This document shows positions 1 through 64,000 of a DNA stretch of 64,000 nt, piece after piece. The position numbers and the translations under genes were made by a program. How positions within the stretch are numbered: position 1 is the first letter of the stretch; every line of letters begins with the position of its first letter. The stretch spans positions 23,243 through 87,242 of the forward strand of contig JAGWLA010000003.1 of NCBI GenBank assembly GCA_028865095.1. The letters are read 5' to 3'. The DNA is from Patescibacteria group bacterium (GTDB lineage Bacteria > Patescibacteriota > Minisyncoccia > Phycocordibacterales > PALSA-1337). The notes beneath the pieces are model-generated. The model ran no database searches. It had not been told where the DNA came from and was given only the letters and a program-made list of their open reading frames with translations.

Positions 1-469
1 ATGATGAGCATGACGGTCGGCAGGCGGGTCTTTTCGTTCTTCATGAGGGCGCATTATAGCATGACCTTTGGAAAGGCGGCGAGAGCGGCCAGAAGGACAC
101 TTCGCAGGAAATTCCCAGCAGGGAATTTCCGAGACGTAGCGCGGGCCCTGCAGGGCCCGACGCGCGTCCTGAAGGCCGGCTCTCGCCGCCTTTCACTGCG
201 TATTTGCATATGCGACGACGCCCCTCGCTAGGAGGGGCGTCGCGCCATAGGGTAGGCTCGGCTCGATGAGTTGGAGAAAGATACCGAAATATAAGGTGGG
301 TCTGGATGCGGACGATGCCGCAGTTTGATCGACCCTTGTGATATAGGTTAAGGATCTTCTCCCTCACCGAACGAACCTAGGGTAATTCTGACTCTTCATA
401 CGGATAAGTCAATATAGCCACGGGGAAAGAGCAGGGGAAAAATTGTGGATAACGCCCTAAAACTGTTGA

Positions 470-1780
<1,311 letters not shown>

Positions 1781-1836
1781 TTAATCGTCCAGTAGGAGGC
1801 TATTATAGGATACTTCCCGCTTTTCTCAAAAAGCCG

Positions 1837-3009
1837 TCACCGGGTGTCCCGGATCGCCGCTGCGGGGATGAGCGCCAGGAGCGAGACCGCGCCGATGATG
1901 GCGAACATCCACTGGCTCGACACGAAGAGCAGGCCTACGATGCCGATGAGCGGCCCTGTGAAGTATGACACTGGGCGGGTGATGCGGAAGACCCCCAAAG
2001 CGGCCGAATCCCGCGGAGAGACCGTCTTGAAGAAGTACGTCTCCATCATGATCTCCGCCGCCGCCGCGCCGATGCGCGTCACCGCCAGGGCCGCCGCCCA
2101 GACGATCACGCTCTGCGCTCCGAGGAACGCCAGCCCTATCGTCGACAGGCCCATCAGAGCGAAGCCCGCGGCCATGGTCCGCTTCTCGCCGAAGCCCGCG
2201 TCCGAGAGCTTGCCGAGCGGATATTGGATGAGCGGGAAGGGAAGGAGCATGACGATGAGCACTACGCCGATCTCTTCCCAGCTGAAGCCGATCGTCTGGT
2301 GGAGGTAGATCGGGGTGTAGACCGTCATCCAGGCGTAGAATGTCTGCAGGAGGATGTTGGCCGAGAAGAGCTTGATCCAGTCCTTGTTATGGGCCACGTG
2401 CCGCACCAGCTGGACCGGCGAGAGGTGGGTGTAGCTCGGGTCCCGGAAGCGCGGGAAATTGCGGTATATGAGGTAGAGGAGCGGCAGGAGCATGGCCAGC
2501 GCCGCGATATAGGTGTTCCGATAGTCGTTCGTCCCGTTGATGAGCATCGTGCCGATGAGCGGCGCCATGACCCATGACGCGTTCAGAGTCGCCGTGTAGA
2601 GGCCGCGCACGGTGCCCACCGAATGCCCGTCGGTATAGACTTCCAGGAATATGTCCAGGGTCAGGCCGATCAGGGCCACCACGGCCGTCTGCAGGACGAA
2701 GCACGCCGCGATGACCAGCGGCGACTGCGCCACGATCAGCCCGTAGAAGAGCGCGGCCTGGGCGGCGATGAGCCATATGGCCATCTTATAGTTCCCGAGC
2801 CGCCTGATGAGCGGCGGCGCCAGGAGGAAGCCGAGGATGGTCATGGCGGCGCCCACCATATATATGTAGCCCACGGTCCGCTCGTCGGCGAACAGCTCCA
2901 GGAAGCTGGAGTTGGAATACATCGGGATGACCAGATGCAGGGTGTATATGAAGCCGATGATGGCGATGGTATATACGGCGTGCGCCTTCGGCAGGACCCG
3001 CTGATTCAT
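1837..3009 (-). CDS. MFS-type transporter (12-TM membrane protein)
   Basis: Hydrophobic multi-TM ORF with MFS-like organisation. The start was chosen at the internal Met (MNQRVLP, ATG complement at 3007-3009) to leave a divergent promoter gap with rpmE. The track ORF extends to 3087. Confidence 0.7.
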   Translation of the reverse strand: MNQRVLPKAHAVYTIAIIGFIYTLHLVIPMYSNSSFLELFADERTVGYIYMVGAAMTILGFLLAPPLIRRLGNYKMAIWLIAAQAALFYGLIVAQSPLVIAACFVLQTAVVALIGLTLDIFLEVYTDGHSVGTVRGLYTATLNASWVMAPLIGTMLINGTNDYRNTYIAALAMLLPLLYLIYRNFPRFRDPSYTHLSPVQLVRHVAHNKDWIKLFSANILLQTFYAWMTVYTPIYLHQTIGFSWEEIGVVLIVMLLPFPLIQYPLGKLSDAGFGEKRTMAAGFALMGLSTIGLAFLGAQSVIVWAAALAVTRIGAAAAEIMMETYFFKTVSPRDSAALGVFRITRPVSYFTGPLIGIVGLLFVSSQWMFAIIGAVSLLALIPAAAIRDTR

Positions 3010-3086
3010 CGCGCTATTATAGCAGAAGCGGAGCCGGAACGGCGCCAGTTGCGCTCTTCTCCGTCTCGTGATAGATTTGTCAGGCA

Positions 3087-3353
3087 ATGAAAAAGGACAT
3101 CCACCCCCAGGATTATCGCCTCGTCATCTTCGCCGACAATTCCAGCGGCGCCAAATTCCTCATGCCTTCCACTATCGCCGCCAAAGAGACGGCTACATGG
3201 GAGGACGGCAAGGAATATCCTGTCCACTACGTCGAGATCTCCAGCGCCTCGCATCCTTTCTACACCAACCAGGAAAAGACCATCGACACCGCCGGCCGCG
3301 TCGAGAAGTTCAAGAACCGCATGGCCAAGGCTACCGCCAAGGCCAAGAAATAG
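3087..3353 (+). CDS. rpmE: 50S ribosomal protein L31 (type B, no CxxC zinc motif)
   Basis: 88-aa ORF '[24 protein letters not shown]...' is typical L31 and ends in a Lys/Ala-rich tail. Confidence 0.9.
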
Positions 3354-3437
3354 GTCCTGACAGGGGAAGATCGCGCCACAGGCGCGGTTTTTACTGTCGG
3401 GACTGTTTATAGCGTATACTTATATCGATATAGAGCC

Positions 3438-4430
3438 ATGGACCTCGAAGGATACAAAACGAACCCCAAGACCGCCTTCCTCGCCTCTGCGTACGAGAAG
3501 CTCCTCGCCGACGAGAAGGAGACGCTGGCCCTCGCCGCCGACCCCGCCATGAAGGAGATGGCCGACCACGAGCTCGCGTCCATCGTCGAGCAGAAGAAGC
3601 TCCTCCAGGAGCAGATGGATTCCATCCTGGCCGGAGACAAGGAGGAAGAAGGCGCGGCCCCCAACGAGCTCATCCTCGAAGTCCGGGCCGGCGCCGGCGG
3701 CGACGAAGCGGCCCTGTTCGCCGCCGAGCTCCTCGGCATGTACAAGCGCTATGCCGAATCCAAAGGCTGGTCGGCCAAGATCATCGACGAATCCAAGAAC
3801 GACCTCGGCGGCTACAAGGAAGCCTCGATGGAAGTGAAAGGGAAGGGGGCGTACGACGACCTGCGCTGGGAGACCGGCGTCCACCGCGTCCAGCGCGTGC
3901 CCGAGACCGAGAAGTCGGGGCGCATCCATACCTCCACCGCTTCGGTGGCCATCATGCCCATCCGCACCAAGTCCAAGATCGTCGTCAATCCCGCCGACAT
4001 CGAGATCGAGTTCTCCCGCTCCGGCGGCAAAGGCGGCCAGAACGTCAACAAGGTGGAGACCGCCGTCCGCCTCTTCCATAAGCCGTCCGGCATCATGATC
4101 CGCTCCACCGCCGAGCGCAGCCAGAACTCGAACAAAGAGCGCGCCATGCAGATTCTTATCGCCAAGCTCGAGGTCCTCAAGGAAGAGGAGGACGTGAAGC
4201 GCTTCGCCGCCGAGCGCAAGGTCCAGATCGGCACCGGCGACCGCTCCGAGAAGATCCGCACCTATAACTTCCCGCAGGACCGCATCACCGACCACCGCAT
4301 CAAGCAGTCCTGGCATAACATCCCTTCCATCCTCGAAGGCAAGATCGGCCCCATCATCGAGGCCCTCCATGAGTTCGAGAAGGCCGGCGCTTCTGTCGCC
4401 GCCGGGGCCCCCGATCCTTCCGAGGTCTGA
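3438..4430 (+). CDS. prfA: Peptide chain release factor 1
   Basis: The GGQ motif ('[18 protein letters not shown]') and the RF1-type '[17 protein letters not shown]' (PxT-class tripeptide region) are present. At 330 aa it is slightly short. Confidence 0.85.
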
Positions 4431-4443
4431 TATAATCCCTCCA

Positions 4444-5751
4444 ATGAAGGAGATGGAGACAGGCCGCACGAGACGGACCGCATTCGGCAGGCTCTTGCGC
4501 ATCCTCGGGCCCGGCCTCATCACCGGCGCCGCCGACGACGACCCGTCCGGCATCGCCACCTATTCGCAGACCGGCGCTCAGTTCGGCTACGGCCAGCTCT
4601 GGGTGTCCCTCTATGCGCTGCCGCTCATGGTGGCGGTCCAGGAAGCTTGCGCCCGGATAGGCAAAGTGACGGGCAAAGGCATCATCGCCGTGGTCAAGGA
4701 GCATTACGGCAAGAAGATAGCCGTCGCCGCCGTCCTCCTCGTGCTGGTCGCCAATACGGTCAACATCGGGGCGGACATCGGCGCCATGGCGTCCGCCCTC
4801 CGCTTGGTCGTCCCCGTCGGCTTCGTCCCTGCCACTCTCGGCTTCACCGCCTTGATGCTCGTCCTCCAGATATTCATGTCGTACCGCAGGTACGCCCGCA
4901 TCCTGAAATGGCTGGCCCTCTCCATGCTCTCCTACGTAGCCACCGCCCTCATCATCAAAGAGCCGTGGGGAGAGCTCGCCCGCGCAACCTTCGTGCCCCA
5001 TATCTCGCTTTCGTTCCCGTTCCTCTTCATCATCGTCGGCGTGATCGGCACCACCATATCCCCGTACATGTTCTTCTGGGAAGCGGATGAAGAGGTCGAA
5101 GAAGAGCGGGCCAAGCATACCGGCAAAGGCGCCGACGGCCGGCCCCTCGTCACCCGCGACGGGGTCCGCCGGATGCGCTGGGACAACTTCCTCGGCATGC
5201 TCACGTCCAACATCGTCACCTGGTGCATCATCGTCACCGCGTCGACCGTGCTCTTCAGCCACGGGGTCACGGATGTCGCCACCGCCGCCGACGCGGCCAA
5301 AGCCCTCGAGCCGCTCGTCGACACCTTCCCGAATGCCGGCTTCCTGGCCAAAGCCCTCTTCGCGTCCGGCATCATAGGCCTCGGCCTGCTGGCGGTGCCC
5401 GTCCTCTCGAGCTCCGCCTCGTACGCCGTCGCGGAAGCGTTCGACTGGCGCGCCAGCCTCAACTTCAAATTGAAGCGCGCCCACGGCTTCTACGGCGTCA
5501 TCACCATCGCCACGGTCATCGGCCTGCTCATCGATTTCGTCGGCATCGACCCGATCAAGGCCCTGGTCGTCACCGCCGTCATCAACGGCCTGATCGCCGT
5601 GCCCCTCATATTCCTCATCGCCCGCATCGCCAACAGCCGCTCCATCATGGGGCAGTGGAAGAGCGGCTGGGCCTCGAATATCTTCGTCTGGCTGACGTTC
5701 GCCGTCATGGCCGCCGCCGCCGTCGCCATGCTGGCGTCGGCCCGTCTCTGA
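4444..5751 (+). CDS. mntH: Nramp-family divalent metal (Mn2+/Fe2+) transporter
   Basis: The Nramp signature 'GPGLITGAADDDPSGIATYSQ' is followed by a multi-TM body. The start was set at MKEMETGR (ATG 4444), inside the longer track ORF. Confidence 0.85.
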   Translation: MKEMETGRTRRTAFGRLLRILGPGLITGAADDDPSGIATYSQTGAQFGYGQLWVSLYALPLMVAVQEACARIGKVTGKGIIAVVKEHYGKKIAVAAVLLVLVANTVNIGADIGAMASALRLVVPVGFVPATLGFTALMLVLQIFMSYRRYARILKWLALSMLSYVATALIIKEPWGELARATFVPHISLSFPFLFIIVGVIGTTISPYMFFWEADEEVEEERAKHTGKGADGRPLVTRDGVRRMRWDNFLGMLTSNIVTWCIIVTASTVLFSHGVTDVATAADAAKALEPLVDTFPNAGFLAKALFASGIIGLGLLAVPVLSSSASYAVAEAFDWRASLNFKLKRAHGFYGVITIATVIGLLIDFVGIDPIKALVVTAVINGLIAVPLIFLIARIANSRSIMGQWKSGWASNIFVWLTFAVMAAAAVAMLASARL

Positions 5752-5763
5752 TCCGCGCTCTTG

Positions 5764-5835
5764 TGCCCCCGGCAGGAATCGAACCTACAACCACTCCTTA
5801 GGACGGAGTTGTTATATCCATTTAACTACGGGGGC
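5764..5835 (-). tRNA. tRNA-Arg (anticodon CCU)
   Basis: Folded by hand: acceptor GCCCCCG/CGGGGGC, D-stem GTTA/TAAC, anticodon stem ACTCC/GGAGT with loop GTCCTAA (CCT), T-arm GTAGG-TTCGATT-CCTGC. CCA is not encoded. Confidence 0.85.
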
Positions 5836-5893
5836 GTTGCCTAGAGACTAGCACACTTTCCCGGGGGAGATAAATCTGCTATAGTCATCCCCG

Positions 5894-6175
5894 ATGACCC
5901 CTGAAGACCGCGCCGAACTCGATCTCGTGCGCAAGATGGTCGAGGAGAACAACGACATCCTCCGCGGCCTCCGGCGCTCCAACCGCATCACCACGGTCAT
6001 GCGCGTCCTCTACTGGGTCGTCATCGTCGGCCTGTCGTTCGGCGCCTTCTATCTCGTCCAGCCGTACTTCGCGCTCCTGACCGGCATCAGCGGCACCGGC
6101 GGGCAGGGAGGCATCCCCAGCCTCCAGCAGACCCAGGCCGCCGCCCAGTCTCTGAAGCAGCTTCTCAATCAGTGA
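5894..6175 (+). CDS. Hypothetical small membrane protein (93 aa, one central TM)
   Basis: ORF between two tRNA genes with host-like codon usage and a hydrophobic core 'VLYWVVIVGLSFGAFYLV'. No recognisable family. Confidence 0.45.
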   Translation: MTPEDRAELDLVRKMVEENNDILRGLRRSNRITTVMRVLYWVVIVGLSFGAFYLVQPYFALLTGISGTGGQGGIPSLQQTQAAAQSLKQLLNQ

Positions 6176-6185
6176 ACCCCTATAC

Positions 6186-6258
6186 GCCGAGGTAGCTCAG
6201 TTGGTAGAGCATTCCCCTGAAGAGGGAAGGGTCACCAGTTCGATCCTGGTCCTCGGCA
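6186..6258 (+). tRNA. tRNA-Phe (anticodon GAA)
   Basis: GCCGAGG-TA-GCTCAGTTGGTAGAGC-A-TTCCC-CTGAAGA-GGGAA-GGGTC-ACCAG-TTCGATC-CTGGT-CCTCGGC-A gives a canonical cloverleaf with anticodon GAA. Confidence 0.9.
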
Positions 6259-6400
6259 CCCGAATACCCCTTGACTTTTTGTCAGTTTTGATATACAATA
6301 CTCACGTTAACAGATTTAATCAGCCTCATTCCGTGATAGCGCTCTGTTGAGCCGTATATCATCGGCTCACGGAGAGCGGCCATCCGGATACGGCATCAAC

Positions 6401-7735
6401 ATGAAGAATAGCTTCAAAAAGTCCACTCTCGCTCTCGGAGCCGCGCTGGCGGTCATGGCGCTCATGCTGGTCGCCGGATCGTTCCCCGCTTCGGCTCACG
6501 CGGGCTATTACTATGACGGCGGCTACTATGGCGGCTACTACAACCATGTCCCGACGAGCGGCTATTACTACTCGCCGACCGCCTACGATTCCAATCCGAC
6601 CTACTATTATTATCAGCAGCCGGTCTACACCCCCGTCTATACTCCGGTCTATACCTATACGTACCCGACCCTGACGGCTTCGTGCTACCCGACGAGCTCG
6701 TCCATCCAGACCGGCTCCTCGGTCCAGTGGGTGGCTTCCGTCTCGGGCGGCACCGGCTCCTATTCGTACAGCTGGTCAGGCACGGATAGCCTCTATGGCT
6801 ATGGCTCGTCCATATACAAGGCGTATTACAGCGCCGGTTGGAAGACCGCTTCGGTCATCGTGACCTCCGGCAGCCAGACCGCCAACGTATCCTGCGGCAG
6901 CGGCGTCAATGTCTATGCCCCGACGTATTATTACAACTATCCCACGACCTATTACGGCGGCTACTCGTACGCCCCGCTCTCGGTGTCGTGCTCGGCTAAC
7001 ACCGCTTCCGCTCCGGTCGGCTCGACCGTGACCTGGAATGCCTATGCCACCGGCGGCACCGGCTCCTATTCGTACAGCTGGTCAGGCACCGACGGCCTCT
7101 ACAGCTCGGCCAATTCCGGCACGGCTGCCTCGTACACGTATTCCGCCCCGGGCGTCAAGACCGCGTCGGTGACCGTCTATTCCGGCGGGCAGACCATGAC
7201 CCAGAGCTGCTCGAATTCCGTGTCGATCGGGGGAGGCTATGCGGCCGTCTCGGCCTCGCCCTCGAACAATGCCGGCCTCGATATCGGCTGCTACGCCGAC
7301 CCTTCGACAGCTTCCGTCAATCAGCCCGTGACCTGGAATGTCGAAGTCACCGGCGGCCAGGCTCCGTATAAGTACAGCTGGACCGGCAGCGACGGCCTCG
7401 TCGGCAGCTCCAAGACCGCCATCAAGTACTATCAGACGTCCGGAAGCAAGAGCGCCATCGTCACGGTCACGTCCGCCGACGGCCTCTCCGGCACCCAGGC
7501 GTGCTCGAACAGCCTGACTGTCAGGAGCTCCTATAGCTCGGGCAGCTCCGCTCCGACCCACGCGGCCTCCCAGCCGGCCCAGCAGCCGGCCCAGCAGCAG
7601 GCCCCGGTCACCGGCCAGTCGGCTGCCTCCTTCTTCTCGCTCGACAACGTCCCGTGGGGATGGGTCGCGATCATGGTGATCGTCCTCCTCTTCGGCACGG
7701 TCATGTACCTTCTCTTCAATAAGCCGAAGATGTAA
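6401..7735 (+). CDS. Secreted or cell-surface protein with a Tyr/Gly-rich region, three to four SprB/Ig-like 'GGTGSYSYSWSG' repeats and a C-terminal TM anchor
   Basis: Signal peptide MKNSFKKSTLALGAALAVMALMLVAGSFPASAHA. Repeated units carry '...TW..A..GGTGSYSYSWSGTDGLY...' followed by a conserved Cys. A Gln/Pro-rich linker leads to the terminal hydrophobic helix 'WVAIMVIVLLFGTVMYLLF'. Confidence 0.6.
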   Translation: MKNSFKKSTLALGAALAVMALMLVAGSFPASAHAGYYYDGGYYGGYYNHVPTSGYYYSPTAYDSNPTYYYYQQPVYTPVYTPVYTYTYPTLTASCYPTSSSIQTGSSVQWVASVSGGTGSYSYSWSGTDSLYGYGSSIYKAYYSAGWKTASVIVTSGSQTANVSCGSGVNVYAPTYYYNYPTTYYGGYSYAPLSVSCSANTASAPVGSTVTWNAYATGGTGSYSYSWSGTDGLYSSANSGTAASYTYSAPGVKTASVTVYSGGQTMTQSCSNSVSIGGGYAAVSASPSNNAGLDIGCYADPSTASVNQPVTWNVEVTGGQAPYKYSWTGSDGLVGSSKTAIKYYQTSGSKSAIVTVTSADGLSGTQACSNSLTVRSSYSSGSSAPTHAASQPAQQPAQQQAPVTGQSAASFFSLDNVPWGWVAIMVIVLLFGTVMYLLFNKPKM

Positions 7736-7800
7736 GCGGAAGGGAAGGCGCGGGTGCGAGTCTCCAAATATAAGGTCTAACCCCGGATGAGCATCCGGCA

Positions 7801-7826
7801 AAAGCCCCCGAAAGGGGCTTTTGTGT
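7801..7826 (+). terminator. Rho-independent terminator after the surface-protein gene
   Basis: aaagcccc-cgaaa-ggggcttt hairpin followed by ttgtgtct. Confidence 0.55.
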
Positions 7827-7829
7827 CTA

Positions 7830-7859
7830 TTGACATTTGTTATGATATTATGTTATAAT
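7830..7859 (+). promoter_or_regulatory. Near-consensus sigma-70 promoter (TTGACA-N18-TATAAT)
   Basis: ttgaca (7830-7835), spacer tttgttatgatattatgt, tataat (7854-7859), inside an AT-rich island in otherwise GC-rich DNA. Confidence 0.6.
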
Positions 7860-7981
7860 ATAAAGGCAGTACGTTGATAAGATTTCAGTTCCTCAACCGA
7901 TATGGCGCCCGCGAGCGCCATCGCAAATCGAAAGATATCGCGCGGCGGCTCACCGGATAAAGAGCAAAGGAAAGGAAAGTT

Positions 7982-8170
7982 ATGGCAAAAGCATACATGC
8001 CGCAAGCAGAGGTCAGCGGACAAAAACCAGTCGTCGTCCGTGTCATCGTGCAGGATGACGACACCTTCACCATTCCGGTGACCGCGACGCCCGGGGCGCT
8101 GATGTTCAATCAGTGGGGCGCCTATATGGGGCATGTCCCCACTCGGGCGGAGATCGTGGCCTCGAATTGA
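7982..8170 (+). CDS. Hypothetical small protein (62 aa)
   Basis: Strong SD aaaggaaaggaaagtt precedes the ATG. It lies downstream of the consensus promoter and a leader of about 115 nt containing a perfect hairpin (atggcgc-ccgcga-gcgccat). No known family. Confidence 0.4.
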   Translation: MAKAYMPQAEVSGQKPVVVRVIVQDDDTFTIPVTATPGALMFNQWGAYMGHVPTRAEIVASN

Positions 8171-8243
8171 GCGTCACACCAAAGAGCACAACGGACCTGA
8201 CGATAGTCGGGTCCGTTTATTTGCATGCTCGCCAAATCTGTCG

Positions 8244-10010
8244 TCAGGCTTTCCTCTCTTCGATCTCCGCCTTGAGCCGCTTCAGGATGTCGTCGATGGG
8301 AAGCTGGCCGATCTGGCCGTGGTCGCGGCTCTCGAGGGTGGCTTTGCCGGCGGCGATGTCCTTCTCGCCGATGATGATGGTGTAGGGGACGCGGGACGTC
8401 TTGGCGTTGCGGATCTTCTTGCCGAAGCTGTCGTTCGACAGGTCGATGTCGGAGCGGATGCCGGCTGCCCGCAGGGCGGCGTGGGCCTTCCCGGCCGCTT
8501 CGGCATGGGCTTCGGCGACGGGGATGACCACGGCCTGGACAGGCGAGAGCCAGAGAGGGAAGCTCCCGGCTGTATGCTCGATGAGGATGGACATGAAGCG
8601 CTCGATCGAGCCCATGATGGCGGCGTGGATCATGACGATCCGCTCCTCCTGGCCCTTCTCATTGGTGCAGGACAGGCCGAAGCGCTCCGGCATATTCATG
8701 TCGAGCTGGACGGTGGCCACTTGCCAGCGCCGGCCGAGCGAATCGTCGGCCATGAAGTCGAGCTTCGGGCCGTAGAAAGCGGCTTCCCCAACCCCTTCGT
8801 AATAGTCGGCTTTCTTCTCTACGGCGATCTCGCGCAAAGCGGCTTCGGCGCTCTTCCAGACCTCGGCGCCGCCGAGATACTTCTCGGGGCGGGCGGGGTC
8901 ATGGAGCGAGAGCCGCAGCTTCAGAGAGAAGCCGAACGTGCTATAGAACGAATGGATGATGTCCCAGACCTTCAGGAATTCCTCCTTGACCTGGCTCGAC
9001 CGGCAGAAGACGTGGGCGTCGTCCTGGGCGAAAGCTCGGACGCGGGAGAGGCCCGAGAGCTCGCCTGATTGCTCGTCGCGGTAGCAGACCGTCGTATTGG
9101 CATAGCGCTGGGGAAGCTCGCGGTAGCTCCATTTCTTGCGGGCGAAGATCTGGGTGTGATGCGGGCAATTCATGGGCTTCATGGCGAACTCGTGGCCTTC
9201 GCGGGTGGTGATGCGGAAGAGCTCGTCCTTGAATTTATCCCAGTGCCCGCTCGTCTCGTAGAGCTCTTTCTTGGTGATGTGCGGGATCTCGACTTTCTCA
9301 TAGCCGGCGGCGCGGCGGAGCTCCCAGACGTAATCGTCGAGCAGGTTCCTGACGAGGGTGCCGCGAGGGGTCCAGAGCGGCAAGCCCGACCCGACCAGAT
9401 CGGAGAACGCGAAGAGGTCGAGCTCGCGGCCGAGCTTCTTATGGTCGCGCTTCTCAGCCTCGGCGAGCATGGCTTCGTAGGCTTTCAGCTCGTCGGCGGT
9501 GTCGAACGCCAGGCCGTATATGCGGGTGAGCATGGCGTTCTTCTCGTCGCCGCGCCAATAGGCGCCGGCGAGGCGGGAGAGCTTGAAGGAGTCGGGGGCG
9601 ATGTCGGCTGCGGGATTTGTGGTGTGGCCTCCTCTGCAGAGATCCTCGAAATCACCGGCTTTATAAAACGTGATTTTCTCTCCCCTTGATATGATCTCAT
9701 CTATCAGCTCATGTTTATATCTGTTTTCCCCGGCCCAACTCTTCGCTTCGTCGATCGATACTTCACGATGAGAAAATTCTTTCCATGAGGGAAGGATCTT
9801 GCGCATCTTCTTCTCGATATCTTTCAAATCATCAGCCGTCGGTTTCTTGTTGCCTCCAAAATCCATATCATAATAAAATCCATTATCAATCGCAGGCCCG
9901 ATGGCCAATCTGACCAGGGCTCCGTCTTTCTCGTATAGGTCTTTTACGGCCGCCGCCAGGAGGTGGGCGAGGGTATGGCGCTTATGTTCGAGGGAAAGGG
10001 GGTCTTTCAT
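8244..10010 (-). CDS. thrS: Threonyl-tRNA synthetase, N-terminally truncated form (no TGS domain)
   Basis: Class II core 'KPMNCPHHTQIF', 'RVRAFAQDDAHVFC', an editing-domain HxxxH ('HTLAHLL') and 'CRGGH', plus a C-terminal anticodon-binding domain. 588 aa. Confidence 0.9.
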   Translation of the reverse strand: MKDPLSLEHKRHTLAHLLAAAVKDLYEKDGALVRLAIGPAIDNGFYYDMDFGGNKKPTADDLKDIEKKMRKILPSWKEFSHREVSIDEAKSWAGENRYKHELIDEIISRGEKITFYKAGDFEDLCRGGHTTNPAADIAPDSFKLSRLAGAYWRGDEKNAMLTRIYGLAFDTADELKAYEAMLAEAEKRDHKKLGRELDLFAFSDLVGSGLPLWTPRGTLVRNLLDDYVWELRRAAGYEKVEIPHITKKELYETSGHWDKFKDELFRITTREGHEFAMKPMNCPHHTQIFARKKWSYRELPQRYANTTVCYRDEQSGELSGLSRVRAFAQDDAHVFCRSSQVKEEFLKVWDIIHSFYSTFGFSLKLRLSLHDPARPEKYLGGAEVWKSAEAALREIAVEKKADYYEGVGEAAFYGPKLDFMADDSLGRRWQVATVQLDMNMPERFGLSCTNEKGQEERIVMIHAAIMGSIERFMSILIEHTAGSFPLWLSPVQAVVIPVAEAHAEAAGKAHAALRAAGIRSDIDLSNDSFGKKIRNAKTSRVPYTIIIGEKDIAAGKATLESRDHGQIGQLPIDDILKRLKAEIEERKA

Positions 10011-10044
10011 GGGGTTTGGGTCTGGTGGTTAAGGGGTAAATGGA

Positions 10045-10260
10045 TCGAGAACGGAAACGGCAAACGCCCTGACGAGATCGCGATGATCCGCCGCATGGCT
10101 GATCGTGATCTCATCAGGGCGATCGAGGGACCGCGGTTCCACCTGATTTCCCGCCGAGGGGCGGGCGCTCATTGGACGGATTGGTGCCCTTCGGGCCTCG
10201 GCTGCGCCGATCGCGGGTGGTGGCCGCGACGTTCTCCGCTCAGCGAATGGTACCGCGCCC
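10045..10260 (-). promoter_or_regulatory. Candidate T-box riboswitch leader of thrS
   Basis: The minus-strand leader contains AGGUGGAACCGCGG (10144-10131, matching the T-box core AGGGUGGNACCGCGG as I recall it at about 12 of 14 positions). Directly downstream is a long terminator-like hairpin (arms 10121-10114 and 10072-10065), then UUUGCCGUUUCC about 55 nt before the start codon. ACC (Thr) triplets lie upstream. Confidence 0.4.
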
Positions 10261-10279
10261 GCCCAAGCGTGGCAAGCTA

Positions 10280-10308
10280 TTGACATTGATGTATTATTAT
10301 GTTAATAC
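10280..10308 (+). promoter_or_regulatory. Sigma-70-like promoter (TTGACA-N17-TAATAC) sharing an extended motif with the 7830 promoter
   Basis: ttgacattgatgtattattatgttaatac. Compare ttgacatttgttatgatattatgttataat at 7830. Confidence 0.45.
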
Positions 10309-10368
10309 ATAGCAGGGTATAAGGGAGCAGCACAACTAAAAACCAATAACAGAAAGAGAGAGCGCGAT

Positions 10369-10836
10369 ATGCCCGAGACGATACCGATACTATTGAAAGT
10401 GCACACCACCAACGTTGGCTTCGCTAAAGCCTTCAACTACATGTCCAATTCTTTGAAAGCTCAAGCATTCGAGACTGTATTCCGAGAGGCGGCCCTCAGC
10501 GAGGAAGATATCTGTGCGATATATCCGCACCTGCCGCGCGAGATATTGAATGCGCAACTGTCCCAATTCGCCGGCAGGAAGATCGGCATGTGGCTGGCGA
10601 GCGGGGAAGACGCGATAAGCAGCGCGGCTGTGATGAAGGGGGCGGATAACGATCCGGCCCGTTGCGCCCCATATTCCTGGCGCATGAAGCTGGCTGCGAT
10701 GCTCGGCTTCCGCACGACCATGTTGGCGGACAGCAAGGGAAAGCTGACGATCGTCACCTATGATAATTATGTCCATGCCCCGAAACGCGACGAAGTCGAA
10801 CGAGATATGGCGGTGCTCGGGAGATTCTTCCCGTAG
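10369..10836 (+). CDS. Hypothetical protein (155 aa)
   Basis: ORF with an RBS (agagagagcgcgat ATG) downstream of the 10280 promoter. No recognisable domain. Confidence 0.5.
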   Translation: MPETIPILLKVHTTNVGFAKAFNYMSNSLKAQAFETVFREAALSEEDICAIYPHLPREILNAQLSQFAGRKIGMWLASGEDAISSAAVMKGADNDPARCAPYSWRMKLAAMLGFRTTMLADSKGKLTIVTYDNYVHAPKRDEVERDMAVLGRFFP

Positions 10837-10942
10837 GCATGACCCCATCGTGAACGACGCGGAACGATATGCAGAGCAGCGAGGCCCATCCCTCGCTGTT
10901 TTTTTGTGGATTTATGCGCTTCGCCCTGCTATCATTCGTGCC

Positions 10943-11398
10943 ATGAAAGAGAACGCTCCGTGCGCGTATTGCAGCCTCCCCGCCGTCAAAGAGCGGATGA
11001 TCGCGGAGAACGCGCTGGCGTGGGCGTTCCCGACCAACATCCCCATCACGCCCGGCCATACGCTCATAGCCCCGAAGCGCTGCGCCAAGGCGCTCGGAGA
11101 GCTCACGGCGGACGAACGGCTGGCGATATTGGAGCTCGCCGAGAAGGCGATGGCGGCGTTGCGCTCTCTCTATGGAGCGGAAGGCTTCAATTGCGTCTGG
11201 AACCAGGAGAAGCTGGCGGGCCAATCCGTCCCTCATTTCCATCTGCATGTCATCGGCCGCAAAGAAGGCGATGCCGGCCTGCTCGGCTACGACCCGCGCA
11301 GCATGCTCTATCGGACCGGCGACAGGGAGCCGACGCCGGAGAGCGAGCTGCTCGCGGTGAGGGACGCCATGAAAAAAGCCTTGGCTGCGCACATCTGA
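10943..11398 (+). CDS. HIT-family (histidine triad) nucleotide hydrolase or transferase
   Basis: Histidine triad 'VPHFHLHVIGR' with upstream 'ITPGHTLIAPKR'. The start was set at MKENAPCAY inside the longer track ORF. Confidence 0.8.
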   Translation: MKENAPCAYCSLPAVKERMIAENALAWAFPTNIPITPGHTLIAPKRCAKALGELTADERLAILELAEKAMAALRSLYGAEGFNCVWNQEKLAGQSVPHFHLHVIGRKEGDAGLLGYDPRSMLYRTGDREPTPESELLAVRDAMKKALAAHI

Positions 11399-11401
11399 AT
11401 C

Positions 11402-11944
11402 ATGGCCAACGAGGTGGAGACAAAGGTGCTGGATATCGATGTCGATGACGTCATGCGGAAGCTGGCCGAGCTCGGGGCGGCGAAGACGGCGGAGAACAAG
11501 CTGACCGTCGACTGGTTCAGGCTGAAAGGCGTCGAAGAAGGCAAAGACCCATGGTTCTTGCGCATACGGTCCTATTCCGACGGCAGGCACGAAGCGACCT
11601 GGAAAGCCAAATCGAAGATCACCAAAGGCGTCCGCAGGCACAAGGAGATAAATCTCCTGCTCCAGGAGCCGGACAAGCTCGCCGACCTCTTCTGCGAGAT
11701 CGGCCTGGAGAGGTATGCGCATCAAGAGAAATTCAGGGCGTCATTCAAGCACAAAGGCTGGTCGTTCGACATCGACAGGTATCCGGGCATGCCGGCCTTC
11801 ATGGAGATAGAGGGGAACGACGAGGGGCATGTCTCGGAGGCGCTGGAGCTTCTCGGGCTCGGATCGAACAGGACATGGGCCGACGGCGAGAGGACGCTGA
11901 TCGAGAAGGTCTACGGGCTGGTGTGGAGCGACATGAGGTTCTAA
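11402..11944 (+). CDS. CYTH-domain protein (triphosphate tunnel metalloenzyme family)
   Basis: N-terminal 'EVETKVLDID' (ExExK-like) and a beta-rich 180-aa body typical of CYTH/class IV adenylate cyclase-like proteins. Confidence 0.6.
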   Translation: MANEVETKVLDIDVDDVMRKLAELGAAKTAENKLTVDWFRLKGVEEGKDPWFLRIRSYSDGRHEATWKAKSKITKGVRRHKEINLLLQEPDKLADLFCEIGLERYAHQEKFRASFKHKGWSFDIDRYPGMPAFMEIEGNDEGHVSEALELLGLGSNRTWADGERTLIEKVYGLVWSDMRF

Positions 11945-11976
11945 GGCGGCTTTCCGAATGATGCTATAATCTCCCT

Positions 11977-12648
11977 ATGCGCTTCAAGATAGACATACCG
12001 CTCGATTTCCGGCAGGCGAGGGTCGGCCGGATCATCAAATATCTCATATTGGCCGACCTCTTCTTCTGGGGAGGCTGGGGGCTGATCAACCCGATCTTCG
12101 CCCTGTTCGTGGTCGGCCGCATCCCGGGGGCGACGGCGTTCACCGTCGGCGCCGCTCTGGCCGTCTATTGGCTGGTCAAGGCCGTCTGGCAGATACCGGT
12201 GGCCATATTCCTGGACAAGCATGAAGGGGAGCGGGACGACTTCAACGCCCTCATCGTGGGGCTGACCATCGCGGGCTTCGTGGCCCTGGTCTTCCCGCTG
12301 GTGAACAACGCCTTCTGGCTGTTCGTGGCGGTGATCATCCAGGCCCTGGCGTACGGGCTCTACACGCCGTCGTGGTCGGCCATATTCTCGAGGCACCTGG
12401 ACAAGGACCACTATGCGTTCGACTGGTCGCTCGATTCGACCACCATCGGGGTGGCGTCGGGCATCGCGGCATTCATCGGCGGGGCCGTCGCCGGCTGGCT
12501 CGGCTATGACGCGGTCTTCATCTTGACGGGCTTGGCGTCGCTGGCGAGCGCGGTCCTGCTCTTCTCGGCGCCGCATCTGGTCCTGCCCAAGACGGTCACG
12601 CCCGGGCCGATCATCCCCGAGCATGCGCCGGGGGAAGCGAAGAGCTGA
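11977..12648 (+). CDS. Hypothetical 6-TM membrane protein (half-size MFS-like)
   Basis: Six hydrophobic helices with host-like codon usage. Confidence 0.5.
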   Translation: MRFKIDIPLDFRQARVGRIIKYLILADLFFWGGWGLINPIFALFVVGRIPGATAFTVGAALAVYWLVKAVWQIPVAIFLDKHEGERDDFNALIVGLTIAGFVALVFPLVNNAFWLFVAVIIQALAYGLYTPSWSAIFSRHLDKDHYAFDWSLDSTTIGVASGIAAFIGGAVAGWLGYDAVFILTGLASLASAVLLFSAPHLVLPKTVTPGPIIPEHAPGEAKS

Positions 12649-12661
12649 CGCGGAGCGCCGC

Positions 12662-15600
12662 CTACAGCTTCTTCATCCGCTCGACCACGAAGCCTTTCTC
12701 GCCGTTGCGCTCGTTCACCGTCGCTTTGAAGGCGAAGCAGGCGTCGGGGACGAGCTGCTCGCGGTATTCCCGGTAGGTGCGAGGGAAGACGACGGCGTCG
12801 GCGGACCCGGAGAAGTCGGCGACCGTAAGGAAGGCCATGGTCTCGTTATTCTTGGTCTGGACGGTGCGGAGCTCGTTCACGATGCCGGCGAATATGGCCG
12901 AGGCGCCCTCCTTCATGGCCAGGGCTTTTTTGATGTCCGTGTCGCGCTTGGCGATGAGGTCGCGGTAGCGGTCGAGGGGATGGCCGGAGAGATAGAGGCC
13001 GAGGAGCTCTTTCTCCCAGCGGAGCTTCTCCATGAGCTCCGCGACGGGGGCGGCGTTCAGGCGGAGGGTCGGCACCGTCGTATGGTCGTCCATCAGGCCG
13101 AACAGCGAGTCCTGGTCGCCGTGAAGGCTCTGCTGCTCCTTGTTATAGCCGAGCAGGAGGTCGATGTTGGCGAGCAGGACGCCGCGGTCCTCGCCGAAGC
13201 AGTCGAGGGCTCCGGCCATGATGAGCGACTCGAGCGACTTCTTGTTGAGGTTGCGGTCCTTGATGCGGCCGAGGAAATCGGCGAGCGACGAGAAGCGGCC
13301 GCCCCGCTTGCGCTCCTCGATGATGGCGGTGGATATGCCTTGGCCGAAGTTCTTGATGGTGACGAGCCCGAAGCGGATGGTGTGGTAGCGGGGAGGGGAG
13401 CCAGGAAGCGCCTCCTGGCTCCCCGAAGCTGACGACGGGAGAGGGCGCGGAAGCTCCTCCTCGGCAACCGGCGTCGCGCCCTGCTGGGCGCGCGCCTGCT
13501 TCTCGGCCTCTCCGGCCTCCGAAAGCTTGCCGCGGAGGACTTCCGCGCCCCCTCCTTTCTCCTTGCTCCTTTCTCCTTGCTCCCTTCTCCCTTCTCCTTC
13601 CTCCTCTCTCTTCACCACCGTGAACTGCGAGAAGCTCTCGTTCACGTCCGGCGGCAGGACGGGGATGCCGAGGCGCTTGCATTCCGCGATCGTCTCCGCC
13701 ACTTTCTCGGTGTCGCCCTGCTCCGACGTCAGCACCGCGGACAGATAGATCTCGGGGAAGTGGGCCTTGAGGTACGCGGTTATATAGGCCACGCGCCCGT
13801 ATGACACCGAGTGGGCCTTGTTGAAGCCGTAGGCGGCGAACGGCTCGATCCATTTCCAGATCTCCTTGGCCTTCTTCTCCGACCATTTGCTGTGGCTCAC
13901 GCAGCCTTTGATGAACTTCTCCTTCTGCTGGGCCATCTCTTCGGGGATCTTCTTGCCGACGGCCTTGCGGAACTTGTCGACTTCGAGCCAGCTGTAGCCG
14001 GCGAGCTCGTGGGCCATCATCAGGAGGTCGTCCTGATAGACGAGGATGCCGTAGGTCTTGCCGAGGATCTTCTCGAGGGCGGGGTCGAGGTAGGTGATGA
14101 GCGAGGGGTCGTTCTTGCGGGCGATATAGTCGGGGATGAACTGCATCGGGCCCGGGCGATAGAGGGCCACCATGGCGTTGATGTCGTGGATGGTCGAGGG
14201 CTTGAGCTCTTTCAGGAAGCGGGTCATGCCGTCGCCGTTCAGCTGGAAGAGGTCGGCGGTGTCGCCGCGGGCGAGCATGGCGAACGTCTCGGCGTCGTCG
14301 ATCGGCAGGGCGTCGAGGTCGATCTCGGCGCCCTCGATCTTCTTGATGCGGCTGACGGCGTCGGCGATGATGGTCAGGTTCTTCAAGCCCAGGAAGTCGA
14401 ACTTGAGCAGGCCGGCGCCGTTCTCGTCGATCGAGTACATGTCGTACTGGGTGATGACCTTGCCCTCGCCTTTGGGGTCGTACTGGAGCGGGGTGTAGTC
14501 GGTGAGGGCGGTCGGAGCGATGACTACGCCGGCGGCATGGACGCCGATATGGCGGGCGCAGCCTTCGATCTTCTTTGCCATGTCCATGATGCGGCGGACG
14601 TCGGGCTCGGCGTCATAGGCCGTCTTCAATTCGGGGACCGTCTCGAGGGCGTGGTCGATGGTCATGGGGAAGCCTTGCGAGCCCATGGGGATCATCTTGG
14701 CGATGCGGTCGCCGGTCTCCACCGGGAAGCCGAGGGCGCGGGTGACGTCGCGCACGGAGCCGCGGGCCATCATGGTGCCGAACGTCCCGATCTGGGCGAC
14801 CCTGTCGGCGCCGTATTTCCGGCGCACATAGTCGATCATCTCGTCGCGGCGGTCGTCGGCGTAGTCCATGTCGATATCGGGCGCCGACGGGCGGTCGGGG
14901 TTGAGGAAGCGCTCGAAGGGGATCTCGAACGCCAGCGGGTCGATCTGGGTGATGCCGGAGAGATAGGTGACCATGGAGCCGGAGACGGAGCCCCTGATGT
15001 TGGAGAGGATGCCGCACTCGCGGGCGTAGCGCAGGAGGTCGGCCACGACCAGGAAGTAAGGGGCGTAGCCCTTGTCGCGGATGACTTTGAGCTCGTATTC
15101 GGCGCGCGACACGGCCTCGGGCGTCTTCTCGACGCCGCGTCGGGCGAAGCCCTCGAAGACCAGCCGGTGGAGCTCGTCGTCGGCGGAAAGGCCGCTCTCG
15201 ACCTTGAAATCGGGGAAGAACCAGGTGCCGAGCTTGAGGTCGAGGGCGCAGGCATCGGCGATCCTCGCCGCGTTCTCGAGCGCTTCGGGCATGTCCCTGA
15301 AGAGCTCTTCGGCGCGCTCGCCGGAGATGAACGAGAAGTCGTCCTCGTCGCTGTCGGAGACGCGGTCGGAAGCGTCGGTATGCGAATTGACCCGGACCAA
15401 GGTCTCGCGCGCTTGGCGGTCCTCCGGATGGAGATAGTAGACGTCATGAGCGGCCGCCAGCGGGATGCCTTGGGCGCGGCCGAAGTCGGCGAGGGCTCTC
15501 ATGCTCTGCTCATGCCCGTCGATCTCGGGGTGGCGTGTGATCTCTATGAAGAGGCGGTTCGCCAGAGGGGCAGGAAGTCCTTCGAGACGGGCTTTCGGAC

Positions 15601-16186
15601 CGAGCGAAGGCGAGGGAGAAGCAGGCGCCGGGCCAGCAGGCCCGGACGCCGGCCGGCGAGAGGGAGCTTCCTGCCCCTCTGGCGAGAACACCTTCTTGTA
15701 GAAATCTGCGACCTCCTTCGCCTTGTCCTGATTCCTGCCGCGGAGCGACTGGGCGATCTCGCCGCCGAACGAGGGCATGACGCAGATCAGGCCTTCGTTG
15801 TGGAGCTCGAGCAGCTCGCGGTCGATGCGCGGCTTGTAGTAGAAGCCTTCGAGGTGCGATTTCGTCACGAGCTGGATGAGGTTCTTATAGCCTCTCTCGT
15901 CCATGGCCAAGAGGACCAGGCGCGACCGGCGGTTGTCGATGCCCGGCTGCATGTCCGTCCTGCTCCGGGCGGCCACATAGAAATCGACGCCGATGATGGG
16001 CTTGATCCCCGCTTTCTGGCAGGCCTTATAGAACTCGATGGCGCCGTAGAGGTTGCCGTTGTCGGTCAAGGCGAGGGCGGGCATGCCCAGCTTCTTGGCT
16101 TCGCCGACCAGCTCGTCGATCTTGGGCAGGGCGTTCAGCAGGGAATAGTGCGAATGGGTATGGAGATGGACGAAACGGGAAGCCAT
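12662..16186 (-). CDS. dnaE: DNA polymerase III alpha subunit, carrying two Pro/Ala/Gly/Glu-rich low-complexity inserts
   Basis: PHP domain 'VHLHTHSHYSLL', polymerase core 'FDFLGLKNLT' and 'PDIDMDY' are present. 1174 aa. Inserts: 'PSRRPASGPAGPAPASPSPSLGPKARLEG' in PHP, and about 70 aa 'EEEGEGRREQGERSKEKGGG...SQEALPGSPPRY' near the C-terminal third. Confidence 0.9.
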   Translation of the reverse strand: MASRFVHLHTHSHYSLLNALPKIDELVGEAKKLGMPALALTDNGNLYGAIEFYKACQKAGIKPIIGVDFYVAARSRTDMQPGIDNRRSRLVLLAMDERGYKNLIQLVTKSHLEGFYYKPRIDRELLELHNEGLICVMPSFGGEIAQSLRGRNQDKAKEVADFYKKVFSPEGQEAPSRRPASGPAGPAPASPSPSLGPKARLEGLPAPLANRLFIEITRHPEIDGHEQSMRALADFGRAQGIPLAAAHDVYYLHPEDRQARETLVRVNSHTDASDRVSDSDEDDFSFISGERAEELFRDMPEALENAARIADACALDLKLGTWFFPDFKVESGLSADDELHRLVFEGFARRGVEKTPEAVSRAEYELKVIRDKGYAPYFLVVADLLRYARECGILSNIRGSVSGSMVTYLSGITQIDPLAFEIPFERFLNPDRPSAPDIDMDYADDRRDEMIDYVRRKYGADRVAQIGTFGTMMARGSVRDVTRALGFPVETGDRIAKMIPMGSQGFPMTIDHALETVPELKTAYDAEPDVRRIMDMAKKIEGCARHIGVHAAGVVIAPTALTDYTPLQYDPKGEGKVITQYDMYSIDENGAGLLKFDFLGLKNLTIIADAVSRIKKIEGAEIDLDALPIDDAETFAMLARGDTADLFQLNGDGMTRFLKELKPSTIHDINAMVALYRPGPMQFIPDYIARKNDPSLITYLDPALEKILGKTYGILVYQDDLLMMAHELAGYSWLEVDKFRKAVGKKIPEEMAQQKEKFIKGCVSHSKWSEKKAKEIWKWIEPFAAYGFNKAHSVSYGRVAYITAYLKAHFPEIYLSAVLTSEQGDTEKVAETIAECKRLGIPVLPPDVNESFSQFTVVKREEEGEGRREQGERSKEKGGGAEVLRGKLSEAGEAEKQARAQQGATPVAEEELPRPLPSSASGSQEALPGSPPRYHTIRFGLVTIKNFGQGISTAIIEERKRGGRFSSLADFLGRIKDRNLNKKSLESLIMAGALDCFGEDRGVLLANIDLLLGYNKEQQSLHGDQDSLFGLMDDHTTVPTLRLNAAPVAELMEKLRWEKELLGLYLSGHPLDRYRDLIAKRDTDIKKALAMKEGASAIFAGIVNELRTVQTKNNETMAFLTVADFSGSADAVVFPRTYREYREQLVPDACFAFKATVNERNGEKGFVVERMKKL

Positions 16187-16316
16187 GAAGGTCTAGCCAG
16201 TATAGCAGAACGGCCCGCCCGCCACGGCTTGACACCAAGGCTTATTGTGTTAAAAATGACCATAAATACGGCAAATTGCCAATGAAAACGTAACGAAGAT
16301 AACGAGAAGGAATGAT

Positions 16317-16826
16317 ATGACTGACGCCACAAAGCCGCACCTTGCGGATCTGGGCACGGCTCAAGCGGTCGGCACCGCCCGTGTCAACTATCTGAATGCC
16401 GTCGCCGCATGCCTCGCTTCCGCGTCGCGGAACGGCACTGGGCGCGCATCGAACAAAGCTGTGAAGGACGCCCGCGCGTGCGCGCGCGAGCTCGATATCA
16501 AGACCGGAGACTGCCTCGAAGCGAGCCTCGATGACGATCTGGGGCGGCTCATCGGACGGGATAAGCGCATGTGGGCCGAGCTGCTCTGCAGCGCCCATGA
16601 AGCGTCGCCGGCCTGCTACGACGCTCTTCTCGCGCTCTCGCCGTTCTGCGTGGACGGCCAAGCGGCCGTCATCGCATGCGAGAAAGGCGCTGCGGGCGGC
16701 ATGGTCCTGCGCATCGTCGGCGGGAGCTTCAAAGAAAGCCTTGAGAAAGCCCTGCGCGAGCTCCCGAAGACGGAGCGCCACTTCGTCGTCATCAAGATGG
16801 ATATGCCGCCGATCGCTTTCAAATGA
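16317..16826 (+). CDS. Hypothetical Cys-containing protein (169 aa)
   Basis: High-GC3, host-like codon usage with an RBS gagaaggaatgat ATG. The overlapping 320-aa minus-strand ORF (16242-17204) was judged an antisense artefact. Confidence 0.5.
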   Translation: MTDATKPHLADLGTAQAVGTARVNYLNAVAACLASASRNGTGRASNKAVKDARACARELDIKTGDCLEASLDDDLGRLIGRDKRMWAELLCSAHEASPACYDALLALSPFCVDGQAAVIACEKGAAGGMVLRIVGGSFKESLEKALRELPKTERHFVVIKMDMPPIAFK

Positions 16827-16852
16827 CGGGCCGGCTCGCCATTTTGCTTCGT

Positions 16853-16883
16853 CCCCTCCCATGCTCAGCGGAGGGGATTTTTT
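16853..16883 (+). terminator. Rho-independent terminator
   Basis: cccctcc-catgctcagc-ggagggg followed by atttttt. Confidence 0.7.
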
Positions 16884-16908
16884 ATGCCCGGCGGCATATA
16901 ATGGCTCC

Positions 16909-17550
16909 ATGAAGAGGCGCGCGCCCGCGAAGAAGAGGGGCTTGATGATCGGCATCGATGAGGCCGGGAGAGGGCCATTGGCCGGCCCGGTGGCCGTCGG
17001 CGCGTTCGCGGCGAGGGCGCCCGCGGCTTTGCGCAGATTCCGCGGCGTCAAGGATTCCAAGCAGCTCTCGGAGCGGCAGCGGGAGGCCTGGTTCTCGGCG
17101 ATAGAGGATTCGTCCCGGAAAGGGGAATCGGCCTTCGAGGTATCGTTCAGCGGCGCCGCCGTCATCGACGCCCGGGGCATCGTGCGCGCCGTCCGCGCGG
17201 CCATGGACCGCTGCCTGCGCCGGCTGGAGAGAAGAGGGTTCGCCGCCCCGTCGGCCTGCGCGGTCCTTCTCGACGGCTCCCTCTATGCGCCCGCCCGATA
17301 TCCGGACCAGACGACCATCATCGACGGCGACGCCACGGAGCCGATCATCGCCCTCGCCTCCATCTGCGCCAAAGTCCTGCGCGACCGCAAGATGAAGCGG
17401 CTGGCCGAGAAGCGCCCGGGCTACGGCTTCGAGGTGCACAAAGGCTATGGGACGAAGGCCCACTATGAAGCCCTTCGGAAGCGCGGCCCGACGCCGGAGC
17501 ATCGGCGGAGCTTTTTGAAAGGCCTTGGCGCTGGCGCAAAGAAGATGTGA
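16909..17550 (+). CDS. rnhB: Ribonuclease HII
   Basis: 'IGIDEAGRGPLAGPVAVGAF' catalytic N-terminus, 'LLDGS', and an 'FEVHKGYGTKAH' C-terminal region. Confidence 0.85.
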   Translation: MKRRAPAKKRGLMIGIDEAGRGPLAGPVAVGAFAARAPAALRRFRGVKDSKQLSERQREAWFSAIEDSSRKGESAFEVSFSGAAVIDARGIVRAVRAAMDRCLRRLERRGFAAPSACAVLLDGSLYAPARYPDQTTIIDGDATEPIIALASICAKVLRDRKMKRLAEKRPGYGFEVHKGYGTKAHYEALRKRGPTPEHRRSFLKGLGAGAKKM

Positions 17551-17633
17551 CGTGTGCCCGGGGTGAGGGTCGAACTCACACTTCCGAATGAACGGAAACG
17601 AGATTTTAAGTCTCGCGCGTATAGCCAGTTTCG
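17545..17633 (-). tRNA. tRNA-Leu (anticodon UAA), long variable arm
   Basis: Acceptor GCCCGGG/CCCGGGC, anticodon stem CGAGA/TCTCG with loop CTTAAAA, variable-arm hairpin TTCCG-TTCAT-CGGAA, T-arm GTGAG-TTCGACC-CTCAC. 89 nt, intron-free. Confidence 0.85.
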
Positions 17634-17687
17634 CCACCCGGGCGGTCGAAGGTGCTCTTTGCCGCCATTCTAGCAGAGTGCGGGGAA

Positions 17688-17721
17688 TAAAAAAGAGACC
17701 GGAGCTTGCAAGCTTCGCGGT
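17688..17721 (-). terminator. Rho-independent terminator downstream of the deoxyhypusine-synthase-like gene
   Basis: Minus strand reads gaccgcgaagcttgcaagctccggtc hairpin followed by tcttttttatt. Confidence 0.5.
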
Positions 17722-17750
17722 CCCGTCGTTTGGTCGGCAGACACTCGTCC

Positions 17751-18872
17751 TTATTTGCCCAGCACGAGCGCCGCGATGTTCGGGAAGATCACGGTGTAAT
17801 CGCCGAATATCTGGACGCCGAAGGCGTCGGTGTCGAGCTTCTCCCAGGTGATCTTCTCCTTGAATCCGGCGCCGGAATATGAGCCCGCGCTCATAGGCGA
17901 CAGATAGATCTCGATGAAGCCCGCCCACGAGCGGATCATCCTCTCCTGGTCTTCCAGCGTCTGCGCATACAGGAAGTCTTTCTTGAGATGCGGCACGACG
18001 CAGATCGGGAAGTCGGCGGCGATGCCTCCTCCGAGCTGGAGGAAGGCGAGCCCTTTCGGGGTCGCATTATCAATATACCATTCGGCAAGGCGGTGCATGT
18101 AACGGAAGGAATGATGCACGATGTCGGGATCTATGGGGACGTCCAGCTTGTACAGCGACAGGAACGGATGGTTGTTATCGTAACAAGCCTGGGCGAATAT
18201 ATTCCCCATGGTGGAATCCTCGACCCCGCCGACGAATACCGCGACCTTGTGCTTCCATGCCTGGTAGAGCCAGCAGTCTTCCGGATCGGCTGTCGGGTCG
18301 AATCCGATCATGTCGCGCTCGAAGAGCTGGAAGAAGTATTCATGCCAGAGCAGCGGTTTGCCTCTGGCTTCGGCTTCTCGCCAGAGCTTCTCAAGCTTCG
18401 GCAATATGATCCTGACCGATTCATCTTCTGGCAGGAATGTGTCAGTGATGCGCCGAAGGCCGGCATTCCCGAGCTCCTTCTCTTCCTGGCGCGTCAGCTC
18501 CTCGTATGCCGGGATATATGCGTAGTGCTGGTTGGCGACGAGCCGATAGAGGCTCTCCTCGAGATTCGCCCCGGTCACCGATATGGCGGCGATCTTTCCC
18601 GCCCGGATCATCTCGCTGATGACGATCCCTTGCTGGAAGGACGACCCTGCGCCGGACATGGAGAGGAATATCTTCCCTCCGCCGTCGCAGTGCGCTTTGA
18701 GCCAAAGGCCCGCATCTACGGTCCGGCCGCCGTTGCAATGGCGCATCGTATCGACGAGCCAGTTTGATACCGGCGTCTCGGGTGTAGGCGTATATCGCCG
18801 CTCTCCCGTCGTTATCTTGGTGCGAAGCCCGGGGCTCAAGCCCGCGAGCTTATCGTGAGTGGTTTCGCTCAT
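17751..18872 (-). CDS. Deoxyhypusine synthase-like protein (DHS/homospermidine synthase family)
   Basis: A 373-aa ORF aligns along its length to the DHS family (NAD-binding 'MSGAGSSFQQGIV', 'GGVEDSTMGN', 'LGGGIAADF'). Confidence 0.75.
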   Translation of the reverse strand: MSETTHDKLAGLSPGLRTKITTGERRYTPTPETPVSNWLVDTMRHCNGGRTVDAGLWLKAHCDGGGKIFLSMSGAGSSFQQGIVISEMIRAGKIAAISVTGANLEESLYRLVANQHYAYIPAYEELTRQEEKELGNAGLRRITDTFLPEDESVRIILPKLEKLWREAEARGKPLLWHEYFFQLFERDMIGFDPTADPEDCWLYQAWKHKVAVFVGGVEDSTMGNIFAQACYDNNHPFLSLYKLDVPIDPDIVHHSFRYMHRLAEWYIDNATPKGLAFLQLGGGIAADFPICVVPHLKKDFLYAQTLEDQERMIRSWAGFIEIYLSPMSAGSYSGAGFKEKITWEKLDTDAFGVQIFGDYTVIFPNIAALVLGK

Positions 18873-18951
18873 TTTTCAATCTCCTGGTGATGTGGACAGA
18901 CGTGATTGCCTCTCCGCTGGTTATACTAGTACAGAATCGTGAAATGTAAAG

Positions 18952-27308: not shown

Positions 27309-27695
27309 ATGAACATCAACATCAAGGCCACCGGGATATCGCTCACCCCCGCCATATCGGAATACGCCGACAAGCGCCTGGCCAAAGCCGTCAAGCTCCT
27401 CGGCAGCGACCCCGCATTCATCGCCGACCTCGAGCTCGCCAAGACCAGCGCGCATCACCAGAAAGGCGACATATTCAGGGCCGAGATCCATATCGTCGGC
27501 AAGGGCAAAGACCTCTTCGCCGCCGCCGAGGACGCCGACCTATACGCGGCCATCGACGGCATGCGCGACGAGATCGTCCGCGAGATCCGCGCCAGCAAAG
27601 GCAAGAGCCTGTCGGTGGTGCGTCGGAGCGGAGCCATGGTCAAATCGATGGTCAAAGGCCTCTGGCCGTGGGGGTCGAGAGGTGATAGGATGTAG
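27309..27695 (+). CDS. hpf: Ribosome hibernation-promoting factor (RaiA/HPF family)
   Basis: 'MNINIKATGISLTPAISEYADKRLAKAVKLL...FRAEIHIV' is the classic HPF N-terminal domain. A TATAAT -10 lies about 30 nt upstream. Confidence 0.8.
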   Translation: MNINIKATGISLTPAISEYADKRLAKAVKLLGSDPAFIADLELAKTSAHHQKGDIFRAEIHIVGKGKDLFAAAEDADLYAAIDGMRDEIVREIRASKGKSLSVVRRSGAMVKSMVKGLWPWGSRGDRM

Positions 27696-27881
27696 CTCTA
27701 TGGCAGCAATCGCCGCAGAAAGGAGGCCCTTCTTCAGCTTCGACCTGCGCCAGCCGATCAATCAGTGGCTCGGCATCGCTCTCGTCGGCCTGATGTGCTT
27801 CTGGGTGGTGCTCTATTATCTCGTCAACAAGACCGCCGCTTTCGGCCAGGAAGTGTCGACGGCGAACGCCCAAGCTCCCGT

Positions 27882-28745
27882 TCACGCGGGCTTATAGCCG
27901 TAGCCCGCGCAGAAATCGCGGAAGGGCATCTCGCGCCCGCCTTCAGGCACGACCCTCTCGATCGCGAGCTTCCCGTCCTTGAACGACGCCGAGGCGATCT
28001 TGACGCGCAGCTTCTTCCCGCCCTTGTCGATGAAGAAATAGGCGGTCGGCCATTCATGGTAGGCCTGGATCTTGCGGAAATCGAGATAAGGGTCGGCGGC
28101 CAAGTCGATCAGGCCGTCCTCTTTCGATATCTTCCTGGTATAGGTGGCTTTCGAGCGGTCCTGCTCTTTCTCCTCGAGGGCGCCGGCGACCCACCGGGGC
28201 AGAGTCTCGGCCAGCAGCCGTCCGCCTTCGCGCGCCATCCTCTCCTCGAACTCCTCGTACGTCGGCCATTCGCCGACGGCCACGGCTTTTTGCGCCACGA
28301 TCGGCCCCTCGTCCATCTTCTCGTCGATGCGCATGATGGTGACGCCGGTCTCTTTGGCGTCGTCGAGCATGGCCGACTGCAGGGGCGACGCGCCGCGATA
28401 GGCGGGCAGAAGGGACGGGTGGACGTTCAGAGTGCGATGGGGCGGCAGGTCGATGATGGCCCCGGGGATGATCTTCCCGTATGACGCGACCGCGAAAGCC
28501 TCGTACGCGCCGCTTTTGAGCCGTTCGGCGAAGGCGGCGTCGAGCCGGGCCGGCTCGAGGACCGGGATGCCGCGCTGCGCAGCCCAGGCTTTCACCGGCG
28601 TCGGGGTCAATGCCAGCTTCCGGCCGGCGGGCTTGTCGGGCGCCGTCACCACGGCGGCCGGCGCCAGGCCGGCCTTCTCGAGCTCGTCGAGGACGAGGAC
28701 CGAGAAGCGGGAGCTGCCGAAGAAAGCGTAGCGCGGAGCGTTCAT
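27882..28745 (-). CDS. fmt: Methionyl-tRNA formyltransferase
   Basis: 'YAFFGSSRFSVLVLDEL', an SLLP motif 'NVHPSLLPAYRGASPLQ' and a C-terminal domain. The start was set at MNAPRY, overlapping the def stop by 4 nt. Confidence 0.9.
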   Translation of the reverse strand: MNAPRYAFFGSSRFSVLVLDELEKAGLAPAAVVTAPDKPAGRKLALTPTPVKAWAAQRGIPVLEPARLDAAFAERLKSGAYEAFAVASYGKIIPGAIIDLPPHRTLNVHPSLLPAYRGASPLQSAMLDDAKETGVTIMRIDEKMDEGPIVAQKAVAVGEWPTYEEFEERMAREGGRLLAETLPRWVAGALEEKEQDRSKATYTRKISKEDGLIDLAADPYLDFRKIQAYHEWPTAYFFIDKGGKKLRVKIASASFKDGKLAIERVVPEGGREMPFRDFCAGYGYKPA

Positions 28746-29281
28746 GGCTTCTGGAGGTCGGCGATCTCCTCGTCGCTCATCTCCCAGAGCTCGCGCGCCT
28801 TGTCGGTGAAGAGGATTCCTTCGAGGTGGTCGCATTCGTGCTGGAAGATCTGGGCGAGAAGGCCGGAAGCGCCGCGCTCGACCCGGGCGCCGGTCTCGTC
28901 ATATGCCTTGAGGGAAGCCCGGGTGGAGCGCTTGATCTTGCCGTAGAGCCAGCGCACGGACAGGCAGCCTTCCTCGACCTCGCGCTTGTCGCGGGAGAGC
29001 TTGACGATCTCGGGGTCGATGAACACGAGGTCCTTGTCGCCGCCCTTGTAGCTGCGGTCCGCCTGGCTCAAGAGCGCGCCGGAGACCACGAATATGCGGA
29101 GGGATTCGCCGATCTGGGGAGCGGCAAGGGCCACGCCGTCTTTCTGGGCGTGCATGGCGGCTTTCATGTCGGCGATGACCTTCTGGATGCGCGGCGACGC
29201 GATCTCTTCGGCGGGCACCTTCTTGGCCTTCGCCCGCAGGATCGGATCGTCGCGCTGGACGATGTCTCTCATGACGGACAC
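28742..29281 (-). CDS. def: Peptide deformylase
   Basis: 'GVALAAPQIG', 'EGCLSV' and 'QHECDHLEG' motifs. Confidence 0.95.
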   Translation of the reverse strand: MSVMRDIVQRDDPILRAKAKKVPAEEIASPRIQKVIADMKAAMHAQKDGVALAAPQIGESLRIFVVSGALLSQADRSYKGGDKDLVFIDPEIVKLSRDKREVEEGCLSVRWLYGKIKRSTRASLKAYDETGARVERGASGLLAQIFQHECDHLEGILFTDKARELWEMSDEEIADLQKP

Positions 29282-29285
29282 TATA

Positions 29286-31208
29286 TCAAAGCAGGCTCTC
29301 GGGGTCTATCTTGACCGTCACCCGGGGGGGAAGAAGGCGCAATTTGGCGACGAGGCCGTGGTCGGGCCATTCCTTGCGCGGGACCTTGATCAGGCCGTGG
29401 ATGACGGAGTTCCCGCGCGCGGCGGCGGTGAAGGCGGGGAAGACGTCGACCTCGCGGGGCGACGCGAGGGCCTGGATCTCGCCCATCTCTTTGGCGATGG
29501 CCTCTTTCTTGCCTTCCAGGGTGATCTTGATGAGCGTCTCATACGGGGGGTAGCCGAACTTCTTCCGGTCCTCGGCGGTGCTCCGGTAGAAATCCGACAA
29601 GTTGCCTTTGAGGGCGTACTCGAAGACGCGCTCCTCGCTCCTGCGCGTCTGGACGATGAACGTGCGCTCGGCCAGCGAGCGGAGCCTCGCCAGGGCGTAC
29701 ATGATGCGCTCCTCGACGCGGAAGTCGGGCAGGGCGAAGAGCGAATCGAGCGACGCCACTGCCGCATGCTCGACCCGGTCGGCGATATGGGAAAGGGCCA
29801 CTTCGGTGCCGATCAGGACGCCGCCCGGCTTGGCCTTGAAGCGGGCCAAAGCGTCGGCGATCCTCGCTTCGGTGGCGGTCGAGTCGGCGTCCACCTTGAA
29901 AGGCTTCAAGCCGGGGAAGCGCTCCTTGAGCTCCTTCTCGACCAGCTCGATGCCGACGCCGAGGGGGGACAGGCGCCAGCCGCCGCAGGAAGAGCAGGTC
30001 TCGTCGGCGCTGCGGCGCTCGCCGCAGACGTGGCAGAGGAAGAAATTCGCTCCGGAACGCCCCGCGTGGAGGACGACCGGCGCCGCGCAGCGGCGGCAGG
30101 AGACGATCGTCTGGCAGTCGTCGCAGACGGTCACCGGCGAGAGGCCGCGCCGCGAGGCTAAAATGAAGAGGCGCGTGTTCTCCTCGATGTTCTTCGCCAC
30201 CAGGGCCTCGAGCTCCGGCGAGAGGGCCCGGAACGAGCCGCCGGCCGCCGCCGCGGCGCGCATGTCGACGAGGGCGTCTTTGGCGGTCGAGATCGAGCGC
30301 CATTTGAACGGGGAGCCTTCGGCGGCGTCCTTCGCCTCGAGGCGCTCGAGCGTCTCGGCCCTGACGAGGATGTCGGCGAGATAGACCGCTTTGCGGGCCC
30401 GGCGGGCGGCCGTCTCGATGGCGTGGCGCATGTCGACGTACGGGGCGCGCTTCGACACCCAGCCGCGGCCGTTCTCGCGCTCGATGACGACGCTGTCGAT
30501 GTCTCCGCGGGGCAGGACCGCGAACGGGCCGCTCGCCACGATCACCACCGGGTGGTCGGTGTCGGCCGCCGTCCGCCAGGCGTCGACGACTTTCTTGGCC
30601 GTCATGCCGGGATGGAACATGAAGATATAGCCCTCGATGCCTTTCTCGAGCGCCGCGTAGAGCTGGCGGGCGTCTTCGGCGGTCGGGAGATGGAACGCCA
30701 CCGAGCGCTTGCGGGCGAATTCCTGGCGGACGAGGCTGCGCCAGGCGCTCAAACGGTCGGCGTCGTCGCCCTGGACGACGCAGGTCTCGTCCATGGACGG
30801 CCCTTGCCGGGCCGATGGGCCCGCGGTCCCCAGCAGGCTGGCTTGGACGGGCAGAGGGGGAGGGATGCGCCCGGCGCTCTCGAGGACCGTCTCGGAGACA
30901 AGCGACCGGAGCACGGCTCCCGTCGTCGCGGCATAGTGCTCGGCGAGCGCCGCGCACGCCTCGAGGAAGGCGGCAGGGAAGAACGCCGAGGCTTTGACCG
31001 CCCCCAGCTTCCGTATCTCGAAAGGGGCGCTCTTGATCTCGGCTTTGAGGTCGGCCGCAGGGCGGGAGCCGGAGACGACGGCGTGGATGGCCTTGGACCG
31101 GAGCGGCACGGTCACGATCGCGCCCACCGGCACGTCGGACGCGGTGAAATACGAAAGCTCCGGGGCCACCTTGGACCGGGTGATGGGGATGACGGTGATG
31201 ATGTTCAT
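29286..31208 (-). CDS. priA: Primosomal protein N' (PriA) homolog with apparently degenerate Walker A and B motifs
   Basis: PriA-type paired Cys4 zinc region 'CDDCQTIVSCRRC...CHVCGERRSADETCSSCGG', a C-terminal domain and 'DRLSAW' helicase-lobe landmarks. The expected GxGKT reads 'GDDAD' and DEEH reads 'EREN' (aligned by eye). Confidence 0.75.
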   Translation of the reverse strand: MNIITVIPITRSKVAPELSYFTASDVPVGAIVTVPLRSKAIHAVVSGSRPAADLKAEIKSAPFEIRKLGAVKASAFFPAAFLEACAALAEHYAATTGAVLRSLVSETVLESAGRIPPPLPVQASLLGTAGPSARQGPSMDETCVVQGDDADRLSAWRSLVRQEFARKRSVAFHLPTAEDARQLYAALEKGIEGYIFMFHPGMTAKKVVDAWRTAADTDHPVVIVASGPFAVLPRGDIDSVVIERENGRGWVSKRAPYVDMRHAIETAARRARKAVYLADILVRAETLERLEAKDAAEGSPFKWRSISTAKDALVDMRAAAAAGGSFRALSPELEALVAKNIEENTRLFILASRRGLSPVTVCDDCQTIVSCRRCAAPVVLHAGRSGANFFLCHVCGERRSADETCSSCGGWRLSPLGVGIELVEKELKERFPGLKPFKVDADSTATEARIADALARFKAKPGGVLIGTEVALSHIADRVEHAAVASLDSLFALPDFRVEERIMYALARLRSLAERTFIVQTRRSEERVFEYALKGNLSDFYRSTAEDRKKFGYPPYETLIKITLEGKKEAIAKEMGEIQALASPREVDVFPAFTAAARGNSVIHGLIKVPRKEWPDHGLVAKLRLLPPRVTVKIDPESLL

Positions 31209-31261
31209 CGCCCTATTTATACCCCGAAAGGGCCGCGGCGACAGTCTTGACAGGAGTGTTT

Positions 31262-32782
31262 TTATAGGTCCCTGAAAGTCTCGATCTTGGCGCCGATGGA
31301 ATTCAGGCGCGCCGCGAGGTCCTCGTATCCGCGGTTGATGTTATAGACGTTGCGCAGGATGGACGTGCCGGGCGCGGCGAGCATGCCGATCAGGATGATG
31401 ACCGAGGGGCGCAGGGCCGGCGGGCATATGATCTCGGCGGTCTTGAAGCGGGCCGGGCCTTTGACGTAGAAGCGGTGGGGGTCGGCCAGGATGGTGTCCA
31501 CCCCGAGCTTGTCGAGCTCCTTGTAATAGATGGCGCGCTCCTCGTACGACCAGTCATGGATGAAGGTCTGGCCTTCCGCCACTGCGGCGATGACGGCGAA
31601 GAAGGGGAGGTTGTCCATGTTCAGGCCGGGATAGGGGAGGGCGTGGATCTTCTCGTCGAGGGCGACGAGCTTCGAAGGATGGGTCTTCAGGTCGACGAGC
31701 TTGACCCGGCCGTTCAAGCCCGCATAGCTCTTCAGGATGTCGTAGCGGAAGCCCATCTTCTCGAGCTTGAGGAGCTCCATCTCGATGAAATCGATCGGGC
31801 AGCGCTCGATGACGATCGACGAGCCGGTGACGATGGCGGCGGCGATGAGCGACATGGCTTCGATGGGGTCTTCGCCGATGTGATATTCCACGGGGGCGTC
31901 GATCCGCTCGACGCCGTGGACGGTGAGGGTGGAAGTGCCGATCCCTTCGATTTTGACGCCGAGCTGCTCGAGATAGAAGCACATGTCCTGGACCTGGTAG
32001 TTGGCCGACGCGTACTTGATGATGGTGGTGCCGGGGATCTTGGCGGCGGCCATGAGCACGGCTTCGGTGACGGTGTCGCCGGCCTCATAGAGGACGATCT
32101 CGCTCGGGCGGAGCCCCGAATGGGAGACGTCGTAATGGCGCGAGCTCGCCTCGATCGAGATGCCGAGCTTCTCGAGGGCGTAGAAGTACGGCTTGACCGT
32201 GCGCGAGCCGAGGCGGCAGCCGCCCGCTTGGGGGATGGAGAAAGCCTTCTCCCGATGGACGAGGGAGCCGATGAGCATGATGCAGCTCCTGGTCTTGGCG
32301 GCCGCGTCGTAGTCGATCTCGCCGAGGCGGAGCTTGGCGGGAGGGGTGATGGTCAGGTCGTTCCCGCTCCATGAAGCGCCGACGCCGATGGACTGGAGGA
32401 CTTCGACGATCCTGAATACCTCCTCGATCTTCGGGGCGTTCTTGAGCACGGTCGGGCTCTCGTTCAGCAGGGACGCGCAGAGGATGCCGACGGCGCCGTT
32501 CTTCGAGGTTCGCACGGTGATGTTCCCGCGGAGCTTCCGGCCCCCTTCGACCTTGAAATTGATCGTGCCGCCTTTCGACAGGCTGACGATCTCGCGGTCG
32601 AGGGCGGCGCTGATCCGGGCCAGCGTCTTGGTGGAGAGGTTCTGCTCGCCTTTCTCGATGCGGGCCACCGCGCTCTGGGTGGTGCCGACTTTCTTGGCGA
32701 GCTCGGCCTGGGTGAGGCCGCGGTCTTCGCGGAGGCGGGCGATGAGGGATCCGATATGTTCGAGCGATCGGTCTTTTTTCAT
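31262..32782 (-). CDS. murA: XRE-family HTH domain fused to UDP-N-acetylglucosamine 1-carboxyvinyltransferase
   Basis: Residues 1-65 are a Cro/C1-type HTH ('LTQAELAKKVGTTQSAVARIEKGEQNLSTKTLARISAAL'). Residues about 75-506 are full-length MurA ('KLRGNITVRTSKNGAVGILCASLL', catalytic 'PQAGGCRLGSRTV', C-terminal 'NINRGYEDLAARLNSIGAKIE'). Confidence 0.85.
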   Translation of the reverse strand: MKKDRSLEHIGSLIARLREDRGLTQAELAKKVGTTQSAVARIEKGEQNLSTKTLARISAALDREIVSLSKGGTINFKVEGGRKLRGNITVRTSKNGAVGILCASLLNESPTVLKNAPKIEEVFRIVEVLQSIGVGASWSGNDLTITPPAKLRLGEIDYDAAAKTRSCIMLIGSLVHREKAFSIPQAGGCRLGSRTVKPYFYALEKLGISIEASSRHYDVSHSGLRPSEIVLYEAGDTVTEAVLMAAAKIPGTTIIKYASANYQVQDMCFYLEQLGVKIEGIGTSTLTVHGVERIDAPVEYHIGEDPIEAMSLIAAAIVTGSSIVIERCPIDFIEMELLKLEKMGFRYDILKSYAGLNGRVKLVDLKTHPSKLVALDEKIHALPYPGLNMDNLPFFAVIAAVAEGQTFIHDWSYEERAIYYKELDKLGVDTILADPHRFYVKGPARFKTAEIICPPALRPSVIILIGMLAAPGTSILRNVYNINRGYEDLAARLNSIGAKIETFRDL

Positions 32783-32840
32783 AGGGAAGGGGATTTGTAT
32801 TCATAAGGCGGCGCAGGGCCGCTAATAGGCTGTTCGTCTA

Positions 32841-32858
32841 TTATAGCATATATGCTAT
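32841..32858 (+). promoter_or_regulatory. Perfect 18-bp palindrome TATAGCATATATGCTATA in the HTH-murA upstream region (candidate operator)
   Basis: It lies about 60 bp upstream of the HTH-murA start codon, in a divergent AT-rich intergenic region. Confidence 0.4.
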
Positions 32859-32960
32859 ATGCTTTTCAAGGGGTGTGGATAGCCGGAAGAGGCTGTACGC
32901 AGGGAATGATGTGGCTGGGCCATCATCTATGATAATATTGCGGACATAACCACAGCTACA

Positions 32961-33242
32961 ATGAAGATATTCATCGCAGGAGGCATGTCTAGATACGCGG
33001 GACATCGCGCTATCGGAATAATCGGTTGGTACGGAGTGGCCGCGACCATCGCGGCATATATTCTGGTGAGCTTCGGCGCATTGCCGCCGGCGAGCCTTTG
33101 GTATCAAGGCCTGAATCTCACGGGCGCGCTCGGCGTTACGATCGAGACGTGGGTGCGTCGCGACTATCAGCCGTTCTGGCTCAATCTCATCTGGGCTGTC
33201 ATCGCTGCCTCAGCTATCGTCAATCTATCGATCCATATCTGA
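32961..33242 (+). CDS. Hypothetical small membrane protein (93 aa, 3 TM)
   Basis: Hydrophobic ORF divergent from murA. Confidence 0.4.
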   Translation: MKIFIAGGMSRYAGHRAIGIIGWYGVAATIAAYILVSFGALPPASLWYQGLNLTGALGVTIETWVRRDYQPFWLNLIWAVIAASAIVNLSIHI

Positions 33243-33500
33243 AGCGCGTATCATCCTGCCGCGCGGGCCTCCCCGTTCTGCCTATCGATGGGTTTTTGTA
33301 GCCGTGGGATCCCACGGCTACAAAAACTAGCGTGCATGACCGGCACATCGTGCGCCCCAAAGTGAACTCCCAAAGTGAACACGGACAATCAAGCACAATC
33401 AAAAGAGCCCGTTTCGATGGAGCGCGCCGGCGCCCCGGCCCTTCGCGGCCGGAGCGGGTTCTTCTCCTCCCGCACCCTATATGCTATAGTCGCCTCACTT

Positions 33501-34514
33501 ATGAGCATATTCTCCTCGAAGCTCGGCATCGACCTCGGCACGGCCAATACGCTCGTTTTCGTGCCCGGCAAGGGCATCGTCCTGAACGAACCGTCGGTCG
33601 TGGCCGTCTCGGAGGTCGACAAGCGCGTCATGGCGGTCGGCAACGAGGCCAAAGAGATGGTCGGCCGCACGCCCGATTCTATCATCGCCTATCGCCCCAT
33701 GAAGGACGGGGTCATCGCCGATTACCGGGTGACCGAGGCCATGCTCCGCTATTTCATCGACAAGTCCCTCGGCAGGTTCTCCCTCTGGAAGCCCGAAGTG
33801 ATGGTCTCCGTGCCTGCGGGCGTGACTTCGACCGAGCGCCGCGCCGTCATCGAGGCGGCTCTCCGGGCGGGCGCCAAGAACGCCTACGTGGTCAAGGAGC
33901 CCATCCTGGCGGCCATCGGAGCCGGCATCCCCATCCAGGAGGCCCGCGGCCACATGGTGGTGGACATCGGCGGCGGCACCACCGACGTGGCGGTCATCTC
34001 CCTCGGCGGCATCGTCTCTTCGACGTCGGTCAAAGTGGCGGGCACCAAGCTCGACGCGGCCATCGCCGACCATATCAAGAAGAACTTCAACCTGGCCATC
34101 GGCGACCACATGTCCGAGATCATCAAGATCCAGATCGGCTCCGCCATCCCTCTCGACCAGGAGCTCGCCATGACCGTTAAGGGCCGCGACTTCATCTCCG
34201 GCCTGCCGCGCTCGACCGAGATCAAGACCAATGAGATCGTCAAAGCCCTGGCGTCCCCGCTCCGCGACATGATCAAAGCCATCAAGGACGTCCTCCAGGA
34301 GACGCCGCCCGAGCTCGCGGCCGACATCATCGACCAGGGCATCACCATGACCGGCGGCTCGTCCCTCCTGCGCAACCTGCCCGAGCTCGTCTTCCGCCGC
34401 ACGGGCGTCAAAGCCCAGCTCGCCGAAGACCCCTTGCTGTGCGTGGTCAAAGGGACCGGCATCGCCCTCGACCACCTCGACGTCTACAAGAAGGCGATCG
34501 TCAGCAAGCGGTAG
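33501..34514 (+). CDS. mreB: Rod-shape-determining protein MreB (paralog 1)
   Basis: 'GIDLGTANTLVFV', 'EPSVVAV', 'VVDIGGGTTDVAVISLGG' actin-fold motifs. The start was set at MSIFSSKLG. Confidence 0.9.
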   Translation: MSIFSSKLGIDLGTANTLVFVPGKGIVLNEPSVVAVSEVDKRVMAVGNEAKEMVGRTPDSIIAYRPMKDGVIADYRVTEAMLRYFIDKSLGRFSLWKPEVMVSVPAGVTSTERRAVIEAALRAGAKNAYVVKEPILAAIGAGIPIQEARGHMVVDIGGGTTDVAVISLGGIVSSTSVKVAGTKLDAAIADHIKKNFNLAIGDHMSEIIKIQIGSAIPLDQELAMTVKGRDFISGLPRSTEIKTNEIVKALASPLRDMIKAIKDVLQETPPELAADIIDQGITMTGGSSLLRNLPELVFRRTGVKAQLAEDPLLCVVKGTGIALDHLDVYKKAIVSKR

Positions 34515-34526
34515 TATAATGAGGGC

Positions 34527-35204
34527 ATGCTCTCGCATCACGCCAACCTTCTGATCGGCGGCGCTTCCGCCCATGACGGGCTCGTCTCGGCGCTCGAGAA
34601 GAGCCGGAAAGCCCGCGTCCGCGGCGACCCCGACTTCATCGACCGGGCATACGGGACGTTCGCTATCGGCGACGCCCGCGACCTGAAAGCGCTGGCCGCG
34701 ACCAGGCCGGCAGGGAAGGACGGCAGGAAGATATTCGTCCTGACGATGGACGGCATCACCCTGGAAGCCCAGAACGCCCTGCTGAAGCTCCTGGAAGAGC
34801 CGCCGGAGCGCGCGCATTTCTTCCTGATCGTGCCGTCTGCGCATCTCCTTCTGCCGACTGTGCTGTCGCGCCTCTCGCTCATGGACGCGCCCGCAGGAGT
34901 CGGCGCCCTTTCCCGGAAAGAGGCGGCCGATCGCGGCCCGTCCGCGGAAGCGCGCGCATTCCTGGCCATGGCGGTCCCCGAGCGCCTCGCCGCCGCCAAG
35001 AAGCTCGTCGACGCCGTCTCCAAGGAGAAGAAGACGAAGCGCGAGGCCATCGGCTTCCTCGACGCGGTCGAAGCGGCCGTCCGCGAGCGAGGGGTCAGAG
35101 AGAACGTCCGCGCGCTCGAGGCCATCGAAGCCGCCCGGAGATATGCCGACGACCGGGCGCCGTCGCTGAAGATGCTCCTCGAATATGTCGCTTTGAGCGT
35201 TTAA
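34527..35204 (+). CDS. DNA polymerase III delta-prime-like subunit (short, no Walker A)
   Basis: 'NALLKLLEEPPERAHFFLIVPSAHLLLPTVLSRLS' matches the clamp-loader delta-prime sensor region. Confidence 0.55.
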   Translation: MLSHHANLLIGGASAHDGLVSALEKSRKARVRGDPDFIDRAYGTFAIGDARDLKALAATRPAGKDGRKIFVLTMDGITLEAQNALLKLLEEPPERAHFFLIVPSAHLLLPTVLSRLSLMDAPAGVGALSRKEAADRGPSAEARAFLAMAVPERLAAAKKLVDAVSKEKKTKREAIGFLDAVEAAVRERGVRENVRALEAIEAARRYADDRAPSLKMLLEYVALSV

Positions 35205-35219
35205 TGCTATAATCCGGCC

Positions 35220-35771
35220 ATGACATACGATTTCAACCCGTTCAAGAAGCAGCTCGCCGGCGCCGAAGAGTGGCTCAAGAAGGAGATGGGCCAGATCCGC
35301 ACCGGCCAAGCTTCGCCGTCCGTGCTCGACGGAGTCAAAGTCGAGGCATACGGGGCGCCCATGGCCCTCAAGGAAGTGGCGAGCGTCATGATCGAGGGCG
35401 CCCGCACGCTGCGCATAGCCCCGTGGGACAGGGCCCAGATCAAGGAGATCGAGAAGGCCATCACCAAGGCCGACCTCGGCTTGTCGGTGGTCGTCGACGA
35501 CCAGGGGGTCAGGGTCAATTTCCCCGAGCTGACGTCCGACCGCCGCAAGGACATCGCCAAAGCGGCGAAAGATAAGCTCGAAGACGCCAAGAAGCAGGTC
35601 CGCGGCCACCGCGACTCCGTCATCAAGGACCTCCAGGCCAAGGAGAAAGCCGGCGGCTTCGGCAAAGACGACATCTTCCGCCTGAAGAACGACATCCAGA
35701 AGCTCATCGACGAGTCGAATAAGAGGCTCGAGGAGGCTTATGAGAAGAAGGAGAAGGAGATCGTAGGCTAG
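35220..35771 (+). CDS. frr: Ribosome recycling factor
   Basis: A 183-aa RRF pattern: 'RTGQASPSVLDGVKVEAYG', 'ITKADLGL'. Confidence 0.9.
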   Translation: MTYDFNPFKKQLAGAEEWLKKEMGQIRTGQASPSVLDGVKVEAYGAPMALKEVASVMIEGARTLRIAPWDRAQIKEIEKAITKADLGLSVVVDDQGVRVNFPELTSDRRKDIAKAAKDKLEDAKKQVRGHRDSVIKDLQAKEKAGGFGKDDIFRLKNDIQKLIDESNKRLEEAYEKKEKEIVG

Positions 35772-35784
35772 CCATCACGGGAGC

Positions 35785-36903
35785 ATGAGCATCGGCGCCA
35801 TCGTCATATTCGTCATCGTCCTGGCCGCGCTCATCTTCGTGCACGAGCTCGGCCATTTCCTGGCGGCCAAGGCGTTCGGCATACGGGTCGACGCCTTCAA
35901 GCTCGGCTTCGGGCCGAGGGTCTTCTCATGGAAGAGAGGTGAGACGGAATACGGCGTGAACTGGATCCCGTTCGGCGGCTACGTGAAGATCTTCGGCGAG
36001 GACCCGGATGGAGCGGCCCTCGATCCCGCGGGCTCCGACGCCCGGCGGAGCTTCGTCCTCAAGGCCCGGTGGAAGCAGGCAGTCGTCCTCTCGGCCGGCG
36101 TGCTCTTCAATTTCATATTCGCGTGGCTGCTCTATGCCGGGGCTTTCACGGCCGGCGTGACCGCGTCGACCGACGGGTTCCAGCAGTATGCGAGCCATCT
36201 CACCGACCCTCGGATCATGGTCACGTCCGTCGTGCCCGGATCGCCGGCGGACAAAGCCGGCGTGAAGGCGGGGGATACCGTCGAAGGCGTCATATCCGGC
36301 GGCGTCGACGCGACCGGCAAGGCCGGGCCGGTCGCCATCAAGGACGTCCAGGATGCGATAGCCTCTTCGGACGGCGCGCCGCTCGAGCTTCTGACCGATA
36401 AAGGAGCCGTCGGCATGACCGGAGTCGAGGGCCTCGTCCCCGGCAAGTACGCCATCGGCATCGCCATGGACGACGTGGCCGAGCTGAAGCTGCCGTTCTT
36501 CGCGGCGGTCGGCGAAAGCTTCCGCTATACGCTGGAGCTCATCAAAGAGACGGCCGTCGGCCTGTATCAGTTCGTCGCCAACATCTTCGTCGGGCATCCT
36601 GACCTCGCGGACGTGGCGGGGCCCGTCGGCATCGCCGGCATCGTCGGCAACGCCGCGCGGATGGGCATCACCTATCTCGTCATGGTCACCGCCATCATCT
36701 CCGTCAATCTGGGCGTCATCAATCTCATCCCGTTCCCGGCCCTCGACGGCGGCCGCATCCTCTTCGTGGCCGTGGAAGGCGCCTTCCGCCGCCGCATCCC
36801 GCCGCGCTTCGCCAATGCGGTCAACCTGGCCGGCTTCGCCCTCCTCATGATCCTGATGGTCGCCGTCACCTGGAAGGACGTCGCGCAGTTGGTCGCGGGC
36901 TGA
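35785..36903 (+). CDS. rseP: RIP (site-2) zinc metalloprotease RseP/YaeL family with a PDZ domain
   Basis: HExxH 'HELGHFLAAK', a central PDZ domain and a C-terminal 'LNLIPFPALDGG'. Confidence 0.8.
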   Translation: MSIGAIVIFVIVLAALIFVHELGHFLAAKAFGIRVDAFKLGFGPRVFSWKRGETEYGVNWIPFGGYVKIFGEDPDGAALDPAGSDARRSFVLKARWKQAVVLSAGVLFNFIFAWLLYAGAFTAGVTASTDGFQQYASHLTDPRIMVTSVVPGSPADKAGVKAGDTVEGVISGGVDATGKAGPVAIKDVQDAIASSDGAPLELLTDKGAVGMTGVEGLVPGKYAIGIAMDDVAELKLPFFAAVGESFRYTLELIKETAVGLYQFVANIFVGHPDLADVAGPVGIAGIVGNAARMGITYLVMVTAIISVNLGVINLIPFPALDGGRILFVAVEGAFRRRIPPRFANAVNLAGFALLMILMVAVTWKDVAQLVAG

Positions 36904-36924
36904 TTGTGCGCTATCATTCTCGCC

Positions 36925-38154
36925 ATGAAGCAATCACAGCTGTTCACCAAGACCCGCCGCGAAGCGCCCAAGGACGAGGTCGCCACGAACGCCCAGCTCC
37001 TCATCCGCGCCGGCTATGTCCACAAGGAGATGGCGGGCGTGTACTCGTTCCTGCCGCTCGGCCTGCGCGCTCTGAACAAGATCGTCGGCATCATCCGCGA
37101 GGAGATGGACGCCATCGGCGGCCAGGAAGTCAGCCTCGCCGCCCTGCAGGACAAGAAAGCCTGGGAAGCGAGCGGCCGCTGGAGCGACGACGTCATCGAC
37201 GTCTGGTTCAAGACCTCCCTCAAGAACGGCGGCGAGCTCGGCCTCGGGACGACCCACGAAGAGCCGCTGACCGCCCTCATGAAGGACCACATCCGCTCGT
37301 TCCGCGACCTGCCGGCGGCCGTCTACCAGTTCCAGACCAAGTTCCGCAACGAGACCCGCGCCAAGTCCGGCATCATGCGCGGCCGCGAATTCCTGATGAA
37401 GGACCTCTATTCCTTCAACGTCGACGAGAAAGCCCACGCCGAGTTCTACGAGAAGGCCAAAGCGGCCTACGTCCGCATATTCGACCGGCTCGGCATCGGC
37501 GACAAGACGTACGTGACGTTCGCGAGCGGCGGGTCCTTCTCGAAGTATTCCCATGAATTCCAGACCGTGAGCGAAGCGGGCGAAGACACCATATATGTGC
37601 ACGAAGGGAAGCGCATCGCCGTCAACAAGGAGGTCTTGAACGACGAAGTGCTCGACAATCTCGGCCTGAAGCGCGGCGATCTCGTCGAGATGAAAGCCAT
37701 CGAGACCGGCAACATATTCACCCTCGGCGCCAGATATTCCGAGGCCCTCGGCTTGAGCTATAAGGACGCGGAAGGGAAGAGCGTCCCGGTCTTCATGGGC
37801 AGCTACGGCATCGGCCCCGGCCGCGCCATGGGCGCCATCGTCGAGCTGCTCTCCGACGAGCGCGGCCTCGTCTGGCCGGAGTCCGTGGCGCCGTTCGGCG
37901 TCCATCTCGTGGCATTGTTCGATGAAGGAGGCGCCGTCAAGAGAGCCGCCGACGAGCTGTATGCCAAGCTGACGGAAGAAGGCGTCGAGGTCCTTTACGA
38001 CGACCGCGACGCTTCCGCTGGCGAGAAGTTCGGCGACGCCGACCTCATCGGCATCCCGAAGCGCTATGTCATATCGGCGAAGACCTTGAAGGACGGGCAC
38101 GTCGAGGTGAAGGACCGCGCCACCGGAAAAGTGAGCATGGAAAGATTTTCCTGA
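36925..38154 (+). CDS. proS: Prolyl-tRNA synthetase (compact form, about 410 aa)
   Basis: Class II motifs and ProRS-like 'FQTKFRNETRAKSGIMRGREFLMKD' and 'GSYGIGPGR'. Confidence 0.85.
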   Translation: MKQSQLFTKTRREAPKDEVATNAQLLIRAGYVHKEMAGVYSFLPLGLRALNKIVGIIREEMDAIGGQEVSLAALQDKKAWEASGRWSDDVIDVWFKTSLKNGGELGLGTTHEEPLTALMKDHIRSFRDLPAAVYQFQTKFRNETRAKSGIMRGREFLMKDLYSFNVDEKAHAEFYEKAKAAYVRIFDRLGIGDKTYVTFASGGSFSKYSHEFQTVSEAGEDTIYVHEGKRIAVNKEVLNDEVLDNLGLKRGDLVEMKAIETGNIFTLGARYSEALGLSYKDAEGKSVPVFMGSYGIGPGRAMGAIVELLSDERGLVWPESVAPFGVHLVALFDEGGAVKRAADELYAKLTEEGVEVLYDDRDASAGEKFGDADLIGIPKRYVISAKTLKDGHVEVKDRATGKVSMERFS

Positions 38155-38198
38155 CTCTGTCAACTATCCATTTCCCGTCGGTGTGGTAATGTGGTGGC

Positions 38199-39308
38199 AT
38201 GGCTAAGAAAGGAGCATTCACGGGCATAGCGGCGGGCTTGAAAGGGGTGAAAGGCTGGAAGGACAGGCTCTTCTCGGGCGCGTCCAACGACATCGGCATC
38301 GACCTCGGCACCGCTAACACGCTCGTCTACGTCCGCGGCAAAGGCATCGTGGTCAACGAGCCTTCGGTGGTCGCGGTCAACCAGAAGACCGGGCAGGTGG
38401 TGGCCGTCGGCAGCACCGCCAAAGAGATGCTCGGCAGGACCCCCACCCATATCGCCGCCGTCAGGCCGCTCGTCGACGGCGTCATCTCCGATTTCGAAGT
38501 GACCGAAGAGATGCTCTCGTATCTCATGAAGCGCGCGTCCGAGTATCTCCCCAAGCGCTTCCTCGGCCCGCGGGTGGTGATCGGCGTGCCCTCCGGCGTG
38601 ACGAACGTCGAGGTGAGGGCCGTCCGCGACGCCGCCCGGAACGCCGGCGCCCGCGAGGTCTATATCGTCGAGCAGCCCATGGCCGGAGCCATCGGCATCC
38701 GCTTGCCGGTCCATGACCCGGTGGGCTCGATGGTCATCGACATCGGCGGCGGCACCACCGACATCGCCGTCATCTCCCTCGGCGGCATCGTACGCTCGAA
38801 GAACCTCAAGATCGCCGGAGACAAGCTCAACAACGACATCATCTCCTACATCCGGAACGAGTTCAAGATACTGATCGGCGACACCACGGCCGAGCAGGTC
38901 AAGATCGCCGTCGGCGCCGTCGTCCCCGACGAGCCGCTCGAGACCACCATCCGCGGCCGCGACCTCATCACCGGCTTGCCGCGCGAAGTGGTCATCACCG
39001 ACAGCGACATCCGCGAAGCCATGAGCCAGTCCATCGAGACCCTGGTCGAAGCCTCGAAGGAGGTCCTCGAGACCACGCCCCCCGAGATCCTGTCCGACGT
39101 CATGCGCCGCGGCGTCTTCCTGGTCGGCGGCGGCGCGCTCATCAAAGGCCTCGACGCTCTCTTGTCCGAGACGCTGAAGCTCCCGGTGACCGTGGCCGAC
39201 GACCCGCTCACCGCCATCGCCCGCGGGGCCGGCATCATCCTCGAGGACCTCGACGGCTTCCGTTCCGTCCTCATCGAAAGCGAAGATGACCTACCTTCGG
39301 CAGCGTAG
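38199..39308 (+). CDS. mreB: MreB paralog 2
   Basis: 'GIDLGTANTLVYV', 'EPSVVAV', 'VIDIGGGTTDIAVISLGG'. Confidence 0.85.
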   Translation: MAKKGAFTGIAAGLKGVKGWKDRLFSGASNDIGIDLGTANTLVYVRGKGIVVNEPSVVAVNQKTGQVVAVGSTAKEMLGRTPTHIAAVRPLVDGVISDFEVTEEMLSYLMKRASEYLPKRFLGPRVVIGVPSGVTNVEVRAVRDAARNAGAREVYIVEQPMAGAIGIRLPVHDPVGSMVIDIGGGTTDIAVISLGGIVRSKNLKIAGDKLNNDIISYIRNEFKILIGDTTAEQVKIAVGAVVPDEPLETTIRGRDLITGLPREVVITDSDIREAMSQSIETLVEASKEVLETTPPEILSDVMRRGVFLVGGGALIKGLDALLSETLKLPVTVADDPLTAIARGAGIILEDLDGFRSVLIESEDDLPSAA

Positions 39309-40083
39309 CGCGCCCGGCAGGCGCAGGATCGGCGCGGCCGCCGCGGCCGTCGCGGCGCTCGTCCTGGCCGTGGCTCTCGTCCAATGGAGGGCGCCGCGCT
39401 TCTTCCCGGCGATCGCTTCCGCGGTGGCAGACCCGTTCTGGCGCGTCCGGTTCGCTTTCCAGAACGGCGCTTTGGAGAGCCCCGACGAGCTTCTCGCCGA
39501 GAACGCGTCCCTGAAGCTCCAGGTCGCCGCCCTCGACGGGCGCTTGGCGAGCTCGACTGCGGCGCTCCTGGAAGCGGAGAACGCCGACCTTCTCGGCTTG
39601 CTCGGGAGGGCCACTACGACCCGGAGCGCGTACACGGCCGCCGCGGTCCTCGCCCGTCCGCCGTTCTCTCCGTACGACCGGCTGATCCTCGACCTCGGCA
39701 GCGACGACGGCGTCTCGACCACCACGCTGGTCTATGCTCCCGGCGGCGCCCTCATCGGCAGGGTCACCGGCGCATTGGGGCATACGTCGGTCGCGACGCT
39801 CTTCTCGTCGCCGGGCCAATCATATCCTGTGCTCATCGGGCCGCAGAGCCTGCCGGCCACGGCCGTCGGCAAAGGGGGAGGGCACTATTCGGCCCAGGTC
39901 CCGCACGGCTCCGGCATCGCGCCGGGCGACGCTGTCAGCGACTCGTCCCTCCATGACCGGGCATTCGGCACGGTCGTCTCCGTGACCACCGACCCCTCTG
40001 ACCCGTTCGATTCGGTGCTGTTCGCCCTGCCCGCGGACCCGTATGGCCTCCGCTGGGTCCTTTTAGATATCAGTAAGCCATAG
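39286..40083 (+). CDS. mreC: Rod-shape-determining protein MreC
   Basis: N-terminal TM, coiled-coil 'ENASLKLQVAALDGRL', then a beta-rich periplasmic domain. Located directly after mreB. Confidence 0.65.
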   Translation: MTYLRQRSAPGRRRIGAAAAAVAALVLAVALVQWRAPRFFPAIASAVADPFWRVRFAFQNGALESPDELLAENASLKLQVAALDGRLASSTAALLEAENADLLGLLGRATTTRSAYTAAAVLARPPFSPYDRLILDLGSDDGVSTTTLVYAPGGALIGRVTGALGHTSVATLFSSPGQSYPVLIGPQSLPATAVGKGGGHYSAQVPHGSGIAPGDAVSDSSLHDRAFGTVVSVTTDPSDPFDSVLFALPADPYGLRWVLLDISKP

Positions 40084-40089
40084 AATCCC

Positions 40090-40356
40090 ATGAAGAACGA
40101 CATGTCATTGCGCATCACGATGGATATCCTGCTCGCGGTATCCGTCATCTTCGGCTGGTGGTACATATCGATCCCGTTCGGCCTGATCTGCCTGTGGATG
40201 TTCCCGTATTACGGGGAATTCATCGTCTTCGGCTTCCTCTATGACGAGATATTCACCATGGGGAGGGGTCTCGGCCTCTGGAGCTTCGCCGGCCTGCTCG
40301 TCACCACGGCCGCCACCATCGCATTCTCCATCTTCAAGCTCGTCGTCAGGTGGTAG
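40090..40356 (+). CDS. Small membrane protein (possible MreD-like, 88 aa)
   Basis: Three hydrophobic helices. The possible MreD-like assignment rests only on position after mreBC. Confidence 0.3.
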   Translation: MKNDMSLRITMDILLAVSVIFGWWYISIPFGLICLWMFPYYGEFIVFGFLYDEIFTMGRGLGLWSFAGLLVTTAATIAFSIFKLVVRW

Positions 40357-40364
40357 CGCACCGC

Positions 40365-41114
40365 TTATCTTGCCAACAGGTCCGAGATGGATGCGAATTC
40401 TTTTCTTCTCGGTATCTCCTCATTGTGGTATTTGCCCATCTTCCAATATACTTTGTACGCTTTTGCGCCAGGTTTTGAGGCGATGACACGATAGGTATCC
40501 TCGACGAATTCGACAGCACAACAATTATCGATGGCTATAGCGACATTTGGGGTCTTTCGCATTATCTTCTTTAATCCGGCGCGACGGTCTTTTTCGACAT
40601 CGTAGTGGGGCGAATTCGTGGCAGGGATGAATCCAAGCCCGCTTACTTTTATCAGATCAGCCTCGGGGTTTTTAAACCGTCGAGAATCGGAAATACCGTT
40701 GCGAAACCAGCATATCGATCCTGCGCTGAGGCCTGAAAGCACGATGCCTTTATTCCACGCCTTCTTTAGTATGATATCCAGTCCGCAGGCTTTCCAAGCC
40801 CGGATCATCTTGAAAGTGTTGCCGCCGCCTACATAGATGATGTCGGAAGACATCACTTTTCGTTCGATTTCGGCACGGGAAGGCTTTTCCTTGATCACGA
40901 GAAGCACATCTACTTTGCACCCTAACCTCCTTCCGAAATGTCTCCGTACGGTCTCATAATATCCCGGAGAGTCGGAACTGGCGGTAGGAATAAAAAGGAC
41001 CACAGGGTTCTTTTTCCCCGCTAGACGGATAATCTCCTTGTCTATCTTGGCGGTTTCTACTGGATACCCTGGGCTTCCGATTTCACCGCCTCCGATCGCT
41101 ACGATTTTTTTCAT
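40365..41114 (-). CDS. Peptidase S51 family (dipeptidase E/cyanophycinase-like)
   Basis: 'IYVGGGNTF', 'LSGLSAGSI'. Lower G+C than the neighbours. Confidence 0.7.
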   Translation of the reverse strand: MKKIVAIGGGEIGSPGYPVETAKIDKEIIRLAGKKNPVVLFIPTASSDSPGYYETVRRHFGRRLGCKVDVLLVIKEKPSRAEIERKVMSSDIIYVGGGNTFKMIRAWKACGLDIILKKAWNKGIVLSGLSAGSICWFRNGISDSRRFKNPEADLIKVSGLGFIPATNSPHYDVEKDRRAGLKKIMRKTPNVAIAIDNCCAVEFVEDTYRVIASKPGAKAYKVYWKMGKYHNEEIPRRKEFASISDLLAR

Positions 41115-41323
41115 TTTGATTCATGCTACCATGCGCGCGATAAATCTGAAACGCGGAGCGACGATACTTGACAAAACCTCTGTTTTTTGCTAGAAAACGA
41201 GAAGGTCAGGGCAAAGATCCGCATGGGTAATGCAGATTCTTGGGCCTGAAAAAACAAACCGCCGGTCACACAACCGATGTCCATCGAACAAGGACATCGG
41301 CCGGCATCGATTGGAGCGCAATT

Positions 41324-42217
41324 ATGAAAATCAAATACATCACGTTACTGACGCTGGCGATGGCCATTTCGGCTTCGTCTGCCATGGCCTCAAGCACGCT
41401 GACGGAAGTCGTCCCGGTCCTCATGCCGTCGGCGAATTCGCCGACATCGCTGACCGCGCAGAATGCCCTCATCGCCGACGCGATGGCGGGATCGCTGCAC
41501 GGGGGCCCCGCATCGGGCCCGTCCGATTACTCGGTGATCACCGGCTATTCCGCCGGCTGGTCGAACCTCGTGTATTCTACCGGGGCGGCCATGTGGCAAG
41601 GGACCTTGCAGGACGTCTCGGGAGCGCGCGGCCAAGTGGTCGCCCTTCTCGTGCATGTCCGTTCCGTGTCGGGCGGGAATGATGTCTCCCTCGACATGCT
41701 TACGTTCAGCGGGACTTCGGTCGACGGGGCCTTGAACGGCTCCTTCGGCTTCGATGGCTTGAGCTATACCGCCCAAGCGCCCGGCAAGAAGGCTGACGGG
41801 ACGACCATCACGAGCGGCGATTCCACCCAGCTCTGCAAAGAGTATTGGGTGATCGTATATCCTCCCATGTTCAACGGGGGAGGGACGCAGTCGGGGCTCG
41901 ATTCAGTGAAGAACTGGGTCGTGGCGCATTCGCCCTATGACCTCGACTATCTGTTGAAGGTGAACGGGAATGTGGGCTCGACAGTCATCCTGAATGTCGT
42001 CCCGAATGCGGTGTCCCTCTCCTTGTCGTCGAGCGGCCCCTCGTCCGTCACTCTCAAGGTGATGAACGCGGAAGCCGACCGGACATATGTCCTCGAATCA
42101 AGGACATCCCTAGTCTCGGGTGGGTGGACGGATCTGACGGCGGTCATCGGCACCAATTCGGTCGCCGTGCCCACCGCCGGCATCCCCATGCAGTTCTTCC
42201 GGGCTCGGGTTCAGTAA
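41324..42217 (+). CDS. Secreted hypothetical protein (signal peptide)
   Basis: Signal peptide 'MKIKYITLLTLAMAISASSAMA'. No recognised domain. Confidence 0.5.
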   Translation: MKIKYITLLTLAMAISASSAMASSTLTEVVPVLMPSANSPTSLTAQNALIADAMAGSLHGGPASGPSDYSVITGYSAGWSNLVYSTGAAMWQGTLQDVSGARGQVVALLVHVRSVSGGNDVSLDMLTFSGTSVDGALNGSFGFDGLSYTAQAPGKKADGTTITSGDSTQLCKEYWVIVYPPMFNGGGTQSGLDSVKNWVVAHSPYDLDYLLKVNGNVGSTVILNVVPNAVSLSLSSSGPSSVTLKVMNAEADRTYVLESRTSLVSGGWTDLTAVIGTNSVAVPTAGIPMQFFRARVQ

Positions 42218-42247
42218 CTAACTCTCGCTCATTCGCACATTCGCATG

Positions 42248-42285
42248 AAAGCCTTCGGTTGCTCCGCACTCGAAGGCTTTTTTCG
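42248..42285 (+). terminator. Rho-independent terminator
   Basis: aaagccttcg ... cgaaggcttt followed by tttcg. Confidence 0.65.
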
Positions 42286-42380
42286 TGACAGCTATTGACA
42301 AATTATCAAGGAATGTTATACTATGCCGGCTACTGGAAAATCCAGTAATGATTATAAATATAGCCAAATCACGCATTATT

Positions 42381-43367
42381 ATGAACAAGAAAATCATCGC
42401 TTTCGTGACGATCGCCACCATGATAGCAGTGCCGGCCATGTCATACGCCGACGCTGCGCCTTCTGCCGGCGACACGTCCTCGACCGCTTCGGCTGCGAGC
42501 ACGGGCGGCTCTTCGTCGACCGCGGCTCCGTCCGCGGGAGGCTCCTCTTCGACCGCTGCTCCGTCCGCAGGCGGCGCCTCTTCGACCGCCGCTCCGTCGG
42601 CTGGTCCTACGACCTCGACCGCCGCTCCGACCGCCGGCCCCACCACTTCTACGGCTGCTCCGTCAGCGGGCGGTTCGTCCTCTTCTGCCGGCTCGTCCTC
42701 CTCTAACAATGGCGGCGGCTCGACCGGAGGCTCTTCGTCCTCTTCGGGCGGCTCGATCTCCTCGAGCGGCTCGTACATCGGCGGCGGCTTCAGCGCCGTG
42801 CCGTTGGCCGTCGCCCCCGCGTCGAACGGCGTCGCCACGACCTGCCCGCTCATCACGGCGACCATCCTGAAGCAGGGCATCGCCAATGACGCCAACCAGG
42901 TCATGAGGCTCCAGACATTCCTCAAGGGCTTCGAGCACCTCGACGTCGCCGTCACTGGCACGTACGACCAGGCTACGGTCCAGGCCGTTCAGGCTTTCCA
43001 GAGGAAATATATGTCCGAGATCCTCGGCCCCTGGGGCGCCACCAAGCCTTCCGGCGTGGCATACATCACCACCATCAAGAAGGTGAACCAGCTCTCGTGC
43101 GCCCAGCCCCTCACGCTCGATCCTAAGGAGATCGCGGTGATCGACTCGTACAAGAATGCCGTCCAGGCGGGCCAGCCCGCTCCGGCCGGAGTCCAGGTCG
43201 GCGTCAACACCGTCGCCCCCGCTCCGTCCTCTTCGAGCGCTCCTGTCGTCGGCCCGACCGTCGTCGGTCAGAGCCAGCCGCAGAGCCAGGCCCAGACCGC
43301 GGCCGCCGGCAACGCGTCCATATGGCAGCGCTTCTGGAGCTTCATCGTCGGCCTCTTCCATCGCTAA
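42381..43367 (+). CDS. Secreted protein with a Ser/Thr/Ala/Gly repeat linker and a C-terminal peptidoglycan-binding (PG_binding_1-like) domain
   Basis: Signal peptide, repeated 'SSTAAPSAGG' units, then 'LKQGIANDANQVMRLQTFLKGFEHLDVAVTGTYDQATVQAVQAFQRKY'. Confidence 0.6.
   Translation: MNKKIIAFVTIATMIAVPAMSYADAAPSAGDTSSTASAASTGGSSSTAAPSAGGSSSTAAPSAGGASSTAAPSAGPTTSTAAPTAGPTTSTAAPSAGGSSSSAGSSSSNNGGGSTGGSSSSSGGSISSSGSYIGGGFSAVPLAVAPASNGVATTCPLITATILKQGIANDANQVMRLQTFLKGFEHLDVAVTGTYDQATVQAVQAFQRKYMSEILGPWGATKPSGVAYITTIKKVNQLSCAQPLTLDPKEIAVIDSYKNAVQAGQPAPAGVQVGVNTVAPAPSSSSAPVVGPTVVGQSQPQSQAQTAAAGNASIWQRFWSFIVGLFHR
42470..42690 (+). repeat. Tandem coding repeat of about 33 nt, six to seven copies
   Basis: Recurrent tcgaccgcNgctccgtcNgcNggNggctcctct units encoding SSTAAPSAGG. 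Confidence 0.6.
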
Positions 43368-43381
43368 GCGAAGGAAGCCGA

Positions 43382-44674
43382 TCAGCTCAACCGTTTCGTG
43401 CCAGACGCCCGGAGAGATCCGGGCGTCGTGCTGCGCGCGCCCGAACTGCCGAATGCCCCGGCGACGGCGATCATCAAGGCGTTGTCTCCGGAGATGTGGC
43501 GCGAGGGCATGAAGAGGGGGATGCCGTACCTGTCGGCGGCTTCCTGGAAGGCGCGGCGAAGGGCATGGTTGGCGGACACCCCTCCGCCGACGATGACGGA
43601 CCCCGCCCCGGCCGCCTCGATGGCGGCCGCGAGCTTGGATGAGAGGACGTCGCTGACCGCCGATTCGAATTCCCGGGCGAGGCCTTTCTTGAACGCATCG
43701 GGCAGGGCCCCGTCCTGCCCGCGCGCCGCCGCGCGCACGGCGTAGAGCGCAGCCGTCTTCAGGCCGGAGAAGGAGAAGCCCAAGTCGCCGCTCGATATCA
43801 TGGGGCGGGGAAGGGCGACCGGCGCGGGGATGCCCTCTTCCCATGCCTTGTGGGCGAGCTCCGCGATATGCGGGCCGCCGGGATAGGGAAGGCCGAGCAG
43901 GCGGGCGGTCTTGTCGAACGCTTCGCCGACGGCGTCGTCTTTGGTCGCGCCGAGGATCTCGTACGAGCCGATCCTCGCCACCTTCACCAGCTCGGTGTGC
44001 CCGCCGCTGATGAGGAGGGCGACCGCCGGCATCGGCGCGTCGTGGAGCCTCTGCCATGCCCCGTTCGCCGCGTCGGAAGGGACGAGCGAGCCGACGATAT
44101 GGCCTTCCATATGGTCTATGGGGACGATGGGGACGCCCCAGAGCGCGCCCAGCATCCGGGCCAGATTGATGCCCGTCCAGAGCGCCGGCTCGAGGCCGGG
44201 CCCTTCGGTCACGGCGATGCGGCCTATGGCGGGCGCAGGGCCTTTCAGGAAATCGGCGGCGGCGAACGTCTCGAAGAGCTCGGGGTTCTGGGGAGCGATC
44301 TCTTCGCGGAAGCTCTCGAGGACGGCCCCGATCGGGGCGGGCGCGCCAGCAGTCTCCGGGCGTCCTGCGGAACTCGCTCCGCTGCCGCTCCGCTCGGACA
44401 GTCCTCGGACGCCCGGATCCTCTGGCGCGCCCGCCCCCATTCCTGCCTGCATGCCTGCCTTCTCCAGGAGCTTCCCGAGCAAAGGCACCAGGTTCTTGCC
44501 GTGCTCGCGCTTGGCGAGAGTCGGGTAGACGCCGCCGTAGGCGCTGTGCAAGCCGGCTTGCGAATGGACGAGCGACTCGATGACGCGCATCTCCATGCCC
44601 GCCTCGCTGCCGCGCGTCTCGATGAGGGCAAGAGCCGTCTCGTCGCACGAAGTCTCTATGCCGAGGATGATCAT
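43382..44674 (-). CDS. tsaD: tRNA N6-adenosine threonylcarbamoyltransferase TsaD (Kae1/Gcp family) with a low-complexity insert of about 90 aa
   Basis: 'ILGIETSCDETALAL', 'HGKNLVPLL', a C-terminal 'GGGVSANHALR'. The insert is 'AGMQAGMGAGAPEDPGVRGLSERSGSGASSAGRPETAGAPAP...'. Confidence 0.85.
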   Translation of the reverse strand: MIILGIETSCDETALALIETRGSEAGMEMRVIESLVHSQAGLHSAYGGVYPTLAKREHGKNLVPLLGKLLEKAGMQAGMGAGAPEDPGVRGLSERSGSGASSAGRPETAGAPAPIGAVLESFREEIAPQNPELFETFAAADFLKGPAPAIGRIAVTEGPGLEPALWTGINLARMLGALWGVPIVPIDHMEGHIVGSLVPSDAANGAWQRLHDAPMPAVALLISGGHTELVKVARIGSYEILGATKDDAVGEAFDKTARLLGLPYPGGPHIAELAHKAWEEGIPAPVALPRPMISSGDLGFSFSGLKTAALYAVRAAARGQDGALPDAFKKGLAREFESAVSDVLSSKLAAAIEAAGAGSVIVGGGVSANHALRRAFQEAADRYGIPLFMPSRHISGDNALMIAVAGAFGSSGARSTTPGSLRASGTKRLS

Positions 44675-44720
44675 GGCTCAACGATATCGTTTTCCGCCGT
44701 TTTTTGCTAGTATTCAGTTC

Positions 44721-46940
44721 ATGAATGACGCGAACCGCGGCGGCCAGGGGCCCCGACCGGATATCCCCGAGAAATACCTGAAGCCTTTCGATCCCGCTTC
44801 CGTCGAAGCGCGGCTCTATGAGGCGTGGGAGAAGTCCGGCTATTTCGATCCCGACACGCTCCCCGACGAGCCGGGCCGCGGCCGGAACGGCCAGCCGTTC
44901 TCCATGGTCTTGCCGCCCCCGAACGTCACCGGGGTCCTTCACATGGGCTCGGCCCTCATGCTGGCCGTCGAAGACATCATGGCCCGCTATGCCCGCATGA
45001 AGGGCCGGAAAGCCCTGTGGATCCCCGGCACCGACCATGCCGCCATCGCCACCCAGGCGGTGGTCGAGAAGAAGATCCAGAAAGAAGAAGGGAAGTCGCG
45101 CCACGACCTCGGCCGCGACGAGCTCATGCGCCGCATCGGCGAGCATGTGACGGCGACCCATGACGCCATCGTCTCCCAGATGCGCACGATGGGCGCCTCG
45201 CTCGACTGGTCGCGCGAAGCCTTCACCCTCGACGACAAGCGCGACCTCGCCGTCCGCACGGCGTTCAAGAGGATGTACGACGACGGCCTCATATACCGCG
45301 GCTATCGCGTCGTCAATTGGGACCCGAAAGGGCAGACGACCATATCCGACGACGAGATCGAATATGAGGCCCGGACGACGAAGCTCTACACGTTCAGATA
45401 TTCGAAAGACATACCCATCAGCATATCCACCACCCGCCCCGAGACGAAGCTCGGCGACACGGCCATCGCCGTCAACCCCGACGACGAGCGCTATAAGGCC
45501 TTCGTCGGCGCGGAATTCAAGGCCGTCTTCGCCGGCGAGCCGATATCGCTCAAGGTCGTCGCAGACAGGGCGGTCGAGAAGGAGTTCGGCACCGGCGCCC
45601 TCGGCGTGACTCCCGCGCATTCGGTCATCGACTGGGAGATGTCCCAGAGGCACGGCCTGCCTTTGAAGCAGGTCATCAACGAATACGGCAAGATGACCGT
45701 CGGCATGGACGGCGTCAAGGACAAGAAGACGGCCGAGGCCCGCGAAGCCGTGGTGGCATGGCTGCGCGCCGAAGGCTTGCTCGAAAAGGAAGAAGACATC
45801 GAGCACAACATCTCGCTCGCCCAGCGCACCGGCGGGGTCATCGAGCCGCTGCCCAAGCTGCAGTGGTTCGTGGCGGTGAACAAGGCATTTAAGAAGCAAG
45901 GAGAAAGAACCGAGGAGAAGGGAGGGACGACTTTGAAAGGCTTGATGAAAGAAGCCGTCTCTTCCGGCGCGACGAAGATCATCCCCGACCGCTTCGAGAA
46001 GGTCTATTTCAACTGGATCGAGAACCTCCGCGACTGGTGCATATCCCGCCAGATCTGGTATGGCCACCGCATACCGGTCTGGTATAAGGGCGACGAAGCC
46101 TTTTGCGGCCTAGAAGCGCCCGAAGGCGACGGCTGGGTCCAGGACGAGGACACCCTCGACACCTGGTTCTCGTCCGGCCTCTGGACTTTCTCGACCCTCG
46201 GCTGGCCCGACGAGAAGGAGTTCGCCAAGAACCGCGCCTATCATCCCACGACCGTCCTCGAGACCGGCTCGGACCTGATCTTCTTCTGGGTGGCGCGCAT
46301 GATACTGATGAGCACGTACCTTCTCGGGGAGGTTCCTTTCCGGACGGTCTATTTCCACGGGCTCGTCCGCGACACCAAGAACCGGAAGATCAGCAAGTCC
46401 CTCGGCAACAACATCGACCCCGTCGACATGATCGCCAGATACGGCGCCGATGCCGTGCGCATGTCCTTGGTGGTCGGCGTCGGCCCCGGCAACGACAGCA
46501 AGATCGACGAGGCCAAGATCAAAGCCTACAAGCTCTTCTCCAACAAGCTCTGGAACATCGCAAGGTTCGTCTTCTCGACCGCCGACATGAAGGCGGAAGG
46601 CCCGCTCTCCGCCGCTGACCAGGCGGTCATGGACGGCTTCCGGTCGCTCCTCGCAGAGATCACCGTCGAGATGGACGAATACAAGTACTATCTGGTCGCC
46701 GAGAAGCTCTATGCCTACGCCTGGCGCGAGCTGGCCGACAAGGTCCTCGAAGAGTCCAAGCCGATCCTCGCCGGCCCGGACGCCGAAGCCCGCCGCAGCC
46801 GCTCCGTCCTGCTCAGATCCGTCATGGAAGGGCTTCTCAAGGCTCTCCATCCTTTCATGCCTTTCATCACCGAAGAGATCTGGAAGGACATGCCCGTCCC
46901 CGGCAAGAAGCCCCTCATCGTCGAGAAGTGGGCTATTTGA
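44721..46940 (+). CDS. valS: Valyl-tRNA synthetase (short form, about 740 aa)
   Basis: 'PPPNVTGVLHMG' (ValRS-specific PPPNVTG plus a HIGH-like motif) and 'KISKSLGN' (KMSKS). No long C-terminal coiled coil. Confidence 0.85.
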   Translation: MNDANRGGQGPRPDIPEKYLKPFDPASVEARLYEAWEKSGYFDPDTLPDEPGRGRNGQPFSMVLPPPNVTGVLHMGSALMLAVEDIMARYARMKGRKALWIPGTDHAAIATQAVVEKKIQKEEGKSRHDLGRDELMRRIGEHVTATHDAIVSQMRTMGASLDWSREAFTLDDKRDLAVRTAFKRMYDDGLIYRGYRVVNWDPKGQTTISDDEIEYEARTTKLYTFRYSKDIPISISTTRPETKLGDTAIAVNPDDERYKAFVGAEFKAVFAGEPISLKVVADRAVEKEFGTGALGVTPAHSVIDWEMSQRHGLPLKQVINEYGKMTVGMDGVKDKKTAEAREAVVAWLRAEGLLEKEEDIEHNISLAQRTGGVIEPLPKLQWFVAVNKAFKKQGERTEEKGGTTLKGLMKEAVSSGATKIIPDRFEKVYFNWIENLRDWCISRQIWYGHRIPVWYKGDEAFCGLEAPEGDGWVQDEDTLDTWFSSGLWTFSTLGWPDEKEFAKNRAYHPTTVLETGSDLIFFWVARMILMSTYLLGEVPFRTVYFHGLVRDTKNRKISKSLGNNIDPVDMIARYGADAVRMSLVVGVGPGNDSKIDEAKIKAYKLFSNKLWNIARFVFSTADMKAEGPLSAADQAVMDGFRSLLAEITVEMDEYKYYLVAEKLYAYAWRELADKVLEESKPILAGPDAEARRSRSVLLRSVMEGLLKALHPFMPFITEEIWKDMPVPGKKPLIVEKWAI

Positions 46941-47016
46941 CCGCCGCACGGGCTTTTTCCGGCTTTTATCCACAGAGTCCCTCGTTTCGGCCGCTCATAC
47001 GCGGTACAATGACGGC

Positions 47017-48354
47017 ATGAAAAAGCACATCTCCTTCGTCATAGGGTTGGCACTCTTATCGGCTCTCGGGACCGGCGCGACCGCTCACGCAGCCGCTCAT
47101 TCATCGGTCCCGCTGTCGGGCTATGCCTGGTCGTCCACCATCGGCTGGGTCAGCTTCGAGCCCTCTGACGGCAGCACCGTGACCCTCTCGACGTCGTCTC
47201 CGTGCTCCGTCACGGCCGCATGCCTCGCCGGCTATGCCTGGTCGTCGAACATCGGCTGGGTCAAATTCGGCGGCCTCGCCGGCCAGACGGTCGCCGGCCT
47301 CACCACCTCGGATGCCACGGTCAATCTGTCCACCGGCATCGTCTCCGGCTGGGCGCGCGCGTGCGCCGGCATGGACGACCAGGTCACCCCTCCTCCCGAC
47401 CAGACGGCCCCTAACGACACGTGCTCAGGCGTGAGCAGGCAGGACGGCTGGGACGGCTGGATCGAGCTCGCCGGCACGAATCATCCTTCCGGCGACGTGG
47501 CCGGAAACTACGGCGTCACCTATATCACTTCCGGCCCCGGCGCGGGAAGCTTCACGGGCTATGCCTGGGGCGGCCCCGTCGTCGGCTGGCTTAATTTCAA
47601 TACCAATGTCCCGGTGGCCACGCCCGGCGGAGCCGTCAATCCCAATCCTTCTCCGACGCCGGGCCCGGGCGGCGGCGGCAGCAACTGGGTCTATGTCTCC
47701 TGCACTCCGTCGGGCACGACCTATCTCAGCGCCCCCGGCACGGTGACCTATCACGCCACGGCTTCGGGCGGGTCCGGGAGCTATCAATACAGCTGGAGCG
47801 GCAGCTCCGGCTCGTGGAGCAGCACGACGGTCGCCTATCCTTTGACGTCGGGAAGCTACAGCAGCACGGTCGGCGGCCCGAATCTCTGGGTGCGCGACGC
47901 GAACGATAATACCCAGACAGCCTCGGCTTCACCGAGCTGCGGCGCCATCACCGTCGCCGCTTCGTCGACCGGTTCCACCCAGCAGCTCCTTGCCCACAAA
48001 TCCACCGTCGACGCAGGCGCCACTTCCATCGAGATCAACGAAGGCGATCCGGCGTATCTGACGTGGAATATGGGTTCGGCTACGCAATGTAGCGGAGAAT
48101 TCACTCCCCCAACGGGAAGCAATTGGGCAAGCGGCGTGTGGACTAACAATCAGCCTTCGCTGTCAGCCGGGCCTTTGCCGATAAGCACAGCTACCAATCC
48201 CCTGAATGTGGGCACATATACCTTCGATATAAAGTGTACTGCGGCACAGACTGGTTCTTTGTGGAATATATTCAACATCGCGAATGCTGGCAATATTATC
48301 ACCAGCAATTCCGTGTCGATTAAGGTGAAGTCTTCTTCAATCCAAGAAAAGTAA
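47017..48354 (+). CDS. Secreted protein with three 'GYAWSSxIGWVxF' repeats and an SprB-like 'GGSGSYQYSWSG' unit
   Basis: Signal peptide 'MKKHISFVIGLALLSALGTGATAHA'. No catalytic motifs. Confidence 0.5.
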   Translation: MKKHISFVIGLALLSALGTGATAHAAAHSSVPLSGYAWSSTIGWVSFEPSDGSTVTLSTSSPCSVTAACLAGYAWSSNIGWVKFGGLAGQTVAGLTTSDATVNLSTGIVSGWARACAGMDDQVTPPPDQTAPNDTCSGVSRQDGWDGWIELAGTNHPSGDVAGNYGVTYITSGPGAGSFTGYAWGGPVVGWLNFNTNVPVATPGGAVNPNPSPTPGPGGGGSNWVYVSCTPSGTTYLSAPGTVTYHATASGGSGSYQYSWSGSSGSWSSTTVAYPLTSGSYSSTVGGPNLWVRDANDNTQTASASPSCGAITVAASSTGSTQQLLAHKSTVDAGATSIEINEGDPAYLTWNMGSATQCSGEFTPPTGSNWASGVWTNNQPSLSAGPLPISTATNPLNVGTYTFDIKCTAAQTGSLWNIFNIANAGNIITSNSVSIKVKSSSIQEK

Positions 48355-48409
48355 AGTAAAAGAGGCTTCGCGATAGTATCGCAAAGCCTCCGTGTGAATT
48401 ACTGGTTCT

Positions 48410-49408
48410 TCAATAGGGAGTGACTATGTCCTTAAATTCGAAGAATCCATTTGATTTGAGGTCATTCGTTTCTGAATAACTGAAGTATCCAGGAATGTCG
48501 AAGCCCGAATAGTATGTCTGGTGTGCCATCAAGTTGGTCCAATGGAGCAGATCAGATGATCTCCATAAGTAGAGGTTCTGACCTACGTCACCAAAGTTGA
48601 CCCTGATATTCATCACTTGATTGGTTCTTCCTTCTGCATCGACGACGAGGTTGGTGGAGTATTGCATCGTCGACATGATCGCGGGGATCTGAGCGCCGCG
48701 AGCCCCGTACACTTTATAGCTATGCGTATCGTCGGACACTACCACCATTCTCAATAGATTCTGGCCGGTGATATATGCAGATGGCAACGCTAGCACCTGG
48801 TCTGGGACATCAGCGATTCCGCTCGATGGGTCGAGTCGCGAATCGAGCACGTCAACCAGATTGCTTTGTAAGTCATAGACCTGCATGACGGCCCAGTCGA
48901 TATTGCTGTATTCGTACGGTATGGTCTGGGCGACTTCCATGCTCAACGACGATAAGTCGGGAACGCGGTATTGGCCGTTGCTCATGACCAAGGAGAACTC
49001 ATGATAACAAGATGCTACCGTGTAGTAATCCTTGATATCTTCCGCCGTCGCGAATATAATGAACTTCTCGTTCAGGTGGGCATTCGTCGTCGTGAAGATG
49101 TTCGTCGAATACTGTTCGGCTAACTGAACCAACAACGCATTCATATCCGACATCTTTGTGAACGATTGATTGAGTAGGCGCGGTTGCCCATAGTACACTC
49201 GATAGCCGTTCGTCCAAACCTGGTACACATCCAACCAGAACTGGTCCGTTACCTGGGCCGTGTGATCCGCTACGATTTGCGAACTTCCGTAGGCTAAGGT
49301 GTTTGTCGGGATGATGACGATATTCCCGGTTTGCCCTTCTGCGTGTGGCGCAAAGAGGGCAACGAGCGCGGCTACGAAAGCCGCAATGGTGAGACGCAAC
49401 GTATTCAT
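48410..49408 (-). CDS. Secreted hypothetical protein (332 aa), lower G+C
   Basis: Signal peptide 'MNTLRLTIAAFVAALVALFAPHAEG'. AT-richer codons than the host core. Confidence 0.5.
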   Translation of the reverse strand: MNTLRLTIAAFVAALVALFAPHAEGQTGNIVIIPTNTLAYGSSQIVADHTAQVTDQFWLDVYQVWTNGYRVYYGQPRLLNQSFTKMSDMNALLVQLAEQYSTNIFTTTNAHLNEKFIIFATAEDIKDYYTVASCYHEFSLVMSNGQYRVPDLSSLSMEVAQTIPYEYSNIDWAVMQVYDLQSNLVDVLDSRLDPSSGIADVPDQVLALPSAYITGQNLLRMVVVSDDTHSYKVYGARGAQIPAIMSTMQYSTNLVVDAEGRTNQVMNIRVNFGDVGQNLYLWRSSDLLHWTNLMAHQTYYSGFDIPGYFSYSETNDLKSNGFFEFKDIVTPY

Positions 49409-49498
49409 CGCGTCCTCCTTTCATTTGTGCGCCGAACCGCCAAAGGACGGAAAGGCTAGGTTATTGGAGATTTATGACGTGAAGCACACGCTTCGGGC

Positions 49499-50314
49499 TT
49501 GTCAATGAACAAGCTGTCATTCGGCCTACAGTATAGCATATTTGAACCCCGTTGTAAAGGGGATAATCGATTGTTTTATTTCATTGTCGAACGCGGATTA
49601 TCGTATAATCTATCCGATGTGTCTAATGATATGATCATCAAGGTTATCTCAAGCCTGGCTGATGACGTGATTTTCCACGAAGGCCAGAAGGGGGAAGTCA
49701 GGGAAGGCGGCCCGGCCTTCTGGATATCGGACGCGCTCAGGCATAGAGGCCAAGATTTCGAGCTCATCACCGGTGAACAGAGATCGGAAGTAGAGATCAT
49801 GGTCAGAGATGGAGAAGAGATTGGAAAGATCGTCTCCGTGTCTCCTATCGAGATCAACGGGCGCCTCGATGCGGATGCCTTCATAATCTCGACCATCTCC
49901 GATGAGTTCAATATTCAAAATATTGAATCTCTCGATGGTCTCGTAGCTGTAGACCTCCAAGGATATGTCAGAGCCGCTAAATCTGATGATAGAAAATTGG
50001 TGATCGATCAGAGATTGGCGTCTTTGATCGGCATAGCCAAACTAACCCGAGATGAAGCTTCTCATGTCATCGGTTTAGACTTGCTAAAGGACAAGATACT
50101 CCTGATCACTGACGGGGAGAAAGGCTTCGATCTCTATGCGAACGGCGCGCTGCATCATTTCGATGGCGAGCCGATACGGGCCAAAGACACTATCGGCGCA
50201 GGGGATACGCTGTTCGCCAGATTCGTGGTTGAATATATGCGAAGCCATGATATCCTTGAGTCGGCTCGCCGGGCCCGTGGATATGTGGCCGATTTCCTTA
50301 GATCAAAAAGATGA
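49499..50314 (+). CDS. PfkB/ribokinase-family carbohydrate kinase
   Basis: C-terminal 'DTIGAGDTLFARFV' (pfkB signature 2). Confidence 0.6.
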   Translation: MSMNKLSFGLQYSIFEPRCKGDNRLFYFIVERGLSYNLSDVSNDMIIKVISSLADDVIFHEGQKGEVREGGPAFWISDALRHRGQDFELITGEQRSEVEIMVRDGEEIGKIVSVSPIEINGRLDADAFIISTISDEFNIQNIESLDGLVAVDLQGYVRAAKSDDRKLVIDQRLASLIGIAKLTRDEASHVIGLDLLKDKILLITDGEKGFDLYANGALHHFDGEPIRAKDTIGAGDTLFARFVVEYMRSHDILESARRARGYVADFLRSKR

Positions 50315-51138
50315 TGCCAAGCTTCGAATCGCTATTCGGTAAGGACCGGGATATAACTATCGGCGCTATACATTTTCCGCCGCTTTTAGGATATCCGGAT
50401 TTCCCCGGATTCGATACGGCGCTGGAGAACGCGCTGGCCGACTTGAAAGCTTTCGAAGACGGCGGAGCAGATGCCGTCATCATAGAGAACAATTACGATA
50501 TCCCTCATAAGAGTCCCGTGGATCCGGAGATCGTCGTCTCGATGGCGTATCTGGCGGGGAAGATGGCGGGGGCGGCGAAGGTCCCGATCGGCGTCAGCGT
50601 GCTGTGGAATGACTATCGCGCTGCCCTGTCTCTGGCCAAGGCCTACGGCCTGAGATTCGTGCGGGTGCCGGTATTCGTCGATACAGTCAAGACGTCGTAC
50701 GGCATCTTCGAAGGGAACCCGAAAGACGTCACCGATTTCAGGAAGCGGATAGGCGCTGACGATGTCTTGTTATTGACGGACATACACGTCAAGCATTCTG
50801 AGATGATATCTCCCTATACCATAGAGGAGTCTGCCCGAATGGCGATCGGAGAAGGGTCGGATGCGCTGATCGTGACCGGCCGATGGACCGGCGACGCGCC
50901 CGGGTCATCGGATCTCAAGATGGCAAGAGGTAGCGCGGGAGATTTTCCGATACTGTGCGGGAGCGGCATGGACGAGGCCAACATAGCTGAGCTGTACAAG
51001 GCGGCGAATGGCTCCATAGTGAGCACTTCGGTGAAGATCGGCCTCAAAGACAGTGGCGAAACGAACATGAAGCCCTATTCGTCAAGGGTCGATAGGGAAA
51101 AAGTGAAAGCGCTCGTGTCGAAGATCGAGTCCAGGTAG
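50311..51138 (+). CDS. BtpA/SgcQ-family TIM-barrel protein
   Basis: 'IGAIHFPPLLGYPDFPGFDTALENALADLKAFEDGGADAVIIENNYDIP' matches the BtpA family. Confidence 0.7.
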   Translation: MMPSFESLFGKDRDITIGAIHFPPLLGYPDFPGFDTALENALADLKAFEDGGADAVIIENNYDIPHKSPVDPEIVVSMAYLAGKMAGAAKVPIGVSVLWNDYRAALSLAKAYGLRFVRVPVFVDTVKTSYGIFEGNPKDVTDFRKRIGADDVLLLTDIHVKHSEMISPYTIEESARMAIGEGSDALIVTGRWTGDAPGSSDLKMARGSAGDFPILCGSGMDEANIAELYKAANGSIVSTSVKIGLKDSGETNMKPYSSRVDREKVKALVSKIESR

Positions 51139-51168
51139 GAGCCCTTTTCAGTATGTTACCATTGACCC

Positions 51169-51918
51169 ATGTCATTAGACGACGTGCTTATAAAACTATC
51201 TTCCAACGACGGCATCGACGCCGTGCTTCTGTGCGGATCGACGGCGAGCGGCACGATGACGAAAGCGAGCGATTATGATCTCGCCATTGTGGCAAAAGAT
51301 AAGCCTGAAAAGCTGACGTCCATGTTCGCCTATATAGACGGCGCGCCATCGGATCTCTTCTTCTATTCATCGGAAGAGATACGAAGGATCTTGGAAGCGA
51401 AAAAGGCGGATGAAGGGGCGCAGACATGGCTCATGCATTGGCTGAAAAAAGGAAAGATCGCCTTCGACAAGTCTGGAGCGTTGACGGAGCTACAGCGTTG
51501 TCGGGATGGCATCGAGCTGCCGTCTGACGAGCCGGGCGCGGAGAGGCTGGCATACAAGATCAATTACAATCTGGTCAATAACGCCAGATATTTCGGGTCC
51601 GGCGACCTGTCGTATCTTGCCGCTCTGGAGATACGGCTCATGTATTCGATCGTCGAAGCCCTCGTCGGATATCTCGCATTCAGGCATGTCTACTGGGAAG
51701 GGGAGAAAGCTGCTATCGCCTATCTGCGCGAGCATGATCCGGGATACTTGAAGCTTTTCGAGGCTGCGAGCAGGTCGCCCGACATCGCGGGCAAGTTCGA
51801 GGCATACAAGGAGCTCGCCGAACGGACGTTCACTGAACGATATGCGAAGTGGGGAAGGGGCGCGGTAGCGAGCATTGAGGGCGACTACTCGTCGTTCTGG
51901 CATGAGCTGCTCAGCTAA
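51169..51918 (+). CDS. Nucleotidyltransferase (Pol-beta-like fold) with a helical C-terminal domain
   Basis: 'LCGSTASGTMTKASDYDLAIV' (GS-x10-DxD NTase motif). Confidence 0.6.
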   Translation: MSLDDVLIKLSSNDGIDAVLLCGSTASGTMTKASDYDLAIVAKDKPEKLTSMFAYIDGAPSDLFFYSSEEIRRILEAKKADEGAQTWLMHWLKKGKIAFDKSGALTELQRCRDGIELPSDEPGAERLAYKINYNLVNNARYFGSGDLSYLAALEIRLMYSIVEALVGYLAFRHVYWEGEKAAIAYLREHDPGYLKLFEAASRSPDIAGKFEAYKELAERTFTERYAKWGRGAVASIEGDYSSFWHELLS

Positions 51919-52142
51919 GCGCATCCGGCGCCTTGCGCGATCAGGCGCATCTGGGTATACTGGCCCTGTTATGAGAAATACGGCTATTCAGACGAATAAC
52001 TGGCTCCATGGACACTTTCTGCACGAAGGGGGCCATTGGCGCATCTCACGCTCGTAATCTGGAGCATCGACAGAGATGGAACACCCCTTCGTCGCGAAGG
52101 GGTGCTTTGTTTTATCCAAGGACCATAACCCGCTTGCATACG

Positions 52143-53264
52143 ATGAAAAAACTGACTAAAGACATGTTCATAAAGGATCTCGCGAAGCTGGTGTCGTTCA
52201 GGACTGTGACCGGCGACATCGAGCAGAATCGGAAAGCCCTCGATTTCATACAGGCGAGGGTCGCTGAAGGGGCGCGCATCAAAAGGATCAAGAACGGTGG
52301 CTATGAATGCTTGATCGCATCCAATGCGAGCGCCCGCGAGCCGGATATATGCTACTTGACCCACGTCGATGTCGTGGCTGGCAGGCCGAGCCAGTTCAAG
52401 ATGACGATCAAAGATGGCACGGCTTTCGGCAGGGGCGTCAGCGACATGAAGTTCTCCATACCCATCGGATATGCGTTGCTGAACGGACTGATCTCGAGCG
52501 GGTCGAGGCTGTCTTTCGCGCTCGTCGTCACGACGGATGAAGAGACCGGAGGATTCAAAGGGGCCTCGTATCTGGCCGACAGATATGGCCTGAAGCCGAA
52601 AGCCTTGATCGTGCCAGACGGCGGAGACGGCCTGGTCTTCGTGGACAAGGCCAAAGGCGTGTGCATCGTGCGCGTCGACTCGAAAGGGAAGCCGGCGCAC
52701 TCTTCTCGCATATGGGAAGGCAAGAATGCCCTCGAGCCGCTGATCCGGCTGTGCGATGCCGTCCTTGATAGGTATGGGCGGAATAACAGGCGCGAATCAT
52801 GGAAGACGACGGCGAATATCGGGAAGCTCGAAGGCGGCGTCTCGGCGAATCAGGTGTGTCCAGAGGCGTGTGCCATGCTGGATTTCCGATTCTCGGAGAC
52901 GACGACGTTCGCGGCCATCTTCGACGAGGTGTCAGCCATCGCCAAGAAGATAGATCCGACATTGAAGGTGTCGGTCTATTCGAAAGGCGAGCCGACCAGC
53001 ACGGACGCTGCGGATCCGACGGTCAGACGGTTCATCCGAAGTTTCGAAAGCGCCTATCGGAGGAAGATAAAGATACGAAAGACATACGGCGCCTCGGATG
53101 CCAGGCATTTCTCGAAGCTTCGGGTCCCGATATTGATGATAAAGCCGCACGGCGGAGACATACACGGCGACGACGAGAACGTGGACATAGATTCATGCAT
53201 GCTCTTCTATCAGGCGTTGGAGGATTTCCTGCGCACGTCTGGAAGCGGCCAGAAGCATTGGTGA
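52143..53264 (+). CDS. M20-family metallopeptidase/deacylase (ArgE/DapE-like)
   Basis: 'THVDVV', 'GRGVSDMK', 'TTDEETGG'. Confidence 0.75.
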   Translation: MKKLTKDMFIKDLAKLVSFRTVTGDIEQNRKALDFIQARVAEGARIKRIKNGGYECLIASNASAREPDICYLTHVDVVAGRPSQFKMTIKDGTAFGRGVSDMKFSIPIGYALLNGLISSGSRLSFALVVTTDEETGGFKGASYLADRYGLKPKALIVPDGGDGLVFVDKAKGVCIVRVDSKGKPAHSSRIWEGKNALEPLIRLCDAVLDRYGRNNRRESWKTTANIGKLEGGVSANQVCPEACAMLDFRFSETTTFAAIFDEVSAIAKKIDPTLKVSVYSKGEPTSTDAADPTVRRFIRSFESAYRRKIKIRKTYGASDARHFSKLRVPILMIKPHGGDIHGDDENVDIDSCMLFYQALEDFLRTSGSGQKHW

Positions 53265-53381
53265 AAGGCGCTCCTGACGGCTATCCCGACCTCGTCCGGT
53301 CGGGGATAGTCAACTGCCTGCACGAGCGTGTGGGCAGTGACTGTCGCAGTTCTTTAACAATGAAATAACAAAGGAATATCT

Positions 53382-54185
53382 ATGAAAAGCGCAACTATAG
53401 AAAAAACGGATGTAGGTCAGGGCCTATCGAAGTTCATGGGGCTGTTCAGATTCGACGCCGCCAGATCGTTATGGGTAGGCGTCGAGAGAGAATGCTTCAT
53501 CCAAGATGGCGATGGCGCCATCGTCCCGCATGCCCGCCAGATATTGGGCCAGCTCGGCGATGCCGGCATGTTCGGATATGAATTGTCGGCATGCCAAGTG
53601 GAATCAAGGGTGGGGCCGTCGGTGCTCGCGCATCTCGCCGGCGAGCTCAGGGCCTCGGAGGGCCTGTTAAGAGAGGCTATGGACAAGGCTGGGTCGAGTC
53701 CGCTTCATGCCGAAGTCGGCCCGGAAGACATGCCGCTCGATGTCTATCCCGATCCCTCGGGAAGATATCAGGAGATCGTGAAGGCCATGCCGAGAGATGT
53801 GCTGCTCGCGGCGTGCCGCGTCATCGGCACGCACATCCATGTCGGCATGCCCGACCATGAGACCGCGCTCAAGGCCTATAACCGAGCGGTAGAGAAGTGC
53901 GGCTGGCTGTGCTCCAAGGGGAACGGTTCGTTCGGCGAACGATTGGACATATATCGCATCGTCGCGCCCGAATGCGATCCGTCGCCGTATCGCGATTGGC
54001 CCGAATTCTATAGAGCCGCCTGCGCGAAGGGATTCGACAAGGACCCTCGCAAATGCTGGACCCTCATCAGGATATCCAGGCATGGGACCATAGAATTCCG
54101 CATGTTCGGCGTTACATCGTCGATCGAGCGCATAGTCGGCTGGGCCAAGCTCTGCTATGACCTCTGCGCCGAGGCGATCGGCTGA
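53382..54185 (+). CDS. Carboxylate-amine ligase, GCS2/YbdK-like (short)
   Basis: 'VGVERECFI' and an overall GCS2-like pattern. At 267 aa it is shorter than typical. Confidence 0.45.
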   Translation: MKSATIEKTDVGQGLSKFMGLFRFDAARSLWVGVERECFIQDGDGAIVPHARQILGQLGDAGMFGYELSACQVESRVGPSVLAHLAGELRASEGLLREAMDKAGSSPLHAEVGPEDMPLDVYPDPSGRYQEIVKAMPRDVLLAACRVIGTHIHVGMPDHETALKAYNRAVEKCGWLCSKGNGSFGERLDIYRIVAPECDPSPYRDWPEFYRAACAKGFDKDPRKCWTLIRISRHGTIEFRMFGVTSSIERIVGWAKLCYDLCAEAIG

Positions 54186-54260
54186 ACATGGTCCGCTATC
54201 GCAAGGGGAGCCTCCGGGTTCCTCTTTTTTGTCGCCCGCTGCCGCAGGCTTCGGCCCGGT

Positions 54261-56096
54261 ATGCTACAATCCCGCTACCATATGGCAACCGCCGACGCAG
54301 AGCAGAAGCCGGGGCAGCCGGAGAAAGTGACCAAAGAGGGCCTGTACACGGGCTTCGCGGTCTTGGTGCGCTATCTCGGCGCGTATCGCGGGCGGATCAT
54401 CCTCCTGTCCGCCATGGGCGTGCTCTCCGCCATCGGCAACGGCTTCATACCGTACGTGGCCGGCTCGTTCTTCGACGCTTTGAGCAGCCCGGCCGTCGTC
54501 GCCGTCCTCTCATATGCCGTGCCCCTCTACGTCGCCATCCTCGCCTTGTGGACGGCCATCCAGCTCGTCACCTACTTCATGGACTGGAGGATCAACCTCA
54601 TGAGCGAGTATTTCTCCAATGCCATATGGCTCGACTATCTCTCGAGCAGCTTCGGCTTCCTGCTCCTCTTGCCGATGTCGTTCCACAAGAAGAACAAAGT
54701 GGGCGAGATCGGCAACAAGATCGGCGCGGCGGCGGGGTCGCTGGAGACCATCAGCGGAAGGATCGTCATCGACCTGGCGCCGCAGATCCTTTCCATCCTG
54801 ATCGCGTTCGGCATCGCATTCTATATGAAGCCGCTGCTGGCGGCGCTCCTGCTCGCCGGCCTGGTCCTCTACGTGTTCGTCATGGTCAGGCAGGTCAAGC
54901 CGCTGGCGGGCTACCAAAAGGACTACTACGACGTCCTGATGACCTCCGTCTGGGGCGACAACTACGAGGCGGTCGGCAACGCCCTGGCGGTCAAGCAAGC
55001 CACGGCCGAAGAGCACGAGCGTGAGAAGATCGCCGCCAACGCCAAGCGGGCCCTGCCGCTCTGGATGCGCCTCACCAAGGTCTGGGGCGACTTGAGCCTG
55101 TACCAGCGCTTGACCATCCTCGTCACCCAGGTCCTCATCTTCGTCCTGTCCGCCGCCTACATCCACGCCGGGACCATGACCTTGGGCGAGCTCATCGCCT
55201 TCAACGCGTACGCGGCCATGATCTTCGGCCCGTTCGTGACCATCGCCCGCAACTGGCAGACCATCCAGAACGGCATCATCAACGTCAACGAGACCGAGAA
55301 GATCCTCCGGCTGGCGCCCGAGCAGTATCGGCCGGCCGGGGCGGAGGATTTCCCGATCGAGGGCGGCGTGGCGTTCGACGGCGTCTCCTTCGGCTATGAC
55401 GCGGGCGCGCCGGTCCTCGACGGGGTGAGCTTCCGGGCGGCGCCGGGCGAAGTGGTGGCCCTGGTAGGGGAGTCGGGCGTCGGCAAGAGCACCTTGGTGG
55501 ACCTGATCTCCGGCTATCACTTCCCGGACAAGGGGACGGTGGAGATCGACGGGCACGACATCCGCCGGGTGGACCTCCGGGCGCTCCGCTCCCGCATCGC
55601 CGTCGTCCCCCAGGAAGTGGTCCTCTTCAACGACACCATCGAGACGAACATCCGCTACGGCAATTTCAAGGCGACCGACGAGGAGGTGCGGGAAGCGGCG
55701 CGCAAAGCGGACGCCCTCGGCTTCATCGAGCGCTTCCCGGACAAATGGAAGCAGGTGGTGGGGGAGCGGGGCATCAAGCTCTCCGTCGGCCAGAAGCAGC
55801 GCGTGTCCATCGCCCGAGCCATCCTCCGCGACCCGTCCATCCTCATCCTCGACGAGCCGACGTCGGCCCTCGACGCGTCCACCGAGAAGACCATCACGGA
55901 GTCGCTCGACGCGCTCATGAAAGGCAAGACCACGTTCATCGTGGCCCATCGCCTGTCGACGGTGCGCCGGGCAGACCAGATCCTGGTCTTCAAGGGCGGG
56001 CGCATCGCCGAGCGCGGGCGGCACGACGAGCTCATGGCCCTTCCCGGCGGCGAGTATCGGCGCCTGTACGAGCTGCAGATCGGTCTGCATCGCTAG
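54261..56096 (+). CDS. ABC transporter, fused permease-ATPase exporter (MsbA-like)
   Basis: 6-TM domain then an NBD with 'GESGVGKST' Walker A, 'LSVGQKQRVSIARA' signature, 'ILILDEPTSALD' Walker B. Confidence 0.9.
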   Translation: MLQSRYHMATADAEQKPGQPEKVTKEGLYTGFAVLVRYLGAYRGRIILLSAMGVLSAIGNGFIPYVAGSFFDALSSPAVVAVLSYAVPLYVAILALWTAIQLVTYFMDWRINLMSEYFSNAIWLDYLSSSFGFLLLLPMSFHKKNKVGEIGNKIGAAAGSLETISGRIVIDLAPQILSILIAFGIAFYMKPLLAALLLAGLVLYVFVMVRQVKPLAGYQKDYYDVLMTSVWGDNYEAVGNALAVKQATAEEHEREKIAANAKRALPLWMRLTKVWGDLSLYQRLTILVTQVLIFVLSAAYIHAGTMTLGELIAFNAYAAMIFGPFVTIARNWQTIQNGIINVNETEKILRLAPEQYRPAGAEDFPIEGGVAFDGVSFGYDAGAPVLDGVSFRAAPGEVVALVGESGVGKSTLVDLISGYHFPDKGTVEIDGHDIRRVDLRALRSRIAVVPQEVVLFNDTIETNIRYGNFKATDEEVREAARKADALGFIERFPDKWKQVVGERGIKLSVGQKQRVSIARAILRDPSILILDEPTSALDASTEKTITESLDALMKGKTTFIVAHRLSTVRRADQILVFKGGRIAERGRHDELMALPGGEYRRLYELQIGLHR

Positions 56097-56153
56097 GCCG
56101 GCGGAACAAAAAAGCGCAGCTTTGAGGGCTGCGCCGTGAACGGAGGGCTTTTT

Positions 56154-57434
56154 TCAAGGCCTCATGACGTACCAGAATAGCGATTCCGGCTTGAATTCTT
56201 TGGCTGCGAGAGCAGCGATGTCGTCATAGGTGACCTTGGCTGCGTCGTCGAGATCCTCTTCCAATGGAACGATGCGATCCATGGTGGCCAATTCCATCGT
56301 CGCGTTCTTTGCAAGATCGCGGATGGACCGATCGCCCATGCGGATATTGCATATGTATGCCGCCTTGATCTCTTCGAATAGCGCGGCGTGCTCATCGGTT
56401 CTTTGGAGCGAAGACAGCATATCCGATATGATGCTCTCGACTCGGCCCGCTTCCTTTGGCGGGACTTTCGTCTCTATGTTCAGCATCATATGGTCTCGGA
56501 ATATGCTGTTAGAGACATCGGCCGAATACATGGCTCCAAGAGATCCGCGGATCTCCTTGAAAAGGATGCGGCGGATGAGGTCTGTCATCACAGTCGTCGC
56601 TTCTCTGTTGCTCGTCCTTCGGTAGGCTCTTGCCACCGATATGATGGTGCTTTTAGGCGCCGACCATTCCGGCGTCCCATAGAATTCGCTTGCCGATAAG
56701 CGATACTCCCGTTGCGCTGGAGCCGGGAATGGGTCAAGGGGCTCGGGAGCCTCCCTCGTCTTCCCGATAGGGATGAGCCGGGTCAGCAGCTCTGATACGT
56801 CGCTGGCCGTCCTCTCATCGATATCGCCGACCAATATGAGGCGGATATTCCCTCGATGATAATGCTCGGCATGGAATCGGGCCAGCTCGTCTCTCGATAT
56901 AAGCGCGATTGTGTCATGCCAGCCTAATGCCAGATCCTTCTGACTGAAGGGATGCGTGTTGTAGAACAGCTTCCGTATCGTTTTCGCCAGGTTTTCGCCC
57001 TGTTCGCTCTTATATTGGCGCCAAAGCTCCTGAAGGATGACGGAACGCTCGCGTTCGACCTCTTCCTTCTGGAGGAGGGGAGCAGTCACGAATGACCCCA
57101 AGAACCCCATGGCGCGGCCAAGATCAGAGACCGCTGCTTTTCCGTAGTAGAACGTGTACTCAAAACCCGTCAGCGCATTCAGGGTGTCCATGAATATCGT
57201 CCGGCTCGCGTGCTCGATATGCTCGAGCGTCGGATAGCCTTTGCAGCCGTTGAAGGGAAGATGCTCGAAGAAGTGAGCCAAGCCCTCTCTACCGACAGGG
57301 TCATATCGCGCCCCGATCGTCGCGAGGACGTAGATGTAGACGTACCCGTCAGCCCACGGGATGCTCTTCCAGTGGACCGGTACGCCGTTCGAGTCGAATC
57401 GGTTGAATTTGTAAGGATCGAATCTCAGTTTCAT
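56154..57434 (-). CDS. M16-family (insulinase-like) zinc peptidase
   Basis: Inverted zincin 'HFFEHLPFNG'. Lower G+C. Confidence 0.8.
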   Translation of the reverse strand: MKLRFDPYKFNRFDSNGVPVHWKSIPWADGYVYIYVLATIGARYDPVGREGLAHFFEHLPFNGCKGYPTLEHIEHASRTIFMDTLNALTGFEYTFYYGKAAVSDLGRAMGFLGSFVTAPLLQKEEVERERSVILQELWRQYKSEQGENLAKTIRKLFYNTHPFSQKDLALGWHDTIALISRDELARFHAEHYHRGNIRLILVGDIDERTASDVSELLTRLIPIGKTREAPEPLDPFPAPAQREYRLSASEFYGTPEWSAPKSTIISVARAYRRTSNREATTVMTDLIRRILFKEIRGSLGAMYSADVSNSIFRDHMMLNIETKVPPKEAGRVESIISDMLSSLQRTDEHAALFEEIKAAYICNIRMGDRSIRDLAKNATMELATMDRIVPLEEDLDDAAKVTYDDIAALAAKEFKPESLFWYVMRP

Positions 57435-57556
57435 TCATTGCCTTTCGTTGTTTTTACCGCAAAGGACTATAACATCAATTTTAATTTATGTAAATATCTG
57501 CTTCGTTCCAGGTCCATAGATACCATGGCAGGCCGGGGTGGGCGACAGGGTCGCGC

Positions 57557-59011
57557 TTGAAGATCGTGATGCCGGCAGAGGTAGCCAGGCTCCTACGTGC
57601 TATACTTATAAGCGTGGAATCGCTGTCGTATGGATCGCCTGCGATAGACGGGGAAGGGGAGAAGCGCTTCACATATATATCCCCGATCCTTTTGCAGTCC
57701 CTCATATACGCCTTCTCCTGGGTCATATTCAAGGTCTTTTGCCGGTTCGAAGCGCATGGCGTCGAACGGGTCCGGCATATCGACAAGAAGATCATATTCG
57801 TGGCCAACCATTCGAGCGAATGGGACGGCATCCTCGTGCGCATGGCGCTGCCGTTCTTCTGGAAGGGATCGCCGATGTACTATGTGGCCATGACCAAAGG
57901 GAGCTATACGGAATCGGGGTGGCGGAAATACATATATGGCGGAGCCCTCTTCGAGCATGTCGGCGCATACCCCGTCTACTATGGCCAAAAGGACTACGCA
58001 TCGTCGCTGCGCAACCATGTCGCGCTGCTTCGGAAAGGAAGGAACGTCTGCATATTCCCCGAGGGGCGCCGGACGAAAGACGGGACGATCGGAGAGGCGC
58101 GCGGCGGCGCCGTATTCCTCGCGCAGCAGCCCGGCACGGTCATCGTGCCGGTCGCCATCGAAGGCCTGGTCAGGCTGAAGGTCGGCGAGCTGCTCTCTTT
58201 CAAGCGCCGCGTCAGGCTCGTATACGGCCGGCCGTTCTCGCTTGACGAGCTCGGGTTCCCCGCGGACCCGGCGCCGGAAGACTATAAGCGCGCCGCTGGA
58301 TCGATCATGCAGCGCGTCAAAGACCTGTTCGGCGCCGTGCCGCCGCCGAAGCCCCATCGCTGGTTCGTGCGGCATACCTATCGGGCCGTCAAATGGACCC
58401 TTGGCCCGTTGATCAGGACGATATGGGTCAAAGAGGTCCGCGGCCTGGAGAACGTTCCCGAGCACGGCCCCGCCATCGTCGCCTTCAACCATCAGAGCTA
58501 TCTCGATTTCCTGTGCTTCACCGCGGTCTCCAAACGGCCGATACACTATCTCTCGGCCGAGAAGTTCTTCTCGCATGCCGTCTGGGGCCCGCTCATGAAG
58601 CTGACCGGCCAATTCAAAGTCAAGCGGCACGAGCATGAGAAAGGGTCGTTGCATGAGCTCGTCCATGCCCACCTCGACCGATCCGGCGTCGTAGGGATAT
58701 TCCCGGAAGGCACCCGGTCGCCGCACCAGAAAGAGATGCTCAAAGCATTCAAAGGCGTCGCCCGCTATGCCCTCGGCAAAGGGGTCCCCGTCGTGCCGGT
58801 CGGCATCAAGGGGACTTTCGAGGTCATGTCCAAGCACGACAAGAAGCCTCGTCTCAAGAAGATCGTCGAATTCCATGTCGGAGAGCCGATGCATTTCCCC
58901 GAATACAAGGGCAGGCCCCTCGAAGAGGGGGATTATGCGAAAGCGACCCATGCCATCATGCTCCGGATCGCCAGCCTCTCTGGCAAGGAGTATCCGTACG
59001 CGGTAGAATGA
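57557..59011 (+). CDS. Tandem-domain lysophospholipid acyltransferase (two PlsC-like LPLAT domains)
   Basis: Two HxxxxD/FPEGxR pairs: 'NHSSEWD'...'FPEGRRT' and 'NHQSYLD'...'FPEGTRS'. Confidence 0.75.
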   Translation: MKIVMPAEVARLLRAILISVESLSYGSPAIDGEGEKRFTYISPILLQSLIYAFSWVIFKVFCRFEAHGVERVRHIDKKIIFVANHSSEWDGILVRMALPFFWKGSPMYYVAMTKGSYTESGWRKYIYGGALFEHVGAYPVYYGQKDYASSLRNHVALLRKGRNVCIFPEGRRTKDGTIGEARGGAVFLAQQPGTVIVPVAIEGLVRLKVGELLSFKRRVRLVYGRPFSLDELGFPADPAPEDYKRAAGSIMQRVKDLFGAVPPPKPHRWFVRHTYRAVKWTLGPLIRTIWVKEVRGLENVPEHGPAIVAFNHQSYLDFLCFTAVSKRPIHYLSAEKFFSHAVWGPLMKLTGQFKVKRHEHEKGSLHELVHAHLDRSGVVGIFPEGTRSPHQKEMLKAFKGVARYALGKGVPVVPVGIKGTFEVMSKHDKKPRLKKIVEFHVGEPMHFPEYKGRPLEEGDYAKATHAIMLRIASLSGKEYPYAVE

Positions 59012-59018
59012 GGACCAT

Positions 59019-59675
59019 ATGGCACACCTTCTCGCCGTCTTCGACCTCGACGGGACGCTTGTCGACGGTTATAGCCAGAGATATCTCCTCGGCTTCCTCC
59101 GCCGCGAGGGCTACATCGGCATCTTCCGGTACGCGGTCATCTGGCTCTGGTTCGTCGCTTACTCCGCGCGCATCGTCGATTCCCCGGCCAGGATCCTGCG
59201 CTATGCCCTCGACGCCTTCATCGGGATGAAGGAGAAGGATGTCGGCGCCATATTCGACCGCTTCTTTTCCGAAGAGCTGCGGCCGCGGATATACCCCGGA
59301 GCGGCGGGCCTCATCGAGGGATACAAGCGCAAAGGGTATGAAGCCGTCATATTGTCGGCGGCCATCGACCCGATCGTGGCGCGCTGCGCGGATCATCTCG
59401 GAGCCGATCGCTATACCGCGACGGAGCTCGTATTCGTGGACGGCGCCCTCGCCGACGTGAAAGACCCTGTCTACGGCGGCGCCAAGGCCCGCTGGCTCGA
59501 GCGCGAGCGCTCGAGATCCCCGGAAGGAGGGCTCCGCACCGCCGCGTTCGCCGATCATTACTCGGACCGGGAGCTTCTCTCGATGGCCGACGAGCCCCAT
59601 GCGGTCAACCCCGACCGCCGCCTCGAACGGTATGCGCTTTCCCGCGCGTGGCCCGTCATGTCCATGACGCCATGA
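59019..59675 (+). CDS. HAD-superfamily hydrolase (subfamily IB-like)
   Basis: 'LAVFDLDGTLVDG' motif I. 218 aa. Confidence 0.75.
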   Translation: MAHLLAVFDLDGTLVDGYSQRYLLGFLRREGYIGIFRYAVIWLWFVAYSARIVDSPARILRYALDAFIGMKEKDVGAIFDRFFSEELRPRIYPGAAGLIEGYKRKGYEAVILSAAIDPIVARCADHLGADRYTATELVFVDGALADVKDPVYGGAKARWLERERSRSPEGGLRTAAFADHYSDRELLSMADEPHAVNPDRRLERYALSRAWPVMSMTP

Positions 59676-61270
59676 ATCTCTTCAGCATCTCCAGCCTCAT
59701 CACGTTCTTCGCGGCCATCGGCTTCGGCCTCTCTCTGTATGCCAGCGACCGCCGGTCGCCGGTCATATCCCGCTGGTTCGCCGCGTCCATATTCATCGCG
59801 TTCTGGAGCCTCGGGCTCTATGGGGTAGCGTCATCGTCCAGCGCCCATGCGGCCCTCTGGTGGCAGTATCTCCTCGACGTGTCGGCGATATTCATCCCCG
59901 TCTCGTATTTCTCGTTCGCTTCGGAGCTGGTCGGCGCGAAGAACCTCGCCTGGAGGAAGGCCTCGTATGCGCTCGCGCTCGCTTTGGCCGTCTTCAGCTT
60001 CTCGCCGCTCTTCAAGGAGGGTATGGCGCCCAAGTATGATTTCTACTGGATCATCCCCGGGCCCGCATACATCATATTCCCGGCTTTCTTCACGGCATAC
60101 GTGGCGCTCTCGATCGTGCTGTTCGTCAGGGCCCAGCGCCGGACGACGGACCGGGCCAAGCGGGCGCAGATCGCCAGCGCCTTGATCGCGGCGGTCATCG
60201 GTTTCGGAGGGGGCCTCACGAACTTCTTCCCGCAAGTCATCGACGCCTATCCTTTCGGCAACTACTTCATCATCCTCTACGTCTTCTTGATGGCTTACGG
60301 GGTCTTGCGCTACCGGCTCTTCAGCGTCAAGATCATCGCGGCCCAGATATTCGCCGGAGCCATGGTCATGGTCTTCTTGTTCAATCTCCTGCAATCCGTC
60401 GCCGATGTGGCCGACTGGGTGATCAAATTCGGCATGTTCGCCCTCTCTCTGGTCTTCAGCGTCTTCCTGGTCCGCAGCGTCTATAGCGAGGTCGCCCAGC
60501 GCGAGCGCATCCAGAAGCTGGCCGAGGACCTCGAGAAGGCCAACGTGCGCCTGACCGAGCTCGACCGCCAGAAGTCGGAATTCGTCTCCTTCGCCAGCCA
60601 CCAGCTGCGCGCCCCGCTCACGGCCATGAAAGGCTACAGCTCGCTCCTCCTGGAGGGGGACATGGGCGCCCTCCCGGCGGAGGCCCGCGCCGGCGTGGAG
60701 CGCATATATGATTCCACCAGCACCCTCGCCCACATCGTCGACGATTACCTGAACGTCAGCCGCATCGAGCTCGGCACCATGAAGTACGCGTTCGAGACGA
60801 TCGACTTGAAGCAGCTCGTCGAGGACGTCATCGGGGAGCTCAAGCCGACCATCGACGCGTCCGGCTTGGCCTTCTCGTTCAGGGCCGAGGACACGGGCGC
60901 CGATTATCGCGTCACGGCAGACCGCGACAAGCTCAAGCAGGTCATCGCCAACCTGATCGACAATTCCATGAAGTACACGCCGTCGGGCTCGGTCTCCACG
61001 GCCCTGTCGTTCGACCGGGCGCGGCACCGCTTCGTCTTCACGGTGAAGGACACCGGCATCGGCATCGCTCCCGAGGTCCTGCCGCACCTCTTCCAGAAGT
61101 TCAGCCGGGCGCATAACGCCAACAAGACCAACATCAAGGGCACCGGCCTCGGCCTCTTCGTGGCCAAGCAGATGATCGAGGCGCATCACGGGTCCATCCG
61201 CGCCGAATCGCCCGGAGAAGGGAAGGGCTCGTCCTTCATCGTCGAGCTCGAGCCGTTCGCCAAAGCCTGA
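59648..61270 (+). CDS. Sensor histidine kinase with a 7-TM N-terminal domain
   Basis: H-box 'FASHQLRAPLTAMKGY' and G2 box 'GTGLGLFVAKQMIEAHHGSI'. No response regulator is adjacent. Confidence 0.8.
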   Translation: MARHVHDAMNLFSISSLITFFAAIGFGLSLYASDRRSPVISRWFAASIFIAFWSLGLYGVASSSSAHAALWWQYLLDVSAIFIPVSYFSFASELVGAKNLAWRKASYALALALAVFSFSPLFKEGMAPKYDFYWIIPGPAYIIFPAFFTAYVALSIVLFVRAQRRTTDRAKRAQIASALIAAVIGFGGGLTNFFPQVIDAYPFGNYFIILYVFLMAYGVLRYRLFSVKIIAAQIFAGAMVMVFLFNLLQSVADVADWVIKFGMFALSLVFSVFLVRSVYSEVAQRERIQKLAEDLEKANVRLTELDRQKSEFVSFASHQLRAPLTAMKGYSSLLLEGDMGALPAEARAGVERIYDSTSTLAHIVDDYLNVSRIELGTMKYAFETIDLKQLVEDVIGELKPTIDASGLAFSFRAEDTGADYRVTADRDKLKQVIANLIDNSMKYTPSGSVSTALSFDRARHRFVFTVKDTGIGIAPEVLPHLFQKFSRAHNANKTNIKGTGLGLFVAKQMIEAHHGSIRAESPGEGKGSSFIVELEPFAKA

Positions 61271-61286
61271 AGCGCGCCGCATCGCC

Positions 61287-62105
61287 ATGGACATCAAGCG
61301 CATCGACATCCATTCCCACCTCAATTTCTCGGCCTTCGACGCCGATCGCGACGCCGTAGCGCGCCGGGCCCTCGATGCCGGGACCGCCTTCATCACCGTC
61401 GGCACCCAGCTCGATACCTCTCGGAAAGCGATCGAGCTCGCCGAGGCCTATCCCGAAGGGGCCTATGCCATCGTCGGGCTCCATCCCATCCATACGTCCG
61501 CGTCCTTCCATGACGCCGCGGAGCTGGGAGAAGGAGGGATGGAGTTCTCCTCGCGCGGCGAGCGGTTCGACCCGGCGCCGTACCGGGAGCTCTTGAAGCA
61601 TCCCAAAGCCGTCGGCGTCGGAGAGGTCGGCCTCGACCATTACCGGCTCGAAGGGGATACGCGGGCTCTCCAGCGGGAGGCGTTCGAGGCCCAGATCGAC
61701 CTCGCCAACGAAGCGGGGAAGCCTCTCATGCTCCACATCCGCGAGGCGTACGAAGACGCCCTCGCCGTCCTGAAGGATCGGGCGCGGGTCAAAGGGAACG
61801 TCCATTTCTTCGCCGGCACGACCGAGCAGGCACGGCGGTTCCTCGACTTGGGCTTCACTCTCTCATTCACCGGGGTCATCACCTTCGCCCGCCAGTACGC
61901 CGAGCTCGTCGAATATGTGCCGCTCGACATGATGCATGCGGAGACGGATTGCCCGTTCGTGGCGCCCGTGCCGCATCGCGGCGCGCGCAACGAGCCGGCG
62001 TTCGTGTCCTTCGTGACCGAGAAGATCGCCGCCCTGAAGAAGCTGCCGGTCGCCGACGTGGAGAAGGCCCTGGTCGCCAACGCCCACCGGCTGTTCGGCA
62101 TATGA
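61287..62105 (+). CDS. tatD: TatD-family metal-dependent DNase
   Basis: 'DIHSHLNF', 'GLHPIH', 'GEVGLDHYR', 'HIREAYED'. Confidence 0.9.
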   Translation: MDIKRIDIHSHLNFSAFDADRDAVARRALDAGTAFITVGTQLDTSRKAIELAEAYPEGAYAIVGLHPIHTSASFHDAAELGEGGMEFSSRGERFDPAPYRELLKHPKAVGVGEVGLDHYRLEGDTRALQREAFEAQIDLANEAGKPLMLHIREAYEDALAVLKDRARVKGNVHFFAGTTEQARRFLDLGFTLSFTGVITFARQYAELVEYVPLDMMHAETDCPFVAPVPHRGARNEPAFVSFVTEKIAALKKLPVADVEKALVANAHRLFGI

Positions 62106-62398
62106 CCGGAGAGCTCGCCGGGCCGGCCGGAGCATAAGAAAAGGGCAGTCGGATCCGGCCGACTGCCCTCGCATCATTTTTATTGCCACTGGAATTCGAG
62201 GTTCTTCAAGGACATCCTTCGCACCTCGACCCTGAAGGAGAACGTATTGCCTCGAACGACAGGGATCCTGAAGGGCCTCTCGGGGCGCGCAGCTGTTTTC
62301 AGCTCTTCAAGCAATGAAAGCCGCCGCGCCTTTCGGGTTCGCACTTCTAGGGCATCCATAGAACGACCTCCTTTCCTCCCAATCATACGCCTAAAAAG

Positions 62399-62881
62399 TT
62401 ACTTTGTCAACAGACTGTCCACCACCGCTTTGACGTCGGCGCCGTCGGCTTTGCCGGCGAGCTCCTTCATGAGCGCGCCCGTCAGCTTGCCGGCGGAAGC
62501 GGGCGACTTCGCGTCGAACGATCCGGCCGCCTTCAGGGCTTCCAGGCGGGCTTTGGCGATGATGGCGATCTCCTCGCGGGGCATGAGGGCCGGCAGGAAC
62601 GACTCGAGGATAGCCAGCTCCTCGCGCTCCTTGGCGGCCAGGTCCTCGCGGCCGCCCTTCACGAACTGCTCGATGGAGTCCTTGCGCTGCTTGGCCGAGC
62701 GCTTGACGAGCGCCAGCGCTTTGTCGTCGGGCAGGAGGCCCGCCTCGTCGGCGGCGGCTTTGCCCATGACGATCTCGTTCTGGAACGACGATACGAGGCC
62801 GCGCAGGGTGTCGAGGCGGATGGTGTCTTTGGCCCGCAAAGCGTCCTTGATCTGGTCTTTTATGGTCTGGTGGAGGGTCAT
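62399..62881 (-). CDS. GatB/YqeY-domain protein
   Basis: 'IKDALRAKDTIRLDTLRGL' matches the YqeY family. 160 aa. Confidence 0.8.
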   Translation of the reverse strand: MTLHQTIKDQIKDALRAKDTIRLDTLRGLVSSFQNEIVMGKAAADEAGLLPDDKALALVKRSAKQRKDSIEQFVKGGREDLAAKEREELAILESFLPALMPREEIAIIAKARLEALKAAGSFDAKSPASAGKLTGALMKELAGKADGADVKAVVDSLLTK

Positions 62882-62915
62882 GGCTTTAATTAGTTGTAAT
62901 TATGCTGCTAAGCTT

Positions 62916-62938
62916 AGCACACAAAAGCCCCTCGGGAG
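62916..62938 (-). terminator. GC-rich hairpin (gcccctc/gaggggc) with a U-tract on the minus strand
   Basis: aaagcccctcgggaggggcttt. The minus strand continues TTTTGTGTG. It sits in a 275-bp gene-free interval and its orientation is unexplained. Confidence 0.35.
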
Positions 62939-63157
62939 GGGCTTTCATTGGGCGTAAGGCCTTTCATGCCCCGTCCGAGTAGTAAGGGCCTCACTCGTCG
63001 GGTTCTCCTTTTACTACGGCCCATCTATGTATTATCGCCAGGCAAGAAAGACGTCTCTTTCACTCGGATAATGGTTAGGTCAAGCCTGCCAGTATCCAAT
63101 GGACCATTTCTTTGCGTTGGTCTACCCATCCGAAAGCTAACATGTATAATATGTGCA

Positions 63158-64000
63158 ATGCAAACTTTAATCGTAATAGCCGCGGCTGTCTTGTTGGCGC
63201 TGACTAATACCATTCTTGTTCTCGTGCTTATACGCCGCAAGACAGAAAAGCTGCCCGCCGAAGGGCAGGGGAGCGACGGCCTCAAGCTCCTTCTCGAGCA
63301 AGTCAACGAATTGAACCGCACCGTCGACCGGAAAGTCGGCGACCTGACCAGGACCGTGGACTCAAAGATCGACCAATCGGCGCGGCACATGCAGGACTCG
63401 ATGCGCACCCAGCTATCCGAATCTTCCCGCCTCATCCGCGACATCACCAGCGAGATCGTCCAGGTCAAGAAGATAGGGGAGCAGAGCTTGTCCGTCCAGA
63501 ACCAGCTCCGCGAGCTCGAGGACATCCTCAAGAATCCCAAGCACCGCGGCATCCTCGGCGAATATTATCTCGAGACGCTGCTCAAGAACGTCCTCGCCCC
63601 CGGCCAATACCAGATGCAGTATCCGTTCAAGAACGGGGAGATCGTCGATGCGGCGGTCTTCGTCAAGGACAAGGTCATCCCGGTGGACTCGAAGTTCTCG
63701 CTGGAGAACTATAACAAGATGGCCGATGCCCGCGACCCGGCCGAGAAGGAGCGCCTGGAGAAGGCTTTCGTCAGCGACTTGAAGCTGCGCATCCAGGAGA
63801 CGTCGAAATACGTCAGGCCTGACGAGAAGACCATGGATTTCGCTTTCATGTTCATCCCGCACGAGGCCATCTATTACGACCTGCTGGTCAACAAGATCGG
63901 CTCTTCCGCAGACGATACCGACAACCTCATCCAGCGGGCCGCCAGCAAGTACAAGGTCATCATCGTCTCGCCGACCTCGTTCCTGGCCTATCTGCAGACC
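63158..64000 (+). CDS. rmuC: DNA recombination protein RmuC (3' end beyond the window)
   Basis: N-terminal TM, coiled coil, then 'QMQYPFKNGEIVDAAVF...VDSKFSLENY' and 'DFAFMFIPHEAIY' RmuC motifs. The open frame runs to the window edge. A TATAAT lies 8 nt upstream. Confidence 0.7.
   Translation, partial: MQTLIVIAAAVLLALTNTILVLVLIRRKTEKLPAEGQGSDGLKLLLEQVNELNRTVDRKVGDLTRTVDSKIDQSARHMQDSMRTQLSESSRLIRDITSEIVQVKKIGEQSLSVQNQLRELEDILKNPKHRGILGEYYLETLLKNVLAPGQYQMQYPFKNGEIVDAAVFVKDKVIPVDSKFSLENYNKMADARDPAEKERLEKAFVSDLKLRIQETSKYVRPDEKTMDFAFMFIPHEAIYYDLLVNKIGSSADDTDNLIQRAASKYKVIIVSPTSFLAYLQT

Follow-up and report, generated by a model that had tools for sequence, protein, structure and literature searches.

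Is the thrS gene in this stretch of DNA controlled by a T-box, and if so, by what kind? T-boxes are mainly a feature of Firmicutes, where thrS is a classic target; beyond that phylum they are recorded in Actinobacteria, Chloroflexi, Deinococcus-Thermus and a few Proteobacteria (PMC2494555). A preliminary description of the window (the whole 64,000-nt stretch analyzed here) placed a candidate T-box leader in front of thrS in a lineage outside the classical T-box phyla. Gene and lineage are both as described: the ORF at 8244-10010 on the minus strand encodes ThrS according to Pfam, and its closest ThrS relatives in reference genomes all belong to Patescibacteria/CPR (Paceibacterota, Parcubacteria, Nomurabacteria, Falkowbacteria, Minisyncoccia and others). 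We conclude that the thrS leader is truly a T-box, an RNA switch that senses tRNA, although in a reduced form. Judging from sequence comparisons, it very probably senses uncharged tRNA-Thr and controls thrS by transcription attenuation.

The leader upstream of thrS

The T-box core AGGUGGAACCGCGG lies at 10144-10131 on the minus strand, 121-134 nt 5' of the thrS ATG (10010-10008), where the preliminary description had put it. The long imperfect hairpin that was said to follow, CGCCCUGAUGAGAUC...GAUCUCGUCAGGGCG, is present at 10121-10065 (minus strand), with a length of 57 nt and a predicted stability of -38.4 kcal/mol, and UUUGCCGUUUCC begins directly 3' of it at 10064 (minus strand). The ACC triplets noted in the upstream region are likewise present, at 10221-10219 (minus strand). 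We read the parts of the leader as follows:

10275-10270 and 10252-10247, minus strand: promoter-like site predicted by a consensus scan, -35 UUGCCA, 17-nt spacer, -10 UACCAU
about 10241-10239, minus strand: predicted transcription start, from the promoter prediction
10239-10235, minus strand: 5' strand of helix P1, GCGGA, pairing with UCCGU at 10180-10176 (5 bp)
10234-10230, minus strand: 5' junction strand GAACG (family consensus GAUUG)
10229-10211, minus strand: short stem I, UCGCGG/CCGCGA, 6-7 bp and covarying, with the 7-nt terminal loop CCACCAC
10221-10219, minus strand: specifier ACC in the terminal loop of stem I, next base A (10218)
10209-10199, minus strand: P2 hairpin CGGC-GCA-GCCG, from unconstrained minimum free energy (MFE) folding of the window's domain
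10196-10186, minus strand: P3 mini-hairpin GCCC-GAA-GGGC, from MFE folding, tentative
10184-10181, minus strand: 3' junction strand CCAA (consensus CUAA)
10180-10176, minus strand: 3' strand of P1, UCCGU, pairing with GCGGA
10170-10166, minus strand: GAGCG, an RRRxG motif as defined in PMC7583486
10165-10150, minus strand: stem III, CCCGCC-CCUC-GGCGGG, from the Rfam T-box alignment (model positions 156-190)
10149-10147, minus strand: AAA 3' of stem III, from the Rfam T-box alignment
10146-10142 with 10118-10114, minus strand: helix A1, UCAGG/CCUGA, from the Rfam partial match and covariation
10141-10135, minus strand: T-box bulge UGGAACC, 7 nt, from the Rfam partial match
10134-10132 with 10121-10119, minus strand: helix A2, GCG/CGC, covarying in divergent members
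between the A2 strands, minus strand: helix A2 loop GUCCCUCGAU, 10 nt
10121-10065, minus strand: terminator hairpin, its 5' arm CGCCCUGA... re-using the 3' strands of A2 and A1
10064-10051, minus strand: weak, interrupted U-tract UUUGCCGUUUCCGU, read from the sequence
8244-10010, minus strand: thrS, the regulated gene, 588 aa (Pfam tRNA-synt_2b at 1e-45, HGTP_anticodon and tRNA_SAD)

Every helix of the window copy is built from standard pairs: P1 (5 of 5), stem I (6-7 bp), A1 (5 bp), A2 (3 bp) and stem III. The antiterminator and terminator arrangement suggested by the preliminary description is real, and the two structures are mutually exclusive, since both use the strand CGCCCUGA, which forms the 3' strand of A2 and A1 and also starts the 5' arm of the terminator. 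The terminator is predicted at -38.4 kcal/mol, against -13.6 kcal/mol for the antiterminator folded alone, and the MFE fold of the whole leader contains the terminator hairpin. A more stable terminator that shares a strand with the antiterminator is the design of T-box switches (PMC7583486). Equivalent terminator hairpins with the same overlapping design are present in all relatives examined, and in 65 of 73 of them the 9 nt after the hairpin contain at least five U residues. The U-tract of the window falls below the criteria of our terminator scan, which called no terminator there. The main residual doubt about the window copy is whether its GC-drifted terminator still terminates.

The 12-mer core alone is not significant: chance alone should produce 2.9 matches with at most one mismatch in the 64-kb window. 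At the Rfam gathering score (93 for RF00230), no T-box is found in the window or in 13 relatives; the matches that the window does give at gathering score are three tRNAs and one group I intron. With permissive filters, a search of positions 9950-10450 returned a partial RF00230 match at 10173-10115 (minus strand) with 30.1 bits (E = 6.1e-5). It aligns to model positions 156-216 of 219, that is, to stem III and the antiterminator in the 3' half of the model; as the alignment starts at position 156, nothing in it corresponds to stem I. Sub-threshold RF00230 matches of 35-53 bits occur in 8 of the 18 loci tested. Seven of these are thrS leaders, and the match in the remaining locus (L152) is an unrelated canonical T-box.

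Within this 3' half, the window contains both a UGGNACC-type 7-nt bulge between A1 and A2 and an RRRxG-stem III-AA motif. The base pair of A2 that adjoins the bulge is G-C (G10134 with C10119) rather than G·U. T-boxes are described as sensing the aminoacyl group sterically, chiefly through a G·U pair at this position (PMC7583486). Relatives are divided at this position, with 38 G-C against 35 G·U pairs (37 against 34 in the alignment of metagenomic leaders described below). Stem III is apparently absent in some relatives (L019, L041 and L050).

The preliminary description had named a missing Rfam hit and an unfoldable stem I with a threonine specifier as grounds for rejecting a T-box. On both points the outcome is split. 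Rfam gives the partial match and nothing at gathering score, and a hairpin does present ACC-A, as had been proposed, while the canonical stem I that had been expected around it was not found. As these results are borderline, with about half of the grounds for rejection in evidence, the question was settled by comparison with relatives.

Homologous leaders and covariation

The exact sequence GGTGGAACCGCG occurs 100-330 nt upstream of thrS in twelve reference loci with GC contents of 31-52%, and one further locus (L035, 55% GC) has it with one mismatch. These relatives share a common plan. It starts with a promoter, the sequence xAGA-GAUUG and a hairpin of 6-7 bp with the 7-nt loop C(U/C)ACCA(A/C), continues with one or two small variable hairpins, CUAA-UCUx and AAUGAGNG, and ends with stem III (usually), AA, the T-box core, a strong terminator that overlaps the antiterminator, and a U run. 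Among leaders found by the T-box core alone, the 5' junction strand is GAUUG in ten, GAACG in the window, GAUCG in L042 and AGUUG in L021; that of L035 is divergent.

We built a covariance model, R1, from 80 relatives, excluding the window and including only four helices as structure. R1 finds one full-length match in the window, at 10240-10112 (minus strand), with 59.0 bits (E = 3.1e-12) and no non-standard pair; the next-best match scores 7.7 bits. Neither a motif scan nor R1 detected another copy of the element in the 64-kb window. Clear members of the family score 56-105 bits. Among the 80 thrS loci from reference genomes, at least 18 contain a member; 10 of these members were training sequences, and all 18 precede thrS in its own orientation. 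The element is patchily distributed among CPR thrS genes.

We also scanned metagenomes with a pattern that fixes GATTG, the loop frame CY...AA and GGTGGNACCGCG, leaving the specifier triplet and the last base of UGGN free. At least 120 stretches matched, and we scored the stem I hairpin as present when at least 5 of 6 pairs could form. Among the matches listed, 91 leaders have the hairpin; the triplet is ACC in all 91, and the bulge reads UGGA in 90. The downstream ORF is ThrS by blastp in 74 of the 77 leaders from these listed matches that could be scored, and tblastn places thrS downstream of the other three and of L117, for which no ORF was called. A GNAT gene sometimes lies between the leader and thrS. 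Leader-bearing MAG contigs include FLOH01000015.1, Ga0209475_10000020 and Ga0255338_1000719. In the 29 listed matches that lack the hairpin, the triplets are mixed and each of the four UGGN variants occurs; these ordinary T-boxes, which fit the pattern fortuitously, act as an internal control. No other specifier or target gene was seen in this architecture among the members found. Because ACC and thrS are invariant even though the triplet was left free, the element appears dedicated to threonine and to thrS.

For covariation analysis, we aligned landmark-anchored modules, cutting out the variable hairpins at sequence landmarks. One alignment comprises 12 leaders found only by the T-box core and another comprises 71 distinct metagenomic leaders; a larger alignment was also made. 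A MAFFT alignment of 14 full leaders was set aside because it mis-registered the 3' strand of P1 and the variable hairpins. In the 12-leader alignment, where as in the metagenomic one the registers of the 3' strands of P1 and A1 were picked among landmark candidates partly by pairing, 97.3% of cells pair, compared with 28-40% after the 3' partners have been shifted by one to three columns. Both-sided changes affect 14 of its 20 pairs, and none of 500 shuffles reaches the observed score. The metagenomic set, which was filtered for a formed stem I and whose construction fixes GATTG, CY..AA and the T-box core, gives 96.5% paired cells against 32-42% in shifted controls, and 384 compensatory cells against 26-56.

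P1 shows both-sided changes in all five pairs, with 94.4-94.5% of cells paired in the two alignments. Stem I has both-sided changes in five of six pairs in the 12-leader alignment (100% of cells paired) and in all six in the metagenomic set selected for it (98.4%). Helix A1 has them in four of six pairs. Helix A2 is invariant in both alignments, and its changes are found in divergent members detected by R1: GCG/CGY is replaced by GUC/GAC in L059 and L046, by AUCC/GGAU in L040, and by UCCCGU/ACGGGA, with the bulge UGGAAAC, in L038.

These data support the T-box interpretation through about 100 homologous leaders, their covariation and the invariant association of ACC with thrS. It was this comparative evidence, and not the Rfam test put forward in the preliminary description, that rescued the interpretation.

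A proposed compact decoding module

The 5' half of the leader has none of the hallmarks of a canonical stem I: we found no K-turn, no S-turn or internal specifier loop, no AG bulge and no distal T-loops (elbow platform) in it. The 6-7 bp stem I hairpin of the window has no internal loop. Neither a stem II S-turn nor a IIA/B pseudoknot is recognizable. P2 hairpins are plain helices by inspection; relatives also have a hairpin at this position, with lengths that vary among them. Judged by eye across the relatives' leaders, no consistent complementarity links the P3 loop to the downstream linker, and we dropped a IIA/B-type pseudoknot on this basis. Rfam places the P3-equivalent hairpin and CUAA of one relative (L130) on stem IIA and the F-box CCGUUA.

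Unconstrained folding of 85 domains recovered stem I in 70 and left ACC unpaired in 77, and P1 formed in only 38. Between stem I and C(U/C)AA, folding predicts two hairpins in 45 of the 85 domains and one in 37, and we therefore regard P3 as tentative. For many xxAGA leaders, unconstrained folding chose a different closing helix, AGAUUG/UAAUCU. We rejected it as a conserved structure because about 20 leaders with other P1 sequences pair only in the adopted register, with both-sided changes; it may be an alternative conformer.

Promoter predictions bear on where the leader begins. The best sigma70-like -10 hexamer is predicted to end 5-10 nt 5' of P1 in 66 of 89 leaders, with a modal spacing of 7 nt, which equals that of the window. 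In L130, the sole place where Rfam can align a canonical stem I is AT-rich promoter DNA. Promoter-like sites thus adjoin P1, which, as far as promoter prediction can be relied on, suggests that the decoding domain consists of the compact module alone.

We propose the following mechanism. A leader of about 230 nt would begin at about 10241 and fold at its 5' end into a decoding module in which P1 closes a junction around the short stem I together with one or two small hairpins. Within the 7-nt loop of stem I, which is shaped like an anticodon loop, ACC and the purine 3' of it would pair with the GGU anticodon of tRNA-Thr. Judging from loop geometry, this may be a loop-loop contact between complementary anticodon-like loops. 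The discriminator (RRRxG, stem III, AA, A1, UGGAACC and A2) would then use UGGA to pair with the free UCCA 3' end of uncharged tRNA-Thr. This pairing would stabilize the weak antiterminator and let RNA polymerase read into thrS. When tRNA-Thr is charged, the more stable terminator at 10121-10065 would form with CGCCCUGA, and transcription would stop before thrS. Binding of tRNA, discrimination between its charged and uncharged forms, termination at this site and the transcription start are all inferred here from the arrangement of the leader.

The bulge sequence UGGA predicts a tRNA that ends in UCCA, that is, one with U73; the bulge of L195 reads UGGG and would correspondingly predict C73. 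Running ARAGORN on all 200 fetched loci (1.3 Mb) yielded a single tRNA-Thr, with a UGU anticodon, in L134; the first 60 loci contained no tRNA-Thr, and no tRNA-Thr(GGU) was recovered in the 200. The L134 contig carries a leader-thrS pair, and its ThrS is 67.8% identical to that of the window. Its tRNA-Thr(UGU) ends in ...AGGUGGC-U-CCA and so has U73 and an encoded CCA, an agreement that comes from one gene and not from the GGU isoacceptor expected for ACC.

Alternative readings and known T-boxes

Several other readings of the leader can be weighed against a working T-box. The least plausible, with a negligible probability, is a chance T-box-like motif beside an ordinary hairpin or terminator, or a small ORF in place of an RNA element. 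The core 12-mer is indeed expected by chance in the window, and mechanically called ORFs overlap the region (10029-10286 on the minus strand and 9963-10283 on the plus strand), but these ORFs have no Pfam match, and the R1 match has an E-value of 3e-12. Moreover, compensatory changes and hairpins of variable length in about 100 homologous leaders are incompatible with a coding function. The comparative data refute this reading. A precedent exists in E. coli, where the ThrRS protein binds the thrS leader at mimics of the tRNA anticodon arm and so regulates its own translation. The present leader resembles that operator in providing for feedback on thrS through a structured leader with hairpins the size of an anticodon arm, and the size of its stem I hairpin, the length of its loop and the exclusive association with thrS would fit a ThrRS-bound operator. 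The E. coli operator mimics the anticodon, however, whereas the loop in the window carries the codon ACC and no Thr anticodon (GGU, UGU or CGU), along with a complete T-box discriminator and terminator. Binding by ThrRS would leave the UGGAACC bulge, A1 and A2, the RRRxG-stem III-AA motif and the overlapping terminator unexplained, all of which match a T-box discriminator, and we consider it highly improbable.

Control at the level of translation, in the manner of the class II ileS T-boxes of Actinobacteria and with the hairpin as a sequestrator of the ribosome-binding site, is scarcely more probable. Most of the truncated stems I described to date come from translational T-boxes (PMC7583486, PMC11297988), and the weak U-tract of the window would fit such an output. 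Against this, the hairpin ends 54 nt before the thrS ATG, with no Shine-Dalgarno-like purine run in those 54 nt to sequester, and in 65 of 73 relatives a canonical U-rich tail immediately follows the hairpin. The alternative that we take most seriously, though still an unlikely one, is that the family is real and the window copy has decayed or weakened, so that the RNA has lost its switching function and would now be either a constitutive leader or just a hairpin that attenuates. Its U-tract is weak and interrupted and drew no terminator call, A2 has G-C in place of G·U at its base, GAACG, CCACCAC and CCAA deviate from the consensus sequences GAUUG, CUACCAA and CUAA, the R1 score of 59 bits is at the low end of the range for clear members, and the genome has a GC content of 62%. 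Yet every helix is intact with standard pairs, as are ACC-A and UGGAACC; half of the members have G-C at the base of A2, and the deviations are mostly U-to-C or A-to-C, as GC drift predicts. We retain a working T-box that attenuates transcription as the preferred reading of the window copy.

Compared with class I (transcriptional) T-boxes (RF00230; for example B. subtilis tyrS, thrS and glyQS), the leader has the same discriminator, from the purine motif to helix A2, the same competition of terminator and antiterminator for a shared strand, with a U-tract after it, and the same specifier logic, in which the codon matches the regulated aminoacyl-tRNA synthetase, has C in third position and precedes a purine. 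Class I T-boxes have a long stem I with a K-turn, an S-turn specifier loop, an AG bulge and an elbow platform, whereas the window leader lacks these, presents its codon in a terminal 7-nt loop, and uses P1 to pair the extreme 5' end with the segment after CUAA, enclosing stem I and the small hairpins. The family also differs from class I in its RF00230 scores (30-53 bits, where gathering requires 93), in having G-C at the base of A2 in about half of its members, and in its patescibacterial hosts. The element probably works like a T-box and shares its discriminator, but fails several defining features of the curated RF00230 family.

The class II ileS T-boxes of M. tuberculosis and N. farcinica (PDB 6UFG and 6UFM; PMC7583486) share with the leader the discriminator core and a naturally truncated, short stem I near the 5' end that lacks an elbow platform and carries the specifier in its apical loop. 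In class II, stem I has a K-turn and is followed in linear order by a long S-turn stem II and the IIA/B pseudoknot, all essential for tRNA binding (PMC10651847); none of the three is recognizable in the window leader. The actinobacterial ileS T-boxes act on the Shine-Dalgarno sequence (PMC7583486, PMC11297988, PMC10651847). The window leader thus combines a P1-closed junction with a terminator, a U-tract and threonine, in contrast to the linear arrangement, Shine-Dalgarno sequestrator and isoleucine of class II.

These differences raise the question of a third T-box class, confined to thrS and to Patescibacteria, in which a codon-loop hairpin set in a junction reads tRNA-Thr by kissing; we judge the chances of this to be about evenly balanced. 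Its decoding domain would be a four-way (or three-way) junction with the loop sequence pyrimidine-U/C-ACC-A-A, and the loop-loop "kissing" would proceed without a K-turn, elbow platform, S-turn or pseudoknot. Such a class could have been pared down to a minimal form, or it could be a relic of early T-boxes. We found no paper that links T-boxes with Patescibacteria, CPR or candidate phyla in searchable full text, a corpus that excludes most subscription journals, and the truncated-stem-I model of TBDB was applied only to Actinobacteria. The leader therefore appears to represent a conserved, previously undescribed T-box variant that is widespread in ultra-small CPR/Patescibacteria.

The entire group falls below the Rfam threshold, so T-boxes are likely to be under-reported wherever annotation pipelines depend on it; members can be found at once with model R1 or with the pattern GATTG-N6-CYACCAA...GGTGGAACCGCG. 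According to structural work, a truncated stem I can hold tRNA only with the help of a K-turn, an S-turn stem II and a pseudoknot. This variant seems to do without all three, with an output that is still transcriptional, and would thus offer a natural test of how little tRNA decoding requires, as well as a compact scaffold that could be engineered. Our findings extend the T-box system to Patescibacteria, a major bacterial radiation of genome-reduced and largely uncultured organisms, and provide one of the few regulatory circuits in this group that can be read from sequence.

Surroundings of thrS and an interrupted tRNA gene in the window

In the window, the 54 nt that separate the terminator from the ATG of thrS (10011-10064, minus strand) are rich in pyrimidine, and we found no Shine-Dalgarno-like sequence within them. 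The open reading frames flanking the thrS unit (10390-10848, 10754-11725 and 7853-8134, all on the minus strand) gave no Pfam matches at E-values up to 0.01. Elsewhere in the window lies a split tRNA gene:

26509-27139, minus strand, tRNA gene with a group I intron between its halves

The 5' half starts at 27139 with TCCGGAG-TA-GCTCAGCGGTAGAGC..., the 3' half ends at 26509 with ...GGTCGCTGGTTCGAATCCAGCCTCCGGAGCC, and the anticodon region reads CUGUGGA. The Rfam Intron_gpI match spans 26556-26806 (56.3 bits), and a reading frame immediately upstream of this match contains an HNH-like motif (CANCH). ARAGORN made no call for the split gene at these coordinates.

A duplicated leader, a tandem T-box and short ThrS forms

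One contig (L166) contains the leader twice, at 564-688 (+) upstream of a 220-aa ORF and at 1487-1647 (+) immediately before thrS, whose start lies near 1842. L152 is an unrelated contig of 56% GC with a tandem arrangement:

613-346, minus strand, canonical-looking T-box (Rfam, 49.8 bits)
about 285-184, minus strand, second T-box core, UGGCACC

The first T-box has an AG bulge, a distal loop, a CCGUUA F-box and UGGGACC, and is followed by its terminator and then, ~200 nt downstream, by the second core. No ThrS match was found within the fetched L152 stretch. In seven loci (L089, L097, L101, L109, L121, L154 and L170), the ThrS downstream of the leader is a short form without the N-terminal part, as its alignment with the window's ThrS covers just residues 186-586 of the latter.

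A GNAT acetyltransferase gene between leader and thrS

Three independent loci share the order Thr T-box leader, GNAT acetyltransferase gene, thrS, with each acetyltransferase matching Pfam Acetyltransf_3 (E-values 2e-17 to 7e-26):

L012, 1861-2394, GNAT acetyltransferase gene
L047, 1936-2475, GNAT acetyltransferase gene
L124, minus strand, between leader and thrS, GNAT acetyltransferase gene

Because of its position between the leader and thrS, the interposed GNAT gene would be co-regulated by tRNA-Thr charging in these loci.

Follow-up and report, generated by a model that had tools for sequence, protein, structure and literature searches.

The open reading frame at positions 29286-31208 (minus strand) of the 64-kb stretch of DNA analysed here, hereafter the window, raises the question whether a PriA protein can be maintained in bacteria without the capacity to hydrolyse ATP and to unwind DNA. 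The ORF is complete, runs from ATG to TGA with a GC3 of 0.91, and encodes 640 aa. An earlier note, made from the sequence alone, had described its product as a PriA homologue with degenerate ATPase motifs. All features described below are located on the minus strand and their coordinates refer to the window.

Identification of a PriA-like gene

The ORF was assigned to PriA from the ORF list and a match in PDB, where a single-sequence phmmer search retrieved PriA of K. pneumoniae with an E-value of 9e-28; when the profile of the whole family was used, the E-value for this PDB sequence was 5e-70. The translation is identical to the protein KGI69_02285 from a metagenome-assembled genome of a Patescibacteria group bacterium, which is labelled "hypothetical protein" at NCBI. 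It also matches the NCBIfam model priA (TIGR00595; E 6e-54), but the score of 183.4 bits is below the equivalog cutoff of 230.35 bits, and this explains the label. Most of the homologues are likewise "hypothetical protein" at NCBI and only a few are named "primosomal protein N'", while in IMG they are listed as the primosomal protein N' of the respective genomes. The analysis described here accounts for the NCBI labels on these priA genes.

Fold and domain organization

The AlphaFold2 (AF2) model of the protein has a pLDDT of 89.1 and a pTM of 0.88. In Foldseek comparisons with the PriA structures 8fak, 6dcr, 6dgd and 4nl4, TM-scores between 0.72 and 0.76 were obtained. The best nine PDB matches were all PriA (E 1e-35 to 4e-26, TM 0.66-0.76), followed by a match with an E-value of 1e-8, and for lobe 1 other SF2 helicases gave weaker matches than PriA. 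The protein is a full-length PriA homologue in which the 3'-end-binding domain (3'BD), the two RecA-like lobes, the putatively zinc-binding Cys-rich region (CRR) and the C-terminal domain (CTD) are kept.

The N-terminal 3'BD (aa 1-105, 30894..31208) is supported by Pfam PF17764, which scores 24.0 bits at a cutoff of 22.7 and is also annotated in most homologues, by its confident modelling in AF2, and by the Foldseek alignments to PriA, which span the whole chain. Its residue Y20 is invariant in the family and was placed by eye opposite Y18 of E. coli PriA. Two other E. coli residues, D17 and G37, are replaced by S19 and R37, respectively, according to a by-eye and a low-scoring profile alignment, and judging from these alignments the 3'BD pocket is conserved only in part.

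The 3'BD is followed by a short linker (aa 106-140, 30789..30893), recognized by its length and in the AF2 model, in the place of the winged-helix (WH) domain. Over residues 121-140 the pLDDT drops to 55-57. The spacing between the 3'BD and Walker A is 35-37 residues here versus about 115 in E. coli PriA, in which the WH domain comprises residues 109-181 (PMC5778457). The best TM-score (0.75/0.76) was that of a WH-deleted E. coli PriA (6dcr_A), and we conclude that the WH domain, which is present in PriA of E. coli and K. pneumoniae, is absent from the protein. Since the WH domain is missing and the 3'BD pocket carries substitutions, the recognition of forks may differ from that in E. coli.

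The degenerate RecA-like lobe 1 extends from about aa 141 to about aa 325 (30234..30788) according to the AF2 secondary structure and Foldseek, with a boundary that is approximate and derives from the alignment to E. coli PriA. RecA-like lobe 2 (about aa 326-525, 29634..30233; AF2, Foldseek and profile alignment) includes the CRR as an insert and has kept the PriA-typical motifs RRG (353-355), LGxG (416-419), GTE (467-469) and PDFR (494-497). In the alignment to the E. coli CRR, which defines this region as aa 359-412 (29973..30134), the eight cysteines C362, C365, C371, C374, C392, C395, C405 and C408 are opposite the cysteines of the E. coli protein. In the family, each of them is either invariant or conserved to at least 90%, and they correspond to two predicted Cys4 zinc sites, in line with the double Cys4 region pointed out in the earlier note. 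The Pfam model Zn_ribbon_PriA matches weakly (E 0.025, below the cutoff). The CTD, also noted previously, is indeed present (aa 526-640, 29289..29633): it is confidently modelled by AF2 and included in the Foldseek matches, and the profile alignment runs to position 720 of the tagged 747-residue K. pneumoniae PriA chain, corresponding to approximately position 705 in the native numbering.

The ATPase motifs are replaced by other conserved residues

Conservation was analysed with 390 family sequences, all of at least 550 aa, which were drawn from three sets: 119 homologues with 55-68% identity, 150 representatives of clusters at 50% identity (32-57%), and further profile hits. At this clustering level the family comprises 1192 clusters with E<=1e-30.

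At the former Walker A motif (motif I) the protein reads Q146-G-D-D-A-D-R152-L-S-A-W156 (30741..30773) versus G224-V-T-G-S-G-K230-T-E-V-Y in E. coli. The sequence QGDDADRL sits opposite GVTGSGKT, so that GSGKT corresponds to DADRL (D149-A-D-R152-L153), the three P-loop glycines are replaced by Q, D and D, and the catalytic lysine is replaced by R152. R152 was aligned to K230 by HMMER pairwise alignment, by the family profile and by MAFFT L-INS-i, with the register set by the ungapped stretch R152-P175 on K230-P253. In the AF2 model a strand (142-146) is followed by a helix starting at residue 149. The earlier note had seen GDDAD (147-151) at the position of GxGKT; this register is two residues off, but its statement that there is no Walker A motif holds. 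The landmark used there needs correction as well: DRLSAW (151-156) had been equated with ERLSAW of E. coli. The latter (284-289) aligns instead to KKVVDAW (205-211), and DRLSAW is a chance look-alike with which the helix after the former P-loop begins. The same coincidental SAW anchored the alignment obtained with MAFFT --auto, which places a gap of 14 residues over the E. coli P-loop and was rejected.

The former Walker B motif and the start of the region of the aromatic-rich loop, V240-V-I-E243-R-E245-N-G-R-G-W250 (30459..30491), correspond to I-V-I-D320-E-E-H-D-S-S-Y327 of E. coli. Here the earlier assignment of VVIERENG to the DEEH position was confirmed, since it falls on the E. coli sequence VIDEEHDS in the HMMER pairwise, the MAFFT and the profile alignments. 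E243, R244, E245 and N246 are opposite D320, E321, E322 and H323, so that DEEH has become EREN and the catalytic glutamate of DExH is replaced by arginine. At the position of motif III, L277-A-D279-I-L281 (30366..30380) is found versus L-G-S356-A-T358 in E. coli, a change of SAT to DIL in which D279 is shared by 133 of 151 family members. The former motif VI, A505-L-A-R-L-R-S-L-A-E-R-T516 (29661..29696), corresponds to L-Y-T-Q580-V-A-G-R584-A-G-R587-A; QxxGRxGR is absent, both arginine fingers are gone, and in comparison to canonical PriAs five residues are deleted. In this stretch R510 alone is moderately conserved (116/151). Motif V is retained as GTE. Neither a GK[ST] P-loop nor a DExH motif exists anywhere in the 640 aa of the protein, and in the profile alignment, in which motifs I, II and VI are degenerate, intact motifs were not found relocated to another place.

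The relatives also lack canonical motifs: a P-loop at the Walker A column was found in none of the 390 family sequences. Matches to the regular expression GK[ST] in 17 relatives are false positives, because they lie in the sequence FARGKSV after helix alpha1, which is equivalent to AQGKQAL in E. coli, and the sequences GIGKT at position 180 of P0254 and GAGKT at position 69 of P0145 are off the Walker A column. The replacement residues themselves are conserved. R152 is present in 389 of the 390 sequences and Q146 in 137 of 151; column 243 contains either E (339) or D (51) in all 390 sequences, and E245 is found in 376. At column 244, R (233) and K (69) prevail and E occurs in only 17 sequences, while column 246 is occupied mostly by N (166) or S (162) and by H in 18. 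DEEH is kept in only five of the 390 relatives, which belong to one cluster (P0240) and still have no P-loop; this cluster may represent an intermediate stage of the loss. In addition, the family has invariant motifs of its own without canonical counterpart, for example K302-W-R-S305.

The unusual motifs could be taken for a sequencing or assembly artefact, or for the signature of a decaying pseudogene of a canonical priA. Beyond the motifs themselves nothing speaks for this, and the ORF of 640 codons is intact, has a GC3 of 0.91 and yields a high-confidence AF2 model. Above all, the same substitutions in 390 homologues are more than chance would produce, and their near-invariance in hundreds of independent assemblies excludes a sequencing error. 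We therefore regard this explanation as refuted by the homologue sets and its residual probability as negligible. The motif loss, which is shared by hundreds of uncultured Patescibacteria, is lineage-wide and, from the conservation pattern, under selection.

A different possibility is that the protein is still an active ATPase and helicase operating with non-canonical residues, with R152 in the role of the lysine and with E243 and E245 as the metal-binding and catalytic acids. Indeed, two of the three acidic positions of Walker B carry acids, the residue at the lysine position is basic, motif V is kept, and the P0240 cluster has DEEH. However, with Q, D and D instead of the P-loop glycines the loop is strongly acidic and would repel phosphates, the exchange K230R alone abolishes the ATPase activity of E. 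coli PriA (PMC5778457), and most members have Arg, Lys, Asn or His at the position of the catalytic glutamate. Moreover, motif III and the two arginines of motif VI are gone, the latter together with the deletion of five residues. An active enzyme is thus very unlikely. The residues for ATP binding and hydrolysis have all been lost, and the sequence and the predicted structure suggest that the protein is inactive as an ATPase. For the near-invariant residues R152, E/D243 and E245, by analogy to the contacts between the Walker A lysine and the Walker B aspartate in empty P-loop NTPases, the most likely role would be that of a permanent salt-bridge network which stabilizes the vestigial nucleotide pocket.

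Gene order and orthology

The stop codon of the PriA-like gene is followed after 4 nt by the start of def, encoding peptide deformylase (28742..29281; Pfam Pep_deformylase, E 9e-44). The third gene of this priA-def-fmt arrangement is fmt, encoding methionyl-tRNA formyltransferase (27882..28835; Pfam Formyl_trans_N, E 1e-37). Among 70 related loci, def is located immediately downstream in 56 and fmt downstream in 62, and the same gene order is found for the canonical priA of Bacillus velezensis. Together with the fold and the arrangement of the domains, this gene order supports the view that the protein is an orthologue of PriA.

The identity between the family and canonical PriAs is only 22-27%, compared to 33-40% among canonical PriAs themselves. 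This, and the fact that the view of the genome is restricted to about 64 kb, would be compatible with a diverged paralogue that has another job, while restart is accomplished by a canonical PriA from another genomic location. But upstream of def-fmt the gene takes the same place as canonical priA does in Bacillus, and its homologues appear in IMG as the primosomal protein N' of the genomes concerned. Further, no second PriA-like sequence was detected in the 64-kb window (the genome has probably 0.6-1 Mb) or in 842 kb of flanking sequences from 80 related genomes. Paralogues are rarely kept in the small genomes of the candidate phyla radiation (CPR), which also weighs against this explanation, and we consider it unlikely.

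The protein could also have been recruited away from restart, for example to load DnaB generally at the origin, or for a task connected with the translation genes with which it is presumably co-transcribed. The tight coupling to def-fmt with a gap of 4 nt and the family-specific invariant motifs such as K302-W-R-S305 fit this idea, as does the lack of a helicase-loader gene among the 30 window ORFs that were scanned; genes for DnaB and SSB were also not found among them. On the other hand, the canonical, restart-active PriA of Bacillota is linked to def-fmt too, so that this linkage is no evidence of a new role, and the DNA-binding modules 3'BD, CRR and CTD are all kept. Such a recruitment seems quite unlikely to us. 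Altogether, the gene is probably the orthologous priA of Patescibacteria (CPR; Paceibacteria/Parcubacteria-type), and its product can be predicted to be a pseudohelicase.

Comparison with known PriA proteins

With canonical PriA, as represented by the E. coli and K. pneumoniae proteins (PDB 4NL4, 6DGD, 8FAK) and by TIGR00595, the protein shares the fold and the domain order 3'BD/lobes/CRR/CTD, the motifs RRG, GT[QE] and DFR, and the gene order priA-def-fmt as in Bacillota. It differs in the absence of Walker A, DExH, SAT, QxxGRxGR and the WH domain.

A PriA pseudohelicase is already described in Deinococcus. This point, missing in the earlier note, lowers the novelty of our finding. In D. radiodurans PriA, which carries arginine instead of the Walker A lysine, both the ATPase and the helicase activity are missing, yet ssDNA, forks and DnaB are still bound (Lopper, Boone & Morrow 2015, PMC4504706). 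The Deinococcus-Thermus PriA and the protein studied here have in common the degenerate motifs I and II, the arginine at the position of the Walker A lysine and the lineage-wide loss. The organism, like D. radiodurans, is without recognizable PriB and DnaT. The outcome predicted here would also be similar, namely binding of forks and ssDNA and helicase recruitment without ATPase activity or unwinding. In contrast to Deinococcus-Thermus, the protein belongs to another phylum, acidic residues have taken the place of its entire glycine-rich loop, motifs III and VI have disappeared too, and there is no WH domain. No Deinococcus-Thermus PriA was present among the 60 of 78 plasmid tblastn records that were listed.

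The second case for comparison is E. coli PriA K230R (priA300), which has no ATPase, helicase or translocase activity; nevertheless, restart works in vivo and in vitro via the PriA-PriB pathway, primosome assembly is supported, and the mutant grows nearly like the wild type (PMC5778457). It shares with the window protein the arginine at the position of the Walker A lysine, but priA300 is a helicase left intact except for one engineered exchange, and it requires PriB and DnaT. To our knowledge, PriB and DnaT are not known outside some Proteobacteria.

In the literature on PriA in Patescibacteria, the candidate phyla radiation or Parcubacteria we found nothing on motif loss; in one Nature paper from 2023, priA is mentioned only because it lies next to a novel gene family of the phylum UBP6.

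Proposed function and implications

Based on the behaviour published for E. coli K230R and D. radiodurans PriA, with which a fork-recognizing, helicase-loading PriA devoid of ATPase activity would be in agreement, the most likely function of the protein is the recognition of forks and the recruitment of the replicative helicase without DNA unwinding. In the proposed mechanism, the 3'BD, the surface of the helicase core and the CRR would bind abandoned forks or D-loops, and the protein would serve as a static platform for recruiting the replicative helicase DnaB, either directly, as reported for D. radiodurans PriA, or via a partner protein. The lagging-strand arm would be left un-unwound.

It is tempting to go one step further, although we regard the following scenario as speculative and rather doubtful. 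PriA could have turned into a scaffold that always works without ATP. This change would date back to the common ancestor of a CPR/Patescibacteria clade of very large size (more than 1000 clusters at 50% identity) and would have taken place separately from those in Deinococcus-Thermus and Actinomycetota. The ATP pocket, rather than simply decaying, could have been rebuilt as a conserved acidic/arginine latch (Q146, D/E149-151, R152, E243, E245) that serves a structural or regulatory purpose. In these minimal genomes without PriB, PriC and DnaT, the placing of DnaB on forks might depend on this PriA without WH domain and on no other factor. If this is true, different bacteria have repeatedly lost the helicase activity of PriA, and this activity does not belong to the core of replication restart.

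The findings are important for several reasons. They add a second and much larger PriA lineage, whose proteins retain none of the ATPase motifs and are nevertheless strongly conserved; this lineage covers a major share of the uncultured Patescibacteria. They support the idea that the essential tasks of PriA are to recognize forks and to recruit the helicase, and not to unwind DNA. Further, the protein represents a natural minimal PriA, with neither WH domain nor ATPase, for structural work.

Finally, a third case was noticed in passing. The "primosomal protein N'" of Tsukamurella tyrosinosolvens (WP_068739079.1; Actinomycetota, NCBIfam PRK14873 type) is also without GK[ST] and DExH. We found no statement in the literature on the loss of PriA motifs in actinobacteria. 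This protein retains the FDY motif of the 3'BD and the cysteines of the CRR. It is distant from the family described here, since the family HMM scores 67 bits against it and 226-278 bits against canonical PriAs; in addition, its replacement residues are different and def-fmt is not located downstream. Judging from this one sequence, Actinomycetota apparently represent a further lineage with a degenerate PriA.

Identification of a PriA homologue without ATPase motifs

The ORF list contains an uninterrupted frame at 29286-31208 (minus strand), which runs from ATG to TGA and encodes 640 amino acids. Its GC3 of 0.91 is typical of real genes in DNA with the GC content of the window (approximately 62%). 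The product is identical to the NCBI MAG protein KGI69_02285, a "hypothetical protein" of a Patescibacteria group bacterium. The earlier note had seen in it a PriA homologue with a double Cys4 zinc region, and both points were confirmed. In Pfam only the PriA 3'-DNA-binding domain (3'BD) scored above threshold, with the PriA zinc ribbon sub-threshold. The NCBIfam priA equivalog TIGR00595 matched with E 6e-54 and 183 bits, under its 230-bit cutoff, and the PDB sequences matched by phmmer were PriA chains only (K. pneumoniae 4NL4 at E 9e-28). All eight cysteines of the Cys-rich region (CRR) are intact in the alignment to E. coli PriA.

The motifs were compared with those of E. coli K-12 PriA (L001:2613-4811) by several alignment methods. 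At motif I (Walker A) G224-V-T-G-S-G-K230-T is replaced by Q146-G-D-D-A-D-R152-L, at motif Ia P253-E by P175-T, at motif II (Walker B) D320-E-E-H323 by E243-R-E-N246, and at motif III S356-A-T by D279-I-L. The region of motif VI (Q580-V-A-G-R-A-G-R587) reads RLRSLAER, has a deletion of five residues and lacks GRxGR. Motif V is kept (G-T-Q in E. coli, G467-T-E in the query). Since R152-P175 lies on K230-P253 in an ungapped register, the three P-loop glycines are all replaced, the lysine has become arginine, and the threonine leucine. Three independent alignments placed R152 on K230, namely the HMMER pairwise alignment, the family profile against K. pneumoniae PriA, and an L-INS-i alignment including four canonical PriAs.

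Proper alignment could have relocated intact motifs to another part of the protein, but the profile alignment detected GxGKT or DExH nowhere, and the 640 residues contain neither GK[ST] nor DE.[HD]. The proposed loss of the DEEH sequence was correct. For the P-loop, where GDDAD had been read at the position of GxGKT, the absence of Walker A holds, while the register was two residues off from GSGKT. The DRLSAW sequence (151-156), which had been taken as the equivalent of the ERLSAW landmark, is a look-alike: ERLSAW of E. coli (284-289) aligns instead to KKVVDAW (205-211).

Predicted structure

The AlphaFold2 model, based on a 117-sequence alignment, had a mean pLDDT of 89.1 and a pTM of 0.88. 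Its nine best Foldseek matches in the PDB were PriA chains (E 1e-35 to 4e-26, TM 0.66-0.76), and unrelated SF2 helicases began only at E 1e-8. The highest TM-scores were obtained with 6dcr, E. coli PriA with the winged-helix (WH) domain deleted. In agreement, residues 106-140 are only a low-confidence linker of 35 residues, whereas the corresponding segment of E. coli PriA comprises about 115 residues and contains the WH domain (109-181; PMC5778457). The model has a strand at 142-146 and, very shortly after it, a helix beginning at residue 149, into which part of the former P-loop has been drawn; DRLSAW forms the start of the helix after the former P-loop.

Conservation of the degenerate state

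All 119 homologues with 55-68% identity contain Q-G-D-[DE]-x-D-R and I-E-R-E-N-x-R-G-W. When 1.84 billion cluster representatives were searched exhaustively with HMMER, 1192 clusters reached E<=1e-30. The 150 highest-ranking of these (32-57% identity, nearly all 620-700 aa) show the same degenerate state, and further family members were found by profile search. Residues were counted after hmmalign of 390 family sequences of at least 550 aa each. Position 152 is R in 389/390; position 243 is E in 339 and D in 51; position 244 is R or K in 302 and E in only 17; position 245 is E in 376; and position 246 is N in 166, S in 162 and H in 18. A P-loop was found in 0/390. A sequencing error in this copy does not account for the motif loss, since the degenerate state is common to the homologues. 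Moreover, the near-constancy of the replacement residues means that the replaced positions are themselves under purifying selection.

One cluster at 90% identity (P0240 with four members, P0275-P0278, all metagenome proteins) has an intact DEEH at motif II without a P-loop; its Walker A position reads QAGDDDRDAAY, degenerate as in other family members. This cluster may be an intermediate stage in the decay of the ATPase site, or a reversion.

The source labels of the family are Patescibacteria group, Paceibacterota/Parcubacteria, Taylorbacteria and Minisyncoccia, with a single record from Magasanikbacteria. The proteins are named "primosomal protein N'" in IMG and mostly "hypothetical protein" at NCBI.

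Gene neighbourhood and orthology

Downstream of the PriA-like gene, at a distance of 4 nt, is def (28742-29281, minus strand), and next comes fmt (27882-28835, minus strand). Among the informative cases from 80 related GTDB loci, def was immediately downstream of priA in 56/70 and fmt in 62/70. The canonical priA of Bacillus velezensis is likewise followed by def and fmt (coaBC-priA-def-fmt-rsmB). With E. coli PriA and the window protein as queries, tblastn of the window and of 842 kb from related loci, a small part of each genome, gave no further PriA-like sequence. The family HMM gave 270-278 bits for canonical PriAs of Bacteroidota, Cyanobacteriota and Bacillota and 226 bits for that of E. 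coli, and identity between family and canonical PriAs is 22-27%, compared to 33-40% among the canonical ones. The family is therefore a branch of ordinary PriA that evolves fast.

There is an overlap of 94 nt between def and the longest fmt ORF, in which the Pfam match does not begin until aa 36; fmt probably starts downstream of its first candidate start codon. The gene at 31262-32782 (minus strand), the immediate upstream neighbour of the PriA-like gene, encodes MurA (NCBIfam PRK09369, 317 bits, above cutoff) fused to an N-terminal XRE-type HTH_3 domain (aa 9-65). Most related loci also have a MurA homologue close to priA, but encoded on the other strand.

Proposed function and known pseudohelicases

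The protein has kept the PriA architecture and DNA-binding modules and none of the ATPase motifs. The E. coli variant PriA K230R (priA300) is inactive as an ATPase, helicase and translocase, but still assembles primosomes and is nearly wild-type via the PriA-PriB pathway (PMC5778457). PriA of D. radiodurans, in which the Walker A lysine is arginine and motifs I and II are degenerate, neither hydrolyses ATP nor unwinds forks, but binds ssDNA (Kd ~215 nM), fork DNA (~109 nM) and its cognate DnaB (PMC4504706). Support for reading it as an ATPase-dead PriA comes from its sequence, the predicted structure, the comparison with relatives and this published precedent. Patescibacterial PriA would recognise abandoned forks or D-loops and bring in the replicative helicase, while leaving the lagging arm unremodelled. 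In the vestigial pocket, R152, E/D243 and E245 are probably joined by a fixed network of salt bridges. According to a low-scoring alignment and inspection by eye, the 3'BD pocket is partly conserved (Y20 corresponds to Y18 of E. coli; D17 is replaced by S19 and G37 by R37). Together with the missing WH domain, this may mean a substrate preference different from that of E. coli.

A PriA pseudohelicase is a kind of protein already described (Lopper 2015), and according to a 2017 review PriA helicase activity is conserved "except in Deinococcus". Compared to the Deinococcus protein, the present family is more thoroughly degenerate and lacks the WH domain. In full-text searches of the literature on PriA together with Patescibacteria, CPR or Parcubacteria, no mention of motif loss was found. 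Judged by sequence, the family is apparently a large, so far undescribed lineage of predicted PriA pseudohelicases. It would widen a known exception to a major bacterial radiation, which bears on the essential function of PriA, although a specialist would not be greatly surprised.

The "primosomal protein N'" of Tsukamurella tyrosinosolvens (Actinomycetota; WP_068739079.1, L083:2440-4431 in NZ_LR134460.1) also contains neither GK[ST] nor DExH. It has QALPGEDWAARL in place of Walker A and LWDDGDES aligned to DEEH, and retains the FDY motif of the 3'BD and the CRR cysteines. Since its relationship to the window family is distant (67 bits with the family HMM), PriA motif loss seems to be recurrent, and Tsukamurella is an apparent third degenerate lineage. 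We found no discussion of this loss in the literature searched.

Other features of the window

A split tRNA gene is present at 26503-27137 (minus strand; 5' half ~27137-27104, 3' half ~26549-26503), for which ARAGORN gave no call. Its acceptor, D, anticodon and T stems pair by eye, and its anticodon loop is interrupted by a group I intron of ~550 nt (Rfam RF00028, 56 bits, 26556-26806) with an HNH-like ORF (26658-27107; CxxC...HH...CxxCH). The anticodon may be GTT (Asn), with putative splice sites.

A low-GC island (~22000-26000; GC 0.47-0.53 vs ~0.62), which may be horizontally acquired, harbours a RadD/type-I-R-like SF2 helicase of 685 aa (22466-24523, minus strand; ResIII and Helicase_C) with four "integrase repeat" units (PF14882) at its C-terminus, and a second sigma-70 with a long N-terminal extension (24665-25978, plus strand).

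A deoxyhypusine-synthase-like gene (17751-18872, minus strand) adjoins tRNA-Leu(taa) in this bacterial genome; it matches PF01916 with E 1e-25, well under the NCBIfam equivalog cutoffs. Two full-length MreB paralogues (33375-34514 and 38199-39308, plus strand), each with ~447 bits to PF06723, are located within 7 kb together with MreC (39286-40083, plus strand). Between these genes are those for RRF, an M50 protease, a class II aminoacyl-tRNA synthetase and a short DNA polymerase III delta'-like protein (225 aa; 34527-35204, plus strand), whose match to the holB/delta' profiles is only partial and falls far short of the cutoffs (e.g. TIGR00678: 57 vs 181 bits).

Follow-up and report, generated by a model that had tools for sequence, protein, structure and literature searches.

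A MurA enzyme fused to an XRE-type helix-turn-helix domain: a predicted enzyme–repressor in Patescibacteria

A single gene of a Patescibacteria group bacterium encodes an XRE-type helix-turn-helix (HTH) domain fused in frame to full-length MurA, in one uninterrupted open reading frame of 506 amino acids on the minus strand, at positions 31262–32782 of the window, which is the whole 64-kb stretch of DNA that was analyzed. The first-pass annotation had already read the gene as such a fusion. The explanation that best accounts for the observations overall, and which we consider probable, is that this protein is a bifunctional enzyme–repressor linking UDP-sugar status to the transcription of murA and, in relatives, of glmS. 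MurA (UDP-N-acetylglucosamine 1-carboxyvinyltransferase, EC 2.5.1.7), the target of fosfomycin, catalyzes the first and committed step of cell-wall (peptidoglycan) synthesis. It is known to be regulated by UDP-MurNAc feedback and, in particular groups, by proteolysis (Firmicutes) or through activation by phospho-CwlM (mycobacteria). The features of the gene and its upstream region are as follows, with the evidence on which each was assigned.

31262–32782, minus strand: complete HTH-MurA gene, 506 codons plus the stop codon (31262–31264)
32588–32743, minus strand: XRE/Cro-C1 helix-turn-helix (Pfam HTH_3, residues 14–65); Pfam, alignment, AF2
32558–32587, minus strand: inter-domain linker (residues 66–75); alignment, AF2
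31265–32557, minus strand: MurA (enolpyruvyl transferase) domain, residues 76–506, catalytic residues intact; Pfam, NCBIfam, PDB sequence matches, AF2, Foldseek
32216–32218, minus strand: codon of the catalytic Cys189 (E. coli Cys115); translation, homologue alignments
32842–32859, no strand: perfect 18-bp palindrome TATAGCATATATGCTATA, predicted HTH operator; palindrome search, conservation
32840–32869, minus strand: sigma-70-type promoter; −35 TTGAAA (32869–32864), 18-nt spacer, extended −10 TG-c-TATAAT
32845–32840, minus strand: −10 hexamer of this promoter; consensus comparison

The reading frame has one ATG start and zero internal stops, and the protein runs from the HTH through a short flexible linker into a complete MurA, which makes the initial estimate of about 65 residues for the HTH and about 430 for MurA accurate. 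A deposited NCBI protein from a Patescibacteria MAG (108-kb contig) is 100% identical to it, and the two-domain architecture is present in all of the best 120 of more than 8000 homologues, at 69–76% identity. Therefore, a sequencing frameshift or a two-gene artefact can be ruled out. Such fusions are very common in public databases, where they are annotated plainly as MurA. The survey of related genomes that had been suggested as a check found the fusion to be widespread and met four HTH-less orthologues in the same slot; a genome scan confirmed at least 595 HTH-MurA loci. Fusions of full length are found in Paceibacteria, Uhrbacteria, and Saccharibacteria, as well as in the cultured actinomycetotal genera Nonomuraea (Nonomuraea phyllanthi), Nocardioides, Janibacter, and Humibacillus (Humibacillus xanthopallidus, NZ_CP084995.1). 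As judged from sequence, the arrangement is common to hundreds of species of Patescibacteria and Actinomycetota. The neighbours of the gene in the window are priA, a small membrane protein, and mreB, and the conserved neighbours across loci are mreB, holB, and frr, together with priA, def, and fmt.

A Pfam scan, also suggested at the outset, matched both HTH_3 and EPSP_synthase. The HTH_3 match is strong (E 1.1e-16, 61 bits against a cut-off of 23), and AF2 places four confident helices within residues 5–60 (5–20, 25–32, 36–43, and 51–60; block pLDDT 81–92), the compact helical bundle expected of an XRE domain. The recognition helix, T35-Q36-S37-x-x-A40-R41-x-E43-x-G45-x-Q47-N48, does not vary among Paceibacteria and hardly varies across all four lineages. 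The best NCBIfam match of this domain is the type II antitoxin family TIGR03070, and residues 3–68 also match PRK08154; the HTH belongs to the toxin–antitoxin-type XRE subfamily, with which it has its operator type in common. Antitoxins of the HigA/HipB type, found in Gp49/HigB cassettes, carry an HTH up to 63% identical to it behind the same upstream 18-bp palindrome. However, HTH-MurA has no toxin partner, no Gp49-like toxin gene being found in the window, and its HTH is fused to an enzyme. The linker varies by at most one residue in length across phyla, in an alignment without large indels, and its residues 67–71 have an AF2 pLDDT below 50 and are predicted to be flexible.

The C-terminal domain matches Pfam EPSP_synthase (PF00275) over residues 78–490 (E 2.1e-42) and scores 317.3 bits against the MurA subfamily model NF006873 of NCBIfam, above its cut-off of 297, and 308 against the murA equivalog TIGR01072, below its cut-off of 392.7. 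The top matches of a PDB sequence search are all MurA (3r38, E 8.6e-51). The AF2 model of the domain has a pLDDT of 87.5; its best 45 Foldseek matches are all MurA or NikO, with TM-scores, normalized to the target, of 0.86–0.93 against solved MurA structures. The canonical enzymes of E. coli, E. cloacae, and Listeria (MurA1; 1uae, 1naw, 3r38) thus have the same fold (TM-score normalized to the target about 0.9) at 24–28% identity in structural alignments, and they share with the fusion the catalytic Cys, K22, N23, R91, R120, D305, and R397. Beyond canonical MurA, the fusion has 75 extra residues of HTH and linker, scores under the equivalog cut-off, and carries G-D-T in place of S162-V163-G164, the UDP-diphosphate motif; every member of the clade has this replacement, and S-V-T or S-V-G stands at the same place in canonical representatives. 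A remodelling of the whole UDP pocket was considered and rejected, since E at 'K160' is normal when canonical representatives are compared, H125 is kept in Saccharibacteria and Actinomycetota, and only the change to G-D-T is clade-specific. The catalytic Cys, which the first-pass annotation had described as retained, is Cys189 in GGCRLGSR and is found in 81 of 81 aligned sequences (the window protein and 80 loci); together with K22, N23, R91, R120, D305, R331, R371, and R397 (these eight in E. coli numbering), it is invariant in 120 of 120 close homologues. The PEP-site residues K22, R120, and R397 are present in the window protein, and the conserved active site argues for a catalytically competent MurA domain.

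The region upstream of the gene (32783–32960) had been named as the place to look for DNA binding, and it is here that the perfect palindrome lies, overlapping the −10 element. The promoter agrees with the consensus at 11 of 12 positions and has the extended −10 TG; the palindrome covers its spacer and the first four −10 bases. The palindrome occurs at one site in 64 kb and in none of 100 shuffles, and no further copies of the operator were found in the window. Its conservation was surveyed at 80 reference-genome loci, 76 fused and 4 HTH-less. A strict operator motif lies within 150 bp upstream at 63 of the 76 fused loci, with five weak matches elsewhere in 884 kb of flanks, and a relaxed best-site search recovers an equivalent dyad upstream of 75 of the 76. 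In Saccharibacteria and Actinomycetota, its position is fixed at −26 to −30; cultured actinobacterial carriers have TATCTCATATnTGAGATA at the promoter of their own gene. At dyad pair 4/15, 40 loci have A.T and 26 have C.G, and at pair 5/14, 53 have T.A and 16 have G.C, so that compensatory changes in both half-sites preserve the dyad symmetry between the four lineages. The dyad is absent from all four HTH-less orthologues (L016, L019, L020, and L026), which occupy the slot with mreB divergent to murA and priA behind it, and from the CPR loci with canonical murA (L208 and L209). A dyad operator in the promoter of its own gene, as expected for an XRE regulator, is thus supported by comparative evidence. 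A coupling of cell-wall precursor flux to transcription, for example through autoregulation, had been suggested initially, and a dyad that is conserved with the HTH and lost with it supports such a role; most likely, the HTH domain would shut off its own promoter.

The proposed coupling would extend to precursor supply, since a putative operator of the same kind also precedes glmS in Paceibacteria. TATAGCATATACGCTATA is located 11–17 nt before the glmS ATG in four of four Paceibacteria glmS genes chosen solely by protein homology, among them that of the complete Kaiserbacteria genome CP060229.1, and it has this position also at six glmS loci selected by the palindrome itself. GlmS is the entry enzyme of UDP-GlcNAc synthesis, and HTH-MurA would probably also control this entry step in Paceibacteria. 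There is no glmS in the 64-kb window and, therefore, the predicted regulon with glmS refers to relatives and not to this genome.

Three other explanations have to be weighed against an enzyme–repressor. It is unlikely, in our judgement, that the protein is a regulator only, its MurA fold sensing PEP or a UDP-sugar and catalysis being left to a second, canonical MurA of the same genome. Cys-less HTH-MurA-like proteins do exist: deeper relatives keep the HTH and the MurA fold and have lost Cys115, often together with K22, R91, and R120. One of them (L210) lies divergently beside a canonical murA-murB pair, the 84 bp between them containing an operator with one mismatch, and another (L211) follows NUDIX and NTP_transferase genes behind a Saccharibacteria-type palindrome. 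The low equivalog score and the altered S-V-G motif are compatible with a pure sensor, as is the presence of canonical unfused MurAs in CPR (the named Asp-type canonical representatives are CPR proteins). Moreover, the actinobacterial copies, sister to those of Saccharibacteria, look horizontally acquired, and their carriers probably have a separate, native housekeeping MurA as well. Nevertheless, the catalytic residues, unlike those of the pseudoenzyme branch, are invariant not only among the close homologues but in every lineage examined, and the canonical-type MurAs of CPR differ in lineage names and synteny. The HTH-less orthologues share the syntenic slot, which suggests that the HTH-MurA locus is the murA of these genomes, and no second murA was found within the window.

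That the HTH has no transcriptional role, serving protein–protein contacts or being vestigial, with the palindrome acting as a strong or bidirectional promoter element, is the least probable explanation and a very improbable one. The right half-site doubles as the extended −10 (TGnTATAAT), so part of the operator conservation is promoter conservation, and in Paceibacteria the site falls within a short divergent region shared with mreB. However, the left half-site, which plays no part in the promoter on the murA strand, is nonetheless conserved and co-varying in four lineages, including Actinomycetota, whose fused loci have high GC, a different promoter consensus, and no divergent mreB. The recognition helix is also conserved, and the dyad disappears with the HTH even where the −10 half stays, as in L016. 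The palindrome also turns up often elsewhere in CPR metagenomes, which could speak for a general promoter element, but these other contexts are overwhelmingly related XRE genes, as expected for an operator. This same fact favours the remaining explanation, which we consider doubtful though less so than the other two, that HTH-MurA regulates itself only and that the glmS operator of Paceibacteria is bound by another XRE protein (an antitoxin or a small regulator). In a metagenome scan, 61 of 123 exact Paceibacteria palindromes belong to small XRE genes or Gp49/HigB–XRE toxin–antitoxin cassettes, with HTHs 33–63% identical to that of HTH-MurA, compared with seven upstream of HTH-murA in a strict classification leaving out small XRE genes; it could therefore be another XRE that acts at the glmS operator. 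The lack of glmS in the window is also in keeping with self-regulation alone. On the other side, toxin–antitoxin cassettes are variable and mobile, whereas the operator is kept at glmS among GlmS proteins 58–78% identical and in every member of the unbiased sample, and MurA and GlmS are two pathway-entry steps linked by UDP-GlcNAc. Moreover, in one CPR lineage whose MurA is canonical and unfused, glmS lacks such an operator, and a TrmB-family gene lies directly upstream of it instead.

In the enzyme–repressor that we favour, the C-terminal 430 residues would work as MurA, and the N-terminal HTH, on its flexible linker of about 10 residues, would bind the 18-bp dyad as a dimer. Placed over the −10 of its own promoter, this dimer would block RNA polymerase and so would act in repression rather than activation. 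The same operator also overlaps the promoter of glmS in Paceibacteria and would bring this gene under the control of HTH-MurA, which, rather than a toxin–antitoxin-type XRE, would occupy the site. MurA closes on binding UDP-GlcNAc and is locked by UDP-MurNAc together with PEP; on this basis, nucleotide-sugar occupancy is proposed to gate DNA binding by the HTH pair, the MurA fold being the sensor. Such a substrate- or product-dependent switch is suggested by analogy with the known open and closed states of MurA and by the existence of sensor-only relatives. As to the ligand and the sign of its effect, our working guess is that the ligand-bound closed form would be the better repressor, which would amount to end-product feedback on murA and glmS. 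A more far-reaching scenario is offered tentatively, as possible rather than probable: a metabolite-gated transcription factor that reads UDP-GlcNAc/UDP-MurNAc in its own active site and sets glmS and murA, that has spawned dead sensor-only paralogues regulating canonical murA-murB, and that has passed between Saccharibacteria and Actinomycetota, to which the known Saccharibacteria hosts belong.

The closest functional parallels are the trigger enzymes BirA (biotin protein ligase and repressor of the bio operon), PutA, and NadR, which likewise are functional metabolic enzymes with a DNA-binding domain in the same polypeptide; their operators are found within promoters of their own pathway, and the ligand state of the enzyme gates repression. 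By its sequence, HTH-MurA has this combination as well, with predicted operators in its own pathway (those of murA in every lineage and of glmS in Paceibacteria). These proteins are not homologous to it: DNA is bound through a winged HTH in BirA and through a ribbon-helix-helix in PutA, and NadR contains a different set of enzymes. In HTH-MurA, a Cro/C1-type HTH_3 is the DNA-binding domain joined to MurA, and ligand control is presumed. BzdR (PRK08154) resembles HTH-MurA in its N-terminal XRE HTH and its C-terminal enzyme fold, a shikimate-kinase-like sensor, as the effector-binding module. However, the enzyme-like domain of BzdR is regarded as non-catalytic, whereas the active site of HTH-MurA is fully conserved, and it is only the Cys-less relatives (P0130, P0145, and others) that are like BzdR here. 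Known feedback devices at glmS and murA, namely the glmS ribozyme, the GlmY/GlmZ sRNAs, NagC/DasR, and ClpCP–ReoM control of MurA, serve the same goal of matching hexosamine and peptidoglycan entry to precursors, but by a wholly different mechanism, since in HTH-MurA an enzyme of the pathway would itself act as the transcription factor. The first-pass annotation knew of no characterized HTH::MurA architecture, and literature searches agree, finding neither a characterized example nor studies of the fusion; a Cys-to-Asp MurA of Mucilaginibacter (PMC8066302) and HTH fusions to domains other than MurA (PMC12419801) have been described, neither of which is relevant to it.

The regulator, its predicted operator, and two target promoters can be read straight from the sequence, and cultured Actinomycetota with the same gene and operator layout make experimental work feasible. 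The Cys-less relatives provide a natural series from enzyme–regulator to pure sensor, and the finding that actinobacterial and Saccharibacteria copies are sisters is relevant to gene flow between epibiont and host. To our knowledge, Patescibacteria have very few recognizable regulators and almost no defined regulons. If true, MurA as a DNA-binding regulator would represent a new control logic, and its targets would be among the first defined regulons of Patescibacteria and a new route of cell-wall homeostasis.

The first-pass annotation had read window positions 31262–32782 as an XRE-type HTH fused in-frame to a complete MurA with its catalytic Cys, and this reading is borne out by the uninterrupted reading frame, a Pfam domain scan and the conserved active site.

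31262–32782, minus strand: HTH-MurA ORF, 506 aa, uninterrupted, single possible ATG start
aa 14–65 of HTH-MurA: HTH_3 domain (Pfam, E 1.1e-16)
aa 78–490 of HTH-MurA: EPSP_synthase domain (Pfam, E 2.1e-42)

The C-terminal part belongs to the MurA subfamily NF006873 of NCBIfam (317 bits vs a cut-off of 297) and scores under the strict murA equivalog TIGR01072 (308 vs 392.7), and all strong PDB sequence hits of the protein are MurA enzymes, while its N-terminus matches 434 repressor, C.BclI, HipB and SinR. Alignment to an E. coli MurA sequence, whose landmark residues agreed, places K22, N23, R91, C115, R120, D305, R331, R371 and R397 (E. coli numbering) in HTH-MurA, and these nine active-site residues are unchanged in 120/120 close homologues; the S-V-G diphosphate motif is replaced by G-D-T, a change that may affect which substrate is used. 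In the AlphaFold2 model (pLDDT 87.5, pTM 0.80), the HTH domain consists of four helices, the linker at about aa 61–72 has low confidence and the MurA fold is complete; this fold superposes on solved MurAs with TM-scores of 0.86–0.93 normalised to the target; none of the matching solved structures covers the HTH part. Judged by predicted fold and active site, HTH-MurA is a protein of the MurA clade and, judged by its domain and predicted operator, an XRE regulator.

The promoter of the gene is near-consensus and contains a perfect palindrome.

32869–32840, minus (gene) strand: promoter, TTGAAA, 18-nt spacer and TG-c-TATAAT (11/12 matches)
32842–32859: predicted operator, perfect 18-bp palindrome TATAGCATATATGCTATA, filling the promoter spacer and −10

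No other match with up to three mismatches occurs in the window, nor any in 100 shuffles. Nearly all fused genes are preceded by an equivalent site, in forms that differ between lineages.

Operator forms upstream of fused genes
Paceibacteria: TATAGC(A/G)TATATGCTATA
Saccharibacteria: TATATCATnnnTGATATA
Actinomycetota: TATCTCAyATnTGAGwTA
Uhrbacteria: TATACCACATATGGTATA

Under a strict definition, the site is found within 150 bp upstream in 63 of the 76 fused loci, with five matches in the remaining 884 kb of flanks, and a best-site search recovers it in 75/76; in most loci of Saccharibacteria and Actinomycetota it starts 26–30 nt 5' of the start codon. Moreover, both sides of pairs 4/15 (A.T in 40 loci, C.G in 26) and 5/14 (T.A in 53, G.C in 16) change together between lineages, a pattern that fits selection for a putative dimeric binding site and that a simple −10 element does not predict, and the recognition helix hardly varies (T-[TS]-Q-S-x-[VI]-x-R-[IM]-E-x-G-x-Q-N). 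A survey of relatives found the fusion to be widespread, with some HTH-less orthologues of murA in the same slot (Paceibacteria loci L016, L019, L020 and L026). The dyad is present in none of these four, L016 retaining the −10 half alone, and they can be regarded as a natural control for the association between HTH and operator. Likewise, a search upstream of the canonical murA in two loci of Patescibacteria-type (CPR) lineages (L208, L209) found nothing resembling the operator.

Beside the −35, about 20–28 nt upstream of the operator, lies a DnaA-box-like 9-mer, TTATCCACA, whose window copy CTATCCACA is at 32874–32882 (minus strand). With at most one mismatch it occurs in 10 of the 16 fused Paceibacteria promoters (window, L001, L002, L004, L005, L006, L009, L010 and L011, and, on the other strand, L008), whereas its background frequency is 0.31 per kb and the HTH-less loci have it in 0/4; these sequences suggest that DnaA may provide an input into the murA–priA promoter.

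In Paceibacteria, HTH-murA resides within a conserved housekeeping block in which proS, rseP, frr, holB and mreB are divergent from HTH-murA, priA, def and fmt, after which comes hpf (names assigned from translated sequences). Its divergent neighbour in Saccharibacteria is glyA, and its neighbours in Actinomycetota vary by family. In the window, the gene of a 93-aa predicted membrane protein without Pfam match (32961–33242, plus strand) separates the murA promoter region from mreB (33375–34514); it is divergent from HTH-murA, whose regulatory region it could share. About 4 kb from mreB, a second MreB-like coding region (38268–39275, plus strand; 43% identical to the query MreB) provides this small-genome bacterium with two actin-like paralogues. 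At one Paceibacteria locus (L007, 4751–4897, minus strand), a stand-alone XRE HTH, 47% identical to the fused one, is encoded on the other strand, immediately downstream of HTH-murA. The window also contains a low-GC island (22466–27107; GC 0.47–0.55 vs about 0.63 elsewhere), probably a mobile insertion, with no rRNA found near its group I intron.

22466–24523, minus strand: helicase-like gene, 685 aa, C-terminal repeats
24665–25978, plus strand: sigma-70-like gene
26556–26806, minus strand: group I intron (Rfam RF00028, 56 bits), overlapping the next ORF
26658–27107, minus strand: HNH-endonuclease-like ORF

HTH-MurA is neither an artefact nor a rarity. Public databases already contain a 100% identical protein, encoded on a 108-kb contig of a Patescibacteria MAG. 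Its homologues number more than 8000, the best 120 all combining HTH and EPSP_synthase at 69–76% identity, and scanning genomes, with each species represented once, gave at least 600 matching stretches, at least 595 of them confirmed to encode a relative.

Full-length HTH-MurA matches among the best 80 loci (whole-protein identity)
Paceibacteria and Taylorbacteria: 64–74%
Uhrbacteria: about 60%
Saccharibacteria and Nanosynbacter: 55–59%
Cultured Actinomycetota: 57–59%

Carriers among Actinomycetota include Humibacillus xanthopallidus (complete genome), Janibacter, Nocardioides, Brachybacterium, Actinopolymorpha and Mobilicoccus, which probably have their own separate MurA as well. Public records label the protein plain MurA or 'HTH domain-containing protein', and names in a Nonomuraea cluster (n = 246; RefSeq/UniRef) alternate between 'UDP-N-acetylglucosamine 1-carboxyvinyltransferase' and 'helix-turn-helix domain-containing protein'. 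The literature searched yielded no description of this architecture, its operator or its link to glmS. A neighbour-joining tree separates the fused clade, which includes a few secondarily unfused members, from canonical MurAs; the latter also occur in CPR, where they carry different lineage names and have a different synteny. Since the actinobacterial copies (among L027–L080) are sister to those of Saccharibacteria (among L022–L076) and nested within CPR, the tree suggests horizontal transfer between Saccharibacteria, known epibionts of Actinomycetota, and their hosts' phylum, in either direction.

The exact Paceibacteria palindrome is also found elsewhere, at no fewer than 123 sites in at least 120 loci of metagenome contigs (L081–L200), with contexts checked by Pfam.

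Context of the palindrome among the matches listed
Upstream of HTH-murA: 7 sites
Upstream of small XRE genes: 37 sites
Upstream of Gp49/HigB-like toxin and XRE antitoxin cassettes: 24 sites
Upstream of glmS: 6 sites
Other or unassigned: 49 sites

The HTHs of these antitoxins and small XRE proteins (e.g., L105 ~1003, L186 ~2783, L099, L124, L135 and L143, on CPR-like contigs) share up to 63% identity with the MurA-fused HTH. Together with the palindrome before their genes, this places the MurA-fused HTH in an antitoxin-like XRE subfamily with a common operator type; a common origin is suggested and cross-talk possible. A role of HTH-MurA as a toxin–antitoxin antitoxin was rejected because the toxin partner is absent: no Gp49-type toxin, second murA or further close XRE was found in the 64-kb window.

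The six glmS sites among the matches listed are all TATAGCATATACGCTATA, 11–17 nt before the ATG, although the GlmS proteins behind them share just 58–78% identity. In an unbiased test, four glmS genes picked by homology with a GlmS profile (Kaiserbacteria complete genome CP060229.1, two Nomurabacteria assemblies and one JGI contig) had the same operator in 4/4, ending 11–12 nt before the ATG. No palindrome precedes glmS in a Paceibacterota lineage whose canonical, unfused murA lies beside murG (L208, 9316–11263); here a TrmB-family regulator gene immediately precedes glmS, an arrangement that may be an alternative solution for its control. The window itself lacks glmS. The glmS operator may be read by HTH-MurA or by a related XRE, such proteins having the same palindrome before their own genes.

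In the mechanism proposed here, HTH-MurA would combine MurA activity with autorepression: its two HTH domains would bind the dyad overlapping the −10 and so shut down the gene's promoter and, in Paceibacteria, probably glmS as well. About 11 bp, or one helical turn, separates the centres of the half-sites, a spacing like that of 434- and P22-type repressors. MurA passes from an open to a closed state upon UDP-GlcNAc binding and forms a tight 'dormant' complex with UDP-MurNAc and the PEP adduct; from this biochemistry, nucleotide-sugar occupancy would be expected to alter the presentation of the two tethered HTH domains. The ligand-bound form is favoured as the repressor, direction and ligand being guesses about as apt to fall either way. 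HTH-MurA would functionally resemble the trigger enzymes BirA, PutA and NadR and the XRE-sensor fusion BzdR, whose enzyme parts are not homologous to it.

Seven relatives among representatives at 33–41% identity (P0130, P0133, P0140, P0145, P0149, P0182 and P0184) keep HTH_3 and the EPSP_synthase fold with Cys115 replaced by K, E, K, P, P, N or G, and K22, R91, R120 or R397 are often missing too. P0145 (within L210, region 3558–6530) is divergent from an adjoining canonical murA with intact catalytic residues, followed by murB; a Mur ligase gene comes next after P0145 itself, and the 84-bp intergenic region contains TATAACATATATGCTATA, which differs from the Paceibacteria operator at a single position. 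P0149 (within L211, region 3638–6554) is last in a string with NUDIX and NTP_transferase genes, upstream of which lies TATATCATATAGGATATA. These predicted catalytically dead proteins show that the HTH keeps its MurA-fold partner even where catalysis is lost, and ligand sensing is therefore the likely role of the fold.
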